Assembly: GCA_023898465.1 (NCBI GenBank)
Contig: CP060223.1
Coordinates: 672,001 to 736,000, forward strand
Source of the DNA: Candidatus Nomurabacteria bacterium
GTDB lineage: Bacteria; Patescibacteriota; Patescibacteriia; HK-STAS-PATE-3
Length of the DNA: 64,000 nucleotides
Reading direction: 5' to 3'
This document shows, piece after piece, positions 1 to 64,000 of the stretch (its first letter is position 1; the number at the start of each line of letters is the position of its first letter). Below the pieces are notes generated by a model. That model saw nothing but the letters and a program-made list of their open reading frames with translations. It searched no databases and had not been told where the DNA came from. The position numbers and the translations under genes were made by a program.

Positions 1-584
1 ATGTCGTAATCGAGTACGGAAAAAATTTCCGGATCAGGTCGGAAAATAATCGTCGTGCCTGTGCCCTTAGCGCTCCCAATCGGTTTAATCTTGCTGGTCA
101 CTTTACCGCGGGTGAATTCCATGGCCCAGACTTTACCTTCGCGGCTCACTTCAGCCCGTACAAAATCAGAAAGCGCGTTCACCACAGACAAACCGACACC
201 GTGCAAACCTCCAGACACTTTGTATCCCCCACTGCCAAACTTACCACCAGCGTGCAAAGTGGTCATAACTGTTTCCAGGGCAGACTTCTTGGTGGTGGCA
301 TGCTTCTCAACCGGGATACCACGTCCGTTATCTTGTACCTCAACGCGTCGATCTTTGTGTAAGACCACATGCACCTCAGTACAATGACCGGCCATGGCTT
401 CGTCAATCGAGTTGTCGACCACTTCCCAAATCAAGTGATGCAAACCTGCCTCGGCCGTGTTACCGATGTACATACCCGGACGCTTGCGAACCGGATCTAA
501 TCCTTCGAGGACGGTGATTTGCTTAGCGGAATATTCGCTGGATGCGGACTTCTCTTTCTTGGCTGGGCTAGGTTTTTTTGGCAT
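1..584 (-). CDS. gyrB: DNA gyrase subunit B, N-terminal part (gene continues beyond the window start)
   Basis: Minus-strand translation from ATG at 584 reads MPKKPSPAKKEKSASSEYSAKQITVLEGLDPVRKRPGMYIGNT... followed by the GHKL ATPase motifs of type II topoisomerase B subunits. The ORF track lists only a spurious antisense ORF (55..387 +) here. GyrB versus ParE cannot be strictly separated from this fragment. Confidence 0.8.
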   Translation of the reverse strand, partial: MPKKPSPAKKEKSASSEYSAKQITVLEGLDPVRKRPGMYIGNTAEAGLHHLIWEVVDNSIDEAMAGHCTEVHVVLHKDRRVEVQDNGRGIPVEKHATTKKSALETVMTTLHAGGKFGSGGYKVSGGLHGVGLSVVNALSDFVRAEVSREGKVWAMEFTRGKVTSKIKPIGSAKGTGTTIIFRPDPEIFSVLDYD

Positions 585-598
585 GCGGAATTCTTTCG

Positions 599-2893
599 TT
601 AAGATCTGACTTCAGCGTTCACTTTAGTGCGGAGCGCTTCTCTGAGTTTGTGCATACTGGCGTCGACTTCATCCGAGGATAAGGTGCGATCGGCAGCCCG
701 GAAACTGAGGTGAAAAGCCAGGCTGCGTTTGCCTTCTTTTTCGTAGACATCGAAGAGGGCAAAGTCGGTAATAAGCGGGGTAGCTCGAATAATCCCCTCT
801 ATATCAGTATAGCGTATTTCAGCCTTAATCCATAGGGCTAGGTCACGTTTTACCTCTGGATATGCAGGAATCTCTGTATAGCGTATTTTGGCCTTTTCTA
901 GGGCCTTTTGCAGGGCCTCCAGGCGGAATTCAGCCATCCGTACCAGGCCTGAGAGTTTATGGTTGCGGAGGACGAGTGGAGAGGCCTGAAGTAGGCGCCC
1001 GACGCTCTGTCCTTGCACGAGTATCTTTACCTCATTTTCCCCGGCTTGGAGGCGGAAATCAGTCACCCCAAAGTGGTGCTCCAGCACCGTGCGTAAGAGG
1101 CTGGAAAACTCCATGACCGCCTTTTCGCTCCCCTGCCAAAGCACGAGGAGCATAGGATCTTCGGTAAAAGTATTGCCTGAGCGTTGATATGCTTTACCAA
1201 ATTCAAAAAGGCGTTGGTCAGAATGTGTCTTCGCATTCTTGGCAGCAACTTGGAGCAGACCCGGGATAAGCGAAGTGCGCAGATATTCTTGCTCAGCGCT
1301 TAAAGGATTACTAATGCGTACAGCCTGTTTCAAATCATCTTGCACCATTACTTCAGGCACATACGCATAGCCTATGTGTTCGTGGAAGCCGAGTTGCGCA
1401 AAAGCATCAGCCAAACGGTCAGTCATCACATCTTGCGCTGGCAATGCGACCGGGCGACCCGGTGCCGGTGGGACTGTTCGAATAATCGCATTGTAGCCAG
1501 AGAGACGTGCTACTTCTTCGGCCACATCTTCAGGTAAGCTAATGTCATGTCGCCAGCTTGGCGGTGTAACGCTGAGCGTCTTAGCTGAACCACTTACCTT
1601 CATCCCAAGCGAGCTCAGCAACTTCTTTATCTTCGTGGCAGGAATGTCGGTACCAAGGAATTCATTTAACCAAGTGACAGAAACTCGCACCGGCTTAGCT
1701 GCTTTTGGCAACTTACCAGCTTGTACCACGCCACCCACCGGCTGCGCGCCGGCATGTGCTTGCAAGAGTTGGACGGCGCGCTGCATTGCCAGCCCAGTCA
1801 TTTCTGGATCAATGCCTTTACTGAAACGCTGCGAGCTCTCGGAACTCAGCTGCAGGGCGCGGGAAGTGTGATACACCGAGTCACTGGCAAACACCGCTGC
1901 TTCTAAAATAATATCCGTACTTGTCTCAGTTACACCGCTCTCTTCTCCTCCCATTACACCAGCAATAGCAATCGGATTTTTCGCATCAGCAATAAGCATC
2001 ATGCTGGGCTTCAGACTATAGCGCTTACCATCAAGGGCGAGGAGTGATTCCCCTGCTTTGGCTGGACGGACCTGAATGGTCTCACCTGAGAGTTTCGCCG
2101 CATCAAAAGCGTGCATGGGCTGACCCAGCTCCAACATGACATAGTTCACAATATCTACCACATTGTTAATAGGCCGCACGCCAGCAGCTTGCAAACGCTG
2201 CTGCAGCCAATCCGGACTCGCCTGCACCCGCACCTTCGTCATGCGCTGACCTAAGTACATTGCACAATCCTTATTTTGCAGACGAACTTTGACCGGGCTC
2301 TTACCTTTGCTGCGTAGGCCTTTTGGTGCAGTAGGAAGCTTCTTGCCACTCGCAGCGGCAATCTCGCGCGCAATGCCAAGCACTGAAAGACAGTCTGAGC
2401 GATTCGGGGTAACAGAAATCTCATACACGAGGTCCTTGCCCTTCAGTACCTCGGTGACTGGTCGGCCAATGGGCGCATTATCAGGTAACACGAGTATGCC
2501 AGCGTGGCTCTCACCAATGCCTAGCTCGTCCTCGGCACAGAGCATGCCGGCGGACTCTTCACCGCGGATTTTGCTTCGCTCGATTTTCTGACCATTGGGT
2601 AAGACAGTGCCTGGGGTAGCTACCGCCACCTTTTGCCCTTGCGCCAGGTTTGGGCCACCACAAACAATCCGATGCAATCCCCCGTCACCGATATTTACTT
2701 CAGCAATGCGGAGACGATCAGCATTTGGATGCGCCAGTACATTCAACACATGACCAATAATGACCGTGTCGGCAATTGCCACATCACTCTTGATTGACTC
2801 AACTGGTAAACCAGCTGCATCAAGCAGGGCCCGGACTTGTTCCGGTTTCGGCATGGTGACAAATTCTGCTGCCCAACGATGCGAAACGTGCAT
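599..2893 (-). CDS. pheT: Phenylalanine--tRNA ligase beta subunit
   Basis: Inside the 781-aa ORF 599..2944 the canonical PheT N-terminus MHVSHRWAAEFV begins at ATG 2893, 1 nt after the pheS stop (TAATATG). B3/B4, B5 and anticodon-binding regions are recognisable. Confidence 0.9.
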   Translation of the reverse strand: MHVSHRWAAEFVTMPKPEQVRALLDAAGLPVESIKSDVAIADTVIIGHVLNVLAHPNADRLRIAEVNIGDGGLHRIVCGGPNLAQGQKVAVATPGTVLPNGQKIERSKIRGEESAGMLCAEDELGIGESHAGILVLPDNAPIGRPVTEVLKGKDLVYEISVTPNRSDCLSVLGIAREIAAASGKKLPTAPKGLRSKGKSPVKVRLQNKDCAMYLGQRMTKVRVQASPDWLQQRLQAAGVRPINNVVDIVNYVMLELGQPMHAFDAAKLSGETIQVRPAKAGESLLALDGKRYSLKPSMMLIADAKNPIAIAGVMGGEESGVTETSTDIILEAAVFASDSVYHTSRALQLSSESSQRFSKGIDPEMTGLAMQRAVQLLQAHAGAQPVGGVVQAGKLPKAAKPVRVSVTWLNEFLGTDIPATKIKKLLSSLGMKVSGSAKTLSVTPPSWRHDISLPEDVAEEVARLSGYNAIIRTVPPAPGRPVALPAQDVMTDRLADAFAQLGFHEHIGYAYVPEVMVQDDLKQAVRISNPLSAEQEYLRTSLIPGLLQVAAKNAKTHSDQRLFEFGKAYQRSGNTFTEDPMLLVLWQGSEKAVMEFSSLLRTVLEHHFGVTDFRLQAGENEVKILVQGQSVGRLLQASPLVLRNHKLSGLVRMAEFRLEALQKALEKAKIRYTEIPAYPEVKRDLALWIKAEIRYTDIEGIIRATPLITDFALFDVYEKEGKRSLAFHLSFRAADRTLSSDEVDASMHKLREALRTKVNAEVRS

Positions 2894-2894
2894 A

Positions 2895-3887
2895 TTAGAA
2901 TTGCGACAAGAAACGAAGATCGCCCTGATATGACATACGCACATCAGGCACTTGATAGTAATACATCATGAGGCGATCAATCCCCATGCCAAAAGCAAAG
3001 CCAGAGTACTCCCGAGGATCAACGCGCATATTCCGCAGCACCTCTGGATGAATCATGCCGCAGCCCAGCATCTCCATCCAACCTTTGCCGCCGTTCATCA
3101 GGATTTCCGCGCCTGGCTCCACAAATGGGAAAAAGCTTGGCTGCGCTCGGATTTCTACGTGTTCGCCAAAAAGTGTTTTGAAAAAAGTTTCCAAAGTACC
3201 GAGAAGGTCGCCAAAGGTCAGCCCTTTGGCAATCGCCATACCTTCGCAGTAATGATAGTTCGCCTCATGCGACGCATCAGTTGCCTCGTGACGGAACACA
3301 CGCCCAGGTGAAATGAAACGGATCGGCGGCTGGCGCTCCTCCATCACCCGCACCTGCATCGGAGAAATGTGCGTGCGCAGTAAAGGCTGGTTGGGTCCGC
3401 TCTTCAGCGCACCGTCAATGTAAAAAGTATCCCACTCATCCCGGGCTGGATGATCCTCAGGGATGCGGAGGAAGTCGAAGTTGTACTTGGCCAGCTCAAT
3501 CTCCGGGCCATGCAGCACCTCATAACCCATGCCCATGAAGACCTCCTGAATCCGCCGCTGCATATGACGGAGAGGATGAATTGAACCAAGAGGCAGTTCC
3601 GGCCCCATTAGGGTGAGATCAGCTGCTGCTTTCACGTTCCCCTGCTGCAAAAGCTGCTGCTGTTTCTGCAGCGCTTGTTCCAGCTCTTGCTTCACGCTAT
3701 TCCAAAGTTTGCCCAGCTGCGCGCGGTCGCTCTGCGGCTGGCTGGCAATCGCGGTTGATGCCTGAGCTAAAGCGCCTTTGCGGCCAAGCCAGGTATTGCG
3801 CCACTGCTCCAGTGACTTCGCATCACTCACCTGCTGCAGAGCAGCCATGGCATCACTACGTAGCTTATTGAGTTCGGATTCCATCAT
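2895..3887 (-). CDS. pheS: Phenylalanine--tRNA ligase alpha subunit
   Basis: Class II aaRS core (…FRHEATDASHEANYHYCEGM…GMGIDRLMM). The N-terminus MMESELNKL matches the PheS coiled-coil start. Start chosen at M13/M14 (3887 or 3884); ORF M1 at 3923 is the alternative. Confidence 0.88.
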   Translation of the reverse strand: MMESELNKLRSDAMAALQQVSDAKSLEQWRNTWLGRKGALAQASTAIASQPQSDRAQLGKLWNSVKQELEQALQKQQQLLQQGNVKAAADLTLMGPELPLGSIHPLRHMQRRIQEVFMGMGYEVLHGPEIELAKYNFDFLRIPEDHPARDEWDTFYIDGALKSGPNQPLLRTHISPMQVRVMEERQPPIRFISPGRVFRHEATDASHEANYHYCEGMAIAKGLTFGDLLGTLETFFKTLFGEHVEIRAQPSFFPFVEPGAEILMNGGKGWMEMLGCGMIHPEVLRNMRVDPREYSGFAFGMGIDRLMMYYYQVPDVRMSYQGDLRFLSQF

Positions 3888-4266
3888 GCGGCTTTTGTTC
3901 ACGGGCCAGAGCAAAGAATTCAATCAAAGAAAGGAGGATGAGATAGGCAGCCAGGTTCCACCAACGCAGGAATTCAGACACCTGCATAATGAGCGCGCCG
4001 CTCACCAGGAGACTGAAGAGCGTGCCCTGGCGAAAAGAAATCGCCACCTGCCGGTAGGCCACTGGTTCGCGCACAAAGCGCATCCGCAGACCAAAACCCA
4101 GCAAGGAGAAGCTGCCAATCAAGGCAAAAAACAAGGTTAAAAAAAACGCGGCATGCCCGATGAAGCCCGACACCTCCGGATCAATCGAGAAAAGGACCAG
4201 CGCCCAGAGCGCCCAACTCAGCACCGTGGCCACAGTCATAAGGAGCAGGTAACGTCGAATGCTCAC
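3865..4266 (-). CDS. Small hypothetical integral membrane protein (4 predicted TM helices)
   Basis: 133-aa ORF, highly hydrophobic, no recognisable family; overlaps the pheS start by about 20 nt. Confidence 0.4.
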   Translation of the reverse strand: MSIRRYLLLMTVATVLSWALWALVLFSIDPEVSGFIGHAAFFLTLFFALIGSFSLLGFGLRMRFVREPVAYRQVAISFRQGTLFSLLVSGALIMQVSEFLRWWNLAAYLILLSLIEFFALAREQKPHDGIRTQ

Positions 4267-4491
4267 AAGGCAAAAATTCGGGAGTAATTAGCTAAAACAG
4301 CAGCCTGATTGTACCAGAAATCAGGTGCTGGGGCAAGATAGGATATTTAATTACTTTTTGTTTGGATAACGGGAAAAAAGGAAAATGAATGAATGTTCGT
4401 CGATCAAAATATCTTAGCACTCTTTCTTCAATCCATTCATTTATACCTAATATTTATTTTAGACACATATTATTGACCATACTTAACTCTT

Positions 4492-6819
4492 TCAGTCTTT
4501 CGTCGCATCATTGATAATTTGATAGTGATTTGGTGCGATTTTTTCCATCATCTCAAATAATTCATTCACAATCTTTTTTGTCTCTGGGACGAGCGCTGGA
4601 TTAAAACCGGATCCAGTAATATGTGATTGATCATTTGTAAATTTGTATATGGCGTCTAACTTTTGTTCATCATACCCATTTTGTTTTAACTCCTCTATCT
4701 TTTTATATGATTTTTTTCCATTTGGAACACTGAACATTAAAAACGTATCCCAAACCTTCCTTGCTATATTAGGAATAGGATATGCCTTGGCGATAGAATC
4801 ATCTTGTTCATCGCGAAGATATTTAAGTAATTTAAAGAGATAGTGGTATTCACTTTCATATTCACAAAGCTCTTTATCCATTCTATCAATGTAGGCACAA
4901 CGAATGTTCGAGGGAAAATAATTTTTTATCATAAAGTACCCGGTATTATCTCTCCCGGCACCCCTCCGCCAATTGATCAAAAGTTTCAAGAAATCAAAAC
5001 TATGAGTAAAAATAAACACTTGCCCGCCGTCTTTTACTGCACCCTTCAAAAAACTAAAGGCTTGATAAAGAGAATTTGAATCGAGGCTAGATACAGGATC
5101 GTCAATGAGGATGATTCCATTTTGAAGATCAAAACTCTGATCTTCAAGATGCACCACAAAATATATAAAGGCAATAGCGGTCTTTTCACCTTCGCTTAAA
5201 TATTTTGCAGCAGAGTCATCGCGCATGATATTGTACCCCGAAACAACCTCTTTTTCATCACCATTCTCGCTAATAACCGTTTCGATGCGCGGAACAAATT
5301 TTAGCTCTCTGTGCCCCAAATAAGTTGCTATTTTTTCATTGATGACTTCACAGGCCTTATGTTTCGATGAGATTTTCGCTGTATTTTCTTCAATTCTTTT
5401 ATTTATCTCCTCAATTTCTTTTGTTAATGTGTCTATGTTTTTTGTTAGATTAGAAATATCTGATTCTATTTTTTTTATATCGTCAAAAATTGTACTCAGA
5501 TAGTGGAATTTTATTTTTTCCGCAGCCCTCTGTTTAACGGTATCAAAATCCGCAGTTCGTTTTTTGTGTTCATCAATAATGGCATTTACGCTATCAACAA
5601 CTTTATATAGACCGATACTGCTCAATTTTTTATCATGCTCTACCCTTTCGGTCGTCTTACTTTTCTTACTTTTAATTTTATCCGCAAGATTTGTAATATC
5701 GTTGACAAATTGTTGTTTAGCTAGTTCAAAATTAACTTTTTCTGTCTCTAGGTTTGTTTGTAGGTCTTTATAGAATCTCGTTTTCTCGGGAATTGTTATA
5801 TTTTGAATAACGGAGTAAAGCTTCCTTAATTTTTCAACAAGACTATCCAGGTCTTCTTTTAATTTTTTGTCTGCATTATTAAAATAAAGTGCCAATTGCT
5901 CTACTCTATCATTTGGAATATTTTGTAAACAGTATTCGCAAACATCTGAAGAATGTCTTTTGTGTAATTTTACCCCCTCTTCTACCCATTCTGAAATATC
6001 ATTATTTTCTGCAAGTCGATTAATAATCTCGGACTCAACTTTTTTGTTTAATACGTTTTCTGCCTCGGTATTAATGGAATTTACAATTTCAGAAATTTCG
6101 TAATTGTTTTGATCTATTTCGACTTTCGGAATAAATATTCTATCCAAAAATGGTAGAGATTCCTGCTTTAAAGAGATTAATATATTATTGAGCTCTACTT
6201 CTTCTAGCTCCACCTTCCTATTAATTTTAGAAAAATCACTTTCTGCCTGCGGCCTACGATAATCTCTTAATGCATTTCCTCCGATCGCAGCTCCTATGGT
6301 TTTTGCAATTTCGGTGAATTGACCATCGCGACTTGCTTTAAGCCGCTTATGGTCTTTTTTATAATCTGCCAATCTTGCAATTTTTCCTCTTTGCTTCGGA
6401 TCAGATGAATCGCCGTTGAGTAAAGTTCTATCTTTTTTAATTTGAACAGCGAGATCTTTATTTTCTTCACCGAGTAAAATTGAAATTGAATTTGCACGGC
6501 CTTCTATAAGCTCAATATTTCTTTCTATATAGTCTCTGTTGAAAACTCTGACTTTTGGAGGGAATGTGTCGTTTTGATCGTACCTATTTCCATTCTCGTC
6601 TTCAATTTCATACTCCAGATTTTCAATACTCACCCCGCTTAAAGCATCAAATAAACGGGAGAGTGTTGTTTTGCCGCTTCCATTCCAACCATACACTAAA
6701 TTAAGTTGCTTGAAATTTGGCAAGGTTGATCTAGATCGTATTCCTGAACCCCAGACATAATTAGAAAAAACAAGTCCGAGATTTTTTATTTTATTGATTC
6801 TTTGGATAGCATTACCCAT
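4492..6819 (-). CDS. RloC/PrrC-like ABC-type ATPase with Rad50-like CxxC zinc hook (putative anticodon nuclease / abortive-infection defence protein, AAA_13-like)
   Basis: 775 aa. Walker A LVYGWNGSGKTT near the N-terminus; about 450 aa of predicted coiled coil interrupted by CEYC (CxxC hook); ABC signature LSEGEK; Walker B/D-loop GIILIDDPVSSLD; H-loop FIFTHSFDF; about 170-aa C-terminal extra domain. The gene and its flanks (about 4270-7040) are markedly AT-rich (about 30-35% GC by eye) against about 50% neighbours. Confidence 0.6.
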   Translation of the reverse strand: MGNAIQRINKIKNLGLVFSNYVWGSGIRSRSTLPNFKQLNLVYGWNGSGKTTLSRLFDALSGVSIENLEYEIEDENGNRYDQNDTFPPKVRVFNRDYIERNIELIEGRANSISILLGEENKDLAVQIKKDRTLLNGDSSDPKQRGKIARLADYKKDHKRLKASRDGQFTEIAKTIGAAIGGNALRDYRRPQAESDFSKINRKVELEEVELNNILISLKQESLPFLDRIFIPKVEIDQNNYEISEIVNSINTEAENVLNKKVESEIINRLAENNDISEWVEEGVKLHKRHSSDVCEYCLQNIPNDRVEQLALYFNNADKKLKEDLDSLVEKLRKLYSVIQNITIPEKTRFYKDLQTNLETEKVNFELAKQQFVNDITNLADKIKSKKSKTTERVEHDKKLSSIGLYKVVDSVNAIIDEHKKRTADFDTVKQRAAEKIKFHYLSTIFDDIKKIESDISNLTKNIDTLTKEIEEINKRIEENTAKISSKHKACEVINEKIATYLGHRELKFVPRIETVISENGDEKEVVSGYNIMRDDSAAKYLSEGEKTAIAFIYFVVHLEDQSFDLQNGIILIDDPVSSLDSNSLYQAFSFLKGAVKDGGQVFIFTHSFDFLKLLINWRRGAGRDNTGYFMIKNYFPSNIRCAYIDRMDKELCEYESEYHYLFKLLKYLRDEQDDSIAKAYPIPNIARKVWDTFLMFSVPNGKKSYKKIEELKQNGYDEQKLDAIYKFTNDQSHITGSGFNPALVPETKKIVNELFEMMEKIAPNHYQIINDATKD

Positions 6820-6954
6820 GACGGTAAAAAATTATATTATTGGCAAGTTCACCCCCACCATAAATCACATAGTAACCGATTACACCTTACACCCCTCCTT
6901 AACCTCTTACACCATTCATCTCAAGAAAATATTAAGACCACCCTCCCCTGCCAA

Positions 6955-6985
6955 TAGCAAAAGCGGGTAGCCAACGGCACCCGCT
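6955..6985 (-). terminator. Rho-independent terminator downstream of 7042..7590 gene
   Basis: Minus strand reads AGCGGGTGCCGTTGGCTACCCGCT (7-bp stem AGCGGGT/ACCCGCT) followed by TTTTGCTATT. Confidence 0.5.
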
Positions 6986-7041
6986 CATTACTCCCTCCAT
7001 AGGGTATTTCACCAGAAACAGATTAAGAAAATATTAAGAGG

Positions 7042-7590
7042 CTAAATTGCCTGATAGGTATTTACAATCTGAGTTGCCTCTTGAAGCATATTATCAGCTC
7101 CCTGGCTCCTCGCCGGGATCGTCCATAGCAACATAGCATCACCACTTACCATGTAGTAATGATCAAAACCACCGTCAAAGCTATAATACGCAGTGCTTCC
7201 GTTTGAGAGTGTTATCGCCTGCCAAGTATCCGCTATTTCAGTGTTCGAGCTGATAGTCAGAGATAGTGCTGGCACTTCGCTTGCCTGCTCTGTAGATGTA
7301 GGGGTCGGTACGTTCTTTTCAGTATTCACTGACCAACCCTGAGGGTAACGCACTGAGAAATGATACTCGGGATTTTCTACTACCTTCCAAGCAGAAATAT
7401 CTACATTGCCTGACGACGGTGGTAATACTGACTGAGTGAAATTTTGTTGCACCGCCATGGATGACTCTAGTTCGTTAACCTGAGCACTTAACTCTTGCGC
7501 ATCATTTCGAGCAAGGCTATACATCCACGCTAAACTCACCGTGATAACAACAAGGACAATAAAGGCTATATTCTGGAATTTCTTGGACAT
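7042..7590 (-). CDS. Hypothetical membrane-anchored protein (N-terminal TM helix, extracytoplasmic domain)
   Basis: 182-aa ORF with N-terminal hydrophobic anchor IAFIVLVVITVSLAWMY; no family recognised; own terminator downstream. Confidence 0.55.
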   Translation of the reverse strand: MSKKFQNIAFIVLVVITVSLAWMYSLARNDAQELSAQVNELESSMAVQQNFTQSVLPPSSGNVDISAWKVVENPEYHFSVRYPQGWSVNTEKNVPTPTSTEQASEVPALSLTISSNTEIADTWQAITLSNGSTAYYSFDGGFDHYYMVSGDAMLLWTIPARSQGADNMLQEATQIVNTYQAI

Positions 7591-7754
7591 AGTTGTCTCC
7601 TGCTAATTAATAACAGGGCTATCTTAGCCCAGTAATATCTAATAAGCAAGTCCTATTCTTAATATTTTCTTTAACTACCATATGTAAATTGTCCCTGGGT
7701 GATAACCAGCCTGATTATCACATCTGTGAAGTTCTTTGAAGAAAAGGAAGCAAA

Positions 7755-8108
7755 ATGAGGTATCTTCTCTTCCTGATTGTCGCACTGGTGGCGCTTTCAG
7801 TTGCTAGCCCCGGAGTGAGCCTTGCGACGGACACAACGGTGGAGTACTCCTTCTACGGTCCGTCCGGAGACTACAAGATCGAACTCTTCGAGGTGGGGGC
7901 ACCCTATCCATCTCGACAAGACTACGTCTACGGCTATAGTGGCACTTTCACGTATCGCCGTACTTGGTCATCGATCGTCGCCTACCGATCCTACTTCATC
8001 CGCATCACTGACCTTAACTCGGGAGTCGCAAAGCAGACTGGATCCGTCTACGTTACCTACAATGGTGGGTACTATGCGTGGTCGACCTGCTACTGGAGCT
8101 CAATGTAA
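7755..8108 (+). CDS. Small secreted Tyr/Trp/Ser-rich hypothetical protein
   Basis: 117 aa, classic signal peptide MRYLLFLIVALVALSVASPGVSLA, mature part about 90 aa with 17 Tyr; followed by a terminator at 8137..8172. Confidence 0.6.
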   Translation: MRYLLFLIVALVALSVASPGVSLATDTTVEYSFYGPSGDYKIELFEVGAPYPSRQDYVYGYSGTFTYRRTWSSIVAYRSYFIRITDLNSGVAKQTGSVYVTYNGGYYAWSTCYWSSM

Positions 8109-8136
8109 AGACTTCGACTTCCTGAAGGGTTCTCAA

Positions 8137-8172
8137 CTGCGTCATTTCCTCTAGGGAATGGCGCAGTTTTTT
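8137..8172 (+). terminator. Rho-independent terminator
   Basis: CTGCGTCATTTCC…GGAATGGCGCAG imperfect stem followed by TTTTTT. Confidence 0.5.
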
Positions 8173-8255
8173 ACTAGCAGCTCAAGTAGTGTTTTTTAAA
8201 TAGCAAAGCTAATTATTTCATATTTGCATACCACTGCATTACCCACAAATAAACG

Positions 8256-8284
8256 TTGACAAAAACGCCTCATAGGTTTATATT
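8256..8284 (+). promoter_or_regulatory. Sigma70-like promoter (TTGACA-17nt-TATATT)
   Basis: TTGACA at 8256-8261, 17-nt spacer, TATATT at 8279-8284; about 55 nt upstream of the ATG at 8343 preceded by GGAGG. Confidence 0.4.
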
Positions 8285-8342
8285 GCGGTGTTCTCTAGTG
8301 GCTCTTTTCACACGTGCAAATCAGACAGAGACGGAGGCCTCT

Positions 8343-8618
8343 ATGTTGAGATCAGCTGAGGAAGTCAGCGCCGGAATCCTCGAACGAATACCGGAGTCTG
8401 CTCCGGAACGAGAAATCCTGCGACAACGCTTCGATGAAATCATGCGCGAGATCGGACCCGATCAGAACAGCCTACCCTTCACCTCACCTGAGATGCTGCA
8501 GGGTTACGACGGCTTGAGAATTCAAGGCTTCTGCAACGCTTGCACAGAAACGATCGGCGATCCCAGCGGAAGCGAATGGAAACTCGCGGTAGCAAGCTAC
8601 CTCAGTTCTGGATCCTGA
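8343..8618 (+). CDS. Hypothetical small protein
   Basis: ATG at 8343 preceded by GGAGGCC SD (inside longer track ORF 8256..8618); 91 aa, acidic, no family recognised. Confidence 0.45.
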   Translation: MLRSAEEVSAGILERIPESAPEREILRQRFDEIMREIGPDQNSLPFTSPEMLQGYDGLRIQGFCNACTETIGDPSGSEWKLAVASYLSSGS

Positions 8619-8645
8619 CCCCCAAACCCTTTCCTCGAGGTCGAC

Positions 8646-8840
8646 ATGACAACAAGGACCAGAGGACGGAGTCAGGTCAAAAGGCTCCTCACCCTCATAC
8701 AAGGTTCCTCATGCAGGGACCTAACCCCAGAAGATGATGGCTTCAATGCCCAAGTCCGGAGCCAGATGATGGAGCTCTGGGCAAAGGACCCCAAGCGTGC
8801 CAGACGACACATCATTCGGAGCAGGCCTGTCCGCTCTTGA
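8646..8840 (+). CDS. Hypothetical small basic protein
   Basis: 64-aa ORF immediately followed by a strong terminator (8852..8890); no homology recognised. Confidence 0.3.
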   Translation: MTTRTRGRSQVKRLLTLIQGSSCRDLTPEDDGFNAQVRSQMMELWAKDPKRARRHIIRSRPVRS

Positions 8841-8851
8841 ACCCATCCCTA

Positions 8852-8890
8852 AAGACTGTTGGATACGCTCCAGCAGTCTTTTTCTTTATT
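8852..8890 (+). terminator. Rho-independent terminator
   Basis: AAGACTG…CAGTCTT stem followed by TTTTTCTTTATT. Confidence 0.55.
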
Positions 8891-8906
8891 CAACTTTCTA
8901 AAAATC

Positions 8907-9461
8907 CTACAAAATAATTAGACTCGCCACTACTCCGTAAATGACCACGCTAAGCATGTCCTGCAACACCGTAGCGATCGGTCCGGTGCTCGCTGCTGGA
9001 TCTCGATGAGCTGATTGGAAGAGGTAGGCAATGATGAGTGCTACTACTGGGGCTGTGGTAATAGCAACACATGAAGCAATCGCCACGCTCAATGACAATT
9101 GCGCATCTCCCAACCAAAACCAAGTGATGAGTCCGGAGATAAGACCAAACACGATGCCAATAATTACACCGAGAGAAAACTCTTTGCGGAGATAAACCTT
9201 GAACTTGGCTTTCCCAGTTTTTAAATCACGGGAATAAATAGCCTCGGTTTGCGTCCCCACTGCATCAGAAATATACACAATGAAGGGCATGAAAAAGGCC
9301 ACCTGCACGCTATGGGCCAGCACTTCTTCAAAACGCGAAGTAACAAAAGAAATACCAATGCCTAACATGAGACCAAAAATAAGAGCTGGGGCTCGCAGGT
9401 TTAATAAAGTACCAATGCTCTCATGACCATCATCTGCGTATCGTATTTTTGGCGTTTGCAT
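8907..9461 (-). CDS. MgtE-family divalent-cation transporter, membrane domain only (no N/CBS domains)
   Basis: 184 aa with the PF01769-type motifs (…PFIVYISDAVGTQTEAI… and …DPAASTGPIATVLQDMLSVVIYGVVAS…). Confidence 0.7.
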   Translation of the reverse strand: MQTPKIRYADDGHESIGTLLNLRAPALIFGLMLGIGISFVTSRFEEVLAHSVQVAFFMPFIVYISDAVGTQTEAIYSRDLKTGKAKFKVYLRKEFSLGVIIGIVFGLISGLITWFWLGDAQLSLSVAIASCVAITTAPVVALIIAYLFQSAHRDPAASTGPIATVLQDMLSVVIYGVVASLIIL

Positions 9462-9792
9462 ATATTTTTTAAGAAATAGAGGGGGCGCTTTTTTCAGCTA
9501 CGTGAAACATGGAAGTTTACCTGTCAGAATAATACTCCTCTGCCACGCAAAAACAATATTGGACTGATCAAAATAATTGCTTTTCAATCAGGCTTCGACA
9601 AGTATCGAACAGGGTTGAGATGAGGACTTGAGAAGCTGATTGAATGCTATTCAGGTTCTCAACTTCGCCATCTCGACAAAGCCTCGATGACTGCGTTCGA
9701 ACACTGAATCACCTTTCAGTCTTCGAGCAAGGTCGAGAAGCTGATGTTAATTATATAACTCGGTTCCAACTACGCACGAACACTGAATAACG

Positions 9793-12700
9793 TTATACCG
9801 CCTTGAATGGACAAATCTGTTTGAACTCGCAGCCGCCGCACTTGATGGGATTTGGATCAGCCGTGAAGTCTGCTTCCCGGATTTGTCCAATCTGCTCCAG
9901 CACCCATTCACGAGCCGCTTCCAGGTCTTTCTCCTTTGGCACAAATGAGACCTGACTGTTATCGTCAATATACCAGAAGGTTAACTTCCCTACCTTGCGA
10001 TGCAGCAGATCGCTATCCTGCACGGCTAATGCATAGAGGATGAGCTGGTACTTCGCTTCCTTGCTCGGCTTCTCTTTCGCTGTGCCGGTTTTGTAATCAA
10101 TGATTTCCACTTCCTCGCTATCCTCAATCTGATCAATGCGGTCAATCTTACCGGTCAAGCGAAACTCTTCTGAGAGTTGAATAGTGAAAGGCTGCTCGAG
10201 CGCCAAAGGCACAGGCAGGTCGCCGCTATAGGATGCGTAAAAAGCTTTCAGCGACTCCCAGCCTTTTTGCTTACTCTTCTCCATGTCGCGTTCGCCGTCA
10301 TACCATTCACGAATCCAGTTACGCTCGTACAACTCTTTTAACTCAGCCAGAGAAACGCTCTTAGCTCCAGCCTCCAATATCCCCTCATTTACTTTCGGCG
10401 CTTCAGCGAAAAGAGTGACTTGCCGCTTCTTGCTGCGCTCTTGCACGAGGCGGAAGAAATCGTACAAGGTAGCGTGGACAGATTGCCCATAGGAGAAGCG
10501 CTTGTTCCCAGGCTCTGGCACTTCCAAGGCATAGCGGTAGCGGAATTTCCATGGACAGAGATCATAGGTGCTGATGCGGGAATAGTCATAGCGCGTTTCT
10601 TCGGCCACTTTGCGTAAGATGCTCTCCGGCTCTGATTGCACAGCACTTCGCACACGAGCGTTGAGTAAAGTCGACTGCTGTTTTTTCTCCTCCGCTGCCT
10701 GCTCCTTGGTCACCAATCCCATTTCGATTAAGAAAGGAGAAGGACGCTTCACAGTTGCGCCGCCGTAATCCAAGGCACGGGTTAAGGTGAGTGAATCCTT
10801 TGCGCGAGTGAGGGCAACATAGAAGAGGCGGCGCTCTTCTTGAATATGCACATTCCCCTCTGGCAAACGTTCGTGTACCAAACCATCGGGCAAACTAATC
10901 GCATCACCGCGATCAGAGGATGGGAAACGCCGCTCAACCATATTCACGACAAAGACATGACGGAATTCCAAACCCTTGGCCGCGTGCACGGTCATCAGCT
11001 TCACGCTATCTGGACCTTCTTGCGCCACCGCATCCAACTGCCCCTCTTCCCCGGCATCCATGGAGGCCTGCATAAGAAGGAGGAAGTTTTTCACGCTCGG
11101 TTCGGTGTTGCCGCGCTCAAAGTCAGTCACTTCGCGATAGTACTGTGATAAGTAATGGAGCTGCGCTTGCTTGACCGGATCATCATCATCGCTTAAGTAA
11201 CGCAGATAGCCGGAGTCCTCGAGGAAAGCATAGAGCACGCGGCTGACGTTGCGCCGCTCTTGCAGGGCTAGAGCCGTGTGCGACTCAATCAAACCTAGCA
11301 GACGATCAGCTTCTTGATGTGTTTTTTGACTCAGAGTGGAAATGAGTCCGTGCTCTTTCAATGACTGATAGACTGAGCGGCTTTGGCGACGAGCATCTTG
11401 ATTTAGGGTAATGATATCCTGCGTAGAAAAAGAAAAAATCGGCATGGTCAGCACCCGATGCAAGGCAATGTCCTCGTGATAATTATCCAACATGCGCAGA
11501 TAAGCCAGCACGTCGAGTACGACTGCCTGACGATACAGCCCGCGAGCGGCCACATACTGGTATGGGACGCCTGAGCGTTCGGCAGCGTTCAGAAAAGATT
11601 CCAAGTGCGCGTTTGCTCGAGCCAGAATAGCGAAATCGCTCCACTGCAAATCCTTATCCGCATTCTTCTGAGCCAGGATTTGCTCTACTACTTTTTCCGC
11701 CTCGTCATCTTCAGTCGAGGTGACCAGCTCCTGAATTTTTGCCTCACCCTGACGAGCGGCTTGTAAGCGTTTATTTAAACCCTTGCCGTCATCCTGCAAC
11801 TGCACTTCTAAACGGTTTGGGTTATTGAGTTGAATAAAGTTGTAGGCCGTATCCAGGATGCGTTGATACGAGCGATAGTTTTGGGTCAATACCACGCTGG
11901 TGCAGTCTTTGTAATCTTCGCGGAACTGCATAATGTTAGCAACCGACGCACCACGGAATTTATAAATCGATTGGTCGTCATCACCCACCACGGTTAAATT
12001 GTTTTCCGGTGCAGCTAGGAGCTTCACTAATTCATACTGCGCCCAGTTGGTGTCCTGGAATTCATCAACCAGAATCGCTTTGAATTGATTGCGATAACGC
12101 TGCAGCAATGTCGAGCGAGTTTGAAAAAGCTTGAGTGTCTCCACAATCAGATCACCGAAGTCGACAAAGCCGCGCTCGCGTAGTAAACGATTATAAAGAT
12201 GGAAAGATGAAGCAAGCTCTTGTAAGCGTTGCACATCCTCGCCGGCTGCATCCTTATCCTCTTTTTTAGTAAACTCGCTTTGATCCAGATTAAGTCGCTT
12301 CTCCTCGACAAAGGCAAGGTAACGCTCCGGGCTCACCACTTCATCTTTTAATCGCGAGAAGTGTTTGATAAGTGATTGGAGAAACTTGGTCGGGCGACCG
12401 TGCGGACGATAGTAATCTAGAGAAAGTGCGTCCAAGTGCTGACGCAAAAACATCCACTGCTGCCGCTCGGATAACACTTGGAAGTCACCAGGTAAACCAA
12501 CGTCAATCGCATTCTCCCGCAGCACGCGCTCACCAAATCCGTGAAAGGTTGATACCCAAAGGTCGACATAGCCAGTTGGCAAGCGGCGGTCAATGCGATC
12601 AAGCATTTCATTGGCTGCTTTGTCGGTAAAAGTGAGACAAAGCACCTCGTCAGGCCGCAGTCCCTTCTCAGTAATCAACCAGGCCAGTCGCTCAACAATC

Positions 12701-12858
12701 ACTGTGGTCTTACCCGTGCCTGCGCCAGCCACGATAAGGAGTGGTCCCTGAGCATGCTCAACAGCCTGACGCTGCTCAGCGTTCAATTGCACGTCGAAGG
12801 AATTGGACGCGGCCTTGGCCTCCCCTTTTGCTGCTGCTTTCTTCGCGGTCATAGCCAT
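9793..12858 (-). CDS. UvrD/PcrA-family helicase fused to C-terminal RecB-type PD-(D/E)XK nuclease with Cys cluster (AddA/AdnB-like helicase-nuclease)
   Basis: Walker A AGAGTGKTT, SF1 helicase motifs through to VHAAKGLEF…FVALTRAK. The C-terminus has IDRID…EIIDYKTG…QLILY and a terminal C-x-x-C…C cluster (CGGCEFKQIC). Start chosen at MAMTAKK (12858); ORF M1 is at 12936. Confidence 0.8.
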   Translation of the reverse strand: MAMTAKKAAAKGEAKAASNSFDVQLNAEQRQAVEHAQGPLLIVAGAGTGKTTVIVERLAWLITEKGLRPDEVLCLTFTDKAANEMLDRIDRRLPTGYVDLWVSTFHGFGERVLRENAIDVGLPGDFQVLSERQQWMFLRQHLDALSLDYYRPHGRPTKFLQSLIKHFSRLKDEVVSPERYLAFVEEKRLNLDQSEFTKKEDKDAAGEDVQRLQELASSFHLYNRLLRERGFVDFGDLIVETLKLFQTRSTLLQRYRNQFKAILVDEFQDTNWAQYELVKLLAAPENNLTVVGDDDQSIYKFRGASVANIMQFREDYKDCTSVVLTQNYRSYQRILDTAYNFIQLNNPNRLEVQLQDDGKGLNKRLQAARQGEAKIQELVTSTEDDEAEKVVEQILAQKNADKDLQWSDFAILARANAHLESFLNAAERSGVPYQYVAARGLYRQAVVLDVLAYLRMLDNYHEDIALHRVLTMPIFSFSTQDIITLNQDARRQSRSVYQSLKEHGLISTLSQKTHQEADRLLGLIESHTALALQERRNVSRVLYAFLEDSGYLRYLSDDDDPVKQAQLHYLSQYYREVTDFERGNTEPSVKNFLLLMQASMDAGEEGQLDAVAQEGPDSVKLMTVHAAKGLEFRHVFVVNMVERRFPSSDRGDAISLPDGLVHERLPEGNVHIQEERRLFYVALTRAKDSLTLTRALDYGGATVKRPSPFLIEMGLVTKEQAAEEKKQQSTLLNARVRSAVQSEPESILRKVAEETRYDYSRISTYDLCPWKFRYRYALEVPEPGNKRFSYGQSVHATLYDFFRLVQERSKKRQVTLFAEAPKVNEGILEAGAKSVSLAELKELYERNWIREWYDGERDMEKSKQKGWESLKAFYASYSGDLPVPLALEQPFTIQLSEEFRLTGKIDRIDQIEDSEEVEIIDYKTGTAKEKPSKEAKYQLILYALAVQDSDLLHRKVGKLTFWYIDDNSQVSFVPKEKDLEAAREWVLEQIGQIREADFTADPNPIKCGGCEFKQICPFKAV

Positions 12859-12970
12859 AGGATAGCACAAACAGCATGTCAACACACACTTCCCCCAGCG
12901 TAGGTTTTTAACCTGCGCTGGGAATAAATGCCACACAGCGCAGGCTCTCCTGCCTGCGCTCTTTATAAAC

Positions 12971-13004
12971 CAAAAACCAGCGCGGGTTTGAGAGCCCGCG
13001 CTGG
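12971..13004 (-). terminator. Rho-independent terminator after the surface-protein gene
   Basis: Perfect 10-bp stem CCAGCGCGGG/CCCGCGCTGG, 8-nt loop, followed on the minus strand by TTTTTGG. Confidence 0.7.
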
Positions 13005-13028
13005 TGTGTTTATCTTATTCCTTTAAGT

Positions 13029-16000
13029 CTAGCGATTCAGCGGCATGCTGAAGCGTCGCTTATCGAACAACACAACGAATCCGCTGATTATAGCCATCAT
13101 GCCGAGGCCAAAGGCCGCCACATCACCCCAACCAGATCCAGTATCAGCCAAGGTTGATGCACCAAGGACCTGACCGCGCTTCACTACCACATTCTGGCTG
13201 GCGCGAACTTCGCCGTAATTATCTGCTACGGCTTTTGCTACGTTGAGGTAATTCCCAGACGCAGCATTATCAGCCACCTTCACCTCATAAGTGATAGTGC
13301 GAGTATCGTCAGTAAACATGCTGCCGAGAGTCCAGACACGTTCGGTCAAACCTGAATCAGCAAAGGTAAAGCCCTCAGGTAAGATATCTGTTACGCGCAC
13401 GTTTAAGGCAATGCCATCACCAGCGTTTGTTACCTTCAAGGTGTAGGTCAGATAATCACCTGGCTTTGCCTCGTTGGTGTTCACGCTCTTAGTAAGGAGT
13501 AAGAGCGGCTCAGTGCTGACACCCAGGACAGACCCAAGGCGTACCTCAACGGTTGCTTCATCAGCCACTGGATCGGTGTTATCTGCATCAGCTGTTGCTA
13601 CGTTGTCGTAGAAACCGGCCGCTTGGCTGGTGCTCACAATGACATCATAGGTGACTGTCATGCTTTCATTCGCTGCGAGATCACCGAGTGGGAAGCTGCG
13701 AACTGACAAGCCAGTGTCTACAAAGATGAAACCAGCTGGCAATTGATCAGTCATGACTACATTCACTGCAGTGGATTGGCCAATGTTCTTCACGACCACG
13801 GTGTAGGTTACTGTTGCACCCGGATTCACAAAGGTGTCGACATTGACCGACTTCACAATGCTCAGCTCAGGACTGAGAAGCTTGTTACCAAAGTTATTCG
13901 CATTGGAGACTAAGCCTGAAGTCATCACAATCGGACCAAGGGTGATAGGGCTGGAAGTCTGCTCCCAACCATCTTGCAATGTTTCGCTTAACCAGTAGGT
14001 ACCAGGACCAAGATCAGTGAAGCTGTAATTACCATCAGCGTCAGTTAAGGTATCAGCAATAATTGCACCCGGCTGACCATCCTCATCTTCCCAAAGGTTA
14101 ATCTGCCAATTGGCTAAGCCGCTTTCATCCTCATCCCAGGTGCCGTTGCCATTCACATCATGCCATTTTGCACCGTTGATTGATCCGAGTTGAAAGTTAC
14201 CAAAGTCATTCCCGGTCAAGGTAGTGTTTTCACCCAGCTCGAGCGGACCAATAACTACTGGCTCAGAAGTTTGCATCCAACCATCCACTAATGCCTCGTT
14301 CACCCAGTAGGTACCTGGCTCAAGATCAGTGAAGGCGTAGCTGCCATCGGCTGCAGTCTGCGTCGTGGCAATGATATTGCCCGGGCCGTCTTCACCATCA
14401 TCCCAGAGATTAATAGTCCAGCCCTGGATGCCTGGCTCGCCAACTTGTCGCACGCCATCGCCGTTCAAGTCATTCCACTTGGTACCGGCAATAGTAAGTG
14501 AGCGGGTGTTGCCAAACTCCACATAGGCTGGTTCGCCTTGCACTACTTCAACTTCTACACTGAGTGGCGTGGTGTTCATCCAAGCATCTGGCAGGACTTC
14601 ATTCACTTCGTAGGTACCAGTTGGCAAATTCGCAAAGGAGAAACTGCCATCGCTGGCACTCACTTTGCTTTGCCCATTGCTTAGCTGGATAGTGACACCT
14701 TCGATGCCTTCATCGCCGTCGTCACGTACACCATTCGCATTGTGGTCATAATATTTTACTCCGGTGATTTCTCCGGTGTTGCGGGTATTCTCGAGCACAC
14801 AAGTACCACCCTGGCGACCGGTGTCTAAAGTGATAACACCATTTGCATAACTACAGATTCCACTCGCGTTAGTTAAGGTGTAGAGGTTATCGTAGCTACC
14901 TGAAGTTTCAGTCACCATGTACTGCGTCATTGTCGGCACTGACACTGGAGCGCTTGCTTCAGTGAAATCACCCAAGCCTTCAACATGGAAGGTCCAATCC
15001 TGATCGGTCGATGGTCCGCCGCCTACGACTACTTTATCAAAGTCGATAGTAGTGAAGTCGCGCGCATTACAGAGCGTGATGGATGTTTCCTGATCTTCAA
15101 ATACTTCTACCGGCACAGGCAGGGTCGTGCCTTGCGGATTTGTACATGAGTAATCGGAGATATTTTTGTCATCATACCAACCAACAAAATGCCACCCAGG
15201 CAATTGCGTTTCAGTGATTTGATGAGGGCCAACACCGGTCTCGTTGGGCGTGCCCATATCTCGCATCTTTGTTTCAGTGATATCACTCCACTGGAAACCA
15301 AGTTCATTTGCTCGGACATTACCGCCCTCAAATATACCATCACCGTTTTCATCGACTTTCTTATTCACCGTCAGATCACCAGTCGGGCAATCAAGCGGAG
15401 CGGTCAATGAAGATGCGAAGAGAATAAAGCTCTCACCATTATCATCTTCTGGTGATTCGATTTGATAAGCAAAGTAGGTCGCGTTGGCTGGAATAGTTAC
15501 CGTGACTGTTGGATGATCCCACTCTGGACCTTCGTGCGAAGTGAGCAAGTTATGCAGCAGCTCTGTTGCGCCAGCTTGATCAACCAGGTTTGTTGGAACT
15601 GCACCAGTGGCACTCTTTACCCAGAGCGCATCACCGCGATTAGGGTTCGTGTGATCGCCGCCGCCCACACTCAAGGTAAGTGTTGCTTGTCGATCATAAT
15701 CTACTGGAGCAAAAGAATAACTGTACACTTCAGTGTCTGGACCTTTGGGGAAGTAGGGTCGATTCCAATATGCGGTATCCACTCCTCCCAACCAAGTCAC
15801 CAGAGAGGCATCAACATCTTCAGATGCATATACCACGTAAAGACTCGCTCCTAACATTGTGTAAGGACTGGAGTTCTCTACTGTATATGAATGCGTGCCG
15901 GTACTCACATAGCTGCTTACATTTGCGACGTACGCTACTGCATCCAGCGCCTCGCGATACTCAGTACCATTCACTGCATGTCCGTTAAACACAAAACTTG

Positions 16001-16736
16001 GATCGCTCTCTTCTTCATAGGCGCCCCAAATAAGATAGGCCGCTGCAATAGTACCTGGTACGTCGAGATTGCTTATCACACCACTTCCGTCATCTTCTAA
16101 TCCAACTCCTGCGCTGGCAACCGCATAGCCGGCAGTTTGACCCTGCGAACAAGCTGTTTGAATCGAGAAAAGGTTTTCTAAACCACCGGTAGTACGCCAG
16201 TTACCAAAATCAATCTCCGTGGTCTGACCCGCCGTAACATGTACGTTTTCTGTCACATTACCGGTTGTCACTTCCCAATCAGGAAGCTGGGTTTCTGTGA
16301 CGGTATAGTCTCCGGCATGCAGGTGAGGTACATAAAAACCGGATTCTCCACTCGTATCACCCTCGGCCACAATCTGGTCCTGCATATCACGCACCACAAA
16401 GTGCCAATCGCTCAGCCATGGGTCAGTGTCATGGGCGGTATTACGGATACCGTTACCATTATCGTCATAAAACTTCCGAATGCGGAGGTTGCCAAAGGTA
16501 AGCGCTGAATCGTCTACATTTGTACCCAGGCTAAGGCTTGTACCGCCCTCCTGAGAGTTATCCACAGCTTGAACTGGCAGCTCAGCTGCTTGGGCAGCCA
16601 GCACCGTTCCTAGGCCGGTAGTCTGGAGCACCAAACTAAAGACTGCCACGACGCTCAATAGATTGAATAAGCGCCGACGGACTCCCTTGCTAAGACCCCC
16701 CTGATATTCCCCCCTGAATAGTGATAACGTAGGCAT
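13029..16736 (-). CDS. Large cell-surface protein with signal peptide, Cna-B/SdrD-like and DUF11 repeats, and sortase-type C-terminal anchor (LADTG + TM + KRR)
   Basis: 1235 aa. N-terminal signal peptide/TM; repeated GTY(E/W)VNE…DGW(M/E)QTS units (SD-repeat B-like); two DUF11-like repeats (…PGATVTYTVVVKNIG… / …PGDYLTYTLKVTNAGDG…); C-terminal LADTGSGWGDVAAFGLGMMAIISGFVVLFDKRR. Confidence 0.75.
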   Translation of the reverse strand: MPTLSLFRGEYQGGLSKGVRRRLFNLLSVVAVFSLVLQTTGLGTVLAAQAAELPVQAVDNSQEGGTSLSLGTNVDDSALTFGNLRIRKFYDDNGNGIRNTAHDTDPWLSDWHFVVRDMQDQIVAEGDTSGESGFYVPHLHAGDYTVTETQLPDWEVTTGNVTENVHVTAGQTTEIDFGNWRTTGGLENLFSIQTACSQGQTAGYAVASAGVGLEDDGSGVISNLDVPGTIAAAYLIWGAYEEESDPSFVFNGHAVNGTEYREALDAVAYVANVSSYVSTGTHSYTVENSSPYTMLGASLYVVYASEDVDASLVTWLGGVDTAYWNRPYFPKGPDTEVYSYSFAPVDYDRQATLTLSVGGGDHTNPNRGDALWVKSATGAVPTNLVDQAGATELLHNLLTSHEGPEWDHPTVTVTIPANATYFAYQIESPEDDNGESFILFASSLTAPLDCPTGDLTVNKKVDENGDGIFEGGNVRANELGFQWSDITETKMRDMGTPNETGVGPHQITETQLPGWHFVGWYDDKNISDYSCTNPQGTTLPVPVEVFEDQETSITLCNARDFTTIDFDKVVVGGGPSTDQDWTFHVEGLGDFTEASAPVSVPTMTQYMVTETSGSYDNLYTLTNASGICSYANGVITLDTGRQGGTCVLENTRNTGEITGVKYYDHNANGVRDDGDEGIEGVTIQLSNGQSKVSASDGSFSFANLPTGTYEVNEVLPDAWMNTTPLSVEVEVVQGEPAYVEFGNTRSLTIAGTKWNDLNGDGVRQVGEPGIQGWTINLWDDGEDGPGNIIATTQTAADGSYAFTDLEPGTYWVNEALVDGWMQTSEPVVIGPLELGENTTLTGNDFGNFQLGSINGAKWHDVNGNGTWDEDESGLANWQINLWEDEDGQPGAIIADTLTDADGNYSFTDLGPGTYWLSETLQDGWEQTSSPITLGPIVMTSGLVSNANNFGNKLLSPELSIVKSVNVDTFVNPGATVTYTVVVKNIGQSTAVNVVMTDQLPAGFIFVDTGLSVRSFPLGDLAANESMTVTYDVIVSTSQAAGFYDNVATADADNTDPVADEATVEVRLGSVLGVSTEPLLLLTKSVNTNEAKPGDYLTYTLKVTNAGDGIALNVRVTDILPEGFTFADSGLTERVWTLGSMFTDDTRTITYEVKVADNAASGNYLNVAKAVADNYGEVRASQNVVVKRGQVLGASTLADTGSGWGDVAAFGLGMMAIISGFVVLFDKRRFSMPLNR

Positions 16737-17172
16737 AACTCCTCTGGTTAATGAACTCGTTTATTTGATACAAAAAGCCAACAGCAAGCTATAAAACGAA
16801 AATTCCGCTTTCTAACTTTTTGTTGGCTTTCCTAACTTCCTCCGAAGTTGTAGGGAATGTGCAGTGTTTGAGACGAAAGAACGATACTGAAAGTGTCCGA
16901 CAAGGTGCGATATTTTGGGTTTTTATTTCGGAAAAGATCGATTTTGTCTGTGCTTCACCTTAATGGTTCAGGGCCAATTTGTCAAGCTGAAAAATGTGCC
17001 TCTCCTCAGCGCTTTTTGACCCTATTCCCCACCCAAAGTGGCCAGCTCTTCACATTTTTTTCATATATGGTAGTATGGCCTCGCAAGTCTTTTCGGGATA
17101 TCTCGCCGTAGGGCGTAGAGGTGAAAGGTCTACCGAAACAGATACGCACCTCTTAGTAGTAAGTGGAAGTAA

Positions 17173-17451
17173 ATGGCGAAGAAACTCTACGTCGGAAACC
17201 TTCCGTTCAGCGTCACCGAGGACAGCCTTAAGGAGCATTTCTCCCAGGTTGGACCGGTTGAATCGACTCAGGTCATCCTAGACCGAGCGACCGGACGCTC
17301 ACGCGGATTCGGTTTCGTCGAGATGTCCAACGATGAGGACGCGGCAAAGGCAGTTGAAACCTTCAACGGCCAAGAAATGGAAGGCCGCGCGCTCGTTGTC
17401 AACGAAGCTCGACCAATGACAGATCGTCCAAAGCGAAGCTTTGATAACTAA
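17173..17451 (+). CDS. RNA-binding protein with single RRM domain (glycine-less Rbp type)
   Basis: RNP2 LYVGNL and RNP1 RGFGFVEM motifs; 92 aa; about 95-nt leader. Confidence 0.9.
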   Translation: MAKKLYVGNLPFSVTEDSLKEHFSQVGPVESTQVILDRATGRSRGFGFVEMSNDEDAAKAVETFNGQEMEGRALVVNEARPMTDRPKRSFDN

Positions 17452-17469
17452 AGCAACGTGATGGAATCA

Positions 17470-17505
17470 AAAACTCGGCTGCCTAGGCAGACCGAGTTTT
17501 TGATT
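17470..17505. terminator. Bidirectional rho-independent terminator between convergent RRM gene and atp operon
   Basis: AAAACTCGGCTGCC-TA-GGCAGACCGAGTTTTT; U-tracts on both strands. Confidence 0.65.
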
Positions 17506-17523
17506 ATATTCGAATTCGTGCTC

Positions 17524-18138
17524 TTACTGCATCGCTTCCTTTAATCGCATGATGCTGACCAGGGCGCCTCGCTCCTGCTCATCCAATTTGCTGGAAATGT
17601 ATTTCACATTCCGCTCAATCTCGGGAACAAAGACAAACTCAAGTGCATTCACACGACGACGCGTCTTCTCAATCTCAGCTGAGAGTAAACGAGCTGAGTG
17701 CTCGGTCTGAGCTAACTCCACGATCTTTGGCAGCGCATCTGAGAATGTTTTCAGAGAAGTATCAAGTCCAGAGGAAGTAGTTGCCAAAGAGTAGCTCAGG
17801 AAATCACCTGACTCGGCATACTGAAACTGTGGCACCTGCACACTCATGACGTTCTTGGTTGCCACCTGCAATTGAATTTGCTTCGTGGTGACTGCCAGCG
17901 CTTCCTCGGTTACTTCCGGACGCATATCAGCTGAAGCGATAATGAAACTCTGGAACGCTTGACCGAGCTGAGCCTCTACTTCTTGTCGTAAGCTGCGAGT
18001 CTTTTTGATGATACCTAAGAACTCCTGCATCAAGCCTTCGAGTTTTTCCTCGAGTAAAGAATGACCGCGCTTGGCCATCTTGAGCTTACCCTTGAGTCGG
18101 ATAAGCTCCATGCGTGTTGGGTTAATCGTTTGCGCCAT
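17524..18138 (-). CDS. atpD: V/A-type ATP synthase subunit D
   Basis: MAQTINPTRMELIRLKGKLKMAKRGHSLLEEK… typical NtpD/AtpD N-terminus; last gene of operon. Confidence 0.9.
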   Translation of the reverse strand: MAQTINPTRMELIRLKGKLKMAKRGHSLLEEKLEGLMQEFLGIIKKTRSLRQEVEAQLGQAFQSFIIASADMRPEVTEEALAVTTKQIQLQVATKNVMSVQVPQFQYAESGDFLSYSLATTSSGLDTSLKTFSDALPKIVELAQTEHSARLLSAEIEKTRRRVNALEFVFVPEIERNVKYISSKLDEQERGALVSIMRLKEAMQ

Positions 18139-18221
18139 AGGGTAATGAGTGTTCGAGCGTATCCGCCCAGAGCGGAGAAGTCGAGAACCGAGCTTAGCTT
18201 CTCGACAAGCTCGAAGACTAA

Positions 18222-19628
18222 TTAGGAGTCAGATTTGGGTAAATACTTCTCAATATATTCTTCTTTCACACGCTTCAGTTCAGACTTCGGCAAGATGGAG
18301 AAGAGTTCCCAACCGAGATTCAAGGTCGTGAGAATATCGCGATCCTCATACTCACCTTGGTTGATGTAGCGTGACTCAAACTGCGTGGCAAATTCCACGT
18401 ACTTCTTATCAACGTCGGACAGAGCAGCTTCACCGAGGATAGCGGCTAATTCCTTTGCCTCAGTGCCACGAGCGTAGGCAGCATAGAGCTGGTTAAAGAC
18501 TCCGGAGTGATCCTCACGAGTCTTCTCTTCTCCGATACCCTTCGGCATCAGACGAGAGAGACATGGCAGCACATCAACTGGAGGACGAATACCGCGCTTG
18601 TGCAAGCCGCGGCTTAACATGATTTGTCCTTCGGTAATGTAGCCGGTCAAGTCAGGAATTGGATGTGTCTTATCATCTTCCGGCATGGTAAGAATCGGGA
18701 TCTGGGTAATTGAACCCTTCTTACCCTTGATCATACCAGCGCGCTCGTACAGGGTAGCTAAGTCAGTGTAGAGGTAACCTGGGTAGCCACGGCGACCTGG
18801 GACTTCTTTACGAGCTGCCGCAACTTCACGCAAGGCTTCACAGTAGTTAGTCATGTCGGTCAGGATAACCAAGACGTGCATGTCCTTTTCAAAAGCCAGA
18901 TACTCGGCAGTGGTCAGAGCCAAGCGAGGTAGAGTGATACGTTCAACCACCGGGTCATTTGCCTGGTTCAAGAAGAGTACCGCGCGGCTGATAGCACCGG
19001 TCTTGCGGAATTCATTTACGAAGTATTCTGCTTCTTCAAAGGTGATACCCATAGCGCCAAAGACTACAGCGAATTGGGAATCCTCTGCTTCCACTTTACC
19101 CTGCGGGGAAACGCGAACCACTTTTGCCTGACGAGCGATTTGGGCGGCCATGGCATTGTGTGGCAAACCAGCGCCGGAGAAAATCGGTAGCTTTTGTCCA
19201 CGCACTAAAGTATTCAATCCATCAATCGTGGAAATACCGGTTTGGATAAAGTCATTTGGGAAGTTACGGGAGTATGGGTTAATCGGATTACCGTTCACGT
19301 TCAAACGTGCTTCGGCAATGATTTCGGCTCCACCGTCTTTTGGCTTACCTGAGCCGTCAAAGACGCGACCAAGCATGTCGGTGGAAACTGGCAATTCCAT
19401 AACGCGGCCGAGGAAGCGGGCGGAAGCATCCTGCACGCTAATACCGCGAGTGTCTTCAAACATCTGTACCACTGCCCGATCATTGTCGATTTCGAGCACG
19501 CGGCCGCGGCGAATCTTGCCATCAGGCAATTTCACATCGACCAGCTCTTCGTATTTGACGCCTTCCACTCCCTCAACAATGAGGAGAGGACCAGCGACTT
19601 CACGTAGTGTCTTGTATTCTCGTTCCAT
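18222..19628 (-). CDS. atpB: V/A-type ATP synthase subunit B (regulatory)
   Basis: 468 aa, [23 protein letters not shown]…, non-catalytic nucleotide-binding fold. Confidence 0.92.
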
Positions 19629-19639
19629 ATGCGTGCTCC

Positions 19640-21385
19640 TTAGTTAGCGGCAGCTACGGCGGACGGAATCTCCGTCACCAGCTGCTCCAGCTCCTTAATC
19701 TTCTCTGTCGGCACTTCTTTCATGCGGCCGATGCGCTCTTTGATTGGCAGGTTGACCATCTGCTTCAAGTTCACTCCCCGCTCCAGCGCCTCTTGGGCGG
19801 CGTGGTGGAAGGCCAGGATACCCTTTAACATGTAGTATTGCTTCTGCAGACTGGTGTAGGTATCAACGTCATCGAAGGCGTTTTGCATCAGGAAGTCTTC
19901 GCGTAATGCTCGAGCGGTTTCTAATACTAATTGCTCCTTAGCCGACAAAGCGTCCTGTCCGACCAAGCGAACGATTTCTTCTAGCTCAGACTCTTGCTGC
20001 AGTAAGCGCATAGCTTCACCGCGCAATTCGCCGAAATCACTGCCGGTTTCTTTGCTGAAGAAGCTTTGTAAATCATCTGAGTAGAGTGAGTAGCTGGTTA
20101 ACCAGTTAATTGATGGGAAGTGACGGCGATAGGCCAGCTTCGCTTCGAGTGACCAGAACACTTTTGTCACACGTAAGGTGTTTTGCGTTACTGGCTCAGA
20201 CAAGTCACCGCCAGGAGGAGAAACAGCTCCTACCACAGTGAGTGAACCTTGGCGACCTTCGCTACCGAGTGTTTCCACGATTCCAGCTCGCTCATAAAAG
20301 GCGGCGGTACGGGAACCAAGATAGGCTGGGTAACCTTCTTCACCTGGCATTTCTTCCAGACGACCAGAAATTTCACGCATAGCCTCGGCCCAGCGGGAAG
20401 TTGAGTCAGCCATCAAGGCAACGCTGTAACCCATGTCACGGAAATATTCCGCAATAGTGATACCGGTATACACCGATGCTTCACGAGCTGCCACCGGCAT
20501 ATTGGAGGTGTTGGCAATCAACACTGTGCGTTCCATCAAAGGCTTACCAGTCTTAGGATCTTTTAACTCAGGGAATTCCAGCAACACGTCAGTCATTTCA
20601 TTGCCGCGCTCACCGCAGCCGATGAAGATAACAATGTCCGCATCAGCCCACTTCGCCAGCTGGTGCTGAATCACGGTCTTACCAGCGCCGAAAGGACCAG
20701 GGATACACGCGGCACCGCCCTTCGCAACTGGGAAGAAGGTATCAATAATGCGCTGTCCGGTAATCAGAGGACGCATTGGAGGTAATTTTTGCTTGACCGG
20801 TCGTGGATCGCGAATTGGCCAGCGCTGCAACATGGTGATTTCTTCTTTATCAACCACTGCTACAACTTCGGTAATGTTGTGTTCACCTGTCGCAATTTTT
20901 TTCACAGTACCTTCTTGAATATGTGGAGGTACGAGAATTTTGTGGGTGATCAGGCTGGTTTCTTGCACCTCACCCAGGACATCACCAGCGTGCACGACAT
21001 CACCCTCTTTTACCTTTGGCTGAAAATCCCACTTCTTTTCTTCATCAAGTGGAGCTACATCCAAACCGCGACCGATGAAAGCGCCTGAGCGCTCTTCCAG
21101 CTTCACGAGCGGTCGCTGAATACCATCATAGAACGAGGTCAGCAAACCCGGACCCAGAGTCACGGCCAGAGGGAGCTCAGTGCGGTACACTGGCTCGCCT
21201 GGTCCTAAACCTCCGGTGTCTTCATACACCTGGATATAGGCTTGATCGCCGTCCAGACGGATGATTTCTCCGACCAATTTCTGTTCGGATACTTTCACCA
21301 CTTCATACATTTTCGCTCCTTGCATGCCTTTCGCAACCACGAGAGGGCCGGAGACTTTGGTGATAATTCCTGTGTGTTCTTTCAT
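19640..21385 (-). CDS. atpA: V/A-type ATP synthase subunit A (catalytic)
   Basis: 581 aa, [21 protein letters not shown]…, P-loop GPFGAGKTV. Confidence 0.93.
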
Positions 21386-21450
21386 ATAATTCTCAAGTAT
21401 TCAAGTTGCAAATATCAAGCTACAAATTACTACTTGTCATTTGATACTTG

Positions 21451-21777
21451 CTACTTGTCGTTTTTAAAAAGTATATCGCTACCTACTGCGCGCTCGACAA
21501 TACGACGCAGCTCTCGATCCCCCGCTCCAGTCGAACCAGTTGGCCCAGGGACCACGGTGACTGCTGGCAAAGCTCGAGTACGTAATTCATCTAACTCTGG
21601 ACGCAATTGATCAGCCCAATCCTCGGTGATGAGGAGGATGGCGCATTCTGAAGCAGCGATTTGCTGCAGCACCTCACGACCTTGCTCAGCTGTGGCTACT
21701 GGCCAAGCCCGCACGCCTAGCGCTTTGAAGCCGCCGATGGCATTTGGTGAACCAAGAATAGCGATTGGATGATCCAT
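21451..21777 (-). CDS. atpF: V/A-type ATP synthase subunit F
   Basis: Start at MDHPIAILGSPNAIGGFKALGV (ATG 21777, 1 nt after atpC stop, TAACATG); about 108 aa. Confidence 0.8.
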   Translation of the reverse strand: MDHPIAILGSPNAIGGFKALGVRAWPVATAEQGREVLQQIAASECAILLITEDWADQLRPELDELRTRALPAVTVVPGPTGSTGAGDRELRRIVERAVGSDILFKNDK

Positions 21778-21778
21778 G

Positions 21779-22774
21779 TTAGTAGAGCTCCCGGATGTAA
21801 GGTTTAATAGCGTCGCCTGGCAAACCATTTAACTTGCCTGACATGATTAAACGCACGTTACGAATAGCATTCTTCTTTGCGTAATAATATGCCAAAGGTA
21901 ATTCAGGACCGTAATCAATGAATTGAGCTTCCCGCACATGTGCCAGCTCAGCATTCTCCAGATCACGCTCTAATGTTTCCAGTGAATCAGTTTCGCGGAA
22001 TCGTTCCAGAGCCGGCTGCAGAGATGAGGGCACCAGCGTGGTTAAGCGCTGCAAGGCTTCTTCATTACTTAAGCCCAAGAGTGACTCGTAGTCATCCAAG
22101 GTGACGTTTCCATTCATTAACACTTCCGCGAGGAGGTAACGATCATCGAGCTGGAAGCGACGTCCTCGAATCCAGGTTTTCAGATTAGCCATGTCAATCT
22201 GTAGCACCACTAAATCCATAATCCACTGACTATCGATTTCCTGGGCGATCTGAACGCGTTCAGCAAAGTATTGTCGATCTAGCCAGCGATCAATATAGGC
22301 TGACTGCACTTCCACTGTAGCGGCTTTTTCCTCAACCAGATCAATCCCCCGCTGGATATAGTCAGGCAATTCATGCTGAGCTTCCTGCATCAGGTTTTCT
22401 TGCAAAGTAGCAAATGGGACGGTACTGAGCGGTGAGGCCCAGGCAGTCGCGTCCTGATGAAAGTACTTCTGCTTCATCAACAACTTCAAGTTGTGATAGT
22501 CATGGCGCATAAAGACAAGCGCCACGAGCTTCTCATCAGGACACATTTCAATAATGCGCTCTTTTGCTTGCAATAAATCTGCTTCGAGTGACTGATTAAA
22601 CTCAGCCGGTGCGATATCGCCTACGTTGTCGAAGTAATCGGTGTCATGAAACACGCGAAAAGCTGACTCCATATCTGGAGCATCAACCATGCGTTCCACA
22701 TCGGTCGGATTCAAAAGATTCGACTCAAGGTGTCGTACAACTCCGGCTGCGTAGAGATAATCGTCTCGGCTCAT
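21779..22774 (-). CDS. atpC: V/A-type ATP synthase subunit C (d-like)
   Basis: 331 aa alpha-helical protein in the conserved operon position between E and F. Confidence 0.8.
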   Translation of the reverse strand: MSRDDYLYAAGVVRHLESNLLNPTDVERMVDAPDMESAFRVFHDTDYFDNVGDIAPAEFNQSLEADLLQAKERIIEMCPDEKLVALVFMRHDYHNLKLLMKQKYFHQDATAWASPLSTVPFATLQENLMQEAQHELPDYIQRGIDLVEEKAATVEVQSAYIDRWLDRQYFAERVQIAQEIDSQWIMDLVVLQIDMANLKTWIRGRRFQLDDRYLLAEVLMNGNVTLDDYESLLGLSNEEALQRLTTLVPSSLQPALERFRETDSLETLERDLENAELAHVREAQFIDYGPELPLAYYYAKKNAIRNVRLIMSGKLNGLPGDAIKPYIRELY

Positions 22775-22777
22775 AGT

Positions 22778-23341
22778 TTAGACAAAAAGTTGGGCAGCTA
22801 CCGCCGCTTCAGTTTGCGTGCGGATGTTAGCTAAGAGTGTGGCAAAGCGACAATCGACTTCAATCGCTTCTGAGCGCCAGATAAATCCACCTTCGGCGTC
22901 AACTGACTCTTTGGCTATGGTCCAGTCGCGCTTGAGGCCATGGAGCGCCTTCTTGGTCTGCGCTTCTTTACCCTTGGCTGGGATTATCTCCCCTTTTTCA
23001 TTAGGTAGCTGGGTAAAGAGTTGCTGCAAGAATGCTTCGTAGTCGGCGTCACTTAATTGGCTAAGCTTTTGCAAAGCCTTTTCGTACACCGAAGCTAAAA
23101 CGCGACGCTTCTCAGTTAACACTGATTGACGCAAACGCGATTCAGCGGCGAATCGCTCCATATCACTTTCCTGACGCACAGCCCGATCGGCCTGAGTCAA
23201 CGCTTGGTCACGGGCTTTACTCATACGCCCTTCCCACTCGCTGAGCAGAGCATCGCGCTCTTTGGCATGAGCAGCCTGAATTTGCGCGAGCTCTTTGTCG
23301 GCTTCAGCCTGCACACTCTGGAGAAGTTGATTGAGTGCCAT
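22778..23341 (-). CDS. atpE: V/A-type ATP synthase subunit E (peripheral stalk)
   Basis: 187 aa, long N-terminal coiled coil and globular C-terminus; operon position. Confidence 0.8.
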   Translation of the reverse strand: MALNQLLQSVQAEADKELAQIQAAHAKERDALLSEWEGRMSKARDQALTQADRAVRQESDMERFAAESRLRQSVLTEKRRVLASVYEKALQKLSQLSDADYEAFLQQLFTQLPNEKGEIIPAKGKEAQTKKALHGLKRDWTIAKESVDAEGGFIWRSEAIEVDCRFATLLANIRTQTEAAVAAQLFV

Positions 23342-23347
23342 GGATGC

Positions 23348-23815
23348 TTAGACGGTGATGCCGTTTAAGAGCAAAATGGTAGCGAGCAATCCAAGTACGG
23401 CGTAGGTTTCTACTACCGCAGCGAAGATAATACCCTTACCGGATTCTGACGGTTTCTTTGCCACGATACCGACGCCAGCCGCAGCTACTCGACCCTGGTA
23501 CAAACCAGAGAGTAAGCCGGTGAAGGCAATTGGTAAACAAGCAAAGAAGATTTCCCAACCGGTGTTGACGGAAATCGTTGCTACTTCTCCGCCGAGTAAA
23601 CCGATTTTCTGCAGCGCCATGATAGCACCGAGGAATCCGTAAATACCCTGCGTACCAGGAAGCGCTTGGAGCAAAAGTACGCGTCCAAACTTTTCCGGGT
23701 CAACTGATACGAGGCCAGAGGCAGCTCGACCCACTGTGGCAGTACCGAGAATCGAACCGATTCCGGCGAGGCTGACCGCAGTGATGGCTCCAGCAATTGC
23801 GAATGCGAGTCCCAT
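23348..23815 (-). CDS. atpK: V/A-type ATP synthase subunit K (proteolipid, duplicated 4-TM form)
   Basis: 155 aa, Gly/Ala-rich hydrophobic hairpins, conserved acidic residue context (…VETYAVLGL…). Confidence 0.85.
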   Translation of the reverse strand: MGLAFAIAGAITAVSLAGIGSILGTATVGRAASGLVSVDPEKFGRVLLLQALPGTQGIYGFLGAIMALQKIGLLGGEVATISVNTGWEIFFACLPIAFTGLLSGLYQGRVAAAGVGIVAKKPSESGKGIIFAAVVETYAVLGLLATILLLNGITV

Positions 23816-23831
23816 ATGGTTCTCCTGTTAA

Positions 23832-25871
23832 TTATGCAGATGTCGACTTTGGACCAGAGGCGTCCTGATCGGCATCCATCTTGTTATGAATAAGATCTGA
23901 CTGAGTTAAGGTGTCCACATCAACGTACTTTGCCTGACGAGCAAAGGACTTAAAGCGACTACCGCCGCCTTCCATAAACTTCGGGAAAAATTCCACGTAT
24001 TGCAAACGGCCTGAGTGGATAAAAGAGCCGAGTGCGTTTATAGCAAGATTGAAAAGGTGTCCCCCAACCAAAATTCCGATAGCTACCACCCATCCGAAAA
24101 TCGGGATCATGTCTTTGAAAAGTAAGGCAACCATATTCACCACTACGGCAATGATGCCAGTGGAGAGTCCAAGTGCGAGCAAGCGAGAATATGACATGAC
24201 ATCAGAAAAATAACCGACAATGTTGTACAGACTGAGGATGCCCATTGGAATCTTCAGGAAAATATTTTTTTGGCGACGGCCCTGCGTCAAAACCAAAGTA
24301 GCAAGACCAGCGTACACCCAATACACACCAATTTGCCCTAAGATATCGCTCTGTATCGCCTGCCCGGCAACCAGCCAGAAAACTACACCGATTAAGAGGA
24401 AGAGCCAAGCGCCAGCATCAAAAGCTGCGTCCCAGGACTTCTGGCGAATTTGGTAATACAAATTAATACTCACACCAACAATTACCTGCACCACGCCAAT
24501 AGCGAGGGAGAAAACGAGTAGAGTGAGTGGATTGCTGACCGGATCGATAATCTTCAGGCTGAGTAAAAAGGATGTGATGGCATTCTTTGGTAGATCTTCC
24601 AAAACTAGTCCAAACCAACCACCAAAAGCTGCACCTACTACAAAGGTGGCAATACCAGCGTAGATAAGGAGTCGATAAAAGCCTTGCTTAGCTCGTGGCA
24701 ACTTAAAAAGTTTAATAGCGAGGAAAGAAAAACCAGCCAAAATAATGCCATAGCCGGCGTCTGACAAACACATGGCAAAATAGAAAATGAAAAACGGTGC
24801 CAGATAAGGTGTCGGGTCTAGTTCATTTGGCTTAGGTGCACCATAAATACTAGTAACTGATTCAAAAGGCTGCACTAAATTAGTATTTGTAAGCAGTACT
24901 GGAGGCTCTTCATCCTCTGCTAAAGCCAGCTCAAGGAGGGTAGCGCTCGTGCTCACCTTATGTAGAGCTTCTTCTAGCTCAACAAAACGAGAAGCTGGAA
25001 TGTATCCGCTCAACGCAAAGGTACGCTCTTGCGAAGCTGCGTTTAAAGAGGCGGCAACTTTATCACGTTGCCAAGTCAGGCCGTCAAAAATAATCTGTAG
25101 GTCGTGTACGTGCTGAGAAAGCTTTGTCGCTTCTGCTTGGGCAGTTTCCAATAAAGCAGCTAAGCGCAACATTTCCTTTTCTCGCTCAGTAATCGCCTCT
25201 TGGACAGTGCCCTGATGCTCAGGCAAGTTTACTTCTTGGAAATGATATTCCGTCAGCGCATTCTGCAACCAAGCCTCAGCTGAACGATGACTGACAATAT
25301 ATACCTTTACCTGCTTATCTGTACCAGGTAAGCGTTGTAGCTCAATTGCTTGATGCTCTTTGGTAATAGCTGCTTCAAGAAGCATGAGCTGCTCTTCAGT
25401 GAAAGTGCCGATGCGTACCTGTGCGCTCTCTAGTTTTTGATCTAAGCGCAGCGATAAATCTGACCAATGAGCGAGTAATAGCTGTTCTGCGCGCATCCGA
25501 TTGATATCAGACTGGTAGCTATTCATATCAGCTTCCAGTTTTTCTACCTGCTGGATGAAAGGCGCCAAATCAAATTCCTGCAATAACTTGGCCACTTCTT
25601 CATGTGAAACCGTAATTCCCTGGCTACCCATCGCAGCCAAACGCTCTCGAAAGCTCTGTTTTTGCTTCGGGGTATAGCGAGCAAGGAAATCCAAAGCAAA
25701 CTTTACACCAGCCAAGCGATACTCAATCTGGGATAATGCTTCATTTTGTTCCTCAGCTCCATCCATATGGATAAGCTGCATTTGGCCAAAATCATAGAGC
25801 AGTTCGAGCATTTTCTGCCGATCTGCCTGGAGACCGAGGACAAGGATTTTCTTTACCGGAGCTACTGCCAT
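23832..25871 (-). CDS. atpI: V/A-type ATP synthase subunit I (a-subunit)
   Basis: 679 aa, cytoplasmic N-terminal half plus C-terminal multi-TM domain with conserved Arg region (…SYSRLLALGL…). Confidence 0.88.
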   Translation of the reverse strand: MAVAPVKKILVLGLQADRQKMLELLYDFGQMQLIHMDGAEEQNEALSQIEYRLAGVKFALDFLARYTPKQKQSFRERLAAMGSQGITVSHEEVAKLLQEFDLAPFIQQVEKLEADMNSYQSDINRMRAEQLLLAHWSDLSLRLDQKLESAQVRIGTFTEEQLMLLEAAITKEHQAIELQRLPGTDKQVKVYIVSHRSAEAWLQNALTEYHFQEVNLPEHQGTVQEAITEREKEMLRLAALLETAQAEATKLSQHVHDLQIIFDGLTWQRDKVAASLNAASQERTFALSGYIPASRFVELEEALHKVSTSATLLELALAEDEEPPVLLTNTNLVQPFESVTSIYGAPKPNELDPTPYLAPFFIFYFAMCLSDAGYGIILAGFSFLAIKLFKLPRAKQGFYRLLIYAGIATFVVGAAFGGWFGLVLEDLPKNAITSFLLSLKIIDPVSNPLTLLVFSLAIGVVQVIVGVSINLYYQIRQKSWDAAFDAGAWLFLLIGVVFWLVAGQAIQSDILGQIGVYWVYAGLATLVLTQGRRQKNIFLKIPMGILSLYNIVGYFSDVMSYSRLLALGLSTGIIAVVVNMVALLFKDMIPIFGWVVAIGILVGGHLFNLAINALGSFIHSGRLQYVEFFPKFMEGGGSRFKSFARQAKYVDVDTLTQSDLIHNKMDADQDASGPKSTSA

Positions 25872-26201
25872 TTATGCGTTCTCCGTCCCCTCTTGTAATA
25901 GCTCTTTGATCACTGTATCGGCAGCACTTTCCATGCGCGCACCATCAATAGACTGCAAGGCGGCAATCCGATCAGCATAGGTTTTTTCTAAATCAGCAAT
26001 GACTTTCTTAGTCTCAGCTTGGATTTTGGCCTTTGTTTCCTCTACTTCTGGGGCTATTTCGGCCTGAATCTTACTCAAACGCTCTTCTTGCTGTTGTTGA
26101 ATCTGGCTTAATTCCTGCTGAGCTTTCGATTTTGCCTGGGCAATCTTGCTATCTAGCTCTTCTTCCAGGGCTTTGATCTGTTGAAGTGGATCCTGCGACA
26201 T
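25872..26201 (-). CDS. V/A-type ATP synthase small coiled-coil stalk subunit (G/H-type)
   Basis: 109-aa all-helical charged protein, first gene of operon, contiguous with atpI (stop/start adjacent). Confidence 0.65.
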   Translation of the reverse strand: MSQDPLQQIKALEEELDSKIAQAKSKAQQELSQIQQQQEERLSKIQAEIAPEVEETKAKIQAETKKVIADLEKTYADRIAALQSIDGARMESAADTVIKELLQEGTENA

Positions 26202-26502
26202 GGTTTTTTCCTAAATTTCGCCAAAAAATGAAAAAATCTCTATTTGAAACGCGTATAGGATACAGATTTCCTGAAAAACCGTCAACGGTGCCAAAAAAAT
26301 ACCCCTCTTGACTTTTCAACCAATTTCCCCATGCCCTGTAAATTGGAAATTTTACCCATGCTTTGCTCTTGCCGAAATAAAAAATCTGTGGCCCAATGTA
26401 AGAAGAAATACCAAACACTAAACGCTAAATCCTAAATATCCTGTATATTTATATATGTCATTATTTAGTATTTAGCTATTCAAATTTAGAACTTACTTCA
26501 CT

Positions 26503-27501
26503 ATGGAAATCCTTATCCTCGTTATCCTTGGCCTCCTCGTTATTACCGTTATTGCTGGAATTGCCCTTTTTACCCAGAGAATGCGGCAATTTGCCCAACC
26601 AAAAGATGAGCAATCCATGGCCATGCTGCATCAGTCTATCCAGGGCATGCAGAATCGTTTAGATGCACAAATCGGTGAAAGTACTCGGATTATCCAAAAT
26701 GTAACTGAGCGCCTGACACGTTTGGATGAAACAAATAAGCAGGTTATGGGCTTTGCGGACCAGCTCCAGCAACTGCAGGATATCCTAAAAAATCCGAAGC
26801 AACGCGGCGTCCTGGGTGAGTATTACCTCGAAACGGTATTGAAGAATGTGCTGCCACCTTCGGCTTTTAAACTGCAGTATGGATTTAAAAATGGTGAAAT
26901 TGTTGATGCTGCCGTGTTTGTGCAGGACAAAATCATTCCGATTGATGCGAAATTCTCGCTAGAAAATTACAATCGCATCGCGCAAGAGTCTGACCCGAAT
27001 CGAAAAGCTGACTTAGAAAAGCAATTTAAGCAGGATTTGAAGCTACGAATCGATGAAACCTCTAAGTATATTCGACCAAGCGAGAATACAATGGACTTTG
27101 CTTTCATGTTTATTCCGTCTGAGGGCATTTACTATGACTTGTTGGTCAATTCAGTTGGAACAGTAAAAGTATCGGCCCGCGATCTCATTGAATACGCTTT
27201 TAAAGAAAAGCACGTTATCATCGTCTCCCCCACCTCCTTCTTTGCCTACCTACAAACAGTGCTGCAGGGTTTGCGCGCGTTGCAGATTGAGGAATCAGCA
27301 AAAGAGATTCGCAAAAATGTTGAAAAGCTCGGTCGTCATCTCATGAACTACGAGGAATACTTACGAAAACTAGGCGGACATCTCAACACCACAGTGAATG
27401 CGTATAAATCTGCGTATAGCGAATTCCAAAAGGTAGATAAGGATGTCATGAAGATTGCGCCGGAAGTAGAGGCGGAGAAGTTGGAACAGACAGAAGAGTA
27501 A
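26503..27501 (+). CDS. rmuC: DNA recombination protein RmuC
   Basis: N-terminal TM helix, coiled coil, and RmuC core (…RGVLGEYYLETVL… IPIDAKFSLENY…). Confidence 0.85.
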   Translation: MEILILVILGLLVITVIAGIALFTQRMRQFAQPKDEQSMAMLHQSIQGMQNRLDAQIGESTRIIQNVTERLTRLDETNKQVMGFADQLQQLQDILKNPKQRGVLGEYYLETVLKNVLPPSAFKLQYGFKNGEIVDAAVFVQDKIIPIDAKFSLENYNRIAQESDPNRKADLEKQFKQDLKLRIDETSKYIRPSENTMDFAFMFIPSEGIYYDLLVNSVGTVKVSARDLIEYAFKEKHVIIVSPTSFFAYLQTVLQGLRALQIEESAKEIRKNVEKLGRHLMNYEEYLRKLGGHLNTTVNAYKSAYSEFQKVDKDVMKIAPEVEAEKLEQTEE

Positions 27502-27514
27502 AATATACACAAAA

Positions 27515-27560
27515 CCCCCATAGTGCACCTTGGGGGACCTTTGTGTTTGTGTTGTTTTTT
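27515..27560 (+). terminator. Rho-independent terminator after rmuC
   Basis: CCCCCA-tagtgcacct-TGGGGG followed by a T-rich run TTTGTGTTTGTGTTGTTTTTT. Confidence 0.6.
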
Positions 27561-27841
27561 GCGCGCGCTGACTTGTTAACGATCACTCCGGAGTGCGGAG
27601 TCTAACTCATGCAGCATATCGCGGAGACTCGAGAGTACGCCACCAGGATCATGACTTTGGTGCGCCGATTTTGACTGGCGCCGTTTTCCTGGATGAGAAC
27701 CTTCTGCCTCGTGCAATGTAGTGGAATCAGTCGAGAGAGAAATCGGTCGACTTTCCTCCTTTCCTTGCCTTTAAAGAACGAAATGTTCCGACACATGTAT
27801 CGGAACCATCACTAGTATAGCGTATTTTGACCTTCTCGTAA

Positions 27842-27876
27842 AGACAAAATGTATGAACTTGTCATACATTTTGTCT
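27842..27876. repeat. Perfect 15-bp inverted repeat (palindrome) with 5-nt spacer
   Basis: AGACAAAATGTATGA-acttg-TCATACATTTTGTCT, 25 nt downstream of the 27901..29598 gene end; no U-tract on either strand. Confidence 0.6.
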
Positions 27877-27900
27877 AACTTAAATTATGCTTAAACGCTA

Positions 27901-29598
27901 CTAATGAAGCACGCCGCCCCATTCAACAACAGTAAATCCTTTCCTCTCTGGTGTGCGAATATGATATGACGAAACATTGATAGGCTCGTCTAACTCTTGG
28001 TAATCCATGAGAACACGAATTACCGTGTCGGGCTTCGGGGTAATATCAAGTGGAGCAAGTTGATTCATAACCGGATTACCCATAAAGGTTATAAAATAAT
28101 ACGGTGCAGATTGCATTTTTGGTTCCCAGAATTCTTGAAAATCTGCGGTCTCCTGCGAATTGAGCCCCAGCTTCGCTAGTGTGGTATTGAGAAAATCGTG
28201 CACACGATCCTTCTTAATTACCCAGCCTTGCTTTGGTGTCTCATATATACTTGTGCTACGACCTTCCCAGAACAAATATGGATATTGCTTACCTGATGCC
28301 AGCTCGGTCAAGTCTCCATTGGGCTGAGCAAATACCTTCCAACCATTGCCGTACTCAGGTACTGTCTTACTGAAACCTCCGCTTGGTGCAACCTTAACCT
28401 CTACCTCAGTACTCTGCTCAGGGTAAAGATAAATAACTGGCTTGCCACACTCTGCCAAGGGTTTATACAAATCATTTTGTCCTTTTAAGAGACGGTCAAA
28501 GGGATCCTTATAGAAAATGATCGGGCGCTGGGTAATAAACTCCGCATATGAGGTAACATATGATCCATCGGAATGATACCCTGCATACGTTTCATACAGG
28601 TCTTTCAGCATCTTACTCTCAGAGTCCTTAAAACCGTAAATGATATCACCCTTGCTACTAGTACCAATTTGTTCCAACTCACTCATACTGACATCATCAC
28701 TACTTACCACTTCGGCATAGTTTGTCGCACCGCAGCCTCCGTATCCAACGAAGGTATATTGTTGATAGTTTTTTTTGCCATCCGTCCAAGTTATGCTCGG
28801 CGTATTTTCACTACCAGCAAAATCTACTAAGAGTCGATAGGCACGCACTGTCCCGTCAGCTGCTTTCATATAAAACCCATTTCGTCCGTAAAATTTCAAG
28901 TCATTCGACTCAGCACTTGTATACACCGTGCCATACTTTGGGTCTTGATAAGCTGTTACTAAACCATCTTCAGAGAAAAAAGCATTCACATACGTATCAC
29001 GCTCAAATAGATATCGCGCATTCGCACTGCTAGTGAAAATGCTTGGATAATCAAGTGTCGGAACAATCGTCTCGGAATCTGTGCTGAACTTTGTATCATC
29101 AAGTTGCCAAGTACCATCATCAGAATAAAGCGACAAAAATACCAGCGAGTCATCACTTTGCTGCACAAAGCGAAAATAAAGAGGATAACGATATGGACCC
29201 TCGGGTCGAACAGAAAGGAGAAGCATATGACTTCCGGCATATTTTGTACCCTGCAACGCTGCTGTGCCGGTGTCATAGGACTCTACGTAGTTATTCACGA
29301 GACCTGAAACAAAAACAAGCGGCGTGTCTATCTCTTGCACAGTAGTTGGCACAACGGTTGGAGTATTTACAGGCAATTCATCAACAACCGTTTCATTTGT
29401 ATTACTCACACTCTCATTTACTGCGAGATTCGCATTCTCTAAAGTAGTAAAGTTCGTATTTGCTACAACGTTATTTGTATTGAGATTGGATTCTGGAGCT
29501 TCTTCTTGCGACTGGAAAAGCCAAAAGCCTAAGGCAACCCCAACGCATAAGGCGGCACAACCAATGAGTAGAGTGAGCCACAAACGAGTATTTTGCAT
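27901..29598 (-). CDS. Hypothetical membrane-anchored extracytoplasmic protein
   Basis: 565 aa, N-terminal TM anchor, Asn/Thr-rich linker, large Tyr-rich domain; somewhat AT-rich gene; no family recognised. Confidence 0.6.
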   Translation of the reverse strand: MQNTRLWLTLLIGCAALCVGVALGFWLFQSQEEAPESNLNTNNVVANTNFTTLENANLAVNESVSNTNETVVDELPVNTPTVVPTTVQEIDTPLVFVSGLVNNYVESYDTGTAALQGTKYAGSHMLLLSVRPEGPYRYPLYFRFVQQSDDSLVFLSLYSDDGTWQLDDTKFSTDSETIVPTLDYPSIFTSSANARYLFERDTYVNAFFSEDGLVTAYQDPKYGTVYTSAESNDLKFYGRNGFYMKAADGTVRAYRLLVDFAGSENTPSITWTDGKKNYQQYTFVGYGGCGATNYAEVVSSDDVSMSELEQIGTSSKGDIIYGFKDSESKMLKDLYETYAGYHSDGSYVTSYAEFITQRPIIFYKDPFDRLLKGQNDLYKPLAECGKPVIYLYPEQSTEVEVKVAPSGGFSKTVPEYGNGWKVFAQPNGDLTELASGKQYPYLFWEGRSTSIYETPKQGWVIKKDRVHDFLNTTLAKLGLNSQETADFQEFWEPKMQSAPYYFITFMGNPVMNQLAPLDITPKPDTVIRVLMDYQELDEPINVSSYHIRTPERKGFTVVEWGGVLH

Positions 29599-29645
29599 AT
29601 TCGTATAATAAGAAATTAACTATCTAAATAAAGTATATCATTCTC

Positions 29646-30509
29646 TTAACGGGAAAAGAAGCCAACAATATAGCTGGTATTTTCCTCTGCTGCAGCGCTT
29701 GGGAAACGTTGTGCAGAGCTATCACGATCTATCAAATGGAATCTGCCAGCGCCCCTAAGTCGACTTAATTCTAGAAATAATGCAATCCCCGCTTGTGAAT
29801 CAACAGTCACCTCGCTCGCCTTTGTGCTATCCAATGCCTGAAGTACTTTCAAGCTTCTTGCATCCTTTTCCTGCGCTTCTGACTCTGAAATGTAGTGGGA
29901 GAAATCAAAGGAACCAATTACCAAGGTGTTGGGCAGGGTACGACGGTCTATCATTTTTGCCATCTCCCGTGCTACCTCAATTGGCACATTATCTTTCACA
30001 ATAATAGGGATCACTGGAACCCCCGGGTAAGTAGCGGCAATGAAGGGCATGATGTTGTACACCCCGTGTTCGGTATAAAACGGTCCCTCATCATCTGCAA
30101 AATACTGAAGGGTAGCGAGGGCTTGGACATGCACGCTATCGCTTCGGACGGGGCCGAAGCTTGTTTGCCAATTTTTTGATGTAGTTAGGAAGGGTTTGCT
30201 ACCATTTTGAAAATGATTAGGGCTAACGAGAATAATTGCATCAGGCATTTGACTTGATGCTGTTTGGAAAGTTCGGGCAATAAGATCGTCAGCTAAAAGG
30301 TGGTGATTAACTAGGATAGCTTGCACATCTTCGTTCACGACAGGCTGCTTTTTTGCCTTGTCCAACACACCCTCTTCATGCAAGCGCGTAAAAGGAAAGG
30401 CCGACAAACTTTTATGATTTTTCCTCTCTCCTTGAAGGTCGTGGACAATTATTGTTCCAAAAAAACCGACGCAGATACATACGACGGTTAAAACAAGAAG
30501 ACGCTTCAT
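29646..30509 (-). CDS. MEMO1/AmmeMemoRadiSam-system-protein-B-like protein, membrane anchored
   Basis: 287 aa; N-terminal TM; motifs resembling the Memo family (…ILVSPNHF… and …VIGSFDFSHY…). Confidence 0.45.
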   Translation of the reverse strand: MKRLLVLTVVCICVGFFGTIIVHDLQGERKNHKSLSAFPFTRLHEEGVLDKAKKQPVVNEDVQAILVNHHLLADDLIARTFQTASSQMPDAIILVSPNHFQNGSKPFLTTSKNWQTSFGPVRSDSVHVQALATLQYFADDEGPFYTEHGVYNIMPFIAATYPGVPVIPIIVKDNVPIEVAREMAKMIDRRTLPNTLVIGSFDFSHYISESEAQEKDARSLKVLQALDSTKASEVTVDSQAGIALFLELSRLRGAGRFHLIDRDSSAQRFPSAAAEENTSYIVGFFSR

Positions 30510-30513
30510 ACGT

Positions 30514-31212
30514 TTAGCATACTGCTGTCGCTTGTTCTTTGTCTAATACCTGCACGTGCACCTCTCCCCCGCAGTGCTCCTGGATAAGTTTCGTGCATTC
30601 ATCTAGCGCTGCTTGTAAACGTGTTGCATCATAACCGCCTAAGGTTTCGATTTCCAAAATCGCGTTACGAGTCGATTCAGTCAGCTTTGTACGATCAGCT
30701 TCCCGCCAATTCCATCGTCGACACAGCACACCCAGCTCGTCTTTATATACCACCTCACCAGGATCAGGCGGCTCGTTTTCTTCACCACCTAAACGAATGA
30801 AAGGCTCATCACCTTTTGCCTGATCTAATACAATAGCACCTTGCACCGCATCTAAATCCTCGCCACCGATTGGCACGACATACTTTAGCGAAATGTAATT
30901 ATAAATATCTACTAGCGCATTAATATGCATGGGCGGCTCGCCTTTTAAGGTGCGGCGAACCAGCGCTTCTACTGAGCAACGATATTTTTGCGGATCAGTG
31001 CCAAAAGTTTTGTACGCCTGCCGCCAGGCCAAAATATGCGGATGTCGTGACGGCGCTTCATAGCTATCGAAGTGTTTTACTAATTCCTGCTGCATCGCAT
31101 CCCAAGGTAGATCAATTTTTTCTTTTGTGTTCTCAATACCCTTTGCCACAATAACGCCGCAACGAAAATCCGGATAGGTATGAAAAATGCTTGGCTGAAT
31201 GTGTAGTGGCAT
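30514..31212 (-). CDS. Stand-alone B3/B4 tRNA-binding domain protein (PheT-related)
   Basis: 232 aa containing the PF03483-like B3_4 region (…HPHILAWRQAYKTFGTDPQKYRCSVEALVRR…VVPIGGEDLD…). Confidence 0.6.
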   Translation of the reverse strand: MPLHIQPSIFHTYPDFRCGVIVAKGIENTKEKIDLPWDAMQQELVKHFDSYEAPSRHPHILAWRQAYKTFGTDPQKYRCSVEALVRRTLKGEPPMHINALVDIYNYISLKYVVPIGGEDLDAVQGAIVLDQAKGDEPFIRLGGEENEPPDPGEVVYKDELGVLCRRWNWREADRTKLTESTRNAILEIETLGGYDATRLQAALDECTKLIQEHCGGEVHVQVLDKEQATAVC

Positions 31213-31256
31213 AGTGAAACCTTATTGCCGATGCATCTTTGCCTCGGTGAAGTGTG

Positions 31257-32051
31257 TTATTCTTTTATTCCAAAAACTGTGTGCGCGTTTTCCCAGGTTG
31301 CTTCCACTACTTCCTCATAACGTAAACCTTTGAGCTCCGCAATTTTACGGGCAACAAACTCAACGTACAGGGGTTCATTACGCTTCCCGCGATGTGGGAC
31401 CGGGGTGAGATACGGCGCATCAGTCTCAAGCAATATACGATCAAGCGGCACTTCTTTCACCACTTCCAATAATTCTGGTGTGGCATTTTTGAATGTGATG
31501 ACACCGGTAAAGCCCATGTAGGAACCAAAAGCCATGAAGCGCTTTGCCTGCGCTCGATTCCCCATGAAGCAATGAATAAGATGGCGCCCTTGAATGCCTC
31601 GCTCTTCTATCACATCAAGCAACTGATCATACGCATCACGACAATGCATGATAACAGTTTTCTTCGCCTGCTCAGCAATTGCCAGCTGTTGCAAAAAGAC
31701 TTTCTTCTGCTTGATAAAAATTTGCTCTTCCTCCTCCGGTGTTTCTGCCCAAATGCGATACTTATCTAAACCGATTTCACCCACCCCCACAGTATGCTCG
31801 TCCTGGGCCAGTCGCAAATATTCAGCCTCATCTAATTCTTCATCTACCACGTGAATAGGATGCAGACCAACACCTGCGTAGATGTCAGGATATTTGGTAG
31901 CAAAAGCAACAGCCTTCTGACTGGTGTCCAGCTGTGAGCTCGGCATAACCATTTTCATACCTGCCTCGAAACAACGAGCGATCACTGCATCGTGATCCTC
32001 ATCAAACTTCTCAAACTGCAGGTGACAGTGCGTGTCAAAGAGTCGCGGCAT
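31257..32051 (-). CDS. tatD: TatD-family metal-dependent DNase/hydrolase
   Basis: MPRLFDTHCHLQ… N-terminal His motif and conserved …GVGEIGLD… / …HCR… / …LETDAPYL… motifs. Confidence 0.9.
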   Translation of the reverse strand: MPRLFDTHCHLQFEKFDEDHDAVIARCFEAGMKMVMPSSQLDTSQKAVAFATKYPDIYAGVGLHPIHVVDEELDEAEYLRLAQDEHTVGVGEIGLDKYRIWAETPEEEEQIFIKQKKVFLQQLAIAEQAKKTVIMHCRDAYDQLLDVIEERGIQGRHLIHCFMGNRAQAKRFMAFGSYMGFTGVITFKNATPELLEVVKEVPLDRILLETDAPYLTPVPHRGKRNEPLYVEFVARKIAELKGLRYEEVVEATWENAHTVFGIKE

Positions 32052-32053
32052 GT

Positions 32054-32569
32054 CTATGTGAAAATGGAGGTTACACTCTCAATCGCCTTTGGGAAAAGCG
32101 GTACTAGCCAGGCGCTCACTGCAGTAAAATATCCAACCACATCTGATTCTGCCAAACGGTTTGCCCAATCCTCCGATAAAGGTAATCGGCCGATAAACTG
32201 CAGGGTCACTCCAACGATCAAACTTCCTTCAATGAAACCTAGAATCGCACCGCCGACTCGATTGAGTAATTTCATGCCAGGTAGGATGGCGAAGATATGA
32301 AATATCTTATTCGCAAACCAAAAAAGTAAACCCACTGCCTGAGTGACTACAAAGTACACTAAGATAAATCCAACAATATCTGCAACAAGCGCATTCCCGC
32401 CCACGATCGGCTGCACCCAATTAGACACTGAGTCATACCAAATACCGGCGAAGAAGATACCAACAAATACACCGACGAGTGAGCCAATGGTCCGTATGAG
32501 CCCAGACCAAAAACCAGCCCAAACAAAACCGAATACGAGCAAAATGAGAATAATATCGAGTAGTGTCAT
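32054..32569 (-). CDS. cvpA: CvpA-family membrane protein
   Basis: 171 aa, 4 TM helices, typical CvpA N-terminus MTLLDIILILLVFGFVWAGFWSGLIR. Confidence 0.75.
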   Translation of the reverse strand: MTLLDIILILLVFGFVWAGFWSGLIRTIGSLVGVFVGIFFAGIWYDSVSNWVQPIVGGNALVADIVGFILVYFVVTQAVGLLFWFANKIFHIFAILPGMKLLNRVGGAILGFIEGSLIVGVTLQFIGRLPLSEDWANRLAESDVVGYFTAVSAWLVPLFPKAIESVTSIFT

Positions 32570-32611
32570 ATACTCTAGCCTAGCATAGAAAGCTCGACTC
32601 GTCAGCTCAAT

Positions 32612-34057
32612 CTACGCGACAATGCGTGGAAACAAACCCTCACCCTTTACAATTTTTTCCGCCTCTAGCTGCTGACGCATCTTCTCCCCTGCTTCTGGCA
32701 TAAAAGGGCTCACCAAAGGATGTAGGGTGCGCAGACAAAGGATGTAACGTGACAAAGCTGAACGAAGTTCCTCACTCTTTTCCTCTTTCGCCAGCTGCCA
32801 CGGTTTTACTTTTTCGATTTCCTCGTCAATAAGACTGATGGCTTGCTGCAACTTCTGGAGGGCGGTAAAGAAATCAAGCTGCTCAATAGCCTGTCCTATC
32901 TCTGTCGGGAAATGCGTAAAGTCATCGATGGCAACACTCGCGTCAATCTCTCCGTCTAAATATTGCTCTACCATCTTTGTTACCCGCGCAACTACATTAC
33001 CTAAGCCATTAGCTAGAGCGGCCTGATACTGCTCGGCAAAAGCTTCTTCTTTGATATCGCCATCCTGACCAAAGGGAAATTGCGCCAGGAGGAGATAACG
33101 AGTCGCATCAGCGCCATATTGATCAACCAGCGCATTTGGGTCAATGGCATTGCCAAGCGATTTTGACATCTTCTGTCCGTTCACGGTGAAGAAGCCATGG
33201 ATGAATTCCGCTTCAGGTAAAGGTAGATCAGCCGCCAATAACATAGCTGGCCAATACACTGCATGGAATTTCAAAATATCCTTGGCCATCAGATGATACT
33301 GCGCCGGCCACCACTGCTTTACTTTTTCCTCATCGCTGCCGTAGCCAATTGCCGTGAGATAATTGGTCAGCGCTTCTACCCAGACGTAAATGCGCTGCGA
33401 CTCGTCCCAAGGCAAAGGAATCCCCCACTGCACCTTTTCACGACTGACAGAAAAATCAGCTAGGTCCTGTTTAAATAAACCAAGCACTTCTTTCTTGGCC
33501 CATTCTGGTTGAATCTTGATCTTATCTTGTTCGATCGCCTCTTTTACCTTTGGCAACCATTCTTTTAGCTTGAAGAAATAATTTTTTTCTTGAATCTTTT
33601 CCGGCACCGTATTGTGCAGTGGACACTTACCATCCACTAACTCTTTTTCGGTTAAGAAGCGTTCGCAACCGATGCAGTACAAACCTTCGTATTGATCTTC
33701 ATACAAAGCACCTTTCTCGTGGAGTAGGCTAAGGAATTTTTGTGCACCAATTTTATGCCGCTCCTCGGTGGTGCGGAGAAAGTCATTATGAGAAATATTC
33801 AGCTTTTGCCAAGCTGCTCGAAACTGCGCACTCACCTCGTCAGTAAACTGCTCCGGCGTCTTACCCTCCTTTACTGCGCTCTCGGCTACCTTAGCGCCGT
33901 GTTCATCCGTACCGGTGAGAAAGAATACCTGATCATCACCTAACTTACCGCGCCAATAGCGAGCTAAGACATCGGCGGCAATTGTCGTATACGCGCTGCC
34001 AATATGCGGACGCGCATTTACGTAATAAATTGGTGTAGTGACGTAGAATTTCTCCAT
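32612..34057 (-). CDS. metG: Methionine--tRNA ligase (short form, no C-terminal tRNA-binding domain)
   Basis: HIGH motif as PHIGSAY, KMSKS motif KMSKSLGN, MetRS zinc-knuckle region; 481 aa. Confidence 0.92.
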   Translation of the reverse strand: MEKFYVTTPIYYVNARPHIGSAYTTIAADVLARYWRGKLGDDQVFFLTGTDEHGAKVAESAVKEGKTPEQFTDEVSAQFRAAWQKLNISHNDFLRTTEERHKIGAQKFLSLLHEKGALYEDQYEGLYCIGCERFLTEKELVDGKCPLHNTVPEKIQEKNYFFKLKEWLPKVKEAIEQDKIKIQPEWAKKEVLGLFKQDLADFSVSREKVQWGIPLPWDESQRIYVWVEALTNYLTAIGYGSDEEKVKQWWPAQYHLMAKDILKFHAVYWPAMLLAADLPLPEAEFIHGFFTVNGQKMSKSLGNAIDPNALVDQYGADATRYLLLAQFPFGQDGDIKEEAFAEQYQAALANGLGNVVARVTKMVEQYLDGEIDASVAIDDFTHFPTEIGQAIEQLDFFTALQKLQQAISLIDEEIEKVKPWQLAKEEKSEELRSALSRYILCLRTLHPLVSPFMPEAGEKMRQQLEAEKIVKGEGLFPRIVA

Positions 34058-34066
34058 AGCAGCACT

Positions 34067-34741
34067 TTAGCTCGGCGCGACTAAAAGCACAAATTCACCC
34101 TTTTGCGAGGGGCGCTTGGCAATGACTGTGGAGACCTCTGCTAGGCTTCCACGAATAATCTCCTCAAACTGCTTGGTAAGCTCGCGACCTACGACGCACT
34201 TCGCTTCAGGCAAACGTTCGGCCAAGGCTTCAAGCGTTTTTACAATACGATGAGGTGACTCAAAAAGGAGGACTGGGTAGACACTCGAGGCGATTTCATT
34301 CAATAAGGTCTCTCTCCCCTTCTTGTGAGGTAAGAAACCAAGGAAGGTGTAGCGATCTACGGAGAATCCGGCAACAGAAAGTAAAGCAGTCACTGCACTT
34401 GGTCCAGGAATCGGCACAATCGGAATACCAGCCGCCACTGCAGCAGCAACCACTTGATTGCCCGGGTCAGACACGCCCGGCGTACCAGCGTCAGTAACCA
34501 AGGCAGCTGAGGTGCCTGACTGCAACTCCTCAATCATCTTATCCAAACGAGCTAGACGGCTGTGCTGATGAAAAGAAACAAGCCTCTTCTTCACATCATA
34601 ACGCTGCAATAACTTCTGCGTTACCCGGGTATCTTCGCAAATAACAAAATCCACTTCATTGAGGACACGAAGTGCTCGCTGACTGAGATCCTCCAGATTC
34701 CCAATCGGGGTTGCTGCAATAAAGAGTGTTCCGGTGCTCAC
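34067..34741 (-). CDS. rsmI: 16S rRNA (cytidine1402-2'-O)-methyltransferase
   Basis: Tetrapyrrole-methylase fold motifs (…AATPIGNLEDLS…DFVICEDTR…GTPGVSDPG…). Confidence 0.88.
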   Translation of the reverse strand: MSTGTLFIAATPIGNLEDLSQRALRVLNEVDFVICEDTRVTQKLLQRYDVKKRLVSFHQHSRLARLDKMIEELQSGTSAALVTDAGTPGVSDPGNQVVAAAVAAGIPIVPIPGPSAVTALLSVAGFSVDRYTFLGFLPHKKGRETLLNEIASSVYPVLLFESPHRIVKTLEALAERLPEAKCVVGRELTKQFEEIIRGSLAEVSTVIAKRPSQKGEFVLLVAPS

Positions 34742-35805
34742 GACTCTAAACGATTTTGCTCAGCTTTTTTCTCTTTGAGGAAATCCTCTAAAAAGGCATT
34801 GGCAATAATAGTTACCGGGATCGCTAAGATCACACCAACGATACCAGCCAACTTCGCGCCAATTAACATCACCACAATCACCACGACAGGATTTAAGCCA
34901 GTTACCTTTTGCATCACCTTTGGCACGATCAAATTATTCTCCAACTGCTGGATAATAATATAGAGAATAATAACCAAGAGCGCTTTAATCGGCGATTGGG
35001 TAAAGGCAACCAAGACGGCCGGAATAGCTCCGATGAAAGGACCAGCAATTGGAATAAACTCGGTGATGCCAGCGATCAGAGAAAGCACAATTGCAAAATT
35101 CACACCAAGGATACTCAAACCAATGAAGGTCATCACTCCAATGATCAAGCTGAGAATTAACTGTCCGCGCAACCATAGCCCGAGGCGATGCTGAATACGA
35201 TTAATCACTTGGATGATGTAGGGCTGCCAATGAGCCGGGGCAACCGACTGCACAAACTTCTTAATACCCTGCTCCTCCAGCGTCATATAGAAGGTAAGCA
35301 CCAAGACGCCGAAGAGCGTGAAGATGCCACCGAAAAGATTTACCACGCCGGCAAAAATACTTCCGGTAATTTTCACCAGAGATTGGTTTAATGCGTTTAG
35401 CGTTTCTTGAATATTCTGCAGCAGGGTTTGATCACCTGCATCGTTCTGAATATTCAAGCCATTAATCACATTATTATAAATTGTCGGGAATTTATCAGAA
35501 AAGGACTTCACTTGATCAGCCACCAGCGGCACAAAGAGTACTACCGTTAAACTAATCACGCCGAGTAAAATCGTGTAAAGGATGATAATACCCAATACGC
35601 GAGGAATGCCCTTACGCTGTAGCCAGTCCACCCAAGGATCAAGCGCCGAGGCAAAAACCAAAGAAATAAAGACAATCGCAATCACATCGCGAATGAGGAA
35701 AAGCGCCGCTACGAACAATAAAATCACCAGCACTTTTACAATGCCGCTCGTGGTAACTCGTAAAAAGACTTCGTTGTTATTGTTTTGCGTGGCCATACGA
35801 CACAA
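34738..35805 (-). CDS. AI-2E family transporter (PerM/YhhT-like)
   Basis: 355 aa, 7-8 TM helices, UPF0118 pattern; start may be a few codons downstream of ORF M1. Confidence 0.8.
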   Translation of the reverse strand: MCRMATQNNNNEVFLRVTTSGIVKVLVILLFVAALFLIRDVIAIVFISLVFASALDPWVDWLQRKGIPRVLGIIILYTILLGVISLTVVLFVPLVADQVKSFSDKFPTIYNNVINGLNIQNDAGDQTLLQNIQETLNALNQSLVKITGSIFAGVVNLFGGIFTLFGVLVLTFYMTLEEQGIKKFVQSVAPAHWQPYIIQVINRIQHRLGLWLRGQLILSLIIGVMTFIGLSILGVNFAIVLSLIAGITEFIPIAGPFIGAIPAVLVAFTQSPIKALLVIILYIIIQQLENNLIVPKVMQKVTGLNPVVVIVVMLIGAKLAGIVGVILAIPVTIIANAFLEDFLKEKKAEQNRLES

Positions 35806-35887
35806 AGTATAGCTTTGTTTCTAAAAATAGCCAAATCTTCCCGGCAAGTGTCAATAACAAATCAACGAGTAGCGAAAAGACTTTTTA

Positions 35888-37183
35888 TTACTTCTTCACC
35901 AGGTTCTCGAAGCGCTTTGCGTCCTTATAGGGCCCAATAATTGCGAGATTCATCTTCTGCGGATTGATAATTTTGCGAGCCAGAGCATTTACCTCTTCCC
36001 TCGTCACCCGTTGAATCTTTGCCATCTTTTCAGCCGGAGTTTCAATCTTCTTGGTGAGTAGCCACTGCTTCCCAAACCAGGCGCCAATATGATCAGAATC
36101 TTCTAATTCCAGAACCAGCTTACCTTTAATAAATTCCTTCGCTCGTTTCAATTCCGCTTCCGTGATCCCCTGTTTCCGAATCTTCTCCAGCTCCACCAAG
36201 ATTGCCTTGATCGCTTCCTCGGTTCGCTCTTTTGCCACACCGGCTTGAATATAGAGATTGCCAGTATCCTCATACACGGTTGGCGTACAGCGAATAGCAT
36301 AGGCCAGACCGCGGCGCTCTCGGATTTGGATGAAAAGACGTGAGCTCATGTTGCCACCAAGGATGGAAGTCAGTAAAGACAGGGCGGGTAAACTCTTATC
36401 AAAGTAAGAGGCTGCCGGATAACCAATGCCAATCTGAGCCTGCTCAGTCTCTTTGTACATAACCCGCACTCGCGGCTTGGTGCCCGTGTAACGAAAAGGC
36501 TTGAAGGTAAGCTCCTTCTGCTTGGTAGCTGGCACCGTGAAAAGTTTTGCCAATTGCTCATCAATAGTCTCTTCATTATAGCGACCCGATACGACCACCA
36601 TCATATTGCTGGGGAAGTAGTGCGTCTTGTAGAACTTCAAAATAGTGTCGCGAGTCACATTACGAATCACCGAACGAGGCCCGGCGATTAATTGACCAAG
36701 CGTCGAGCCAGCGTACATGGTTTCCTCAAAAATATCCTCGAGGTACATGAGCGGGTTATCCTCGTACATGCTTATCTCTTCGATAATCACAGTGCGCTCT
36801 CGATCGATTTCCTTGGCGTCAAATTTAGAGTTCGCCAACATGTCTGCAATAACATCCAGGGCAAGGTGAAGGTGTTCCGAATTAATTTTAATGTAGTAGC
36901 CCGTGTGATCCTTGCCGGTGAAAGCATTGTACTCCGCTCCCACACCATCCAGTAGGCGTGAAATTGATAAAGTGCTGGGTCGTCGCTTCGTGCCCTTAAA
37001 CATCAAGTGCTCAACAAAGTGGGAAATACCATTTACAGGCTTGCTCTCATGTCGTGAACCAACTTTGGTTAAGACAAGCACAGTCACCGCTTTTGTCTCG
37101 TGCAAAGGCACCTTAAGTACCCGCATACCGTTTTTAAGGACCGAGGTCTGGTATGGCTTCCCTGTCGCAGATTGTTTAGGCAT
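35888..37183 (-). CDS. M16-family zinc peptidase (pitrilysin/insulinase-like)
   Basis: Inverted zinc motif HFVEHLMFKGT (HxxEH); start set at MPKQSATGK (ATG 37183) with AGGAGA SD; track ORF extends to 37255. Confidence 0.8.
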   Translation of the reverse strand: MPKQSATGKPYQTSVLKNGMRVLKVPLHETKAVTVLVLTKVGSRHESKPVNGISHFVEHLMFKGTKRRPSTLSISRLLDGVGAEYNAFTGKDHTGYYIKINSEHLHLALDVIADMLANSKFDAKEIDRERTVIIEEISMYEDNPLMYLEDIFEETMYAGSTLGQLIAGPRSVIRNVTRDTILKFYKTHYFPSNMMVVVSGRYNEETIDEQLAKLFTVPATKQKELTFKPFRYTGTKPRVRVMYKETEQAQIGIGYPAASYFDKSLPALSLLTSILGGNMSSRLFIQIRERRGLAYAIRCTPTVYEDTGNLYIQAGVAKERTEEAIKAILVELEKIRKQGITEAELKRAKEFIKGKLVLELEDSDHIGAWFGKQWLLTKKIETPAEKMAKIQRVTREEVNALARKIINPQKMNLAIIGPYKDAKRFENLVKK

Positions 37184-38486
37184 GAAATTTCTCCTGGAAA
37201 AATGATGGTAGGTCTGCCAGTGCCACGCGTTCCTGTCCCATAGTATCGCGATCACGCACTGTTACTTTTTTATCTTCAGGTGTATCGAAATCAACTGTGA
37301 CGCAATATGGCGTGCCAATCTCATCCTGGCGTCGATAGCGACGACCAATTGAGGCGACTTCATCGTACGCGCACACAAAGTTCGATTTCAACGAGTCAAA
37401 TACTTCAGCAGCTACTTTGGTAAGTGGCTCTTTTTTTGACAATGGCAATATGGCGATTTTAATAGGAGCTAAGTCTTTATGCAGACGCAGCATGACTTCC
37501 TCCTCTTTATTACTCTCTGTAGTGGTTGTCCGTCCGCCCTCTACAACTTCGTAAGCATCGAGGAGAAAGGCTAAGGCAGAGCGCTCTACGCCGAAAGAAG
37601 GTTCAATAACGTATGGAGTAATCTTACCCTTCTCATCAGGGTATTCCATCCCATGTGCTTTCAAATCGTAATCAGTCCGGTTGGAAATACCAATTAACTC
37701 TCCCCAACCTTTGAAGGGCCAGTTATATTCCAGATCAACCGTTGCCTTGGCATAGTGGGCCAGCTCTTCTTTTTTCTGTTTGTACTCACGGACGCTGTTT
37801 TCCTTAATGCCCAGCGACTTAAACCAGGCAATGGATTCCTTCACCCAGTAGTCAAACCACTCCCCGTCTTCACCGGGTCGGACAAAAAACTCTAGCTCCA
37901 TTTGCTCAAATTCCCGTGAACGGAAAATAAAATTACCTGGGGTGATTTCGTTACGAAACGCTTTACCAATCTGCGCAATACCAAATGGTAATTTCATGCG
38001 CATGCTCTGCTGTACGGTTTCGAAGTTTACAAAAATGTTTTGAGCTGTTTCTGGACGTAGATACGCTGTAGAAGCATCGTCCTGCACCGGACCAACAAAG
38101 GTGCGAAACATAAGATTAAAGGCTCTTGCTTCTTCAAATTCTTTCTTGCCACAATTTGGGCAAGTCTCACTCATGTCTTCTTCTTTGAAACGCTGATGGC
38201 AAGATTTGCACTCTACTAGCTTGTCGCTAAATCCGCCCATGTGTCCGCTTTTTTGCCAAACAGTCGGGTTGGTCACAATGGCGCTGTCCAAACCAACCAC
38301 ATCGCGTCGCTCTTGAACAAAGTGTTTCCACCAGGCGCGCTTGATATTATTCTTTAGCTCAACCCCCAGCGGACCCCAATCCCAAAAGCCGCCCAGGCCA
38401 CCGTATTTTTCCGCAGTAGGAAAAATAAAACCACGGCGCTTTGCCAAAGATACCAACCGTTCCATCAAATCAGTTTGCGCGTTCAT
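37176..38486 (-). CDS. glyQS: Glycine--tRNA ligase (alpha2 dimeric type)
   Basis: MNAQTDLMERLVSLAKRRGFIFPTAEKYGGLGGFWDWGPLG is the canonical GlyQS N-terminus; class II motifs; Cys-rich insertion. Start at 38486 (alternative 38465); track ORF M1 at 38588 is unlikely. Confidence 0.9.
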   Translation of the reverse strand: MNAQTDLMERLVSLAKRRGFIFPTAEKYGGLGGFWDWGPLGVELKNNIKRAWWKHFVQERRDVVGLDSAIVTNPTVWQKSGHMGGFSDKLVECKSCHQRFKEEDMSETCPNCGKKEFEEARAFNLMFRTFVGPVQDDASTAYLRPETAQNIFVNFETVQQSMRMKLPFGIAQIGKAFRNEITPGNFIFRSREFEQMELEFFVRPGEDGEWFDYWVKESIAWFKSLGIKENSVREYKQKKEELAHYAKATVDLEYNWPFKGWGELIGISNRTDYDLKAHGMEYPDEKGKITPYVIEPSFGVERSALAFLLDAYEVVEGGRTTTTESNKEEEVMLRLHKDLAPIKIAILPLSKKEPLTKVAAEVFDSLKSNFVCAYDEVASIGRRYRRQDEIGTPYCVTVDFDTPEDKKVTVRDRDTMGQERVALADLPSFFQEKFHA

Positions 38487-38860
38487 ACATAAGGAGTATA
38501 GCCGATGCCTCCCTGCTTCGGCAAGGTTCAAATATTCTACCAGGCGTCCCTGCCTTCGCAAGGCTATAAATAGAAAGCCCCGCCTCATCTCAATACAAAG
38601 TGTTGTGATGGACGGGGCATGGGTTTAGGACGACGCATCGTCATCCTTCTTCTCTGGGTCGGGCTTCTCCTCCTCATCTTTTGGAGGATCACCACTCCCC
38701 CCGCTCGGTCGCCAATCCGTTGCAAAACGAACTGGCTCAATGAGCACTGGAGCTTCAGGTTCAGGCTCTTCCGGCGGCGGCTGTTCTGGAATTTTCATCA
38801 CGCGCTCCTTTTCGCCTCCATGGCATCAGCATCTTTCACCAAGTTGAAAAAGAAGTCAAT

Positions 38861-38921
38861 AAGAAAAAGCCTCGCCTCGCACTTCGCTCACCCAAGGGTG
38901 AAAGAAGATACGAGACGAGGC
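38861..38921 (-). terminator. Long-hairpin rho-independent terminator (repeat copy 1)
   Basis: Minus strand: GCCTCGTCTCG-…TCACCCTTGGGTGA…-CGAGGCGAGGC followed by TTTTTCTTATT. Near-identical to the copy at 40316..40376. Confidence 0.65.
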
Positions 38922-38939
38922 GCTAGCAATGTGCAATCC

Positions 38940-39494
38940 TCACAGCGCATCGAAGCTGATCAGTCGACCATCAGGACCAAAAACCCAAAGTCGACTCAGC
39001 CGCTCTAATGTTTGACGGAAGTTTTCCCTGTACTGCTCCAGCGTCGCCCGAACGATTTCCTGGCAATCCTCACCCTGAAGATTCGGGTCTGACTTCAGGG
39101 CAATGATATCGTCCCGGTAGCTTATCGCCGCCTGACGAAGCGCTGCAGCAATCCGACCATTCTGCTCGTGCACAAACTCCCTTCTCAATTGGCCTATGTA
39201 GGCCGCAGCCTGCTGCTCATAGTACTCGATGATCGCCCTGGACACTGCTTCAGCAACACTCAAACGAGTGGCGTAGTGAAGCTTGATCAGCTCCAGTGCT
39301 CTGGAATGGATTTGCCGGCGAAGCCTCCAGTCAAAACCAAAGTGTCCGAGACCTCGACAACGCTCCCTGGCTTCAGCTACTACCGCGTCAACATCCAGAT
39401 CGTTCAGCCCACTCTCCAAGGCCTGCGGCGAGGCACGTACCAAAGCAGATGAGTCAGTTGAGATAAACTCCCAGTTATCCTCTTCTCTACCCAT
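38940..39494 (-). CDS. Hypothetical protein (third gene of a 3-gene operon)
   Basis: Start set at MGREEDNWEF (ATG 39494) with GGAGG SD overlapping the stop of the upstream gene; track ORF extends to 39581. No family recognised. Confidence 0.5.
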   Translation of the reverse strand: MGREEDNWEFISTDSSALVRASPQALESGLNDLDVDAVVAEARERCRGLGHFGFDWRLRRQIHSRALELIKLHYATRLSVAEAVSRAIIEYYEQQAAAYIGQLRREFVHEQNGRIAAALRQAAISYRDDIIALKSDPNLQGEDCQEIVRATLEQYRENFRQTLERLSRLWVFGPDGRLISFDAL

Positions 39495-39498
39495 AGGT

Positions 39499-39750
39499 CT
39501 AACCTCCTGGCAGAAGGAGCTGGCCTGCACCAAGTCTCCGTATCTGCTGATCATAGGATTGAAGCTGTCGTTCACGCTCACCAGATGCTAGACCCAATTT
39601 CGTCAGCTCAGCATCGAGCTTTCTTCGCTCCTCAATCAGGACTTCGGCAATTCGCTGCCGCGCTTCCTTCTGTATTCCCTCAACTTCGTCTCGGGTATGT
39701 TGTACGATTGTCCGAATGGACGCTAAGACCTCACTCTCTTCCACGGGCAC
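39499..39750 (-). CDS. Hypothetical small coiled-coil protein
   Basis: 83 aa, Glu/Arg-rich helix; tightly coupled to flanking genes (3-4-nt gaps). Confidence 0.45.
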   Translation of the reverse strand: MPVEESEVLASIRTIVQHTRDEVEGIQKEARQRIAEVLIEERRKLDAELTKLGLASGERERQLQSYDQQIRRLGAGQLLLPGG

Positions 39751-39753
39751 ACC

Positions 39754-40275
39754 TCATGCTCGATTAATGTCATCACGTGCCGTACCAAATGCATCTCGAT
39801 GGCGCCGCCGCTCTTCCTCAGACAAAGAGCCTTCCAAGCTGGCGAGATTCCGCCAGCCTCGCCGCTTTGCCTCAGCCTCACTCAGCTCCACTTCTCGAGC
39901 AGTATTGTTCATTGCTCCTAGGACTCGAATTCTACTTTCCTCAGTAGAGCGTGTGGCTGCCGTCCTTTGATCCATGCTATCTATCATAGCTTGCAACTTT
40001 GCAGAAGTTCGCAAAGAGTCAGCACGGCGCTTCTCAACTGCATTCTGAAACCACACGCGCTCTTCTTCTTCCCTCTTCTGTATCCGGCTTACGGCTCCAA
40101 CAAAAAGAAGGACGAGAATGATTGGCCAGAACTTTGCTACCAGAAACGCAAACAACAGAAACACGATGATTCCTATGACTGCCATAAGGCACACTCCCTG
40201 TGTCACGGTGTAATAACCAAAAGAAGAAAGGGCATGCGCCCCTTGCGTATTTTCAAGGTCCTTTCCGTTCTTCAC
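39754..40275 (-). CDS. Hypothetical membrane protein with cytoplasmic Arg/Glu-rich coiled coil
   Basis: 173 aa; two TM helices (MAVIGIIVFLLFAFLVAKFWPIILVLLFVGAV); the track start at 40275 is a GTG codon; internal ATG (M31) is the alternative. Confidence 0.5.
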   Translation of the reverse strand: MKNGKDLENTQGAHALSSFGYYTVTQGVCLMAVIGIIVFLLFAFLVAKFWPIILVLLFVGAVSRIQKREEEERVWFQNAVEKRRADSLRTSAKLQAMIDSMDQRTAATRSTEESRIRVLGAMNNTAREVELSEAEAKRRGWRNLASLEGSLSEEERRRHRDAFGTARDDINRA

Positions 40276-40315
40276 TTTTTGTATAACTCTAATATCTTAG
40301 GAAGTCAATGGATAA

Positions 40316-40376
40316 GAAAAAGAGCCCCGCCTCGCACTTCGCTCACCCGAGGGTGAAAGAAGATACGAGACGGGGC
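40316..40376 (-). terminator. Long-hairpin rho-independent terminator (repeat copy 2)
   Basis: Minus strand: GCCCCGTCTCG-…TCACCCTCGGGTGA…-CGAGGCGGGGC + TCTTTTTCTTATCC. The T->C change in one arm is matched by A->G in the other relative to copy 1. Confidence 0.65.
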
Positions 40377-40407
40377 AAGGAGGCAGAGCTCGCCTGGTCG
40401 AAGATGA

Positions 40408-40959
40408 TCAGCCGAGCGTGGAGCTTCCGTGAAGCGTCTTCACGTCGATCTGCAGTGCCGCCGGGCCTCGAAAGTCACCGAGACGAAGTGACACTTCTTC
40501 TTGAACGTCGATCTGGTAGGAGCAGTCCATCTGGGTTTCATCACCCGCGTCCGGCAGGCGATCCCAGATGATGTACTGCGCCGTAGCATCCGGACCGGAT
40601 CGCGCAGTGACCTCCGGCACCGTGGTCCCATAGTGGCTGACGATGATGCTCTGAGTCCCCGGTTGTTCCGGCCGAGACGTCAGAACAGACTCGACCTGTA
40701 CCCACGGAGTCAGGGCGAAGTCGATCTGGACCTGATTGAAGCTGCTCTGATCCGAAGCCGGCAACAGAACAACCTCACCACCTGCGGAAGCGTAGAGACC
40801 GTCGGGAGCGATGGTGTTGTCGTCCATAGCGTACGTCGCCGCCATTTGAGACACACCCGGATCGTCCCCTCCGGCCGCGTAGATCGGCGGAGCGTGTGAA
40901 AGAGCGTAGCCGCACAGAACGATCAACGCGATCGCCCAGAGCGACAACTTCCTGAGCAT
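40408..40959 (-). CDS. Hypothetical secreted protein (signal peptide), GC-rich gene
   Basis: MLRKLSLWAIALIVLCGYALSHA signal peptide; GGAGG SD 7 nt upstream; no family recognised. Confidence 0.6.
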   Translation of the reverse strand: MLRKLSLWAIALIVLCGYALSHAPPIYAAGGDDPGVSQMAATYAMDDNTIAPDGLYASAGGEVVLLPASDQSSFNQVQIDFALTPWVQVESVLTSRPEQPGTQSIIVSHYGTTVPEVTARSGPDATAQYIIWDRLPDAGDETQMDCSYQIDVQEEVSLRLGDFRGPAALQIDVKTLHGSSTLG

Positions 40960-41092
40960 GTGGACCTCCTAAGGCGAAGTTCCATCTCGTAAGCAACGTT
41001 GCTACTCCCACAATACTTTTGTGGTGAGCATTCACATGGTAACTAAAAGCTTCTCGAGTAGTCAATAGAAGAAGATACACAGTGAATACTGC

Positions 41093-43807
41093 CTATAACT
41101 CAGGCGCCTGCTCGACTCGGATAACCCCACCAACCTCTAAAATCGCTTTATCACGACGACCTAACTGACCCTTTAAGAGATAGTCAGCTAATGCGTTATC
41201 AACTCGCTCTTGAATAACACGGCGCAAAGGTCGAGCACCAAAGACCGGATCAAATCCAATCTCAGCTAATTCCTGCACCGCAGCTTCAGTTGCTTCAAAA
41301 GTAATACCGCGACCCTCTAATTGTCGTTGCACCTTTGCAAGAAGTAGGCGCACGATCTGCACAATCTCATCCTTTTGCAATGGGCGGAATACGGTAATCT
41401 TATCAAAACGGTTGAGAAATTCTGGGCGATAATATTGATTCAGCACGGAGTTGATGAGCTCCTGCGTAATACCTTCAATCGTGGCCTTTTCTTGAATGCG
41501 TTTTTGAATCAGGTCTGAACCTGCGTTGGAGGTTGAAATGATAATCGTATTGGTGAAGTCGATCGTACGACCAATGCCATCAGTTAATCGGCCATCATCA
41601 AACACCTGCAGGAAAATATTCAACACATCAGGATGCGCCTTTTCCAATTCATCAAGCAAGACGAGAGAGAAGGGACTCTTGCGCACCGCTTCAGTTAAGT
41701 AACCGCCTACTGGACCCTGCGTGCCTTGATTACTACCGATCAGGCGAGAAATACTGCTCGGCTCCTGATACTCCGACATGTCGAGACGGATCATCGCATC
41801 CTCGGATCCAAAATACGCTTCGGCTAAAGTTTTTGCCAGCTCGGTTTTACCTACACCAGTCGGACCAAGGAAAAGGAAGGTGGCAATCGGTCGCTTTTGA
41901 TCACGCAATTCTGCTCGAGCACGACGGAGCGCTGCGGCAACTGCTTTGACTGCCTCATCCTGACCAATGATGCGCTGATGCATGGTTGATTCCAAGTTGA
42001 GTAACTTCTCAGACTCGGACTCATTCACTTTAGTTACTGCCACATGCGTTTTACTAGAAACAATCTTTGCCACATCTTCACCGTCTACAAAACTATTCTT
42101 ACCTTTGTGCTTATGAGCATCAACTGCAACTTCTTCCAGCAAGCTAATCGCTTTTTCCGGCAAGTAGCGATCGTGCATGTAGCGCTGTGAAAGGACTACG
42201 GTTTTTTCTAATGCATCGTAGGTAAAGAAAATGTGATGCTTATATTCAAGCGGACCGGCCTTCACCATAAGTATGCGCACCGCTCCATCAGTATCTACTT
42301 CCTGGCAATCAACTTTGGTAAAGGTGCTGGTGAGTGAAGATTGGTTTTCAATATAGCGCGTGTAGTCAATTGGATTAGTGGTGCCGATCACCTGCACTCG
42401 TCCGGTCTCCAGTGCCTGACTCAACACATCAGAGAGATCAAAACTCTCTCCACCGGCTGAAGAAATACCAACAATGTTTTGAATATTATCAATGAGTAAA
42501 ATGATATTTCCTGACTTCACCACTTCAGACAAAATCTGATTCAAGCGTCCTTCTAATTCTCCAGTTGACCCGGCATTACCAACCAGAGCTGCCACAGATA
42601 ATGAAACCAGGCGCTTATCTTTCAAAACATCCGGCACTTCCTCGGTCACCATGCGGCGAGCAATGCCATCGACAATCGCAGTCTTCCCTACGCCAGGATT
42701 ACCAACCAACATGGGACTGCCGCCTCGCTCCAAAACGCGAAACATTTCATCCAGCACTTCCTCACGTCCGACAGTCATCGGGACAGCGCCCCGTTGCGCT
42801 AAATCAGTTAAGTCATGGCTGTACTGATTCAGCATTCGAGTTTCTTGTGCCGTCATGGCCCGGTTCATACCACGCTTCGGTCGCCAAGCTGCCCGCTTAC
42901 GGAAACGCTTATACTGCTCGCACAAATCTTCCTCAATATGCGCCCAAGCCACAACGTGTCGCAGCTTGTTCTCATCTACTTCTAGGTCATAAAGAATATC
43001 CTGGGTGTGCGTTTCTGAAGTAGCTAAGGCGACCAAGACTTCCAGCACGCCAACTTGTTGACGCTTCGTTGCATAGGCTTCTCGATAGGCAGCGCAGAGT
43101 AGCTTTTTTGTTGAAGTGGAAAGATGCGGCTCCCCTGGCCAATCCTGTGGCATGCCAGTGAAAAGTTTCCCAATGCGTTGCTTCAATTGCTCGTACTGAA
43201 TATTTAAACGGGCAAAAAGTACAGCCGCTGTCCGCGTAGTTAACATTGCCGCTAAAATATGCGAGGGCCAAATTTCACGATGATTTAAATGATTCGCAAT
43301 ATCCCAAGCCTGCTGCAGCATGTGCTCTAACTCGTTGTCGAGCAAAGCTGGTAGGTCCTCTACTTTGTCGGCAAAATCTGCCTCGGAGATTTGCTCCAAG
43401 GACAATACCGTCTCCATCTCAGCTGGAGTCTGTCGCGTAATTTTCTTTCGCGGTTTTAACTCTCGCTCAATGCGAAAGTAGGCGTAACAGTCAGTTGCTA
43501 ATGAAATCCAAAAGATCAACATAGCTGGGCTGCGCAAATCCCAAAGGTCGAGCAGTGAAGCGCCGCCCTGAAGCAGTTGATACAACTCCCAAAAACCAAT
43601 GAGGAAACCCGCCAGACCAAAGAAGACTAGGAAACCGTTTATAAAGGCACGTAATCCTCGAGCAAACTTTTCGCCACTTACTTCGCTGCGACCAAATGTT
43701 TTATCCCAGTACAAAATCCGACTGCCAAACATCTCAGAGTAAGGCGCTGGTCGCTGGCCCTTTGGACTGGCCGGTGCTGGATTAGAAAAGCTGTCGGATG
43801 ATGGCAT
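41093..43807 (-). CDS. ClpA/B/C-family AAA+ chaperone ATPase with N-terminal 2-TM membrane anchor
   Basis: 904 aa. About 130-aa N-terminal extension with two hydrophobic helices; Clp_N repeats; AAA-1 (GNPGVGKTA, Walker B IILLIDNIQ); AAA-2 (GPTGVGKTE, LVLLDELEKAH, sensor motifs). No obvious long ClpB middle domain. Confidence 0.85.
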   Translation of the reverse strand: MPSSDSFSNPAPASPKGQRPAPYSEMFGSRILYWDKTFGRSEVSGEKFARGLRAFINGFLVFFGLAGFLIGFWELYQLLQGGASLLDLWDLRSPAMLIFWISLATDCYAYFRIERELKPRKKITRQTPAEMETVLSLEQISEADFADKVEDLPALLDNELEHMLQQAWDIANHLNHREIWPSHILAAMLTTRTAAVLFARLNIQYEQLKQRIGKLFTGMPQDWPGEPHLSTSTKKLLCAAYREAYATKRQQVGVLEVLVALATSETHTQDILYDLEVDENKLRHVVAWAHIEEDLCEQYKRFRKRAAWRPKRGMNRAMTAQETRMLNQYSHDLTDLAQRGAVPMTVGREEVLDEMFRVLERGGSPMLVGNPGVGKTAIVDGIARRMVTEEVPDVLKDKRLVSLSVAALVGNAGSTGELEGRLNQILSEVVKSGNIILLIDNIQNIVGISSAGGESFDLSDVLSQALETGRVQVIGTTNPIDYTRYIENQSSLTSTFTKVDCQEVDTDGAVRILMVKAGPLEYKHHIFFTYDALEKTVVLSQRYMHDRYLPEKAISLLEEVAVDAHKHKGKNSFVDGEDVAKIVSSKTHVAVTKVNESESEKLLNLESTMHQRIIGQDEAVKAVAAALRRARAELRDQKRPIATFLFLGPTGVGKTELAKTLAEAYFGSEDAMIRLDMSEYQEPSSISRLIGSNQGTQGPVGGYLTEAVRKSPFSLVLLDELEKAHPDVLNIFLQVFDDGRLTDGIGRTIDFTNTIIISTSNAGSDLIQKRIQEKATIEGITQELINSVLNQYYRPEFLNRFDKITVFRPLQKDEIVQIVRLLLAKVQRQLEGRGITFEATEAAVQELAEIGFDPVFGARPLRRVIQERVDNALADYLLKGQLGRRDKAILEVGGVIRVEQAPEL

Positions 43808-44189
43808 AGGTAATAATTGGTGGTGTGGCTAACCACACTATGACGAAAACGCTCATGATGAGGAACCAAAGCACAAAGACAAAGAGGCGTCCGACTAGGA
43901 CCACAATACGCAAGAAGAAACTAATAATACGACCGCTCTTGGTGTAGTCGCCGTACATTGGCGTGAACATGTTACGCAGCCAAATGCGTAACGATAACTG
44001 TTCAGCCCGGCCGCGCATCTGCGACAACCAGAAACGACCTAATTGCATGAGGCCACCGCTATACCACCAAAATGGAAAGCGAACAACGTCAAAAAGCAGC
44101 TCCTGGAATAAGAAGCTGAAGGAATATTGCGTCTGGCTTCGCGATCGATACATGGCTTGTGTTTTTCTTTTCACTTTTACTTTACGCAT
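43782..44189 (-). CDS. Hypothetical small membrane protein
   Basis: 135-aa ORF, 2-3 TM helices, overlaps the clpC-like start by 26 nt; start uncertain (M13 alternative). Confidence 0.4.
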   Translation of the reverse strand: MRKVKVKRKTQAMYRSRSQTQYSFSFLFQELLFDVVRFPFWWYSGGLMQLGRFWLSQMRGRAEQLSLRIWLRNMFTPMYGDYTKSGRIISFFLRIVVLVGRLFVFVLWFLIMSVFVIVWLATPPIITYAIIRQLF

Positions 44190-44267
44190 GCATTATAGCA
44201 TTTTTTTTCGCGTTTGGCAAGACTCTATTCTTTTAGCTTCCTTTCTTTTGAAGGAAAAGGAGGAATA

Positions 44268-44300
44268 ACAAAAACCGCGACAAGGCGGGGACGCCCTGTC
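44268..44300 (-). terminator. Rho-independent terminator after tgt
   Basis: Minus: GACAGGGCG-TCCC-CGCCTTGTC followed by GCGGTTTTTGTTATT. Confidence 0.6.
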
Positions 44301-44309
44301 TACAAGAAA

Positions 44310-45413
44310 CTATAACTGCCCTAGGCGAATCTGTGCTCGAATCTTCTCCATCAAGCGGAGATAGAATCGCACATTATGGATGGTGCACAAGCGCTGCGCC
44401 AAAGGATCCTCTGTGGCAAACAAATGCCGGATGTAGGCGCGTGTTGTTGTCTGGCAAGTTGCACAATCACAGCTGGTATCAATCGGACGCAAATCAGACT
44501 TATATTTTGCATTGGCAATTTTTAGCACCTCGTAAAATTTCCCACGCAGCTCATCACGCTTCCAGACAAATAAAGAACCATGGCGTGCGTTTCGGGTTGG
44601 CACTACGCAGTCAAACATATCAACACCTTGCTGCACCGCTTCCACAATTTGCTCGGGCGGACCAACGCCCATGAGGTAATGTGCTGAGTCCTGCGGCAAC
44701 TCGGGTACGGTCCACTCTAAAACGCGATACATTTCCTTGGCCGTCTCACCCACCGCTAATCCACCAATCGCAAATCCATCAAAGGGCATCTCGCGCAAGG
44801 TCTGCGCATGCGCGATACGGAGATCTTTCTCCCCCGCTCCCTGCACAATAGCAAAACGTAATTGCCCCTGGGTGCGCTTCACCTTGGTACTGCGCTCAGC
44901 CCAGTGCGTGGTTAAAGCAATTGATCGCTCTATCTCCGCACGCGAACTATGAAAAGGCGGACACACATCAAGCAGCATTGCAATGTCAGTACCTAAACGT
45001 GATTGAATATCCAGTGCCCGCTCTGGAGTCAGGAAATGTTTACTGCCATCAACCGTATCTCGGAAACGAACGCCGCGCCGGCTGAGCACGCGGTGCTTGG
45101 CCAAACTAAACACCTGATAGCCGCCCGAGTCAGTTAAGATGGGACCTTGCCATCCCATGAAGTCATGCAGGTCGCCAGCTTTTTGAATGACCGAGAGACC
45201 CGGCCGCAGCCACAGATGATAGGTGTTTGATAAAATAATGTGTGCACCCAGTCCGCGCATAGAGGAAATTTCTAAAGCCCGAACTGAACCACGTGTCGCG
45301 ATCGGCATAAAAAAAGGCGTGGGAATATTCCCATGCGCAGTCGTGAGGCGGCCGAGGCGCGCCTGACTTTTTCGCGATGTTTTGAGCAGCCGAAACGCTT
45401 TATTCCGTGCCAT
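44310..45413 (-). CDS. tgt: Queuine tRNA-ribosyltransferase (tRNA-guanine transglycosylase)
   Basis: …ARLGRLTTAHGNIPTPFFMPIATRGSV… canonical Tgt N-terminus; zinc site C-x-C-x2-C…H near the C-terminus. Confidence 0.92.
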   Translation of the reverse strand: MARNKAFRLLKTSRKSQARLGRLTTAHGNIPTPFFMPIATRGSVRALEISSMRGLGAHIILSNTYHLWLRPGLSVIQKAGDLHDFMGWQGPILTDSGGYQVFSLAKHRVLSRRGVRFRDTVDGSKHFLTPERALDIQSRLGTDIAMLLDVCPPFHSSRAEIERSIALTTHWAERSTKVKRTQGQLRFAIVQGAGEKDLRIAHAQTLREMPFDGFAIGGLAVGETAKEMYRVLEWTVPELPQDSAHYLMGVGPPEQIVEAVQQGVDMFDCVVPTRNARHGSLFVWKRDELRGKFYEVLKIANAKYKSDLRPIDTSCDCATCQTTTRAYIRHLFATEDPLAQRLCTIHNVRFYLRLMEKIRAQIRLGQL

Positions 45414-47376
45414 TGTTGCCGTCTGTCACTACACCCTGACCGGTGGCATATTGATCCGCATCAAGGTTAGTGGTGAGTGAATCGTCAGAGACGCTTAAGG
45501 CCTCGTTGGTAAAACTGTCAGTGCCCTCTAACTTGGATGCATCAAGTAAAACCATAACCTTACCCAGGTCACTAGCATTTGGCGTCACCGCAACTTCAAA
45601 GCTGGCGCTTAATGCGTCACTGCTATAACCAACCCCGGCTGGTACGCGGCTAAATTGCCAAGTGATAGTCCGATCGCTGGGGGTAAAGGTAATTGATCCC
45701 AAGCTAGTGGAAATATTTTTCCCAGCCCAAAATACATTGCTCGGTAAGGTGGCGGAAATCTTCACGTTTCCCAATTCATTTACTGTATTGCTCACCTTCC
45801 AAAACAAACGATAGGTTGTAGTTTCTCCAACTTGCGGAGGCAAGGGCCCATCGCCAATTTTAGTAAAGTCTTCGGAATAGTAGCGCGCCTCGGCCGCCAA
45901 AGATGCCTGAGTGATGAGCTTCACAGTAATCGGCTGACTACTCGCCTGCACCTGACTTGCACCGAGCTCCTCTGCCTCACCCTCTATACTCGCCTGCCCA
46001 ATAAGCTCTGGGTTAGTCACTGAACTGTCGCTGGCTAAGCTATCAAGTAATTGCACGCTAATGGTAAATTCATCCTTGCTGCCAGAACGCAACTCGCCTA
46101 AGTCCTCAATTTGCTCCTTGGTCCATATCAAGGTATTTCCCTCGCGCTGAGCTGAATGCGGCTCAACCAAGCTGTCCCAATCAACCAAATCTCCATCGAG
46201 CTGAACCCGTAGCGTTACATCTCGAATCACTTCATCAGTTTGATTCGCATAGCTCAAGGTATATTGCAGAGTGCTACCAAAAGTTAACGCGCGATCTTCA
46301 TGTCCGCTGTTTAGACTGAGGTCTACATTGAGTTCCGGTCGTACCAACTGCACAATAATGCGCTGCTCGGTTTGTAATTGAAAGCTGCCTGTGTTGGATA
46401 AGATGCCCACCCGCGCGACAAGCTCCTGCAAAGAATCAACATCACCGCTCAATTGAGCAGTCACCTGCACCCGCTCTTCATCACCGGGCGCTAAATCCGC
46501 AAAGGTCCACGTCTTCCCCACCTCGGCTGCTGGGTCACTCGACTTCATGCTAAACCCGTCTGGAGTATCTAAAGTTAGTCGCGCCTGGCTGATATCTTCC
46601 TCTGAATTATTTTTCACCAGGAGCTCATACTGCACTTCGCTATCTGGAATCACGCGAGAGGGGCCGTCAAACTGCAGTCCGAGATTAGACTGGGAAATGG
46701 TGAAACTCTCACTAGACTGAGTCACGAATTCTGAGTTAAAGGTCGCTGGCACATAGCTGAGAATAGCCGTGATGCTATGTTCGCTGCCCACATCACCGAC
46801 CACGGTACCGGTGATGGTTATGCGTCGTCCATAACCTGAATCCATATCACCGAGCAGGAAGGAATTTTTTGCATCATTAGCCGGCGCAATGCTCGTATTG
46901 GTTACCTTGAAGCCGTCAGGATAGTTAATATTGAGCTCAGCTGATCGCAGCTTCACTGCTTCACCATTCTGTATAAGTAATTCAAAACTTAGTTCGCCAC
47001 CCGAAGCTACATCGGTCGGCACTTCCATCTTCACTTGTACTTTATTGCCCGTGAAACGCTGCCCGGAAGTGAAATAGAAAAAGCCGGCCACTGCTGCCAC
47101 GACAATCAAGCTCAGGATGCTAAAGAAGGCGATCTTACCCCAAGGCTTTCGCGTCGACTTCTTCCGCGTTATGGTGGTCATGTCCGTCTTCTCCGCCTTT
47201 TCCTCGGCCTGCAAAACTTCAGCAAAGGCTTGCAAGCGTTCGTCGGTCATTTCGTCATCCTGTTTGATGTCGATTTTTTTTGGCTCGTTTTCCTTCTTTG
47301 CTTCTGCCGGCTTCTCAGGAGTTTCCGGTGCTTTCGGTGCAGACTTTTTCTCGGTTTTTCGTGAAGATTTTGCCAT
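45400..47376 (-). CDS. Hypothetical membrane-anchored protein with Lys/Glu-rich N-terminus and repeated beta-rich extracytoplasmic domains
   Basis: 658 aa; single TM (IAFFSILSLIVVAAVAGFFYF) after an about 80-aa charged cytoplasmic tail; overlaps tgt start by 14 nt. Confidence 0.6.
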   Translation of the reverse strand: MAKSSRKTEKKSAPKAPETPEKPAEAKKENEPKKIDIKQDDEMTDERLQAFAEVLQAEEKAEKTDMTTITRKKSTRKPWGKIAFFSILSLIVVAAVAGFFYFTSGQRFTGNKVQVKMEVPTDVASGGELSFELLIQNGEAVKLRSAELNINYPDGFKVTNTSIAPANDAKNSFLLGDMDSGYGRRITITGTVVGDVGSEHSITAILSYVPATFNSEFVTQSSESFTISQSNLGLQFDGPSRVIPDSEVQYELLVKNNSEEDISQARLTLDTPDGFSMKSSDPAAEVGKTWTFADLAPGDEERVQVTAQLSGDVDSLQELVARVGILSNTGSFQLQTEQRIIVQLVRPELNVDLSLNSGHEDRALTFGSTLQYTLSYANQTDEVIRDVTLRVQLDGDLVDWDSLVEPHSAQREGNTLIWTKEQIEDLGELRSGSKDEFTISVQLLDSLASDSSVTNPELIGQASIEGEAEELGASQVQASSQPITVKLITQASLAAEARYYSEDFTKIGDGPLPPQVGETTTYRLFWKVSNTVNELGNVKISATLPSNVFWAGKNISTSLGSITFTPSDRTITWQFSRVPAGVGYSSDALSASFEVAVTPNASDLGKVMVLLDASKLEGTDSFTNEALSVSDDSLTTNLDADQYATGQGVVTDGNNGTE

Positions 47377-47746
47377 AGCCTGTACAGTATAGCAGGAAAA
47401 TTGTACTTACGTCAGACCTCATGCTCCCCTTTGCCCCTAGAAAAAAACCCATGGCAGCTCCTTTAGATATCAACTCCATGTCTATCTGAGCTTAGGGGTT
47501 TGGGGATCATTCATTAAGTGAGAAGTCTCTGTCTCTTTGTCGCCGCTAGAAAAAACCCGTGGCATTCTGCCGCGAGTTGTGACGCTCCCGTCTTGGGCGG
47601 GACAGCTTTGCTTTGTCTGACGATACGAGGCTTCGAGTGAGGAGTTGCAAAGCTGAGGAGCAGACGAGCAAAGATATGCCCGAGTTTTTGAGCGCGGCGA
47701 ATGTTTCTTTTGTCCTCCTTTTCTTTTCCAAAGAAAAGGAGGGCTC

Positions 47747-48484
47747 CTATTTCACTTTCCGCATCTGCACCCAAAAATATTCCGTGGGTAGCTTTGCACC
47801 CAGCTGCACCCGTAATGTCTGTTCAATCACTTTCGCCACCAGGTCATTTGCCTCACGCGGAATCACCTCGGTATCCAAAGTATGTAAAGCGAGGAGCTGC
47901 TGACGCACATCATCCGGCAAAGCAAAAGCGCCTACCTGCTCTTTGGCACACTTTGCGCAAAGAGCTCCGCCCGCATCTGCGCTGTAATAGGATTCTTGAC
48001 CTAGGTCTTTGCCACAACGTGCACAAATGTCGAGACGAGGTTGTAAGCCTAGTAGCGTGAACAGCTTCCACAAAAAACGTCGGACAATCGGGCTCGCTTG
48101 CTCAGGCTGCGCATCCATATCCAGGAGGCTCTGTCGCAGAGATGTGAAAAGTTCCAGGTCAGGATGATTTGGCTGCGTGAGACGGGTTACCACCTGGGCC
48201 AAAAAGTTGGCTGCAGCAAAGGCATCAAGGTTGTTTCGTAATCCAGCGAGACTATGCAGCATGACACTCCCAATCACCCGATCAAATCTTCCGCGAGCAA
48301 TGTGCAGGCGTATTTCTGATAAGGGCTCGAGCGAACCAGCCAACTTGCTGCTGATCTTCTGCGTGCCCTTGGCGATCAACTCCAGCTTACCCAACTCTTT
48401 GGTAAACACCACAATGCGCCGATCATGCTCGCGCAATGGTCGCCGCTCCAGAACAATGGCATGGGTTTCGGTGGTGAGGGACAT
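47747..48484 (-). CDS. recO: DNA repair protein RecO
   Basis: N-terminal OB fold (…AIVLERRPLREHDRRIVVFTKELGKL…) and C-terminal Cys4 zinc finger (CARCG…CAKC). Confidence 0.85.
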   Translation of the reverse strand: MSLTTETHAIVLERRPLREHDRRIVVFTKELGKLELIAKGTQKISSKLAGSLEPLSEIRLHIARGRFDRVIGSVMLHSLAGLRNNLDAFAAANFLAQVVTRLTQPNHPDLELFTSLRQSLLDMDAQPEQASPIVRRFLWKLFTLLGLQPRLDICARCGKDLGQESYYSADAGGALCAKCAKEQVGAFALPDDVRQQLLALHTLDTEVIPREANDLVAKVIEQTLRVQLGAKLPTEYFWVQMRKVK

Positions 48485-48495
48485 AAGCTTATTCG

Positions 48496-49056
48496 CTAGG
48501 TAGAAAGCGCACTACGAACACTTGCAAATAAGGAACTATAGTCAATTTCTTCGGGTTTAGTGGTGTCTATCTCAATCACACTTCCCTCAACTTGAAGCTG
48601 ATCAACTTGAGCATTTAAGAGTTCGACGGAAAATTCGTCGTAATTGGTCTGATCAACATGTCCCGGGTGTCGCTGTCCTGACTCAGCCCGATCTTTAAAG
48701 CGCTGGAGCAAAACCTTACCATCTGCTGTACAAATAATCTGGATAATTCGGGCGCCATAACGTTTCTGTAATTCTTGCATTTTAAGGTTATCATTTTCAG
48801 AACGAAAATTACTTTCAACAATACATGAGATACCTGCCTGAAGCATCTTCTCAAGCGTAAAGTACAGAATTGAATATGAAGCAATGCCCAACTTTCGTGA
48901 CCAGGCACGATCACTCCAACCTAAAGTATCAAATAACTGCTCCTTGATATCATCCCGAGCTATAAGAGGAAAATGAAATTCATCAACAATCTTTCGAGCT
49001 AAAGTTGTTTTTCCCGAGCCGGGCAAACCGGTAATGAGGATAAGAAGCGGCGACAT
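48496..49056 (-). CDS. P-loop NTPase / predicted kinase (AAA_33 / zeta-toxin-like fold)
   Basis: Start set at MSPLLILITGLPGSGKTT (ATG 49056); Walker A GLPGSGKT, Walker B-like …CIVESNF…; 186 aa. Confidence 0.6.
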   Translation of the reverse strand: MSPLLILITGLPGSGKTTLARKIVDEFHFPLIARDDIKEQLFDTLGWSDRAWSRKLGIASYSILYFTLEKMLQAGISCIVESNFRSENDNLKMQELQKRYGARIIQIICTADGKVLLQRFKDRAESGQRHPGHVDQTNYDEFSVELLNAQVDQLQVEGSVIEIDTTKPEEIDYSSLFASVRSALST

Positions 49057-49130
49057 AAAATCTCTAGTCTTGAATAGGAAGTATGGAAACTTGACTATAG
49101 CATTAATGCCTGACAAGAAAGAATGACTAC

Positions 49131-49159
49131 TTGACAAAATGTATAATATATGCTATACT
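49131..49159 (+). promoter_or_regulatory. Near-consensus sigma70 promoter with extended -10 (TTGACA-17-TGcTATACT)
   Basis: TTGACA 49131-49136; 17-nt AT-rich spacer; TG at 49151-52; TATACT 49154-49159; additional TTGAC-like repeats just upstream. Confidence 0.55.
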
Positions 49160-49205
49160 TATTATTGTACCTGAAACGTTCCTTCCCCTATCATAGGAGG
49201 ACTCC

Positions 49206-49358
49206 ATGCAGAAGAAGCTGCACTTCGTTGGCGAGCAACTGCTCGAAGTCGGTCGAGACATTCTCGGCCTTCCCCGTGGCTACGTCGTTGACGGCGAGCC
49301 TGGGGAACGACCGCCGACGCATCTGCGCACGGCACTCAAGGGCCTCTTCACCCGCTAG
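49206..49358 (+). CDS. Unannotated 50-aa ORF with strong SD (AGGAGG-6nt-ATG)
   Basis: Product MQKKLHFVGEQLLEVGRDILGLPRGYVVDGEPGERPPTHLRTALKGLFTR. Below the track's length cut-off; GC-rich; its own terminator at 49380..49416. Confidence 0.45.
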   Translation: MQKKLHFVGEQLLEVGRDILGLPRGYVVDGEPGERPPTHLRTALKGLFTR

Positions 49359-49379
49359 ACCTCGCACTTTCCTCAAACC

Positions 49380-49416
49380 GACGGCTGCACTACACGTGTG
49401 GCCGTCTTTCTTTATC
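49380..49416 (+). terminator. Rho-independent terminator after the 50-aa ORF
   Basis: GACGGC…GCCGTC stem followed by TTTCTTTATC. Confidence 0.45.
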
Positions 49417-49445
49417 AAAACACCGCCCAAGCTCAAGGCTTGGGC
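49414..49445 (-). terminator. Rho-independent terminator after ileS
   Basis: Minus: GCCCAAGC-CTTGA-GCTTGGGC followed by GGTGTTTTGAT; a third hairpin (49462..49490) lies between it and the ileS stop. Confidence 0.55.
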
Positions 49446-49508
49446 TACGTATTGTCTTTCTAGGCCTCGCAGCCAAGGCATTGAGCCTTGCTGCATTGTA
49501 TTCAAAGG

Positions 49509-52382
49509 CTACACCTTTAATACAAGCACATTTACTCCTTGCTCATCCAACTTCACTTCTTTCCCATTCTCTAGCTGATCAACTGCCTCCAGTTTCTCAG
49601 CCAGCACAGCAGACTTTAACTCATCAGCGTAACGATCAAATAAACCTCGCACAGTCCCATCCTCAGTGTGATACTGCACGCTGATTTTGTCAGTGCGGTC
49701 CAGACCCATCTTCTTCCGCTCGTCATTTATTTGTCGGGCCAGTTCGCGCACCCAACCAGCTTCCCGGAGCTCGTCTGTGATCGTGGTGTCCAGCGCCACC
49801 TGCAAACCATTATTATCCTTTTGCTTCCAGTCGTCGTCACTCGGTAAAGAGGATTTGTAAAGCACTTCGCGGACATTCACCTCATCTTGAATCAGCTCAG
49901 TAAACTCGGGTTGCAGTTGCTCACCTTTGACCACAACTTGACCCAAAGGCTGACGAACCTTTACTCCGGCTTCAGCCCGAAGCGCGTGAGCCGTCTCTAC
50001 AATCGCACGAACTTGCTGCATGGATTTCAAAACTGCCTCGTCAATGTCTGACTTTGTCTCAGGCCAACTTACCAAGTGCACGCTTTCCTCCGGCCCATCA
50101 ATGTCACTATAAAACGCGTCAGCTAACATAGGCGAGAAGGGCGCCAGTAAAACACAGACTCGCTCGAGTACAGTGTACAACATCGCCCGAGCAGCTTCTT
50201 TATCCGGACCATCTTCTCGGAAGCGATCCCGGCTCCGACGCACATACCACGTAGACAGCTCAGTAATAAAATCCGCGATGGCCCGACTGGCTGTAGTGAT
50301 ATCATAGGCTTCCAGTGAAGCAGTCACTTTCCCAGTCACTTGCTCCAAGTTAGCCATCACCCAACGGTCCAGCACATGCTGAGGCGACGCAGACGGTTCA
50401 GGCCGCTTGTCAGTATGCAGCGAATAAAAGGACACGACATTTGCGAAAATACGAAAGACTTTTTTCGACACTTCATCCGTCCCCTTCTTGTCATACAGTT
50501 TATAGTCTCCGGGTTGGTTCATGCTAAAGAATTGGAAACGGAGCACGTCCGCGCCAAACTCATCAATCACTTCCCACGGATCAACCACGTTCCCAATGTG
50601 CTTGGACATTTTCCGGCCTTTGGCATCAAGAATATGACTCAAGCAAATCACGTTCTTATACGGCGCTTCTTTGCCTAAAACCGTGGCCACAGCTAAGAGG
50701 GTATAAAACCAACCGCGAGTTTGATCTATGGCTTCGGAAATGTAATCAGCCGGATAGCTTACGCCTTCGTCAATGCGTTTTTTCCCGTCATCAGTGTGCG
50801 GATAATACCATTGGGCAAAAGGCATCGAGCCTGAGTCAAACCATACATCGCAAACATCTTGCACCCGGCGATATTCTTTCCCGTCTTTCACTAGCACCAC
50901 ATCGTCAACAAAAGGCCGATGCGGATCAAAATCATCACCAACTTGCTTCGGGTCTTTAGCGAGCTCGCGCAGTTCAGCAAATGAACCAATGCAGATCCGA
51001 TCACCATCTTCCGATTCCCAAATCGGCAACGGTGTGCCCCAATAACGTTCGCGAGAAAAAGCCCAGTCCTTTACTTCATTAAGCCACTCGCCCATTCGGC
51101 CTTCCTTAATATGCCCCGGCACCCAATTAATACTCTCGTTATTCTTTTTCAGTTCTTCGCGTAAGCTGGACATCCGTACAAACCAGGATGACTTCGCGTA
51201 ATAGAGCAAAGGGTTATGACAACGCCAGCAGTGCGGATACTCGTGTTCGTATTGCTCTTGCTGCAACAGCTGATTGTTTGATTGGAGATGCTCGAGAATC
51301 TTGTCCTCGGTTTCTTTAGCTTTGACATAGAGACCAGCTAAGTCCGGCACCTCGTCAGTGAAATGTCCGTCCGTGGTAACCGTATGATGCTTGGGCAGTC
51401 CGATTTCTGTGCCCAGGTTATAGTCATCTTCTCCGTACATGACTGCGGTGTGGACCACGCCAGTTCCATCTTCGGTGGTAACGAAGTTTGCCTCATATAT
51501 ATGATAGGCCTTGTCACTCTCAGTAAAGGTCTTAATTGAGAATAAGGGCTTATATGCTTTCCCAACTAAGTCAGACCCTTTCATGGTTTCCACCACTTCA
51601 GGTTGCTCATCAAAAATCTCTACGCGGTTTTTGGCTAAGATGTAATGCTCGTCTTGTACTTTTACTTTTACGTAGTCAATATCTGCACCAACTGCCAACG
51701 CTAAGTTACCAGGCAGCGTCCACGGTGTGGTGGTCCAAGCCAACACAAAAGTTCCTGGCTCATCTACTAACTCAAGCTTCATATACACCGATGTGTCTTT
51801 CACTGTCTCATAGCCTTGCGCAACTTCATGCGACGACAACGCAGTTCCACAGCGCGGACAGTGCGGCACAACTTTATGACCAGTGTAGAGTAATTCTTTT
51901 TCCCACATCTGCTGAATAATCCACCAAAGTGACTCGACATACTTTGGATCATAGGTAACGTAGGGATGTTCCAGGTCTAACCAAAAACCAATTCGTTGCG
52001 TCAGTCTCTCCCACTCCTCTTGGTATTTCCATACGCTTTTACGGCAGGCTTCATTGAACTTGGCAATTCCATAGGCCTCAATGTCTTTTTTGCTTTTCAG
52101 GCCTAAGTCTTTTTCTACCAGCAGCTCCACTGGCAGACCGTGTGTATCCCAACCAGCTTTCCGTTCCACGTAAAAACCCTGCATGGTTTTGAAACGCGGG
52201 ATAATATCTTTAAAAGCACGGGCCAGAATGTGATGAATGCCAGGTCGGCCATTCGCTGTGGGCGGGCCTTCGTAAAACACAAAACGCGGACCGTCTTTTG
52301 TCCGCTCTAAGGTTTTCTCAAACACTTTGTCTTTGGCCCAGCGTTCGAGGACTGCTTGTTCGCGTTCGGGAAAGGATTGCAT
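49509..52382 (-). CDS. ileS: Isoleucine--tRNA ligase, type 2 (eukaryote/archaea-like)
   Basis: 957 aa; …PPTANGRPGIHHILARAFKD… (HIGH-type) followed by GWDTHGLPVE, characteristic of IleRS rather than ValRS/LeuRS; KMSKS motif as KMSKHIGN; CP1 editing domain; zinc-binding Cys pairs. Confidence 0.8.
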   Translation of the reverse strand: MQSFPEREQAVLERWAKDKVFEKTLERTKDGPRFVFYEGPPTANGRPGIHHILARAFKDIIPRFKTMQGFYVERKAGWDTHGLPVELLVEKDLGLKSKKDIEAYGIAKFNEACRKSVWKYQEEWERLTQRIGFWLDLEHPYVTYDPKYVESLWWIIQQMWEKELLYTGHKVVPHCPRCGTALSSHEVAQGYETVKDTSVYMKLELVDEPGTFVLAWTTTPWTLPGNLALAVGADIDYVKVKVQDEHYILAKNRVEIFDEQPEVVETMKGSDLVGKAYKPLFSIKTFTESDKAYHIYEANFVTTEDGTGVVHTAVMYGEDDYNLGTEIGLPKHHTVTTDGHFTDEVPDLAGLYVKAKETEDKILEHLQSNNQLLQQEQYEHEYPHCWRCHNPLLYYAKSSWFVRMSSLREELKKNNESINWVPGHIKEGRMGEWLNEVKDWAFSRERYWGTPLPIWESEDGDRICIGSFAELRELAKDPKQVGDDFDPHRPFVDDVVLVKDGKEYRRVQDVCDVWFDSGSMPFAQWYYPHTDDGKKRIDEGVSYPADYISEAIDQTRGWFYTLLAVATVLGKEAPYKNVICLSHILDAKGRKMSKHIGNVVDPWEVIDEFGADVLRFQFFSMNQPGDYKLYDKKGTDEVSKKVFRIFANVVSFYSLHTDKRPEPSASPQHVLDRWVMANLEQVTGKVTASLEAYDITTASRAIADFITELSTWYVRRSRDRFREDGPDKEAARAMLYTVLERVCVLLAPFSPMLADAFYSDIDGPEESVHLVSWPETKSDIDEAVLKSMQQVRAIVETAHALRAEAGVKVRQPLGQVVVKGEQLQPEFTELIQDEVNVREVLYKSSLPSDDDWKQKDNNGLQVALDTTITDELREAGWVRELARQINDERKKMGLDRTDKISVQYHTEDGTVRGLFDRYADELKSAVLAEKLEAVDQLENGKEVKLDEQGVNVLVLKV

Positions 52383-52534
52383 GTCAGGAATTCAATTCAG
52401 TACGCCTACTATAGAAGATTCAGGCCGGCTTCGCAAGGCCTAAGCATTGACAAAAAGCCCAAATTGACATACATTGCCTTGTTCATTTTCGCACCTTCCA
52501 TCCTAAGGCTCTCGAGTAGAAAGGAAGCGAACTC

Positions 52535-53047
52535 GTGACAGATGCACCTCATCCCCATTCAGAATCCCCAGATGATCCTCACTTCTGGATCAAGTTCTAC
52601 CCCCACCTCTCAGGCGCAGTCCAGTCTGTCTTGGAGCGAGTCTACCAACTCGGTCTGCCGCAACACCCAGGCATCATCCACGTTCTGTTCGTACACCGTG
52701 GTCAAGACCAGCCTCAGATCACCACGTTTCCAGGGCGGCGCCAAATCGATCTTCGGGTCGGCATGACCCTTCCGCCTTGTCGGGACGCTTTGAAGTCCGA
52801 CCCAGACAGGAAGTGGGCTACCAACATGTGGGACGGCGACCCCGAAGGCAAAATCGGTGCCGCAGCTCTCCGCATCACTCCGGCTGGCCACATCCTCGGT
52901 ATCGTAGGCGAGCATCTGATTCTTGAACACGCGCTGGCCATTCTCTACCTGGCGCTGGCTCGCAGCGGCTTGATCAGCGCTGACGAACTGACCAAGCTCG
53001 AAGTCGACGGCAACCTTACCTACATGGTCTTGCGCGCTCGTGACTAG
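52535..53047 (+). CDS. Hypothetical protein (paralog A of a tandem pair), GTG start
   Basis: 170 aa; GTG at 52535 with AAGGAAG SD; possible TTGACA-17-TACATT promoter at about 52447-52475; GC-rich. Confidence 0.5.
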   Translation: MTDAPHPHSESPDDPHFWIKFYPHLSGAVQSVLERVYQLGLPQHPGIIHVLFVHRGQDQPQITTFPGRRQIDLRVGMTLPPCRDALKSDPDRKWATNMWDGDPEGKIGAAALRITPAGHILGIVGEHLILEHALAILYLALARSGLISADELTKLEVDGNLTYMVLRARD

Positions 53048-53209
53048 CACAAATCCTCCCAACAAGACTCCTCATGCCCTGGGGAGTCTTTCTTTATCCT
53101 CGACGGACTTCGTATATGTAATAAATTGACACCTGCACTACAAGCGCTATACTGCGACCACACTTTTTGCACCTTCCTACAAACCGCGCCTGAAGAAACC
53201 AAGGAGTAC

Positions 53210-53719
53210 CGGATGAAATCTGAAGGAAGCGCTGGTCTTTGGCGGCAACTTACTCCGGAGCTGCACAAGGCTATCGCGAGTATTCACATCTATGCTGAGG
53301 ATCGTGATAGCAGCGGACCTAAGCCTGAAGCATGCCTTCTTGGACTGTCCATAGATGGCACCGTAGTGTACGCTCATGCCTGGCCACCCCGTGGTCCCAT
53401 CTCGCCGAACATGACTACGCACCTCAATACTCTGTGCGCCGTCCTGGCAAGGCGTCGCAGTAAAGGTTTCGCAATCGAAGCGGTTGACGACCGCATCGAT
53501 GCCTACACCGTGGCCGCTGCAGTGCGCATCGCTGGCACCAGCATGATCATCGGCTGCATCGGCAAGAACTTCTATCCCGAGGGTGGGCTGACTGTCCTCC
53601 TCACCGGAATGAAGAACGCGGGGATCATCGATGCGGAGACAGCAAGTCAAATCGCCACACAAGCGAAGTGCCGCTGGTACTACGAGATCAACGAGCTTCC
53701 AATCCCGCGAAGGATATAG
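53210..53719 (+). CDS. Hypothetical protein (paralog B of the tandem pair)
   Basis: Start at MKSEGSAGL (ATG 53210) with AAGGAG SD; the C-terminal about 90 aa align by eye to paralog A (AAALRITPAGHILGIVGEH ~ AAAVRIAGTSMIIGCIGKN; LAILYLALARSGLISADELTKL ~ LTVLLTGMKNAGIIDAETASQI). Confidence 0.5.
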   Translation, partial: RMKSEGSAGLWRQLTPELHKAIASIHIYAEDRDSSGPKPEACLLGLSIDGTVVYAHAWPPRGPISPNMTTHLNTLCAVLARRRSKGFAIEAVDDRIDAYTVAAAVRIAGTSMIIGCIGKNFYPEGGLTVLLTGMKNAGIIDAETASQIATQAKCRWYYEINELPIPRRI

Positions 53720-53760
53720 GAAGCACCTAAAGACTCCTCAACTCTGAGGGGTCTTTCTCT

Positions 53761-54900
53761 TTATTGCGCTCGGCGAATTTTTTCGTACACTGCAATTGTT
53801 CGCAGAGCTACTTTATCCCAACTGAAACGTCGCGCTTGCTCTAAACCTTGCTGACTTAAACGCTGGCGCAGATTATCGTCAAAGGCGAGTCGAGCTAAGC
53901 CATTGGCGATTGCATTCACTTCCTCGGGATCAACCAGATAGGCTGCCCCGCCGGTGATTTCTGGAAGCGAGGAAATATCGCTGGTCAAAACTGGAGTCCC
54001 CAACGCCATGGCCTCGATGACTGGCAAACCAAAACCTTCATAGAGTGAAGGAAACACAAAGGCTCGCGCGTGACGAATGAGCTCCAGTTTTTCATTCTTA
54101 CTAATGTAGCCAAGGTAATGCACATTGTCCTGAATTCCCTCTTGCTCGAGCGCGGCAAACACCTCGGCCGACTGCCAACCCTTTTTCCCAGCTAAGACAA
54201 GTGGAATGTTATGGAAGCGCACATCTTGGCGAAGGGCTTGTGCATAGGCACGAATGAGACGCGGCAAATTTTTTCGTGGCTCTAGGGTACCGACAAAGCA
54301 GAGGTAGTCGTCAGGCAGATTGAAACGTTCACGCGGATCAGGTTGTGGCTCCCCCGGATTAGGTCGGACATCAACTCCTTCATAAATGACACTGATCTTT
54401 TCACTTGGGACTTTAAAGAGCTCACGGAGATCCTCAGCCGTGCTCTCTGATACCGCAATAATTCGCTCAGCTCGAGTCAGTGATTTGGGAACCAGCAGCT
54501 TGGTAGAAAAAATTTGCCGCGGAAACCACGAGGGGTTTTTGTAAATCGCTAAGTCGTGAATAGTCACTACAGCTGGGCCGGTATACCCGAGTGGAATAAT
54601 ATTAGCCGGTGCGTGAAAAAGATCTAGGCGCTCCGTTTGCATTGCCCGAGCAGTTAAAACATGTGAATACGCAAAAGGCAAATAGCGACGACGCTCGGAA
54701 AATGGAAAATACTTTGGGGTCGCATTGTCGCGCCGGAAAGGACGTAAATCCTTCATGCTGGAGTCAAAAAACAGGACATACTCGTTCCGCTTGTCCTGCT
54801 GCAGCAAGTTCTTAATCAAAAAATAGGTGTAGTGGCCTACCCCGGCACCCTCGCCAACGCTTGGGTTAAGGATTGTGCGGCAGTCAATTCCGATGCGCAT
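53761..54900 (-). CDS. GT4-family glycosyltransferase (GT-B fold)
   Basis: 379 aa; C-terminal …EGFGLPVIEAMALGTPVLTSD… E-x7-E type motif. Confidence 0.85.
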   Translation of the reverse strand: MRIGIDCRTILNPSVGEGAGVGHYTYFLIKNLLQQDKRNEYVLFFDSSMKDLRPFRRDNATPKYFPFSERRRYLPFAYSHVLTARAMQTERLDLFHAPANIIPLGYTGPAVVTIHDLAIYKNPSWFPRQIFSTKLLVPKSLTRAERIIAVSESTAEDLRELFKVPSEKISVIYEGVDVRPNPGEPQPDPRERFNLPDDYLCFVGTLEPRKNLPRLIRAYAQALRQDVRFHNIPLVLAGKKGWQSAEVFAALEQEGIQDNVHYLGYISKNEKLELIRHARAFVFPSLYEGFGLPVIEAMALGTPVLTSDISSLPEITGGAAYLVDPEEVNAIANGLARLAFDDNLRQRLSQQGLEQARRFSWDKVALRTIAVYEKIRRAQ

Positions 54901-54919
54901 AAATGCGGGTCCTCCGTTC

Positions 54920-56584
54920 TCATGATGCCTGCTCCTCTGTTCGTTCCATTTTCTCTGGTGCGTGAATTCCCATAAGTGCTAATGTCTTTTGTAGCACAAG
55001 CTTGGACGCCTGGCAAAGTTCATACGCTGGCAAAGAAACCTGCTCGTTATCAATCACGCGCACTTTGGTATAAAAATTGTGAAAAGCCGTAGCTAAAGAC
55101 ATGGCGTATTGCGGCAACTCATGCACGCTGGAGCGACGTGCTACCTGCGCCACCAGCTCGGGGAAACGGAGTAACTGCTTTACTAATTCATCGGCGCTTG
55201 GCTCTTGTAAGGCAGCCTTGGTGGTCTTCCCTTTTTTGACCAGCGGATCAGCCTTACGCAAAATGCTGGCAATGCGAGCATGCGCATACTGCACATAGTA
55301 CACGGGGTTCTTGTCGGACTGCTCGCGGGCCAGATTCAAATCAAAATCCATATGCGTATTCATGCCTGACATGAGGAAGAAGAAGCGCGCCGCATCAATG
55401 CCCACATCCTTAATCAATTCATCAATGGTGACAAAGGTGCCACTGCGCTTGGACATGCGCACCTCTTTACCATCTTCCATTAGGCGAACGAGCTGGAAAA
55501 TGTGAATAGTCAGACGCCCTTCCCAACCCAAGGCCCGCATCGCTGCTTGCATGCGTCCTACATACCCATGATGATCAGCACCCAGGAGGAGTATGGCGCG
55601 CGGGTAACGTCGTACCGCAAACTTATCAAAGAGATAGGCCAGGTCAGACAGGAAGTAAGTTTTTTCGCCATCACTCTTCTTAATTGCTCTATCTTTATCA
55701 TCGCCAAAAGCTGTGGTGCGCATCCACAGCGCGCCATCTTTTTCATACAGCAGTTCGCGCGCTTCCAGCATGCGTAGGACCCGGTCAGTTAATTTCTTTG
55801 TGTGCAATTCTGACTCAAAAAAGAAATTATCAAAATCAATGCGCATCACTTTACTCAGTGTCTGCTTAATCTGCTTCATCATGGCGCGCAAAGCCTGACC
55901 GCGTAGTTTTTTCTTTGCTCGGTCAATGTACTGAATCTGCACGCCAGAAAAATCCAGCGTCTTGGCTAATTCCTTCACATACTCACCCTGGTAGCAGGTG
56001 TCAGGATACGGGACCGGGATACCCTGCTCCTGGAAGTAACGGCGAATGATTGATTCAGCTAAAGTATCAACCTGCTTCCCAATGTCATTTACATAGTACT
56101 CTCGATACACACGATAGCCGGCCATCTCCAACACATTTCCCAAGGTGTCGCCTGTAAAACCTCCACGGCCGTTTCCTAAATGCAGCGGACCAGTCGGGTT
56201 AGCTGAAATAAACTCCAAATGCACGCGCTCACCTTGTCCCACTTCGAGGTGTCCATAGTGATTGCCGCTAAGGAGAATGCGCTTCGCTTGCTTCCGGAGC
56301 CAGTCTGTCTTCAGGTAGATATTAATGAAGCCCGGCGGCACCACATCAAGCTTGCCCACTGAGGCAAGTGGAATACCCGGAGCAATAATCTTCTGTGCAA
56401 TATCAACTGGTGCCATTTTTAAGCGAGCAGCCAATTGCATTGCAATGTTGCTGGAAAAATCGCCGTGTCGTGCATCTGCTGGCGGCTCAATCAGCACCTC
56501 GGGCAAATCGCCTTCTAATTCGGGCCAAACAGTCAAAATATTCTTGACCAGGCGCTTCCGTATCTGATCACTCAGTAATAACAT
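54920..56584 (-). CDS. argS: Arginine--tRNA ligase
   Basis: …SANPTGPLHLGNGRGGFTGDTLGNVL… (HIGH-type) and C-terminal DALR anticodon-binding domain; start chosen at MLLLSDQIRKRL (56584), alternative M1 at 56653. Confidence 0.88.
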   Translation of the reverse strand: MLLLSDQIRKRLVKNILTVWPELEGDLPEVLIEPPADARHGDFSSNIAMQLAARLKMAPVDIAQKIIAPGIPLASVGKLDVVPPGFINIYLKTDWLRKQAKRILLSGNHYGHLEVGQGERVHLEFISANPTGPLHLGNGRGGFTGDTLGNVLEMAGYRVYREYYVNDIGKQVDTLAESIIRRYFQEQGIPVPYPDTCYQGEYVKELAKTLDFSGVQIQYIDRAKKKLRGQALRAMMKQIKQTLSKVMRIDFDNFFFESELHTKKLTDRVLRMLEARELLYEKDGALWMRTTAFGDDKDRAIKKSDGEKTYFLSDLAYLFDKFAVRRYPRAILLLGADHHGYVGRMQAAMRALGWEGRLTIHIFQLVRLMEDGKEVRMSKRSGTFVTIDELIKDVGIDAARFFFLMSGMNTHMDFDLNLAREQSDKNPVYYVQYAHARIASILRKADPLVKKGKTTKAALQEPSADELVKQLLRFPELVAQVARRSSVHELPQYAMSLATAFHNFYTKVRVIDNEQVSLPAYELCQASKLVLQKTLALMGIHAPEKMERTEEQAS

Positions 56585-56760
56585 AGTGTTTCTAGTATAT
56601 AGAGAAAAGTCGCTCGGTGGAAGATGTGGGAAAAGAAAAAGCAGCTCTCGCATACACGAAAGCTGCTTGTAGTTGACGCCGGACGAGCAAATGCTAGTCT
56701 GGCCTTGGGGAAGCAGGAAGACCTAGGGCCGCAAAACCATTGGTCTCCTCCTTCTCTTTG

Positions 56761-58041
56761 CTACGAAGTAATCACTGCACCAAGCTGCAGACAATCGGTC
56801 GCACCATGCACGCTGCGATCCTGCCGAGCCGTCACCACAATGTCGGCAACTTCACGACCAGCAAAATGCACTGTCACCCGGGTGAACCACTCAGCACTCT
56901 GGCAAGCACCCGTGTCAGTGAAGTACTCAAAGCGCCGTGCACGATTCTGCACTTCTCGCTGCAACACCGCCCGACCCCGCGCCTTGACCGCCTTTGCCAA
57001 AGCTGCCGAGAAACGCGCATCACTGCTGAAGATGGTTCCTTTCATGCCGCTGGAAATTGACTCCTTCAGCACGAAATTCCCATCAGCACACAAGGCCTGC
57101 CAATACTCCGGTCGCTTGCTTTTGTCGACCAAGTAGGTCGGCGGGATGAAAGCGCGGATGCACTGGAGCGCTTCCGAGGAAATGAAAGCATGCAACATTG
57201 CCTCAAGCTGAGGATCAGCTTCATCATTCCGCAAGATGGCCATGACCGCCTTTGAGCCCAGGAAGGGCTTTGGTGGGAAAAGGAAGTCGAGGCGTCCACA
57301 CTCATACCCTTCACACAAAACCTGATTGAGCGCTTGGTTTTTGTACATGAAGGGAAAATCGAGTAAGGGTGCCAGCGACAAAGCATCGAGCAAGTGCGAT
57401 GTGTCGCCCGTACAGACAGCATCCAACTCGCTCATGAGCTGAAGATCGATACCAAGTCCCTTCAATTCATCCTGCAGGATGAGGAACTCCGGCCGATAGA
57501 AACGCTCTTGGTCTGCATAGAGTAAGATGGCCTGGTTCGTGCCCTTCGCCCGGATTGCTTCAGCCACTTTGACTGCCGCGCCCGGGAAACTCGCGTGGCC
57601 ATTCTGTGAAAGACGTCGTGTACGGGCTGCCAAGGTTGAGTAGCCGAGTCCATGTTTGTTGTGACCATCGATCTCAGCTATCCAGAGTCGCCCACTCGGA
57701 TCTTCCATGAAATCCACCTTGCACACTGCTGGTACTCGACCAGGCTCGCGCAGTTGAATCTCGTGATAGGCCGGCGGCACCCCGGTCTGTGACACACGCT
57801 TCAACATCCCCCAAGTTTTACCATGCACCAACTTGGGTTGTGCCGATGTCGCGACCATGCGCCCGATCCCAGACATACAGTCATACAGAGCCGGCGCCAA
57901 GGCTCGCAGATCTTCGGCCTGTTGAGCAGTCAACTCCAGCACACTGGGCGACAACACGAAACCATGCTGCCGACGAGACCCGTTCGTCCAGATACCAGAA
58001 GCTTCTACTACCTCCAGCACCTCTTGATACGATGGAGACAT
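56761..58041 (-). CDS. Hypothetical enzyme, possibly circularly-permuted ATP-grasp / glutathionylspermidine-synthase-like
   Basis: Start at MSPSYQEVLEVV (ATG 58041) with AAGGAGGAG SD; 426 aa; weak resemblance only (…FVLKESISSGMKGTIF…). Confidence 0.35.
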   Translation of the reverse strand: MSPSYQEVLEVVEASGIWTNGSRRQHGFVLSPSVLELTAQQAEDLRALAPALYDCMSGIGRMVATSAQPKLVHGKTWGMLKRVSQTGVPPAYHEIQLREPGRVPAVCKVDFMEDPSGRLWIAEIDGHNKHGLGYSTLAARTRRLSQNGHASFPGAAVKVAEAIRAKGTNQAILLYADQERFYRPEFLILQDELKGLGIDLQLMSELDAVCTGDTSHLLDALSLAPLLDFPFMYKNQALNQVLCEGYECGRLDFLFPPKPFLGSKAVMAILRNDEADPQLEAMLHAFISSEALQCIRAFIPPTYLVDKSKRPEYWQALCADGNFVLKESISSGMKGTIFSSDARFSAALAKAVKARGRAVLQREVQNRARRFEYFTDTGACQSAEWFTRVTVHFAGREVADIVVTARQDRSVHGATDCLQLGAVITS

Positions 58042-58081
58042 CTTCTCCTCCTTTGCTTCGTAGCGAATTGTGAATGAACAC

Positions 58082-58516
58082 CTAGGGCAGAATTTCGAGT
58101 ATGTCCTGCAACCTAGAGACAGTGAAGGTGGGTTGTTCTTCGGCACTACGAGGAAGTTCAGAGGCGAACTTTCCTTGTCGCACCCACACTGTCTGCAGAC
58201 CGAGACGATTTCCTAGCGCGATTTCTTTGCGCACCCGATCACCAATCACGAAACTATTTCCTATGGCACACCCTTTCACGATGCGCTGAAGCTCGCGTTG
58301 ACTCTTCCTCCGCGAAACAACTATTTCTGAGAAAAAGGAAGCCAAACCCAGTGAACGAATAAGCTCAGTCCGAGTCGGGATAGCTCGACTGAAAAGCGCT
58401 AAAGTATAGCGACGCTGTAGTCTTGCAAGTACTTCAAGGGCACCAGGCACCAAGGCGCCTTGCGCGGGATCGTACAAAGTACGATTGAAATCAAAAACGA
58501 TAACGTGTTGAGACAT
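58082..58516 (-). CDS. HAD-superfamily hydrolase (small, capless)
   Basis: Motif I VIVFDFNRTLYD (DxD), motif IV GD…; 144 aa. Confidence 0.7.
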   Translation of the reverse strand: MSQHVIVFDFNRTLYDPAQGALVPGALEVLARLQRRYTLALFSRAIPTRTELIRSLGLASFFSEIVVSRRKSQRELQRIVKGCAIGNSFVIGDRVRKEIALGNRLGLQTVWVRQGKFASELPRSAEEQPTFTVSRLQDILEILP

Positions 58517-58695
58517 ACAAAAACACCGACCCTCGCGGGTCAGCTGTGATGAACGTTACTTGAGTAAAAAACTACTTACACGTCAACAGCAACTGTGCCG
58601 CGAGGCCAGCTTTGCTAAACCAGAAATAATGGTTGTGCTGTTGAAGATTGTTCATTGCTGCCTAGTCTAACTGAGTAAATGGTCCTGTCAAGCCC

Positions 58696-58736
58696 TAAAG
58701 GAAAAGACGGCTCACTGCTTAGGCAGAAAGCCGTCG
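58696..58736 (-). terminator. Rho-independent terminator overlapping the stop of 58719..59162
   Basis: Minus: GACGGCTTTCTGCC-TAAG-CAGTGAGCCGTC followed by TTTTCCTTT. Confidence 0.5.
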
Positions 58737-59162
58737 TTTGAAATCACTACGCCACTGATCCACTCGCCAGGTCCACTGCAAGTAAGGACCAAAGAGAAAG
58801 TAGCTCAGACGCTCAGTCACCAACCACGGCCCCCAATAGCAGAGCACATGGAGTGGGTGTGCATAGATTGCATAGCGCCGTAGAGTCTTCACGGCCCCCT
58901 CATCAAGCCAAAGCAAGATCCAAAGCGCTATCCAGCAAGGAAGAAAGAGATAGAAACAGCAAACTGTTTTCCACTCTATCAAGCCCTGAGCAACTTCAGC
59001 GAAGCTTTGCTTCTTCCCGGTGAGGAGATCAAGTAGCATTCCAAGCATCACCAACCACATCATCAGCGCGAGACTACCAAGGTACGCCCAAGCAAAGGGC
59101 TGACATCGTCTCATGCGACGTCGCCAGAGCAATGAGCGGATGCTCACCACTTTTCCAGACAT
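58719..59162 (-). CDS. Hypothetical membrane protein (Trp/Cys-rich, 3-4 TM)
   Basis: 147-aa ORF, strongly hydrophobic; no family recognised. Confidence 0.45.
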   Translation of the reverse strand: MSGKVVSIRSLLWRRRMRRCQPFAWAYLGSLALMMWLVMLGMLLDLLTGKKQSFAEVAQGLIEWKTVCCFYLFLPCWIALWILLWLDEGAVKTLRRYAIYAHPLHVLCYWGPWLVTERLSYFLFGPYLQWTWRVDQWRSDFKRRLSA

Positions 59163-59283
59163 CTACCCTCCTTGCTATCGACATCAAATGAAAGAACAAG
59201 CTAGACTCTATTTTTCATTCTCTTGTCGTTATCGTCAATCCCTCTTTTCATTTTTGCCGACTCATGGCTATACTGACCTCGCT

Positions 59284-59730
59284 ATGCCAACACTCGCCGT
59301 CAACAAATCTGTGGGCTTCAGCTTCGAAATTCAAGAGAAATTCGAGGCTGGTATTGCATTGTCTGGCCCAGAGGTAAAGGCGGCCAAGCAAGGCAACATC
59401 AGCTTGAAAGGAAGCTACATCACTATCCGGCCTGATGGCGCTTGGCTCATTGGCTGCTATATCTCCCCTTATAAGCCGGCGCAAGCTACCCAGCAAGGCT
59501 ATACCCCGACCCGAGATCGCCACCTCTTACTCCGTCAGAGCGAACTCAGCCGATTAGTGGGTGCTGCCAGCGCAAAAGGCTTGACAGTACTGCCTATTTC
59601 CTTTTATACTAAAGGAGGCTTGATAAAGGTTGAAGTCGCTATTGCTAAAGGCAAAAAAAAGGCAGACAAGCGGGAAAGCATTAAAAAACGTGATATTGAG
59701 CGGCGCATCCGCCAATCAGTCCATCACTAA
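59284..59730 (+). CDS. smpB: SsrA-binding protein
   Basis: MPTLAVNKSVGFSFEIQEKFEAGIALSGPEVKAAKQGNISLKGSYI… canonical SmpB; the track ORF starts 171 nt too early; TATACT -10-like element 15 nt upstream of ATG. Confidence 0.9.
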   Translation: MPTLAVNKSVGFSFEIQEKFEAGIALSGPEVKAAKQGNISLKGSYITIRPDGAWLIGCYISPYKPAQATQQGYTPTRDRHLLLRQSELSRLVGAASAKGLTVLPISFYTKGGLIKVEVAIAKGKKKADKRESIKKRDIERRIRQSVHH

Positions 59731-59777
59731 ACTTTGAGCCTTCACCCAGTCGACTGGAGCGTGTTTCCAACTGACCG

Positions 59778-60180
59778 GGGGGATGCCCAATAATCGATCG
59801 ATCGTTCACAATCTGTGCAGGCAAGCCGGTCACCCAGGTCTCCCGTAACAGGCCCTGGAAAAAGCAAGTGTCAATTCATTTGCCAGCAAGGTAAAGAACT
59901 CCATTGCTAACGCAATGCAGTCACTCCAACTTGCGCCAGTTGTCGCGTAAAAACCGATAACCATCTATGCTTACGATGTCCTGAGTTGTTCGCATGGGTG
60001 CTACACTTATCAGGATAGGAACCTACCTTGTCTCGGGTTTGTTCCGAACTATTGAGACTAGGAAATAAATGATTTCGTTCGTTTCATACATTTGTTTCTG
60101 AAGCATTAAAGCGAACTAGGCTTGTAGAATGTACACGATTGTACGATGAGACGCGGGCGTGATACCCGCCATCTCCACCA
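59778..60180 (+). ncRNA. ssrA: tmRNA (ssrA), predicted
   Basis: About 400-nt ORF-free gap right after smpB. 5' GGGGAUG pairs with 3' CAUCUCC-A-CCA, giving a 7-bp acceptor stem with G3:U wobble (the Ala identity element) and encoded CCA. T-arm GCGGG-CGUGAUA-CCCGC sits just before it (same stem as E. coli, deviant loop). 5' AUCGAUCGUUCACAAUC is complementary to 3' GAUUGUACGAU (P2). Perfect 8-bp terminator hairpin immediately follows at 60182-60207. Candidate tag frame ends …LAPVVA-UAA. Confidence 0.6.
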
Positions 60181-60181
60181 A

Positions 60182-60207
60182 CCTTCGCTGTATTGAGCGA
60201 AGGTTGT
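60182..60207 (+). terminator. Terminator hairpin after ssrA
   Basis: CCTTCGCT-GTATTG-AGCGAAGG followed by TTGT. Confidence 0.5.
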
Positions 60208-60236
60208 CCGCCGAAGCTTTATGCGAAGGTGGACAA

Positions 60237-60839
60237 ATGAATGTACATCAACAAGTATGCGGTAACGCAGCTTCGGTTGGCACGGCCATCCGAGATATGC
60301 ATTCAAACATTTATTCATTAACCACTCCGGCAATTCAGAAAAGGCTTCGCATCAATCACTTTATTCGGATTCCTGAAGTTCGCTTGATTGACGAACAAAA
60401 TACACAGGTGGGGGTTGTTCCAACTTCAGATGCCTTACGCATGGCAGAAGAACGGGGCCTCGACCTTGTTGAGGTTGCACCACAAGCTCAACCGCCGGTC
60501 TGTCGCCTACTCGACTACGGCGCCTATCAATATCAACAGGAACGCCAAGAACGAAAAGCCAAAGCCAAACAAAAGAAGTCTGAAGTCAAAGGAATTCGCA
60601 TCTCTTTCAAAATCGGTGAACATGATCTGGATGTTCGCCAGAAGCAAGCCCAGAAGTTCCTCGAGCAGGGTCACAAAGTGAAATTAGAAATGCTACTGCG
60701 TGGTCGAGAAAAGGCCATGAAGCATCTCGCTGAAGAAAAGCTCCGTAATTTTGTGAGCACGCTCGGTGAATCCGTCACCATTGATCAAGATATTACCCGC
60801 CAAGGAGGAAAATTTTTCCTCGTAGTCCGTAAAAAATAA
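60237..60839 (+). CDS. infC: Translation initiation factor IF-3
   Basis: …IRIPEVRLIDEQNTQVGVVPTSDALRMAEERGLDLVEVAPQAQPPVCRLLDYG… typical IF3. Start uncertain: ATG 60237 has AAGGTGG SD; ATG 60297 or a non-AUG (ATT) start, as in many infC genes, are alternatives; track ORF starts at 60159. Confidence 0.85.
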   Translation: MNVHQQVCGNAASVGTAIRDMHSNIYSLTTPAIQKRLRINHFIRIPEVRLIDEQNTQVGVVPTSDALRMAEERGLDLVEVAPQAQPPVCRLLDYGAYQYQQERQERKAKAKQKKSEVKGIRISFKIGEHDLDVRQKQAQKFLEQGHKVKLEMLLRGREKAMKHLAEEKLRNFVSTLGESVTIDQDITRQGGKFFLVVRKK

Positions 60840-60841
60840 GT

Positions 60842-61039
60842 ATGCCTAAGCTCAAGACCCACAAAGCAACTGCCAAGCGTTTCACCTTTACGAAAAAAGG
60901 TAAAATCCAACGCCGCAAAACCGGCCAGGATCATTTCAATGCACGAGAATCAAGTCGTACCACCATGCGGAAGCGACGAGACAGCTCAGCAGCTAAAGCC
61001 GACGTACGGAAAATCCGCAACGTCCTACCCTATCACTAA
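60842..61039 (+). CDS. rpmI: 50S ribosomal protein L35
   Basis: MPKLKTHKATAKRFTFTKKGKIQRRKTGQDH…. Confidence 0.92.
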   Translation: MPKLKTHKATAKRFTFTKKGKIQRRKTGQDHFNARESSRTTMRKRRDSSAAKADVRKIRNVLPYH

Positions 61040-61051
61040 TGCACGAAACAC

Positions 61052-61390
61052 ATGCGAGTTAAGCGCGGTACATCACACATCAAACGACGTAAGAATTTAC
61101 TCAGTCGAGCCAAGGGCTTTCGCTGGGGACGTAAAAGTCATCCTAAGCTAGCCCGAACTGCAGTACTGAAAGCTGGTGCTCACGCCTACCGAGATCGACG
61201 CAAGAAAAAGCGTGATTTCCGCAGCCTCTGGAACATCAAGATCAATGCTGCTTCACGAGAACAGGGCGTTACCTACCATGAACTGATTGATAAGCTGAAG
61301 AAGGGTAACATCAACCTCAATCGAAAAGTATTGGCTGAGCTAGCCGAACATGAACCAGCAGTCTTTGCTGAAGTAGTGAAACAGGCCTAA
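61052..61390 (+). CDS. rplT: 50S ribosomal protein L20
   Basis: MRVKRGTSHIKRRKNLLSRAKGFRWGRKS… canonical L20. Confidence 0.92.
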   Translation: MRVKRGTSHIKRRKNLLSRAKGFRWGRKSHPKLARTAVLKAGAHAYRDRRKKKRDFRSLWNIKINAASREQGVTYHELIDKLKKGNINLNRKVLAELAEHEPAVFAEVVKQA

Positions 61391-61403
61391 GACGTTACCT
61401 TAC

Positions 61404-61447
61404 GAAAAAAAAGAAACAGTCCCCTAGCGGGACTGTTTTGCTTTATG
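61404..61447. terminator. Bidirectional terminator between rplT and vanZ
   Basis: AAAAAAAAG-AACAGTCCC-ctagc-GGGACTGTT-TTGCTTT; the vanZ stop codon lies in the loop. Confidence 0.65.
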
Positions 61448-61828
61448 CGCATACCAATGTCGAAGCACATCTGCTCCAATGAATGCACCAATTGCGTCTA
61501 TACCAACGTCGTGCCAAGCCGGCACTCGATCTTGCACAAAACCCTGATGCCACTCATCGCTGGCCGCATAGAGTGCAGCGAGTAAAAAGGCTAAGAATAG
61601 ACGTCGGGGGCTTAAGTGATTTCCCTGCTGGCTAAGCGCTCGATAAAGCAAAGCCGACAAAATGCCAAACTCCGTGGCATGCGCAAACTTACGTAAAATA
61701 AAATCTATGTTACTAGGGAAACTACTTCGCAATCCTGCAATTGAGGAGAGTCCGAAAATGAGGCCCGCCCAAAGAAGTACAGGTATCCATAATGAAACGA
61801 GATGGGCTAGGGAGGAAGACGATTTCAT
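61424..61828 (-). CDS. VanZ-family membrane protein
   Basis: 134 aa, 4 TM, …ASDEWHQGFVQDRVPAWHDVGIDAIGAFIGA… VanZ-like motif. Confidence 0.7.
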   Translation of the reverse strand: MKSSSSLAHLVSLWIPVLLWAGLIFGLSSIAGLRSSFPSNIDFILRKFAHATEFGILSALLYRALSQQGNHLSPRRLFLAFLLAALYAASDEWHQGFVQDRVPAWHDVGIDAIGAFIGADVLRHWYAHKAKQSR

Positions 61829-61829
61829 C

Positions 61830-62570
61830 TTAGAGCGGCGGATTGAAAGAGCTCACGCGTAAAAGCCAGTCCGACAAAACTCCCAACTGACCAATGACCA
61901 TAAGAAATCCTATGAGGAGTAAAAGTGCTCCAGCCACTCGCTGCACATAATACGCTGCTCGTTGGAAACGACGTATCCAATTCGCGAGATGATCAATAGC
62001 CAGGCTCAGTAAGAGGAAAGGTGTCGCAATACCTAGCGCAAACACGAGAAGTAAGAAACCACCTGACCACATACTCTCAGACTGACTGGCTAAGAAGAGA
62101 ATCGTCGCTAACACCGGACCAATACAGGGCGTCCAAGCAAAGCCAAAACTTAGGCCGATTAAAAACGCATTCACGCCATGCGACTTGGTAAAGTACTTAT
62201 GCAAATCAAACTTTGCTTCTCGATAAAGCCAAGGCGCCCGGAAAGCACCAAGGAGAAAAAGTCCAAAGAGGAAGAAGAACACACCGGCAATCTGGGCAAT
62301 AAGATCCCGATGACGTAAAAACATGCTACCGATCGAGCTCGCACCTAAGCCAAGTAAAACAAAGATAAGCACAAACCCAGCTACAAAAAAGAGGCTATGA
62401 CGAAAAACCTGCCAGCGAACTCTGGCTAACTGCTCTGCTGGGGCATTTATTGCCACTCCGCCGAAATAACTTAAGTAGGCCGGGATTAAGGGAAAAACAC
62501 AGGGCGCAAAAAAGGCTACTAGGCCTCCGACAAATGCTGCAACAATATGGACATTGGTTCCGTCAAACAC
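61830..62570 (-). CDS. ccdA: Cytochrome c-type biogenesis / thiol-disulfide transfer membrane protein CcdA (DsbD beta-domain family)
   Basis: FFAPCVFPLIPAYLSY (first Cys motif) and …WTPCIGPVLATIL… (second Cys motif); 6 TM. Confidence 0.85.
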   Translation of the reverse strand: MFDGTNVHIVAAFVGGLVAFFAPCVFPLIPAYLSYFGGVAINAPAEQLARVRWQVFRHSLFFVAGFVLIFVLLGLGASSIGSMFLRHRDLIAQIAGVFFFLFGLFLLGAFRAPWLYREAKFDLHKYFTKSHGVNAFLIGLSFGFAWTPCIGPVLATILFLASQSESMWSGGFLLLVFALGIATPFLLLSLAIDHLANWIRRFQRAAYYVQRVAGALLLLIGFLMVIGQLGVLSDWLLRVSSFNPPL

Positions 62571-62648
62571 CCCAATATCGTACTCGTAGACCGAAAAATG
62601 GTCAATCTAAAAACAACCAGTCTACACTGGCCTGTCTTGTTGTCCATT

Positions 62649-62726
62649 TGGCGGGCCCGACCGGATTCGAACCGGCGATCTTCTCCGTGACAGGGAGACG
62701 TGTTAACCGGGCTACACCACGAGCCC
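62649..62726 (-). tRNA. tRNA-Asp (anticodon GUC)
   Basis: Minus strand: GGGCTCG-TG-GTGT-AGCCCGGTTA-ACAC-G-TCTCC-CTGTCAC-GGAGA-AGATC-GCCGG-TTCGAAT-CCGGT-CGGGCCC-G-CCA; clean cloverleaf, anticodon loop CUGUCAC, encoded CCA; TATACT -10-like element about 40 nt upstream. Confidence 0.9.
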
Positions 62727-62804
62727 ATCAAATAGACAACAAAATCTAGGAAATACGGATGAGAGTATATCAGTAACTTATTAAGCTGTCTAGGGTTTTA
62801 TTAG

Positions 62805-63845
62805 CCTTGAAAACCCCACCCTCCCCGGACCGCCGGAACAACTGACTGCGTCTCAGAAACACATGAGGAGAGAGTTCAATGCGCTTCAAGGAATACAGTC
62901 GGCTCCTGGCGGCCTGGGGAGAGGGTAACGACTAGGCGTTACCCTGTGTGTTGCTAGAGGTAGTGAGGCACGAAGAGAGGGCGTCGGCCGAAGTCAGGCC
63001 CTTTCCCTACGGGCTTAACAACCCGTCGTGTGAAACTCCTTCGATCTGTGTAGGTCGTCGCGATGCAGAGCTTATAACCCCGCTCCTCTGCGACCTGATC
63101 AGGATCGAAGTCAAAAACATCGACAGTGGACTTTGGCATGCAGACCTCCTCGGGTACTCAGCCTCTAGGGTTTGTACAAACTATTCCTCCTCTCACGCCT
63201 CCTCAAAAGAAGAAGTGAGAGGAGGAGAGCAAGTCAGTCGAAACTGCTTGCTCTCCAAAGAAAGATCAACAGTGGTAGGTCTTCGGTCTCTGGCCTCCGA
63301 AAAGGCCGCGGTGCAGACCAGCGTCCGACCTCCTCGTCCTGCGCGGATTCAACCCGTCCTTGGGCGTACATCCGCGAGAAGTGTAGGTCGTCTGTCTCTG
63401 TGCGCCACCTACCCATGGAGCGTAGTTGACGCCGAGGTCGAGCTTCTCCCGAACCGAGAGGCTCGAGAGATCAACAGGACCGATTTGAGGATCGGATTTC
63501 GATTCCGGAGTGAAGTGATCCGTGACCTTCAGCCACGAACCATTCCCTTCTATCCGAACTGACCCTGGACGCGCGTGAATTCTACACATGCCTTCCCCCA
63601 TCTGCTTGCACTGATCCATCAGTGCATGTAAAGGTCCATCTCTACTCCCAACCCCTTCTCACATTCCTGTGAAATGGGATAGGGGTACTTTAGCGGAAGC
63701 GCCTGCTTCTCGCAAGAATCAGCCACCTCCCCTGGACACTCCTCCTCAATGAGGATTGCCCGGGGGAGGCCACGTACACCGATGCATAAGCCTCCGGTGG
63801 ACGTGGCTAAAACAGTGAGTGGTACCAGGACCAAAGCTCAGCGCC
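62805..63845. other. About 1 kb GC-rich, hairpin-dense region without convincing protein-coding signal (candidate large structured ncRNA; unclassified)
   Basis: Numerous perfect or near-perfect GC stems, e.g. GCCACGT-A-CACCG…CGGTG-G-ACGTGGC (63768-63807), GGCCT-ccgaaa-AGGCC (63291-63306), TCACA-ttcc-TGTGA (63658-63671), GAAGC-gcct-GCTTC (63694-63707); a C-UUCG-G tetraloop at 63279-63286; a 12-mer GTGTAGGTCGTC present twice (63047, 63381). The long ORFs on both strands are low-complexity (S/R/G-rich) and mutually overlapping. Confidence 0.35.
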
Positions 63846-64000
63846 CTTGAACAGAGCGAGAACTGCTGCTGGTGCCAGTAAAGAACCAAATGGAAGAGCT
63901 GCCGAGCTGCTCGCCCTGCCGAAGCGGATCAAGCTCAAGCCCAAGATACTACCAGCAGTAGACGCTAGCAGTACGGCAGCCAAGAAAGCAGCTGGACCAA

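What the first reader, a model, noticed from the sequence alone, without database searches (positions are those of the whole stretch)
62727..63845. About 1 kb GC-rich, extremely hairpin-rich, ORF-poor tract adjacent to tRNA-Asp - candidate large structured ncRNA or degenerate mobile RNA element
Immediately beyond the tRNA-Asp promoter the sequence switches to about 58-60% GC and is packed with perfect GC stems (including a 12-bp interrupted helix at 63768-63807 and a C-UUCG-G tetraloop) plus a duplicated 12-mer. Six-frame ORFs here overlap on both strands and are low-complexity, which is typical of structured RNA rather than protein. I could not find universal 16S/23S motifs, RNase P P4 or a group II domain V. 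A plus-strand protein-like reading frame resumes only around 63846 and runs off the window (…AELLALPKRIKLKPKILPAVDASSTAAKKAAGP). Large ornate ncRNAs (GOLLD/ROOL-type) are often found beside tRNA genes; alternatively this could be a very GC-biased, frameshifted or novel gene.
Basis: partly seen in the sequence, partly recalled or inferred. Interest (0 to 1): 0.65.

Follow-up and report, generated by a model that had tools for sequence, protein, structure and literature searches.

The report
Small pilin-linked genes with conserved hairpins
The flagged 1.1 kb is not one big structured RNA: it is the tail of a type IV pilin gene cluster in a Candidatus Nomurabacteria genome, holding two small fast-evolving protein genes separated by strongly folded spacers, one of which is almost unchanged between strains.

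Summary
The tract is real, but it is only 54% GC. Its hairpins sit in three intergenic spacers, not throughout. All genes here are on the minus strand, in this order: prepilin peptidase 3' end (63807-64000), a 107-aa gene (63266-63589), a 61-aa gene (62954-63139), the tRNA-Asp promoter and tRNA-Asp.

Both small ORFs are coding. Two related loci (L005, L011) keep the frames, with dN/dS 0.32-0.39. Over the 107-aa N-terminus, pS is 0.68 against pN 0.12. The "plus-strand frame" at 63846 is the antisense of the peptidase gene. Rfam gives no match to GOLLD, ROOL, group II introns or RNase P.

What is unusual is the spacers. Each cistron is followed by a stem-loop module (E0, E1, T1-E2-T2) with z-scores of -4.8 to -6.0. 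Changes in the stems are compensatory or G.U-compatible on the sense RNA. E2 (62821-62921, 101 nt) has a single substitution across loci whose flanking proteins are only 24-52% identical.

Best reading: sense-strand intercistronic or 3'-UTR RNA elements in a hypervariable pilin accessory locus beside a tRNA. This is the architecture of the P. aeruginosa pilA-accessory-tRNAThr locus. The function of E2 and E1 is inferred, not shown. Interest is moderate to low.

The parts
62649..62726 (-). tRNA-Asp (GTC). It marks the downstream end of the cluster.
   Evidence: ARAGORN. Rfam tRNA, 64 bits.
62727..62792 (-). tRNA-Asp promoter (-35 TAGACA, 17-nt spacer, TG-extended -10 TATACT) and the transcribed leader.
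   Evidence: Promoter scan. The same promoter is found in L002 and L011. The -35, the -10 and the stretch from the -10 to the tRNA (about 38 nt) are identical in all three loci, while the spacer varies.
62793..62817 (-). T2 hairpin (GGGGUUUU-N10-AAAACCC), directly upstream of the tRNA -35 hexamer.
   Evidence: Two compensatory pairs (UA to CG, twice) and one GU to AU change in L011. The loop varies in L005.
62821..62921 (-). E2, a 101-nt long irregular hairpin with a CU-rich apical loop (CUCUCUCCUC). It is nearly invariant.
   Evidence: One substitution in 101 nt among the window, L005 and L011. That substitution is G.U to A-U in a helix. The fold is -49.6 kcal/mol with z -4.4. It is single-copy in the window. 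It is absent from JGI metagenomes and IMG/VR.
62922..62945 (-). T1 hairpin, starting 8-9 nt after the ORF61 stop codon.
   Evidence: Three different sequences in the three loci all fold as hairpins at -12.9 to -15.0 kcal/mol, z -3.9 to -4.8. The window and L005 differ by an A-U to G-C compensatory change.
62954..63139 (-). ORF61, a 61-aa basic soluble protein of unknown function, with a GAGGAGG Shine-Dalgarno sequence 6 nt upstream of the start.
   Evidence: Called as a gene in other assemblies. An 87% homologue, P0003, exists. dN/dS is 0.39. It is collinear with the 59-aa ORF of L011 at 24% identity, E 8e-7, with the same C-terminal YL-stop. pI is 9.4 and there is no transmembrane segment.
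63185..63256 (-). E1, made of adjacent hairpins H1 (14 bp, UUCG loop, 63224-63256) and H2 (a CCUCCUCUCAC arm pairing with a GUGAGAGGAGG arm). It starts 10 nt after the ORF107 stop codon.
   Evidence: Fold z -5.3. Identical in L005 and about 90% identical in L011. All changes within helices are G.U-compatible on the minus-sense RNA (A-U to G.U, U.G to C-G). The window and L005 are identical over 63157-63313.
63266..63589 (-). ORF107, a basic soluble protein. The conserved start is ATG at 63589. The listed 117-aa ORF runs from an upstream ATG at 63619.
   Evidence: Called as a gene elsewhere. dN/dS is 0.32 against L005, and the plus-strand ORF acquires a stop codon in L005. HMMER against 1.8 billion representatives finds P0004, which starts at MCRIHAR. 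The first 59 aa are 44% identical, E 2e-14. Over the N-terminal 26 codons, pS is 0.68 and pN is 0.12.
63590..63806 (-). Spacer IGR-A. Module E0' (hairpins Ha 63769-63807, Hb 63726-63769, Hc 63693-63713) is followed by two more hairpins and the ORF107 ribosome-binding site.
   Evidence: Fold z -6.0. A second copy of E0 follows the pilin gene just beyond the window (L002 540-640), and L011 has a copy after its pilin. Five pairs carry changes on both sides.
63807..64000 (-). 3' end of the prepilin peptidase gene (256 aa, running on to the equivalent of position 64577).
   Evidence: L002 is 100% identical to the window. Pfam A24_N_bact and Peptidase_A24 hit the product. NCBI names it USN53245.1, prepilin peptidase, Candidatus Nomurabacteria.

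Best explanation
The tract is the distal end of a type IV pilin gene cluster in a Candidatus Nomurabacteria (CPR) genome. Everything reads on the minus strand, in this order: pilin, stem-loop module E0, prepilin peptidase, second copy E0', a 107-aa protein gene, module E1, a 61-aa protein gene, hairpins T1-E2-T2, the tRNA-Asp promoter and tRNA-Asp.

Shown:
- The two small ORFs are translated genes under purifying selection. They evolve fast and are restricted to this lineage.
- The spacers fold far better than chance on the sense strand.
- Their stems are kept through compensatory or G.U-compatible changes.
- E2 and E1 are conserved far beyond neutral expectation.

Inferred:
- The cluster is transcribed through from the pilin promoter. 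No sigma70-like promoter or canonical terminator lies between the pilin gene and the tRNA promoter.
- The stem-loop modules act on the RNA as intercistronic or 3'-UTR elements. They would block 3' exonucleases or direct processing, which sets different levels for the pilin and the downstream cistrons. They would also insulate the tRNA promoter from read-through.
- H2 pairs an anti-SD-like arm with an SD-like arm.
- E2 exposes a CU-rich, anti-SD-like loop. It may therefore also control translation, or be released as a 3'-UTR-derived small RNA.

The two small proteins are allele-specific pilin accessory factors of unknown biochemistry.
For: Anatomy and strand.

Coding status:
- dN/dS is 0.32 and 0.39 for the minus-strand frames, against 0.49-1.45 for the other frames.
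- The plus-strand ORF is broken by a stop codon in L005.
- ORF107 and P0004 share their first 59 aa, E 2e-14. Over the N-terminus, pS is 0.68 and pN 0.12.
- ORF61 is collinear with the L011 ORF, E 8e-7.

Structure:
- z is -6.0, -5.3 and -4.8 for the three spacers.
- The minus-sense fold of the whole tract is -490 kcal/mol, against -437 for the plus sense.
- T1 is a hairpin in all three loci, with three different sequences.
- T2 has two compensatory pairs.
- E0 has five pairs changed on both sides.
- The one-sided changes in E1 and E2 are all G.U-compatible only on the minus-sense RNA.

Constraint: E2 differs at 1 of 101 positions. Next to it, T1, T2 and the promoter spacer are diverged, and synonymous sites are near saturation.

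Co-transcription: no promoter or terminator lies between the pilin gene and the tRNA promoter.

Architecture precedent: P. aeruginosa has allele-specific accessory genes between pilA and tRNA-Thr (PMC11626772).
Against: - There are no expression data, so transcription, processing and any small RNA are inferred.
- Only three distinct loci exist. E2 is invariant, so it offers no covariation; only one G.U to A-U change bears on its fold.
- A stability element rarely needs 101 invariant nucleotides, so something sequence-specific is missing from this account.
- The hairpins lack U-tracts, so they are not canonical terminators.
- Codon usage of the two ORFs is atypical for this genome (-0.17 and 0.0 bits per codon, against 0.31 for the host genes). 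The same holds for the peptidase gene.
- Both proteins have no family, fold or solved relative.
- NCBI's annotation did not call either ORF. Both are on record only from Logan and ENA.
Confidence: 0.6

Rival explanations
1. The conserved blocks (E0, E1, E2) act mainly at the DNA level. They would be homologous-recombination anchors that let strains swap pilin and accessory-gene alleles, and they stay alike through repeated gene conversion. This could hold alongside an RNA role.
For: - The locus is a mosaic of near-identical spacers and highly diverged coding segments.
- E0 is duplicated on both sides of the peptidase gene. L011 lacks the peptidase exactly between the E0 halves, as a recombination between the copies would produce.
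- De Bruijn contigs from several samples break at E0 and at the tRNA. This suggests coexisting variants.
- From my own knowledge: conserved 3' repeats (Sma/Cla) flank the Neisseria pil loci.
Against: - Conserved and diverged patches alternate over 10-35 nt (T1, E2, T2, -35, spacer, -10). That is too fine for recombination tracts and fits site-by-site selection better.
- Stems change by compensatory and G.U-compatible substitutions, which points to selection on a folded sense RNA.
- The ORFs in L011 are diverged orthologues, not unrelated cassettes.
Confidence: 0.2
2. E2 and T2 form an upstream regulatory region of the tRNA-Asp promoter. They would be protein-binding DNA at about -40 to -165, like the upstream activating sequences of stable-RNA promoters.
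For: E2 and T2 lie immediately upstream of the conserved -35 hexamer. The tRNA promoter and leader are also invariant. That stable-RNA promoters carry upstream activating sequences comes from my own knowledge of E. coli rRNA and tRNA promoters.
Against: Protein-binding arrays tolerate substitutions, so 100 of 101 identical positions is more than expected. T2 keeps a hairpin through double changes, which a linear binding site would not require. The one change in E2 is G.U to A-U within the predicted helix.
Confidence: 0.1
3. One reading: the whole roughly 1.1 kb is one large structured non-coding RNA (GOLLD/ROOL-like) or a degenerate mobile RNA element such as a group II intron.
For: Many stable hairpins, no Pfam hits for any ORF, and a position next to a tRNA gene.
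Against: - No Rfam match, even at E<=10.
- 510 nt are under protein-level purifying selection in one frame per gene.
- The ORF bodies fold no better than shuffled sequence.
- In L011 the ORF107 C-terminal half is replaced by unrelated coding sequence, while only the spacers stay conserved.
Confidence: 0.03
4. An integron-like cassette array, with small promoterless ORFs each followed by an attC-type imperfect palindrome.
For: Small orphan ORFs all in one orientation, each followed by a 70-120-nt imperfect palindrome that is better conserved than the ORF.
Against: - No R''(RYYYAAC)...R'(GTTRRRY) pair lies within 40-135 nt on either strand.
- The three modules are unrelated to one another in sequence.
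- No integrase is present in the sequence that could be read on the pilin side.
- The ORFs are orthologous across loci rather than exchanged.
Confidence: 0.02
5. E2 is conserved because it encodes a micropeptide. One candidate is the plus-strand MRFKEYSRLLA..., with GAGGAGAGAG 5 nt upstream of its ATG. The other is the minus-strand frame ...ARSRLYSLKRIELSPHVFLRRSQLFRRSGE....
For: Both frames are open across E2 in all three loci (and direct reading). The plus-strand ATG has a strong SD-like sequence upstream.
Against: - There are no synonymous changes at all in 33 codons, although synonymous sites nearby are near saturation. That is not what protein-level selection produces.
- The plus-strand peptide has a different length and C-terminus in each locus: 18 aa in the window, 45 aa in L005.
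- The minus-strand frame lacks a start codon and a Shine-Dalgarno sequence in the window.
Confidence: 0.05

Closest known systems
Pseudomonas aeruginosa pilin island (pilA, allele-specific accessory genes tfpO/tfpW/X/Y/Z, tRNA-Thr)
   Same: A major pilin gene is followed by zero to two small accessory genes that co-vary with the pilin allele, and the locus ends at a tRNA gene (PMC11626772). Here the order is pilin, an optional peptidase, a 107-aa gene, a 61-aa gene and tRNA-Asp. Pilins of the two locus variants are 52% identical and the accessory proteins 24-44%.
   Different: There is no sequence relationship to the Tfp accessory proteins or to any other family. The tRNA is Asp, not Thr. A prepilin peptidase gene sits inside the locus in one variant. 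The conserved spacer hairpin modules have no counterpart in that system that I know of.
Intercistronic stem-loop stabilisers and attenuators in polycistronic mRNAs (REP/BIME-type hairpins; hairpins downstream of major fimbrial or pilin genes such as papA)
   Same: Stable hairpins without U-tracts lie directly after stop codons within an apparent operon, including one straight after the major pilin gene. Stems are kept through compensatory changes.
   Different: The modules are single-copy in 64 kb, not a dispersed repeat family. E2 is conserved in sequence, not only in structure. Function is untested. The comparison with pap and REP elements rests on my own knowledge.
Large ornate bacterial ncRNAs (GOLLD RF01998, ROOL RF03087) and group II introns
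   Same: GC-rich, many helices, next to a tRNA gene.
   Different: No covariance-model match. The region is split by two translated genes. The longest continuous conserved non-coding element is 101 nt.
Neisseria pilE/pilS 3' Sma/Cla repeat
   Same: Conserved non-coding sequence at the 3' side of hypervariable pilin loci. Here, duplicated E0 copies bracket a gene that is present in one variant and absent in the other.
   Different: No silent pilin copies were seen in the window. There is no sequence similarity. The comparison rests on my own knowledge and was not tested.

Membership tests
Rfam large structured RNAs (GOLLD, ROOL, group II intron, RNase P, 6S, OLE) | Covariance-model match at or near the family's gathering score | tested here: not met
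   cmscan of the whole window at gathering thresholds finds only tmRNA and tRNA. A scan of 62500-64000 at E<=10 finds only the tRNA and a Cyano-1 match at E 2.2. The related loci give the same result.
Protein-coding gene (ORF107, 63266-63589 minus strand) | Frame kept in relatives, with excess synonymous change | tested here: met
   dN/dS is 0.32 against L005 (18 synonymous differences over 76 sites, 19 nonsynonymous over 224). Over the N-terminal 26 codons against L011, pS is 0.68 and pN 0.12. BLASTP against P0004 gives E 2e-14.
Protein-coding gene (ORF61, 62954-63139 minus strand) | Frame kept in relatives, with excess synonymous change | tested here: met
   dN/dS is 0.39 against L005. L011 has a collinear 59-aa ORF with an SD sequence and the same C-terminus, E 8e-7. 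The evidence is modest because the gene is short.
Type IV pilin / prepilin peptidase gene cluster | A pilin with the N-terminal methylation motif and an A24 prepilin peptidase | tested here: met
   Pfam N_methyl, and A24_N_bact plus Peptidase_A24, hit the genes of L002. TIGR02532 matches the pilin at E 1.3e-8. NCBI names both proteins accordingly. L002 is identical to the window.
P. aeruginosa Tfp pilin accessory proteins (TfpO/W/X/Y/Z) | Sequence homology to those proteins | tested here: not met
   No hit in Pfam, NCBIfam, PHROGs or PADLOC for either ORF. Only the position, between a pilin gene and a tRNA gene, is shared.
Intrinsic (rho-independent) terminator | GC-rich hairpin followed at once by a U-tract | tested here: not met
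   The scan finds none on the minus-sense strand between 62793 and 63806. The one after the tRNA (62632-62615) is canonical.
Integron cassette array (attC sites) | R'' RYYYAAC and R' GTTRRRY core sites bracketing an imperfect palindrome; an integron integrase nearby | tested here: not met
   A regular-expression search finds no such pair on either strand. No integrase is present in the flanks that could be read. The attC covariance model was not available.
Dispersed repeat / MITE | Multiple copies in the genome | tested here: inconclusive
   E1 and E2 are single-copy in the 64-kb window. They are absent from JGI metagenomes, IMG/VR, phages and plasmids. E0 has two copies, 880 nt apart. The rest of the 1.08-Mb genome could not be searched.
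Structured cis-acting or small RNA (E0, E1, T1-E2-T2) | Fold better than chance, pairs kept through covariation, and a transcript | tested here: inconclusive
   Folding is better than chance (z -4.4 to -6.0). Compensatory changes are seen in T1, T2 and E0, and G.U-compatible changes in E1 and E2. Only three sequences are available, E2 is invariant, and there are no expression data.

The most novel reading that the evidence does not exclude
E2, and perhaps E1, would be a previously undescribed, sequence-specific regulatory RNA of CPR bacteria tied to the pilin locus. One possibility is a 3'-UTR-derived small RNA whose CU-rich loop pairs with Shine-Dalgarno regions. Another is an RNA bound by the adjacent Arg-rich small proteins. 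Either would couple pilus allele or expression state to translation or to tRNA-Asp output. Its near-perfect conservation amid saturated flanks would then reflect a trans-acting interaction surface rather than a simple stability hairpin.
Probability: 0.15. Interest if true: 0.6.

Novelty: new member of a known kind. Interest (0 to 1): 0.3.

Why it matters
For annotation: a stretch of about 1.1 kb that NCBI's pipeline apparently left without genes holds two real, lineage-restricted small protein genes and the end of a prepilin peptidase gene. The flagged "large ncRNA" should not be carried forward.

For biology: CPR (Patescibacteria) bacteria depend on type IV pili for their episymbiotic life (PMC11623550, abstract seen). 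Here a hypervariable pilin locus has co-varying accessory genes next to a tRNA, which resembles the Pseudomonas pilin island. That suggests the same diversifying pressures act on these bacteria.

The one unusual item is E2. It is a 101-nt hairpin with a single change between loci whose synonymous sites are near saturation. It is a concrete, testable candidate for a new cis- or trans-acting RNA in a group where almost no regulatory RNAs are known. Its known distribution is very narrow, three loci in all, which limits both the evidence and the reach.

Tried and rejected
1. Rfam, at gathering thresholds on the whole window and at E<=10 on the region and the related loci: nothing beyond tRNA and tmRNA.
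2. Pfam, PHROGs, PADLOC and NCBIfam on all candidate ORFs: nothing.
3. PDB sequence search: nothing meaningful.
4. AlphaFold2 of ORF107 from a single sequence: pLDDT 41, unusable, so no fold search was run.
5. Word-indexed protein search. ORF117 found only itself and ORF61 found one 87% relative. A profile of the conserved N-terminus found nothing.
6. Genome-contig scan with the neighbouring DsbD-like protein: only a 39% Anaerolineae relative, with no shared gene order.
7. Exact-pattern scans of JGI metagenomes with a 42-mer of H2 and a 24-mer of E2: no hits. IMG/VR gave no E2 hit and four unrelated chance hairpins for the H1 stem pattern.
8. blastn against the phage and plasmid collections: no match.
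9. Plus-strand 204-aa ORF (62948-63562): rejected. dN/dS is 0.64-0.75 and it carries a stop codon in L005.
10. Codon-usage scoring: uninformative for calling these genes, because the bona fide peptidase gene also scores like non-coding sequence. It does show that the block right of the tRNA is compositionally atypical.
11. Paralogy between ORF61 and the C-terminal half of ORF107, suggested by the shared 12-mer encoding TTYT: BLASTP E 0.52, not supported.
12. Integron attC core sites: absent.
It worked later through the protein id, but the 1.08-Mb NCBI contig itself was never returned, so the sequence beyond L002 and L013 could not be read.
14. The first sliding-window z-score script timed out. 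A coarser version ran.
Full report
**What is at the coordinates.** ARAGORN and Rfam place a single tRNA-Asp(GTC) at 62649-62726 on the minus strand. A sigma70-like promoter (TAGACA, 17 nt, TG-extended TATACT) lies at 62792-62764, also on the minus strand. The flagged tract (62727-63845) therefore lies upstream of the tRNA in the tRNA's own direction. Its GC is 0.542, against 0.484 for the rest of the window. That is elevated (2.3% of equal-sized windows elsewhere reach it) but it is not the 58-60% reported.
- the 13-bp interrupted helix at 63769-63807;
- the duplicated 12-mer at 63048 and 63381;
- a C-UUCG-G string at 63281-63286 on the plus strand.

**Rfam.** Nothing in the tract reaches any family's gathering score. 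At E<=10 the only extra match is a chance-level Cyano-1 hit at E 2.2. The same holds for the related loci. GOLLD, ROOL, group II introns, RNase P, 6S and OLE are therefore not present as recognisable members.

**Where the window continues, and whose genome it is.** Exact-protein look-ups recovered short contigs from other assemblies that are 100% identical to the window (L001-L004).
- L002 runs about 1.2 kb past the window's end. It shows, on the same minus strand, a type IV pilin gene (N_methyl motif) followed by a 256-aa prepilin peptidase (Pfam A24_N_bact and Peptidase_A24).
- The peptidase stop codon is at window position 63807.
- Both proteins are in NCBI as USN54062.1 and USN53245.1, "MAG: Candidatus Nomurabacteria bacterium", on a 1,082,586-bp contig.
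- The two small ORFs discussed next are on record only from Logan and ENA gene calls, not from NCBI. This probably explains why the region looked gene-free.

**Two small genes, not an ORF desert.** The minus strand carries a 117-aa ORF (63266-63619) and a 61-aa ORF (62954-63139). The 61-aa ORF has a GAGGAGG Shine-Dalgarno sequence upstream. Neither has a Pfam, PHROGs, PADLOC, NCBIfam or PDB relative. Two related loci could still be recovered.

L005 (Logan SRR17818317) is about 92% identical in DNA.
- All 64 substitutions fall in the ORF bodies or just 3' of ORF61.
- Nei-Gojobori counts give dN/dS of 0.32 for the 117-aa frame (18 synonymous differences over 76 sites, 19 nonsynonymous over 224). 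They give 0.39 for the 61-aa frame.
- The other frames give 0.49-1.45.
- The overlapping plus-strand 204-aa ORF gains a stop codon in L005.

A HMMER search of 1.8 billion cluster representatives then found P0004, a 136-aa protein that begins MCRIHARSGSLRVEGNGSWLKV. This matches the window ORF from its residue 11. The true start is therefore most likely the ATG at 63589, giving a 107-aa product. It is preceded in both loci by GGGGG and a 5-nt spacer.

P0004 lies on L011 (Logan SRR32105342), which has the same gene order: pilin, hairpin module, P0004, hairpin module, a 59-aa ORF, hairpins, tRNA promoter and tRNA-Asp. Comparing the window with L011:
- ORF107 and P0004 are 44% identical over their first 59 residues (E 2e-14) and unrelated after that.
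- Over the N-terminal 26 codons, pS is 0.68 against pN of 0.12. This is strong evidence of translation and shows that neutral sites between these lineages are close to saturation.
- ORF61 and the 59-aa ORF are collinear from start to an identical ...YL-stop, with 24% identity and 50% positives, E 8e-7.
- The pilins are 52% identical.

Both window proteins are hydrophilic, basic (pI 10.0 and 9.4) and lack transmembrane segments. P0004 is acidic. A single-sequence AlphaFold2 model of ORF107 was unusable, with pLDDT 41.

**Where the structure really is.** Folded as minus-sense RNA, the three spacers give these values, and none of 200 dinucleotide shuffles does as well:
- 63620-63810: z = -6.0
- 63135-63320: z = -5.3
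- 62727-62960: z = -4.8

The whole tract folds to -490 kcal/mol in the minus sense and -437 in the plus sense. A scan of the whole window in 150-nt steps puts the two best spacer windows in roughly the top 1%. It also shows that the ORF107 body is ordinary (z of about -1). Comparable or stronger spots occur elsewhere, at 12901-13050 and 38551-39000. The tract is therefore not a continuous 1-kb structure. It is three long spacers (217, 126 and 227 nt) packed with hairpins.

**Conservation of the spacers.** Each cistron is followed by a module.

*E0 (hairpins Ha, Hb and Hc)* follows the pilin gene, and a second copy (E0') follows the peptidase gene. L011 has no peptidase gene at all, and its single E0 joins the two halves. 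Across the three copies, five pairs changed on both sides and were kept. Several pairs are G.U.

*E1 (63185-63256)* starts 10 nt after the ORF107 stop codon.
- Hairpin H1 has 14 bp and a UUCG loop.
- Hairpin H2 pairs CCUCCUCUCAC with GUGAGAGGAGG.
- E1 is identical in L005 and about 90% identical in L011.
- All changes within helices are of the A-U to G.U or U.G to C-G kind. These keep pairing only on the minus-sense RNA.

*After ORF61 come three elements:*
- T1 (62922-62945) is a hairpin whose sequence differs in all three loci but which always folds, at -12.9 to -15.0 kcal/mol.
- E2 (62821-62921) is a 101-nt irregular hairpin with a CUCUCUCCUC apical loop. It shows one substitution among the three loci, a G.U to A-U change in a helix.
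- T2 (62793-62817) has two compensatory UA to CG pairs.

Conserved and diverged patches alternate every 10-35 nt: T1, E2, T2, the -35, the promoter spacer, then the -10 with the leader. That fits site-wise selection better than recombination tracts.

E1 and E2 are single-copy in the window. They are absent from JGI metagenomes, IMG/VR, phages and plasmids.

**How it most likely works.** Between the pilin gene and the tRNA promoter there is no sigma70-like promoter. There is also no hairpin-plus-U-tract terminator on the sense strand, although such terminators do exist in this genome, for example after the tRNA. I therefore infer read-through transcription from the pilin promoter. The stem-loop modules would act on the RNA in these ways:
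- blocking 3' exonucleases or guiding processing, so that pilin, peptidase and the two small cistrons reach different levels;
- insulating the tRNA promoter;
- for H2 and E2, whose arms and loop look like anti-SD and SD sequences, possibly controlling translation or yielding a 3'-UTR-derived small RNA.

These steps are inference, and there are no expression data. A stability hairpin does not need 101 invariant nucleotides, so E2 probably has a sequence-specific partner that I could not identify.

**Rivals.**
- DNA-level recombination anchors for allele exchange. The E0 duplication that brackets a gene present in one variant and absent in the other supports this. So do assembly breaks at E0 and at the tRNA. 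This may coexist with an RNA role.
- An upstream regulatory region of the tRNA promoter.
- A micropeptide encoded in E2. The complete lack of synonymous change argues against it.
- An integron-like cassette array. No R''/R' core sites are present.

**Comparison with what is known.** The architecture matches the P. aeruginosa pilin island. There, allele-specific accessory genes lie between pilA and tRNA-Thr (PMC11626772). There is no sequence homology to those accessory proteins, so this is a resemblance of organisation, not family membership. The hairpin modules resemble intercistronic stabiliser hairpins and are not canonical terminators. Type IV pili are conserved in Patescibacteria and are thought to mediate their episymbiosis (PMC11623550, abstract seen). 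A hypervariable pilin locus in a Nomurabacteria genome is therefore unsurprising.

**Verdict.** The large-ncRNA interpretation is not supported. The fallback, a novel gene, is correct. The region consists of ordinary kinds of things: small orphan genes and operon hairpins in a variable pilin locus. One element is curious, the near-invariant 101-nt E2, and it is worth a targeted follow-up once more related loci or transcript data are available.

Noticed in passing
window 62637-62659 and 62720-62742: The sequences flanking tRNA-Asp are complementary and extend the acceptor stem into a 23-nt helix (83% complementary; leader UUGUUGUCUAUUUGAU against trailer CCAAAUGGACAACAA). The leader half is identical in all three loci. 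This could be a precursor-processing helix.
   Followed up: partly
L005 859-953: L005 carries the first 16 nt of tRNA-Asp (GGGCTCGTGGTGTAGC), then 79 unrelated nt, then the complete tRNA. It looks like a 95-nt insertion bounded by a 16-nt direct repeat inside the tRNA 5' end. The inserted sequence is not found in the window. It may be a scar of an integration event.
   Followed up: partly
window 63690-63806 and L002 540-640 (equivalent to window positions of about 64579-64679): The post-pilin hairpin module E0 is duplicated on both sides of the prepilin peptidase gene. The related locus L011 has one E0 and no peptidase gene. This suggests gain or loss of the peptidase by recombination between E0 copies.
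   Followed up: partly
L001, L002, L005, L011 (contig ends in the tRNA); L013-L016 (contig ends 36-77 nt after the pilin stop codon): Independent de Bruijn assemblies repeatedly break inside tRNA-Asp and inside E0. This is as expected if several locus variants or extra copies coexist in the samples.
   Followed up: no
window 12897-13010: An intergenic spacer holds three tandem hairpins with related stems (CAGCG(C/T)AGG...CCTGCGCTG and CCAGCGCGGG...CCCGCGCTGG). z is about -6.9 on both strands, stronger than anything in the flagged tract.
   Followed up: no
window 38551-39000: The two most structured 150-nt windows of the whole 64 kb (z -7.4 to -8.4) contain long GC hairpins (GCCCCGCC...GGACGGGGC and GCCTCGCCTCG...CGAGACGAGGCG). 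They flank a small ORF region between two convergent genes.
   Followed up: no
window 63048-63059 and 63381-63392: The duplicated 12-mer encodes the same TTYT motif in both ORF61 and ORF107 on the minus strand. The C-terminal halves of the two proteins align weakly (BLASTP E 0.52). An old partial duplication is possible but not supported.
   Followed up: partly
window 63170-63181: A perfect 12-nt palindrome, GTTTGTACAAAC, lies between hairpin H2 and the ORF61 Shine-Dalgarno sequence. It is present in the window and L005 but not in L011. It may be an operator-like site.
   Followed up: no
window 59779-60180 (+): tmRNA gene (Rfam RF00023, 74 bits). An SmpB gene lies next to it (Pfam PF01668 on the matching gene of contig L001).
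   Followed up: no
window 62727-64000 plus L002 and L013: The whole block on the pilin side of the tRNA is 54-60% GC, against 48% for the rest of the window. Its codon usage is atypical even for the genuine peptidase gene. This fits a horizontally acquired or separately evolving island beside the tRNA. Its far border was not reached.
   Followed up: partly
ORF107 residues 6-35 (window 63485-63574, minus strand): The conserved N-terminal motif GSVRIEGNGSWLKV weakly matches a repeated motif (GSVQIASNGTWTYTL) that occurs five times in an 890-aa repeat protein, P0005 (E 9.6e-4). To my eye the motif resembles VCBS-type repeats, which I did not test. The match may be chance.
   Followed up: no
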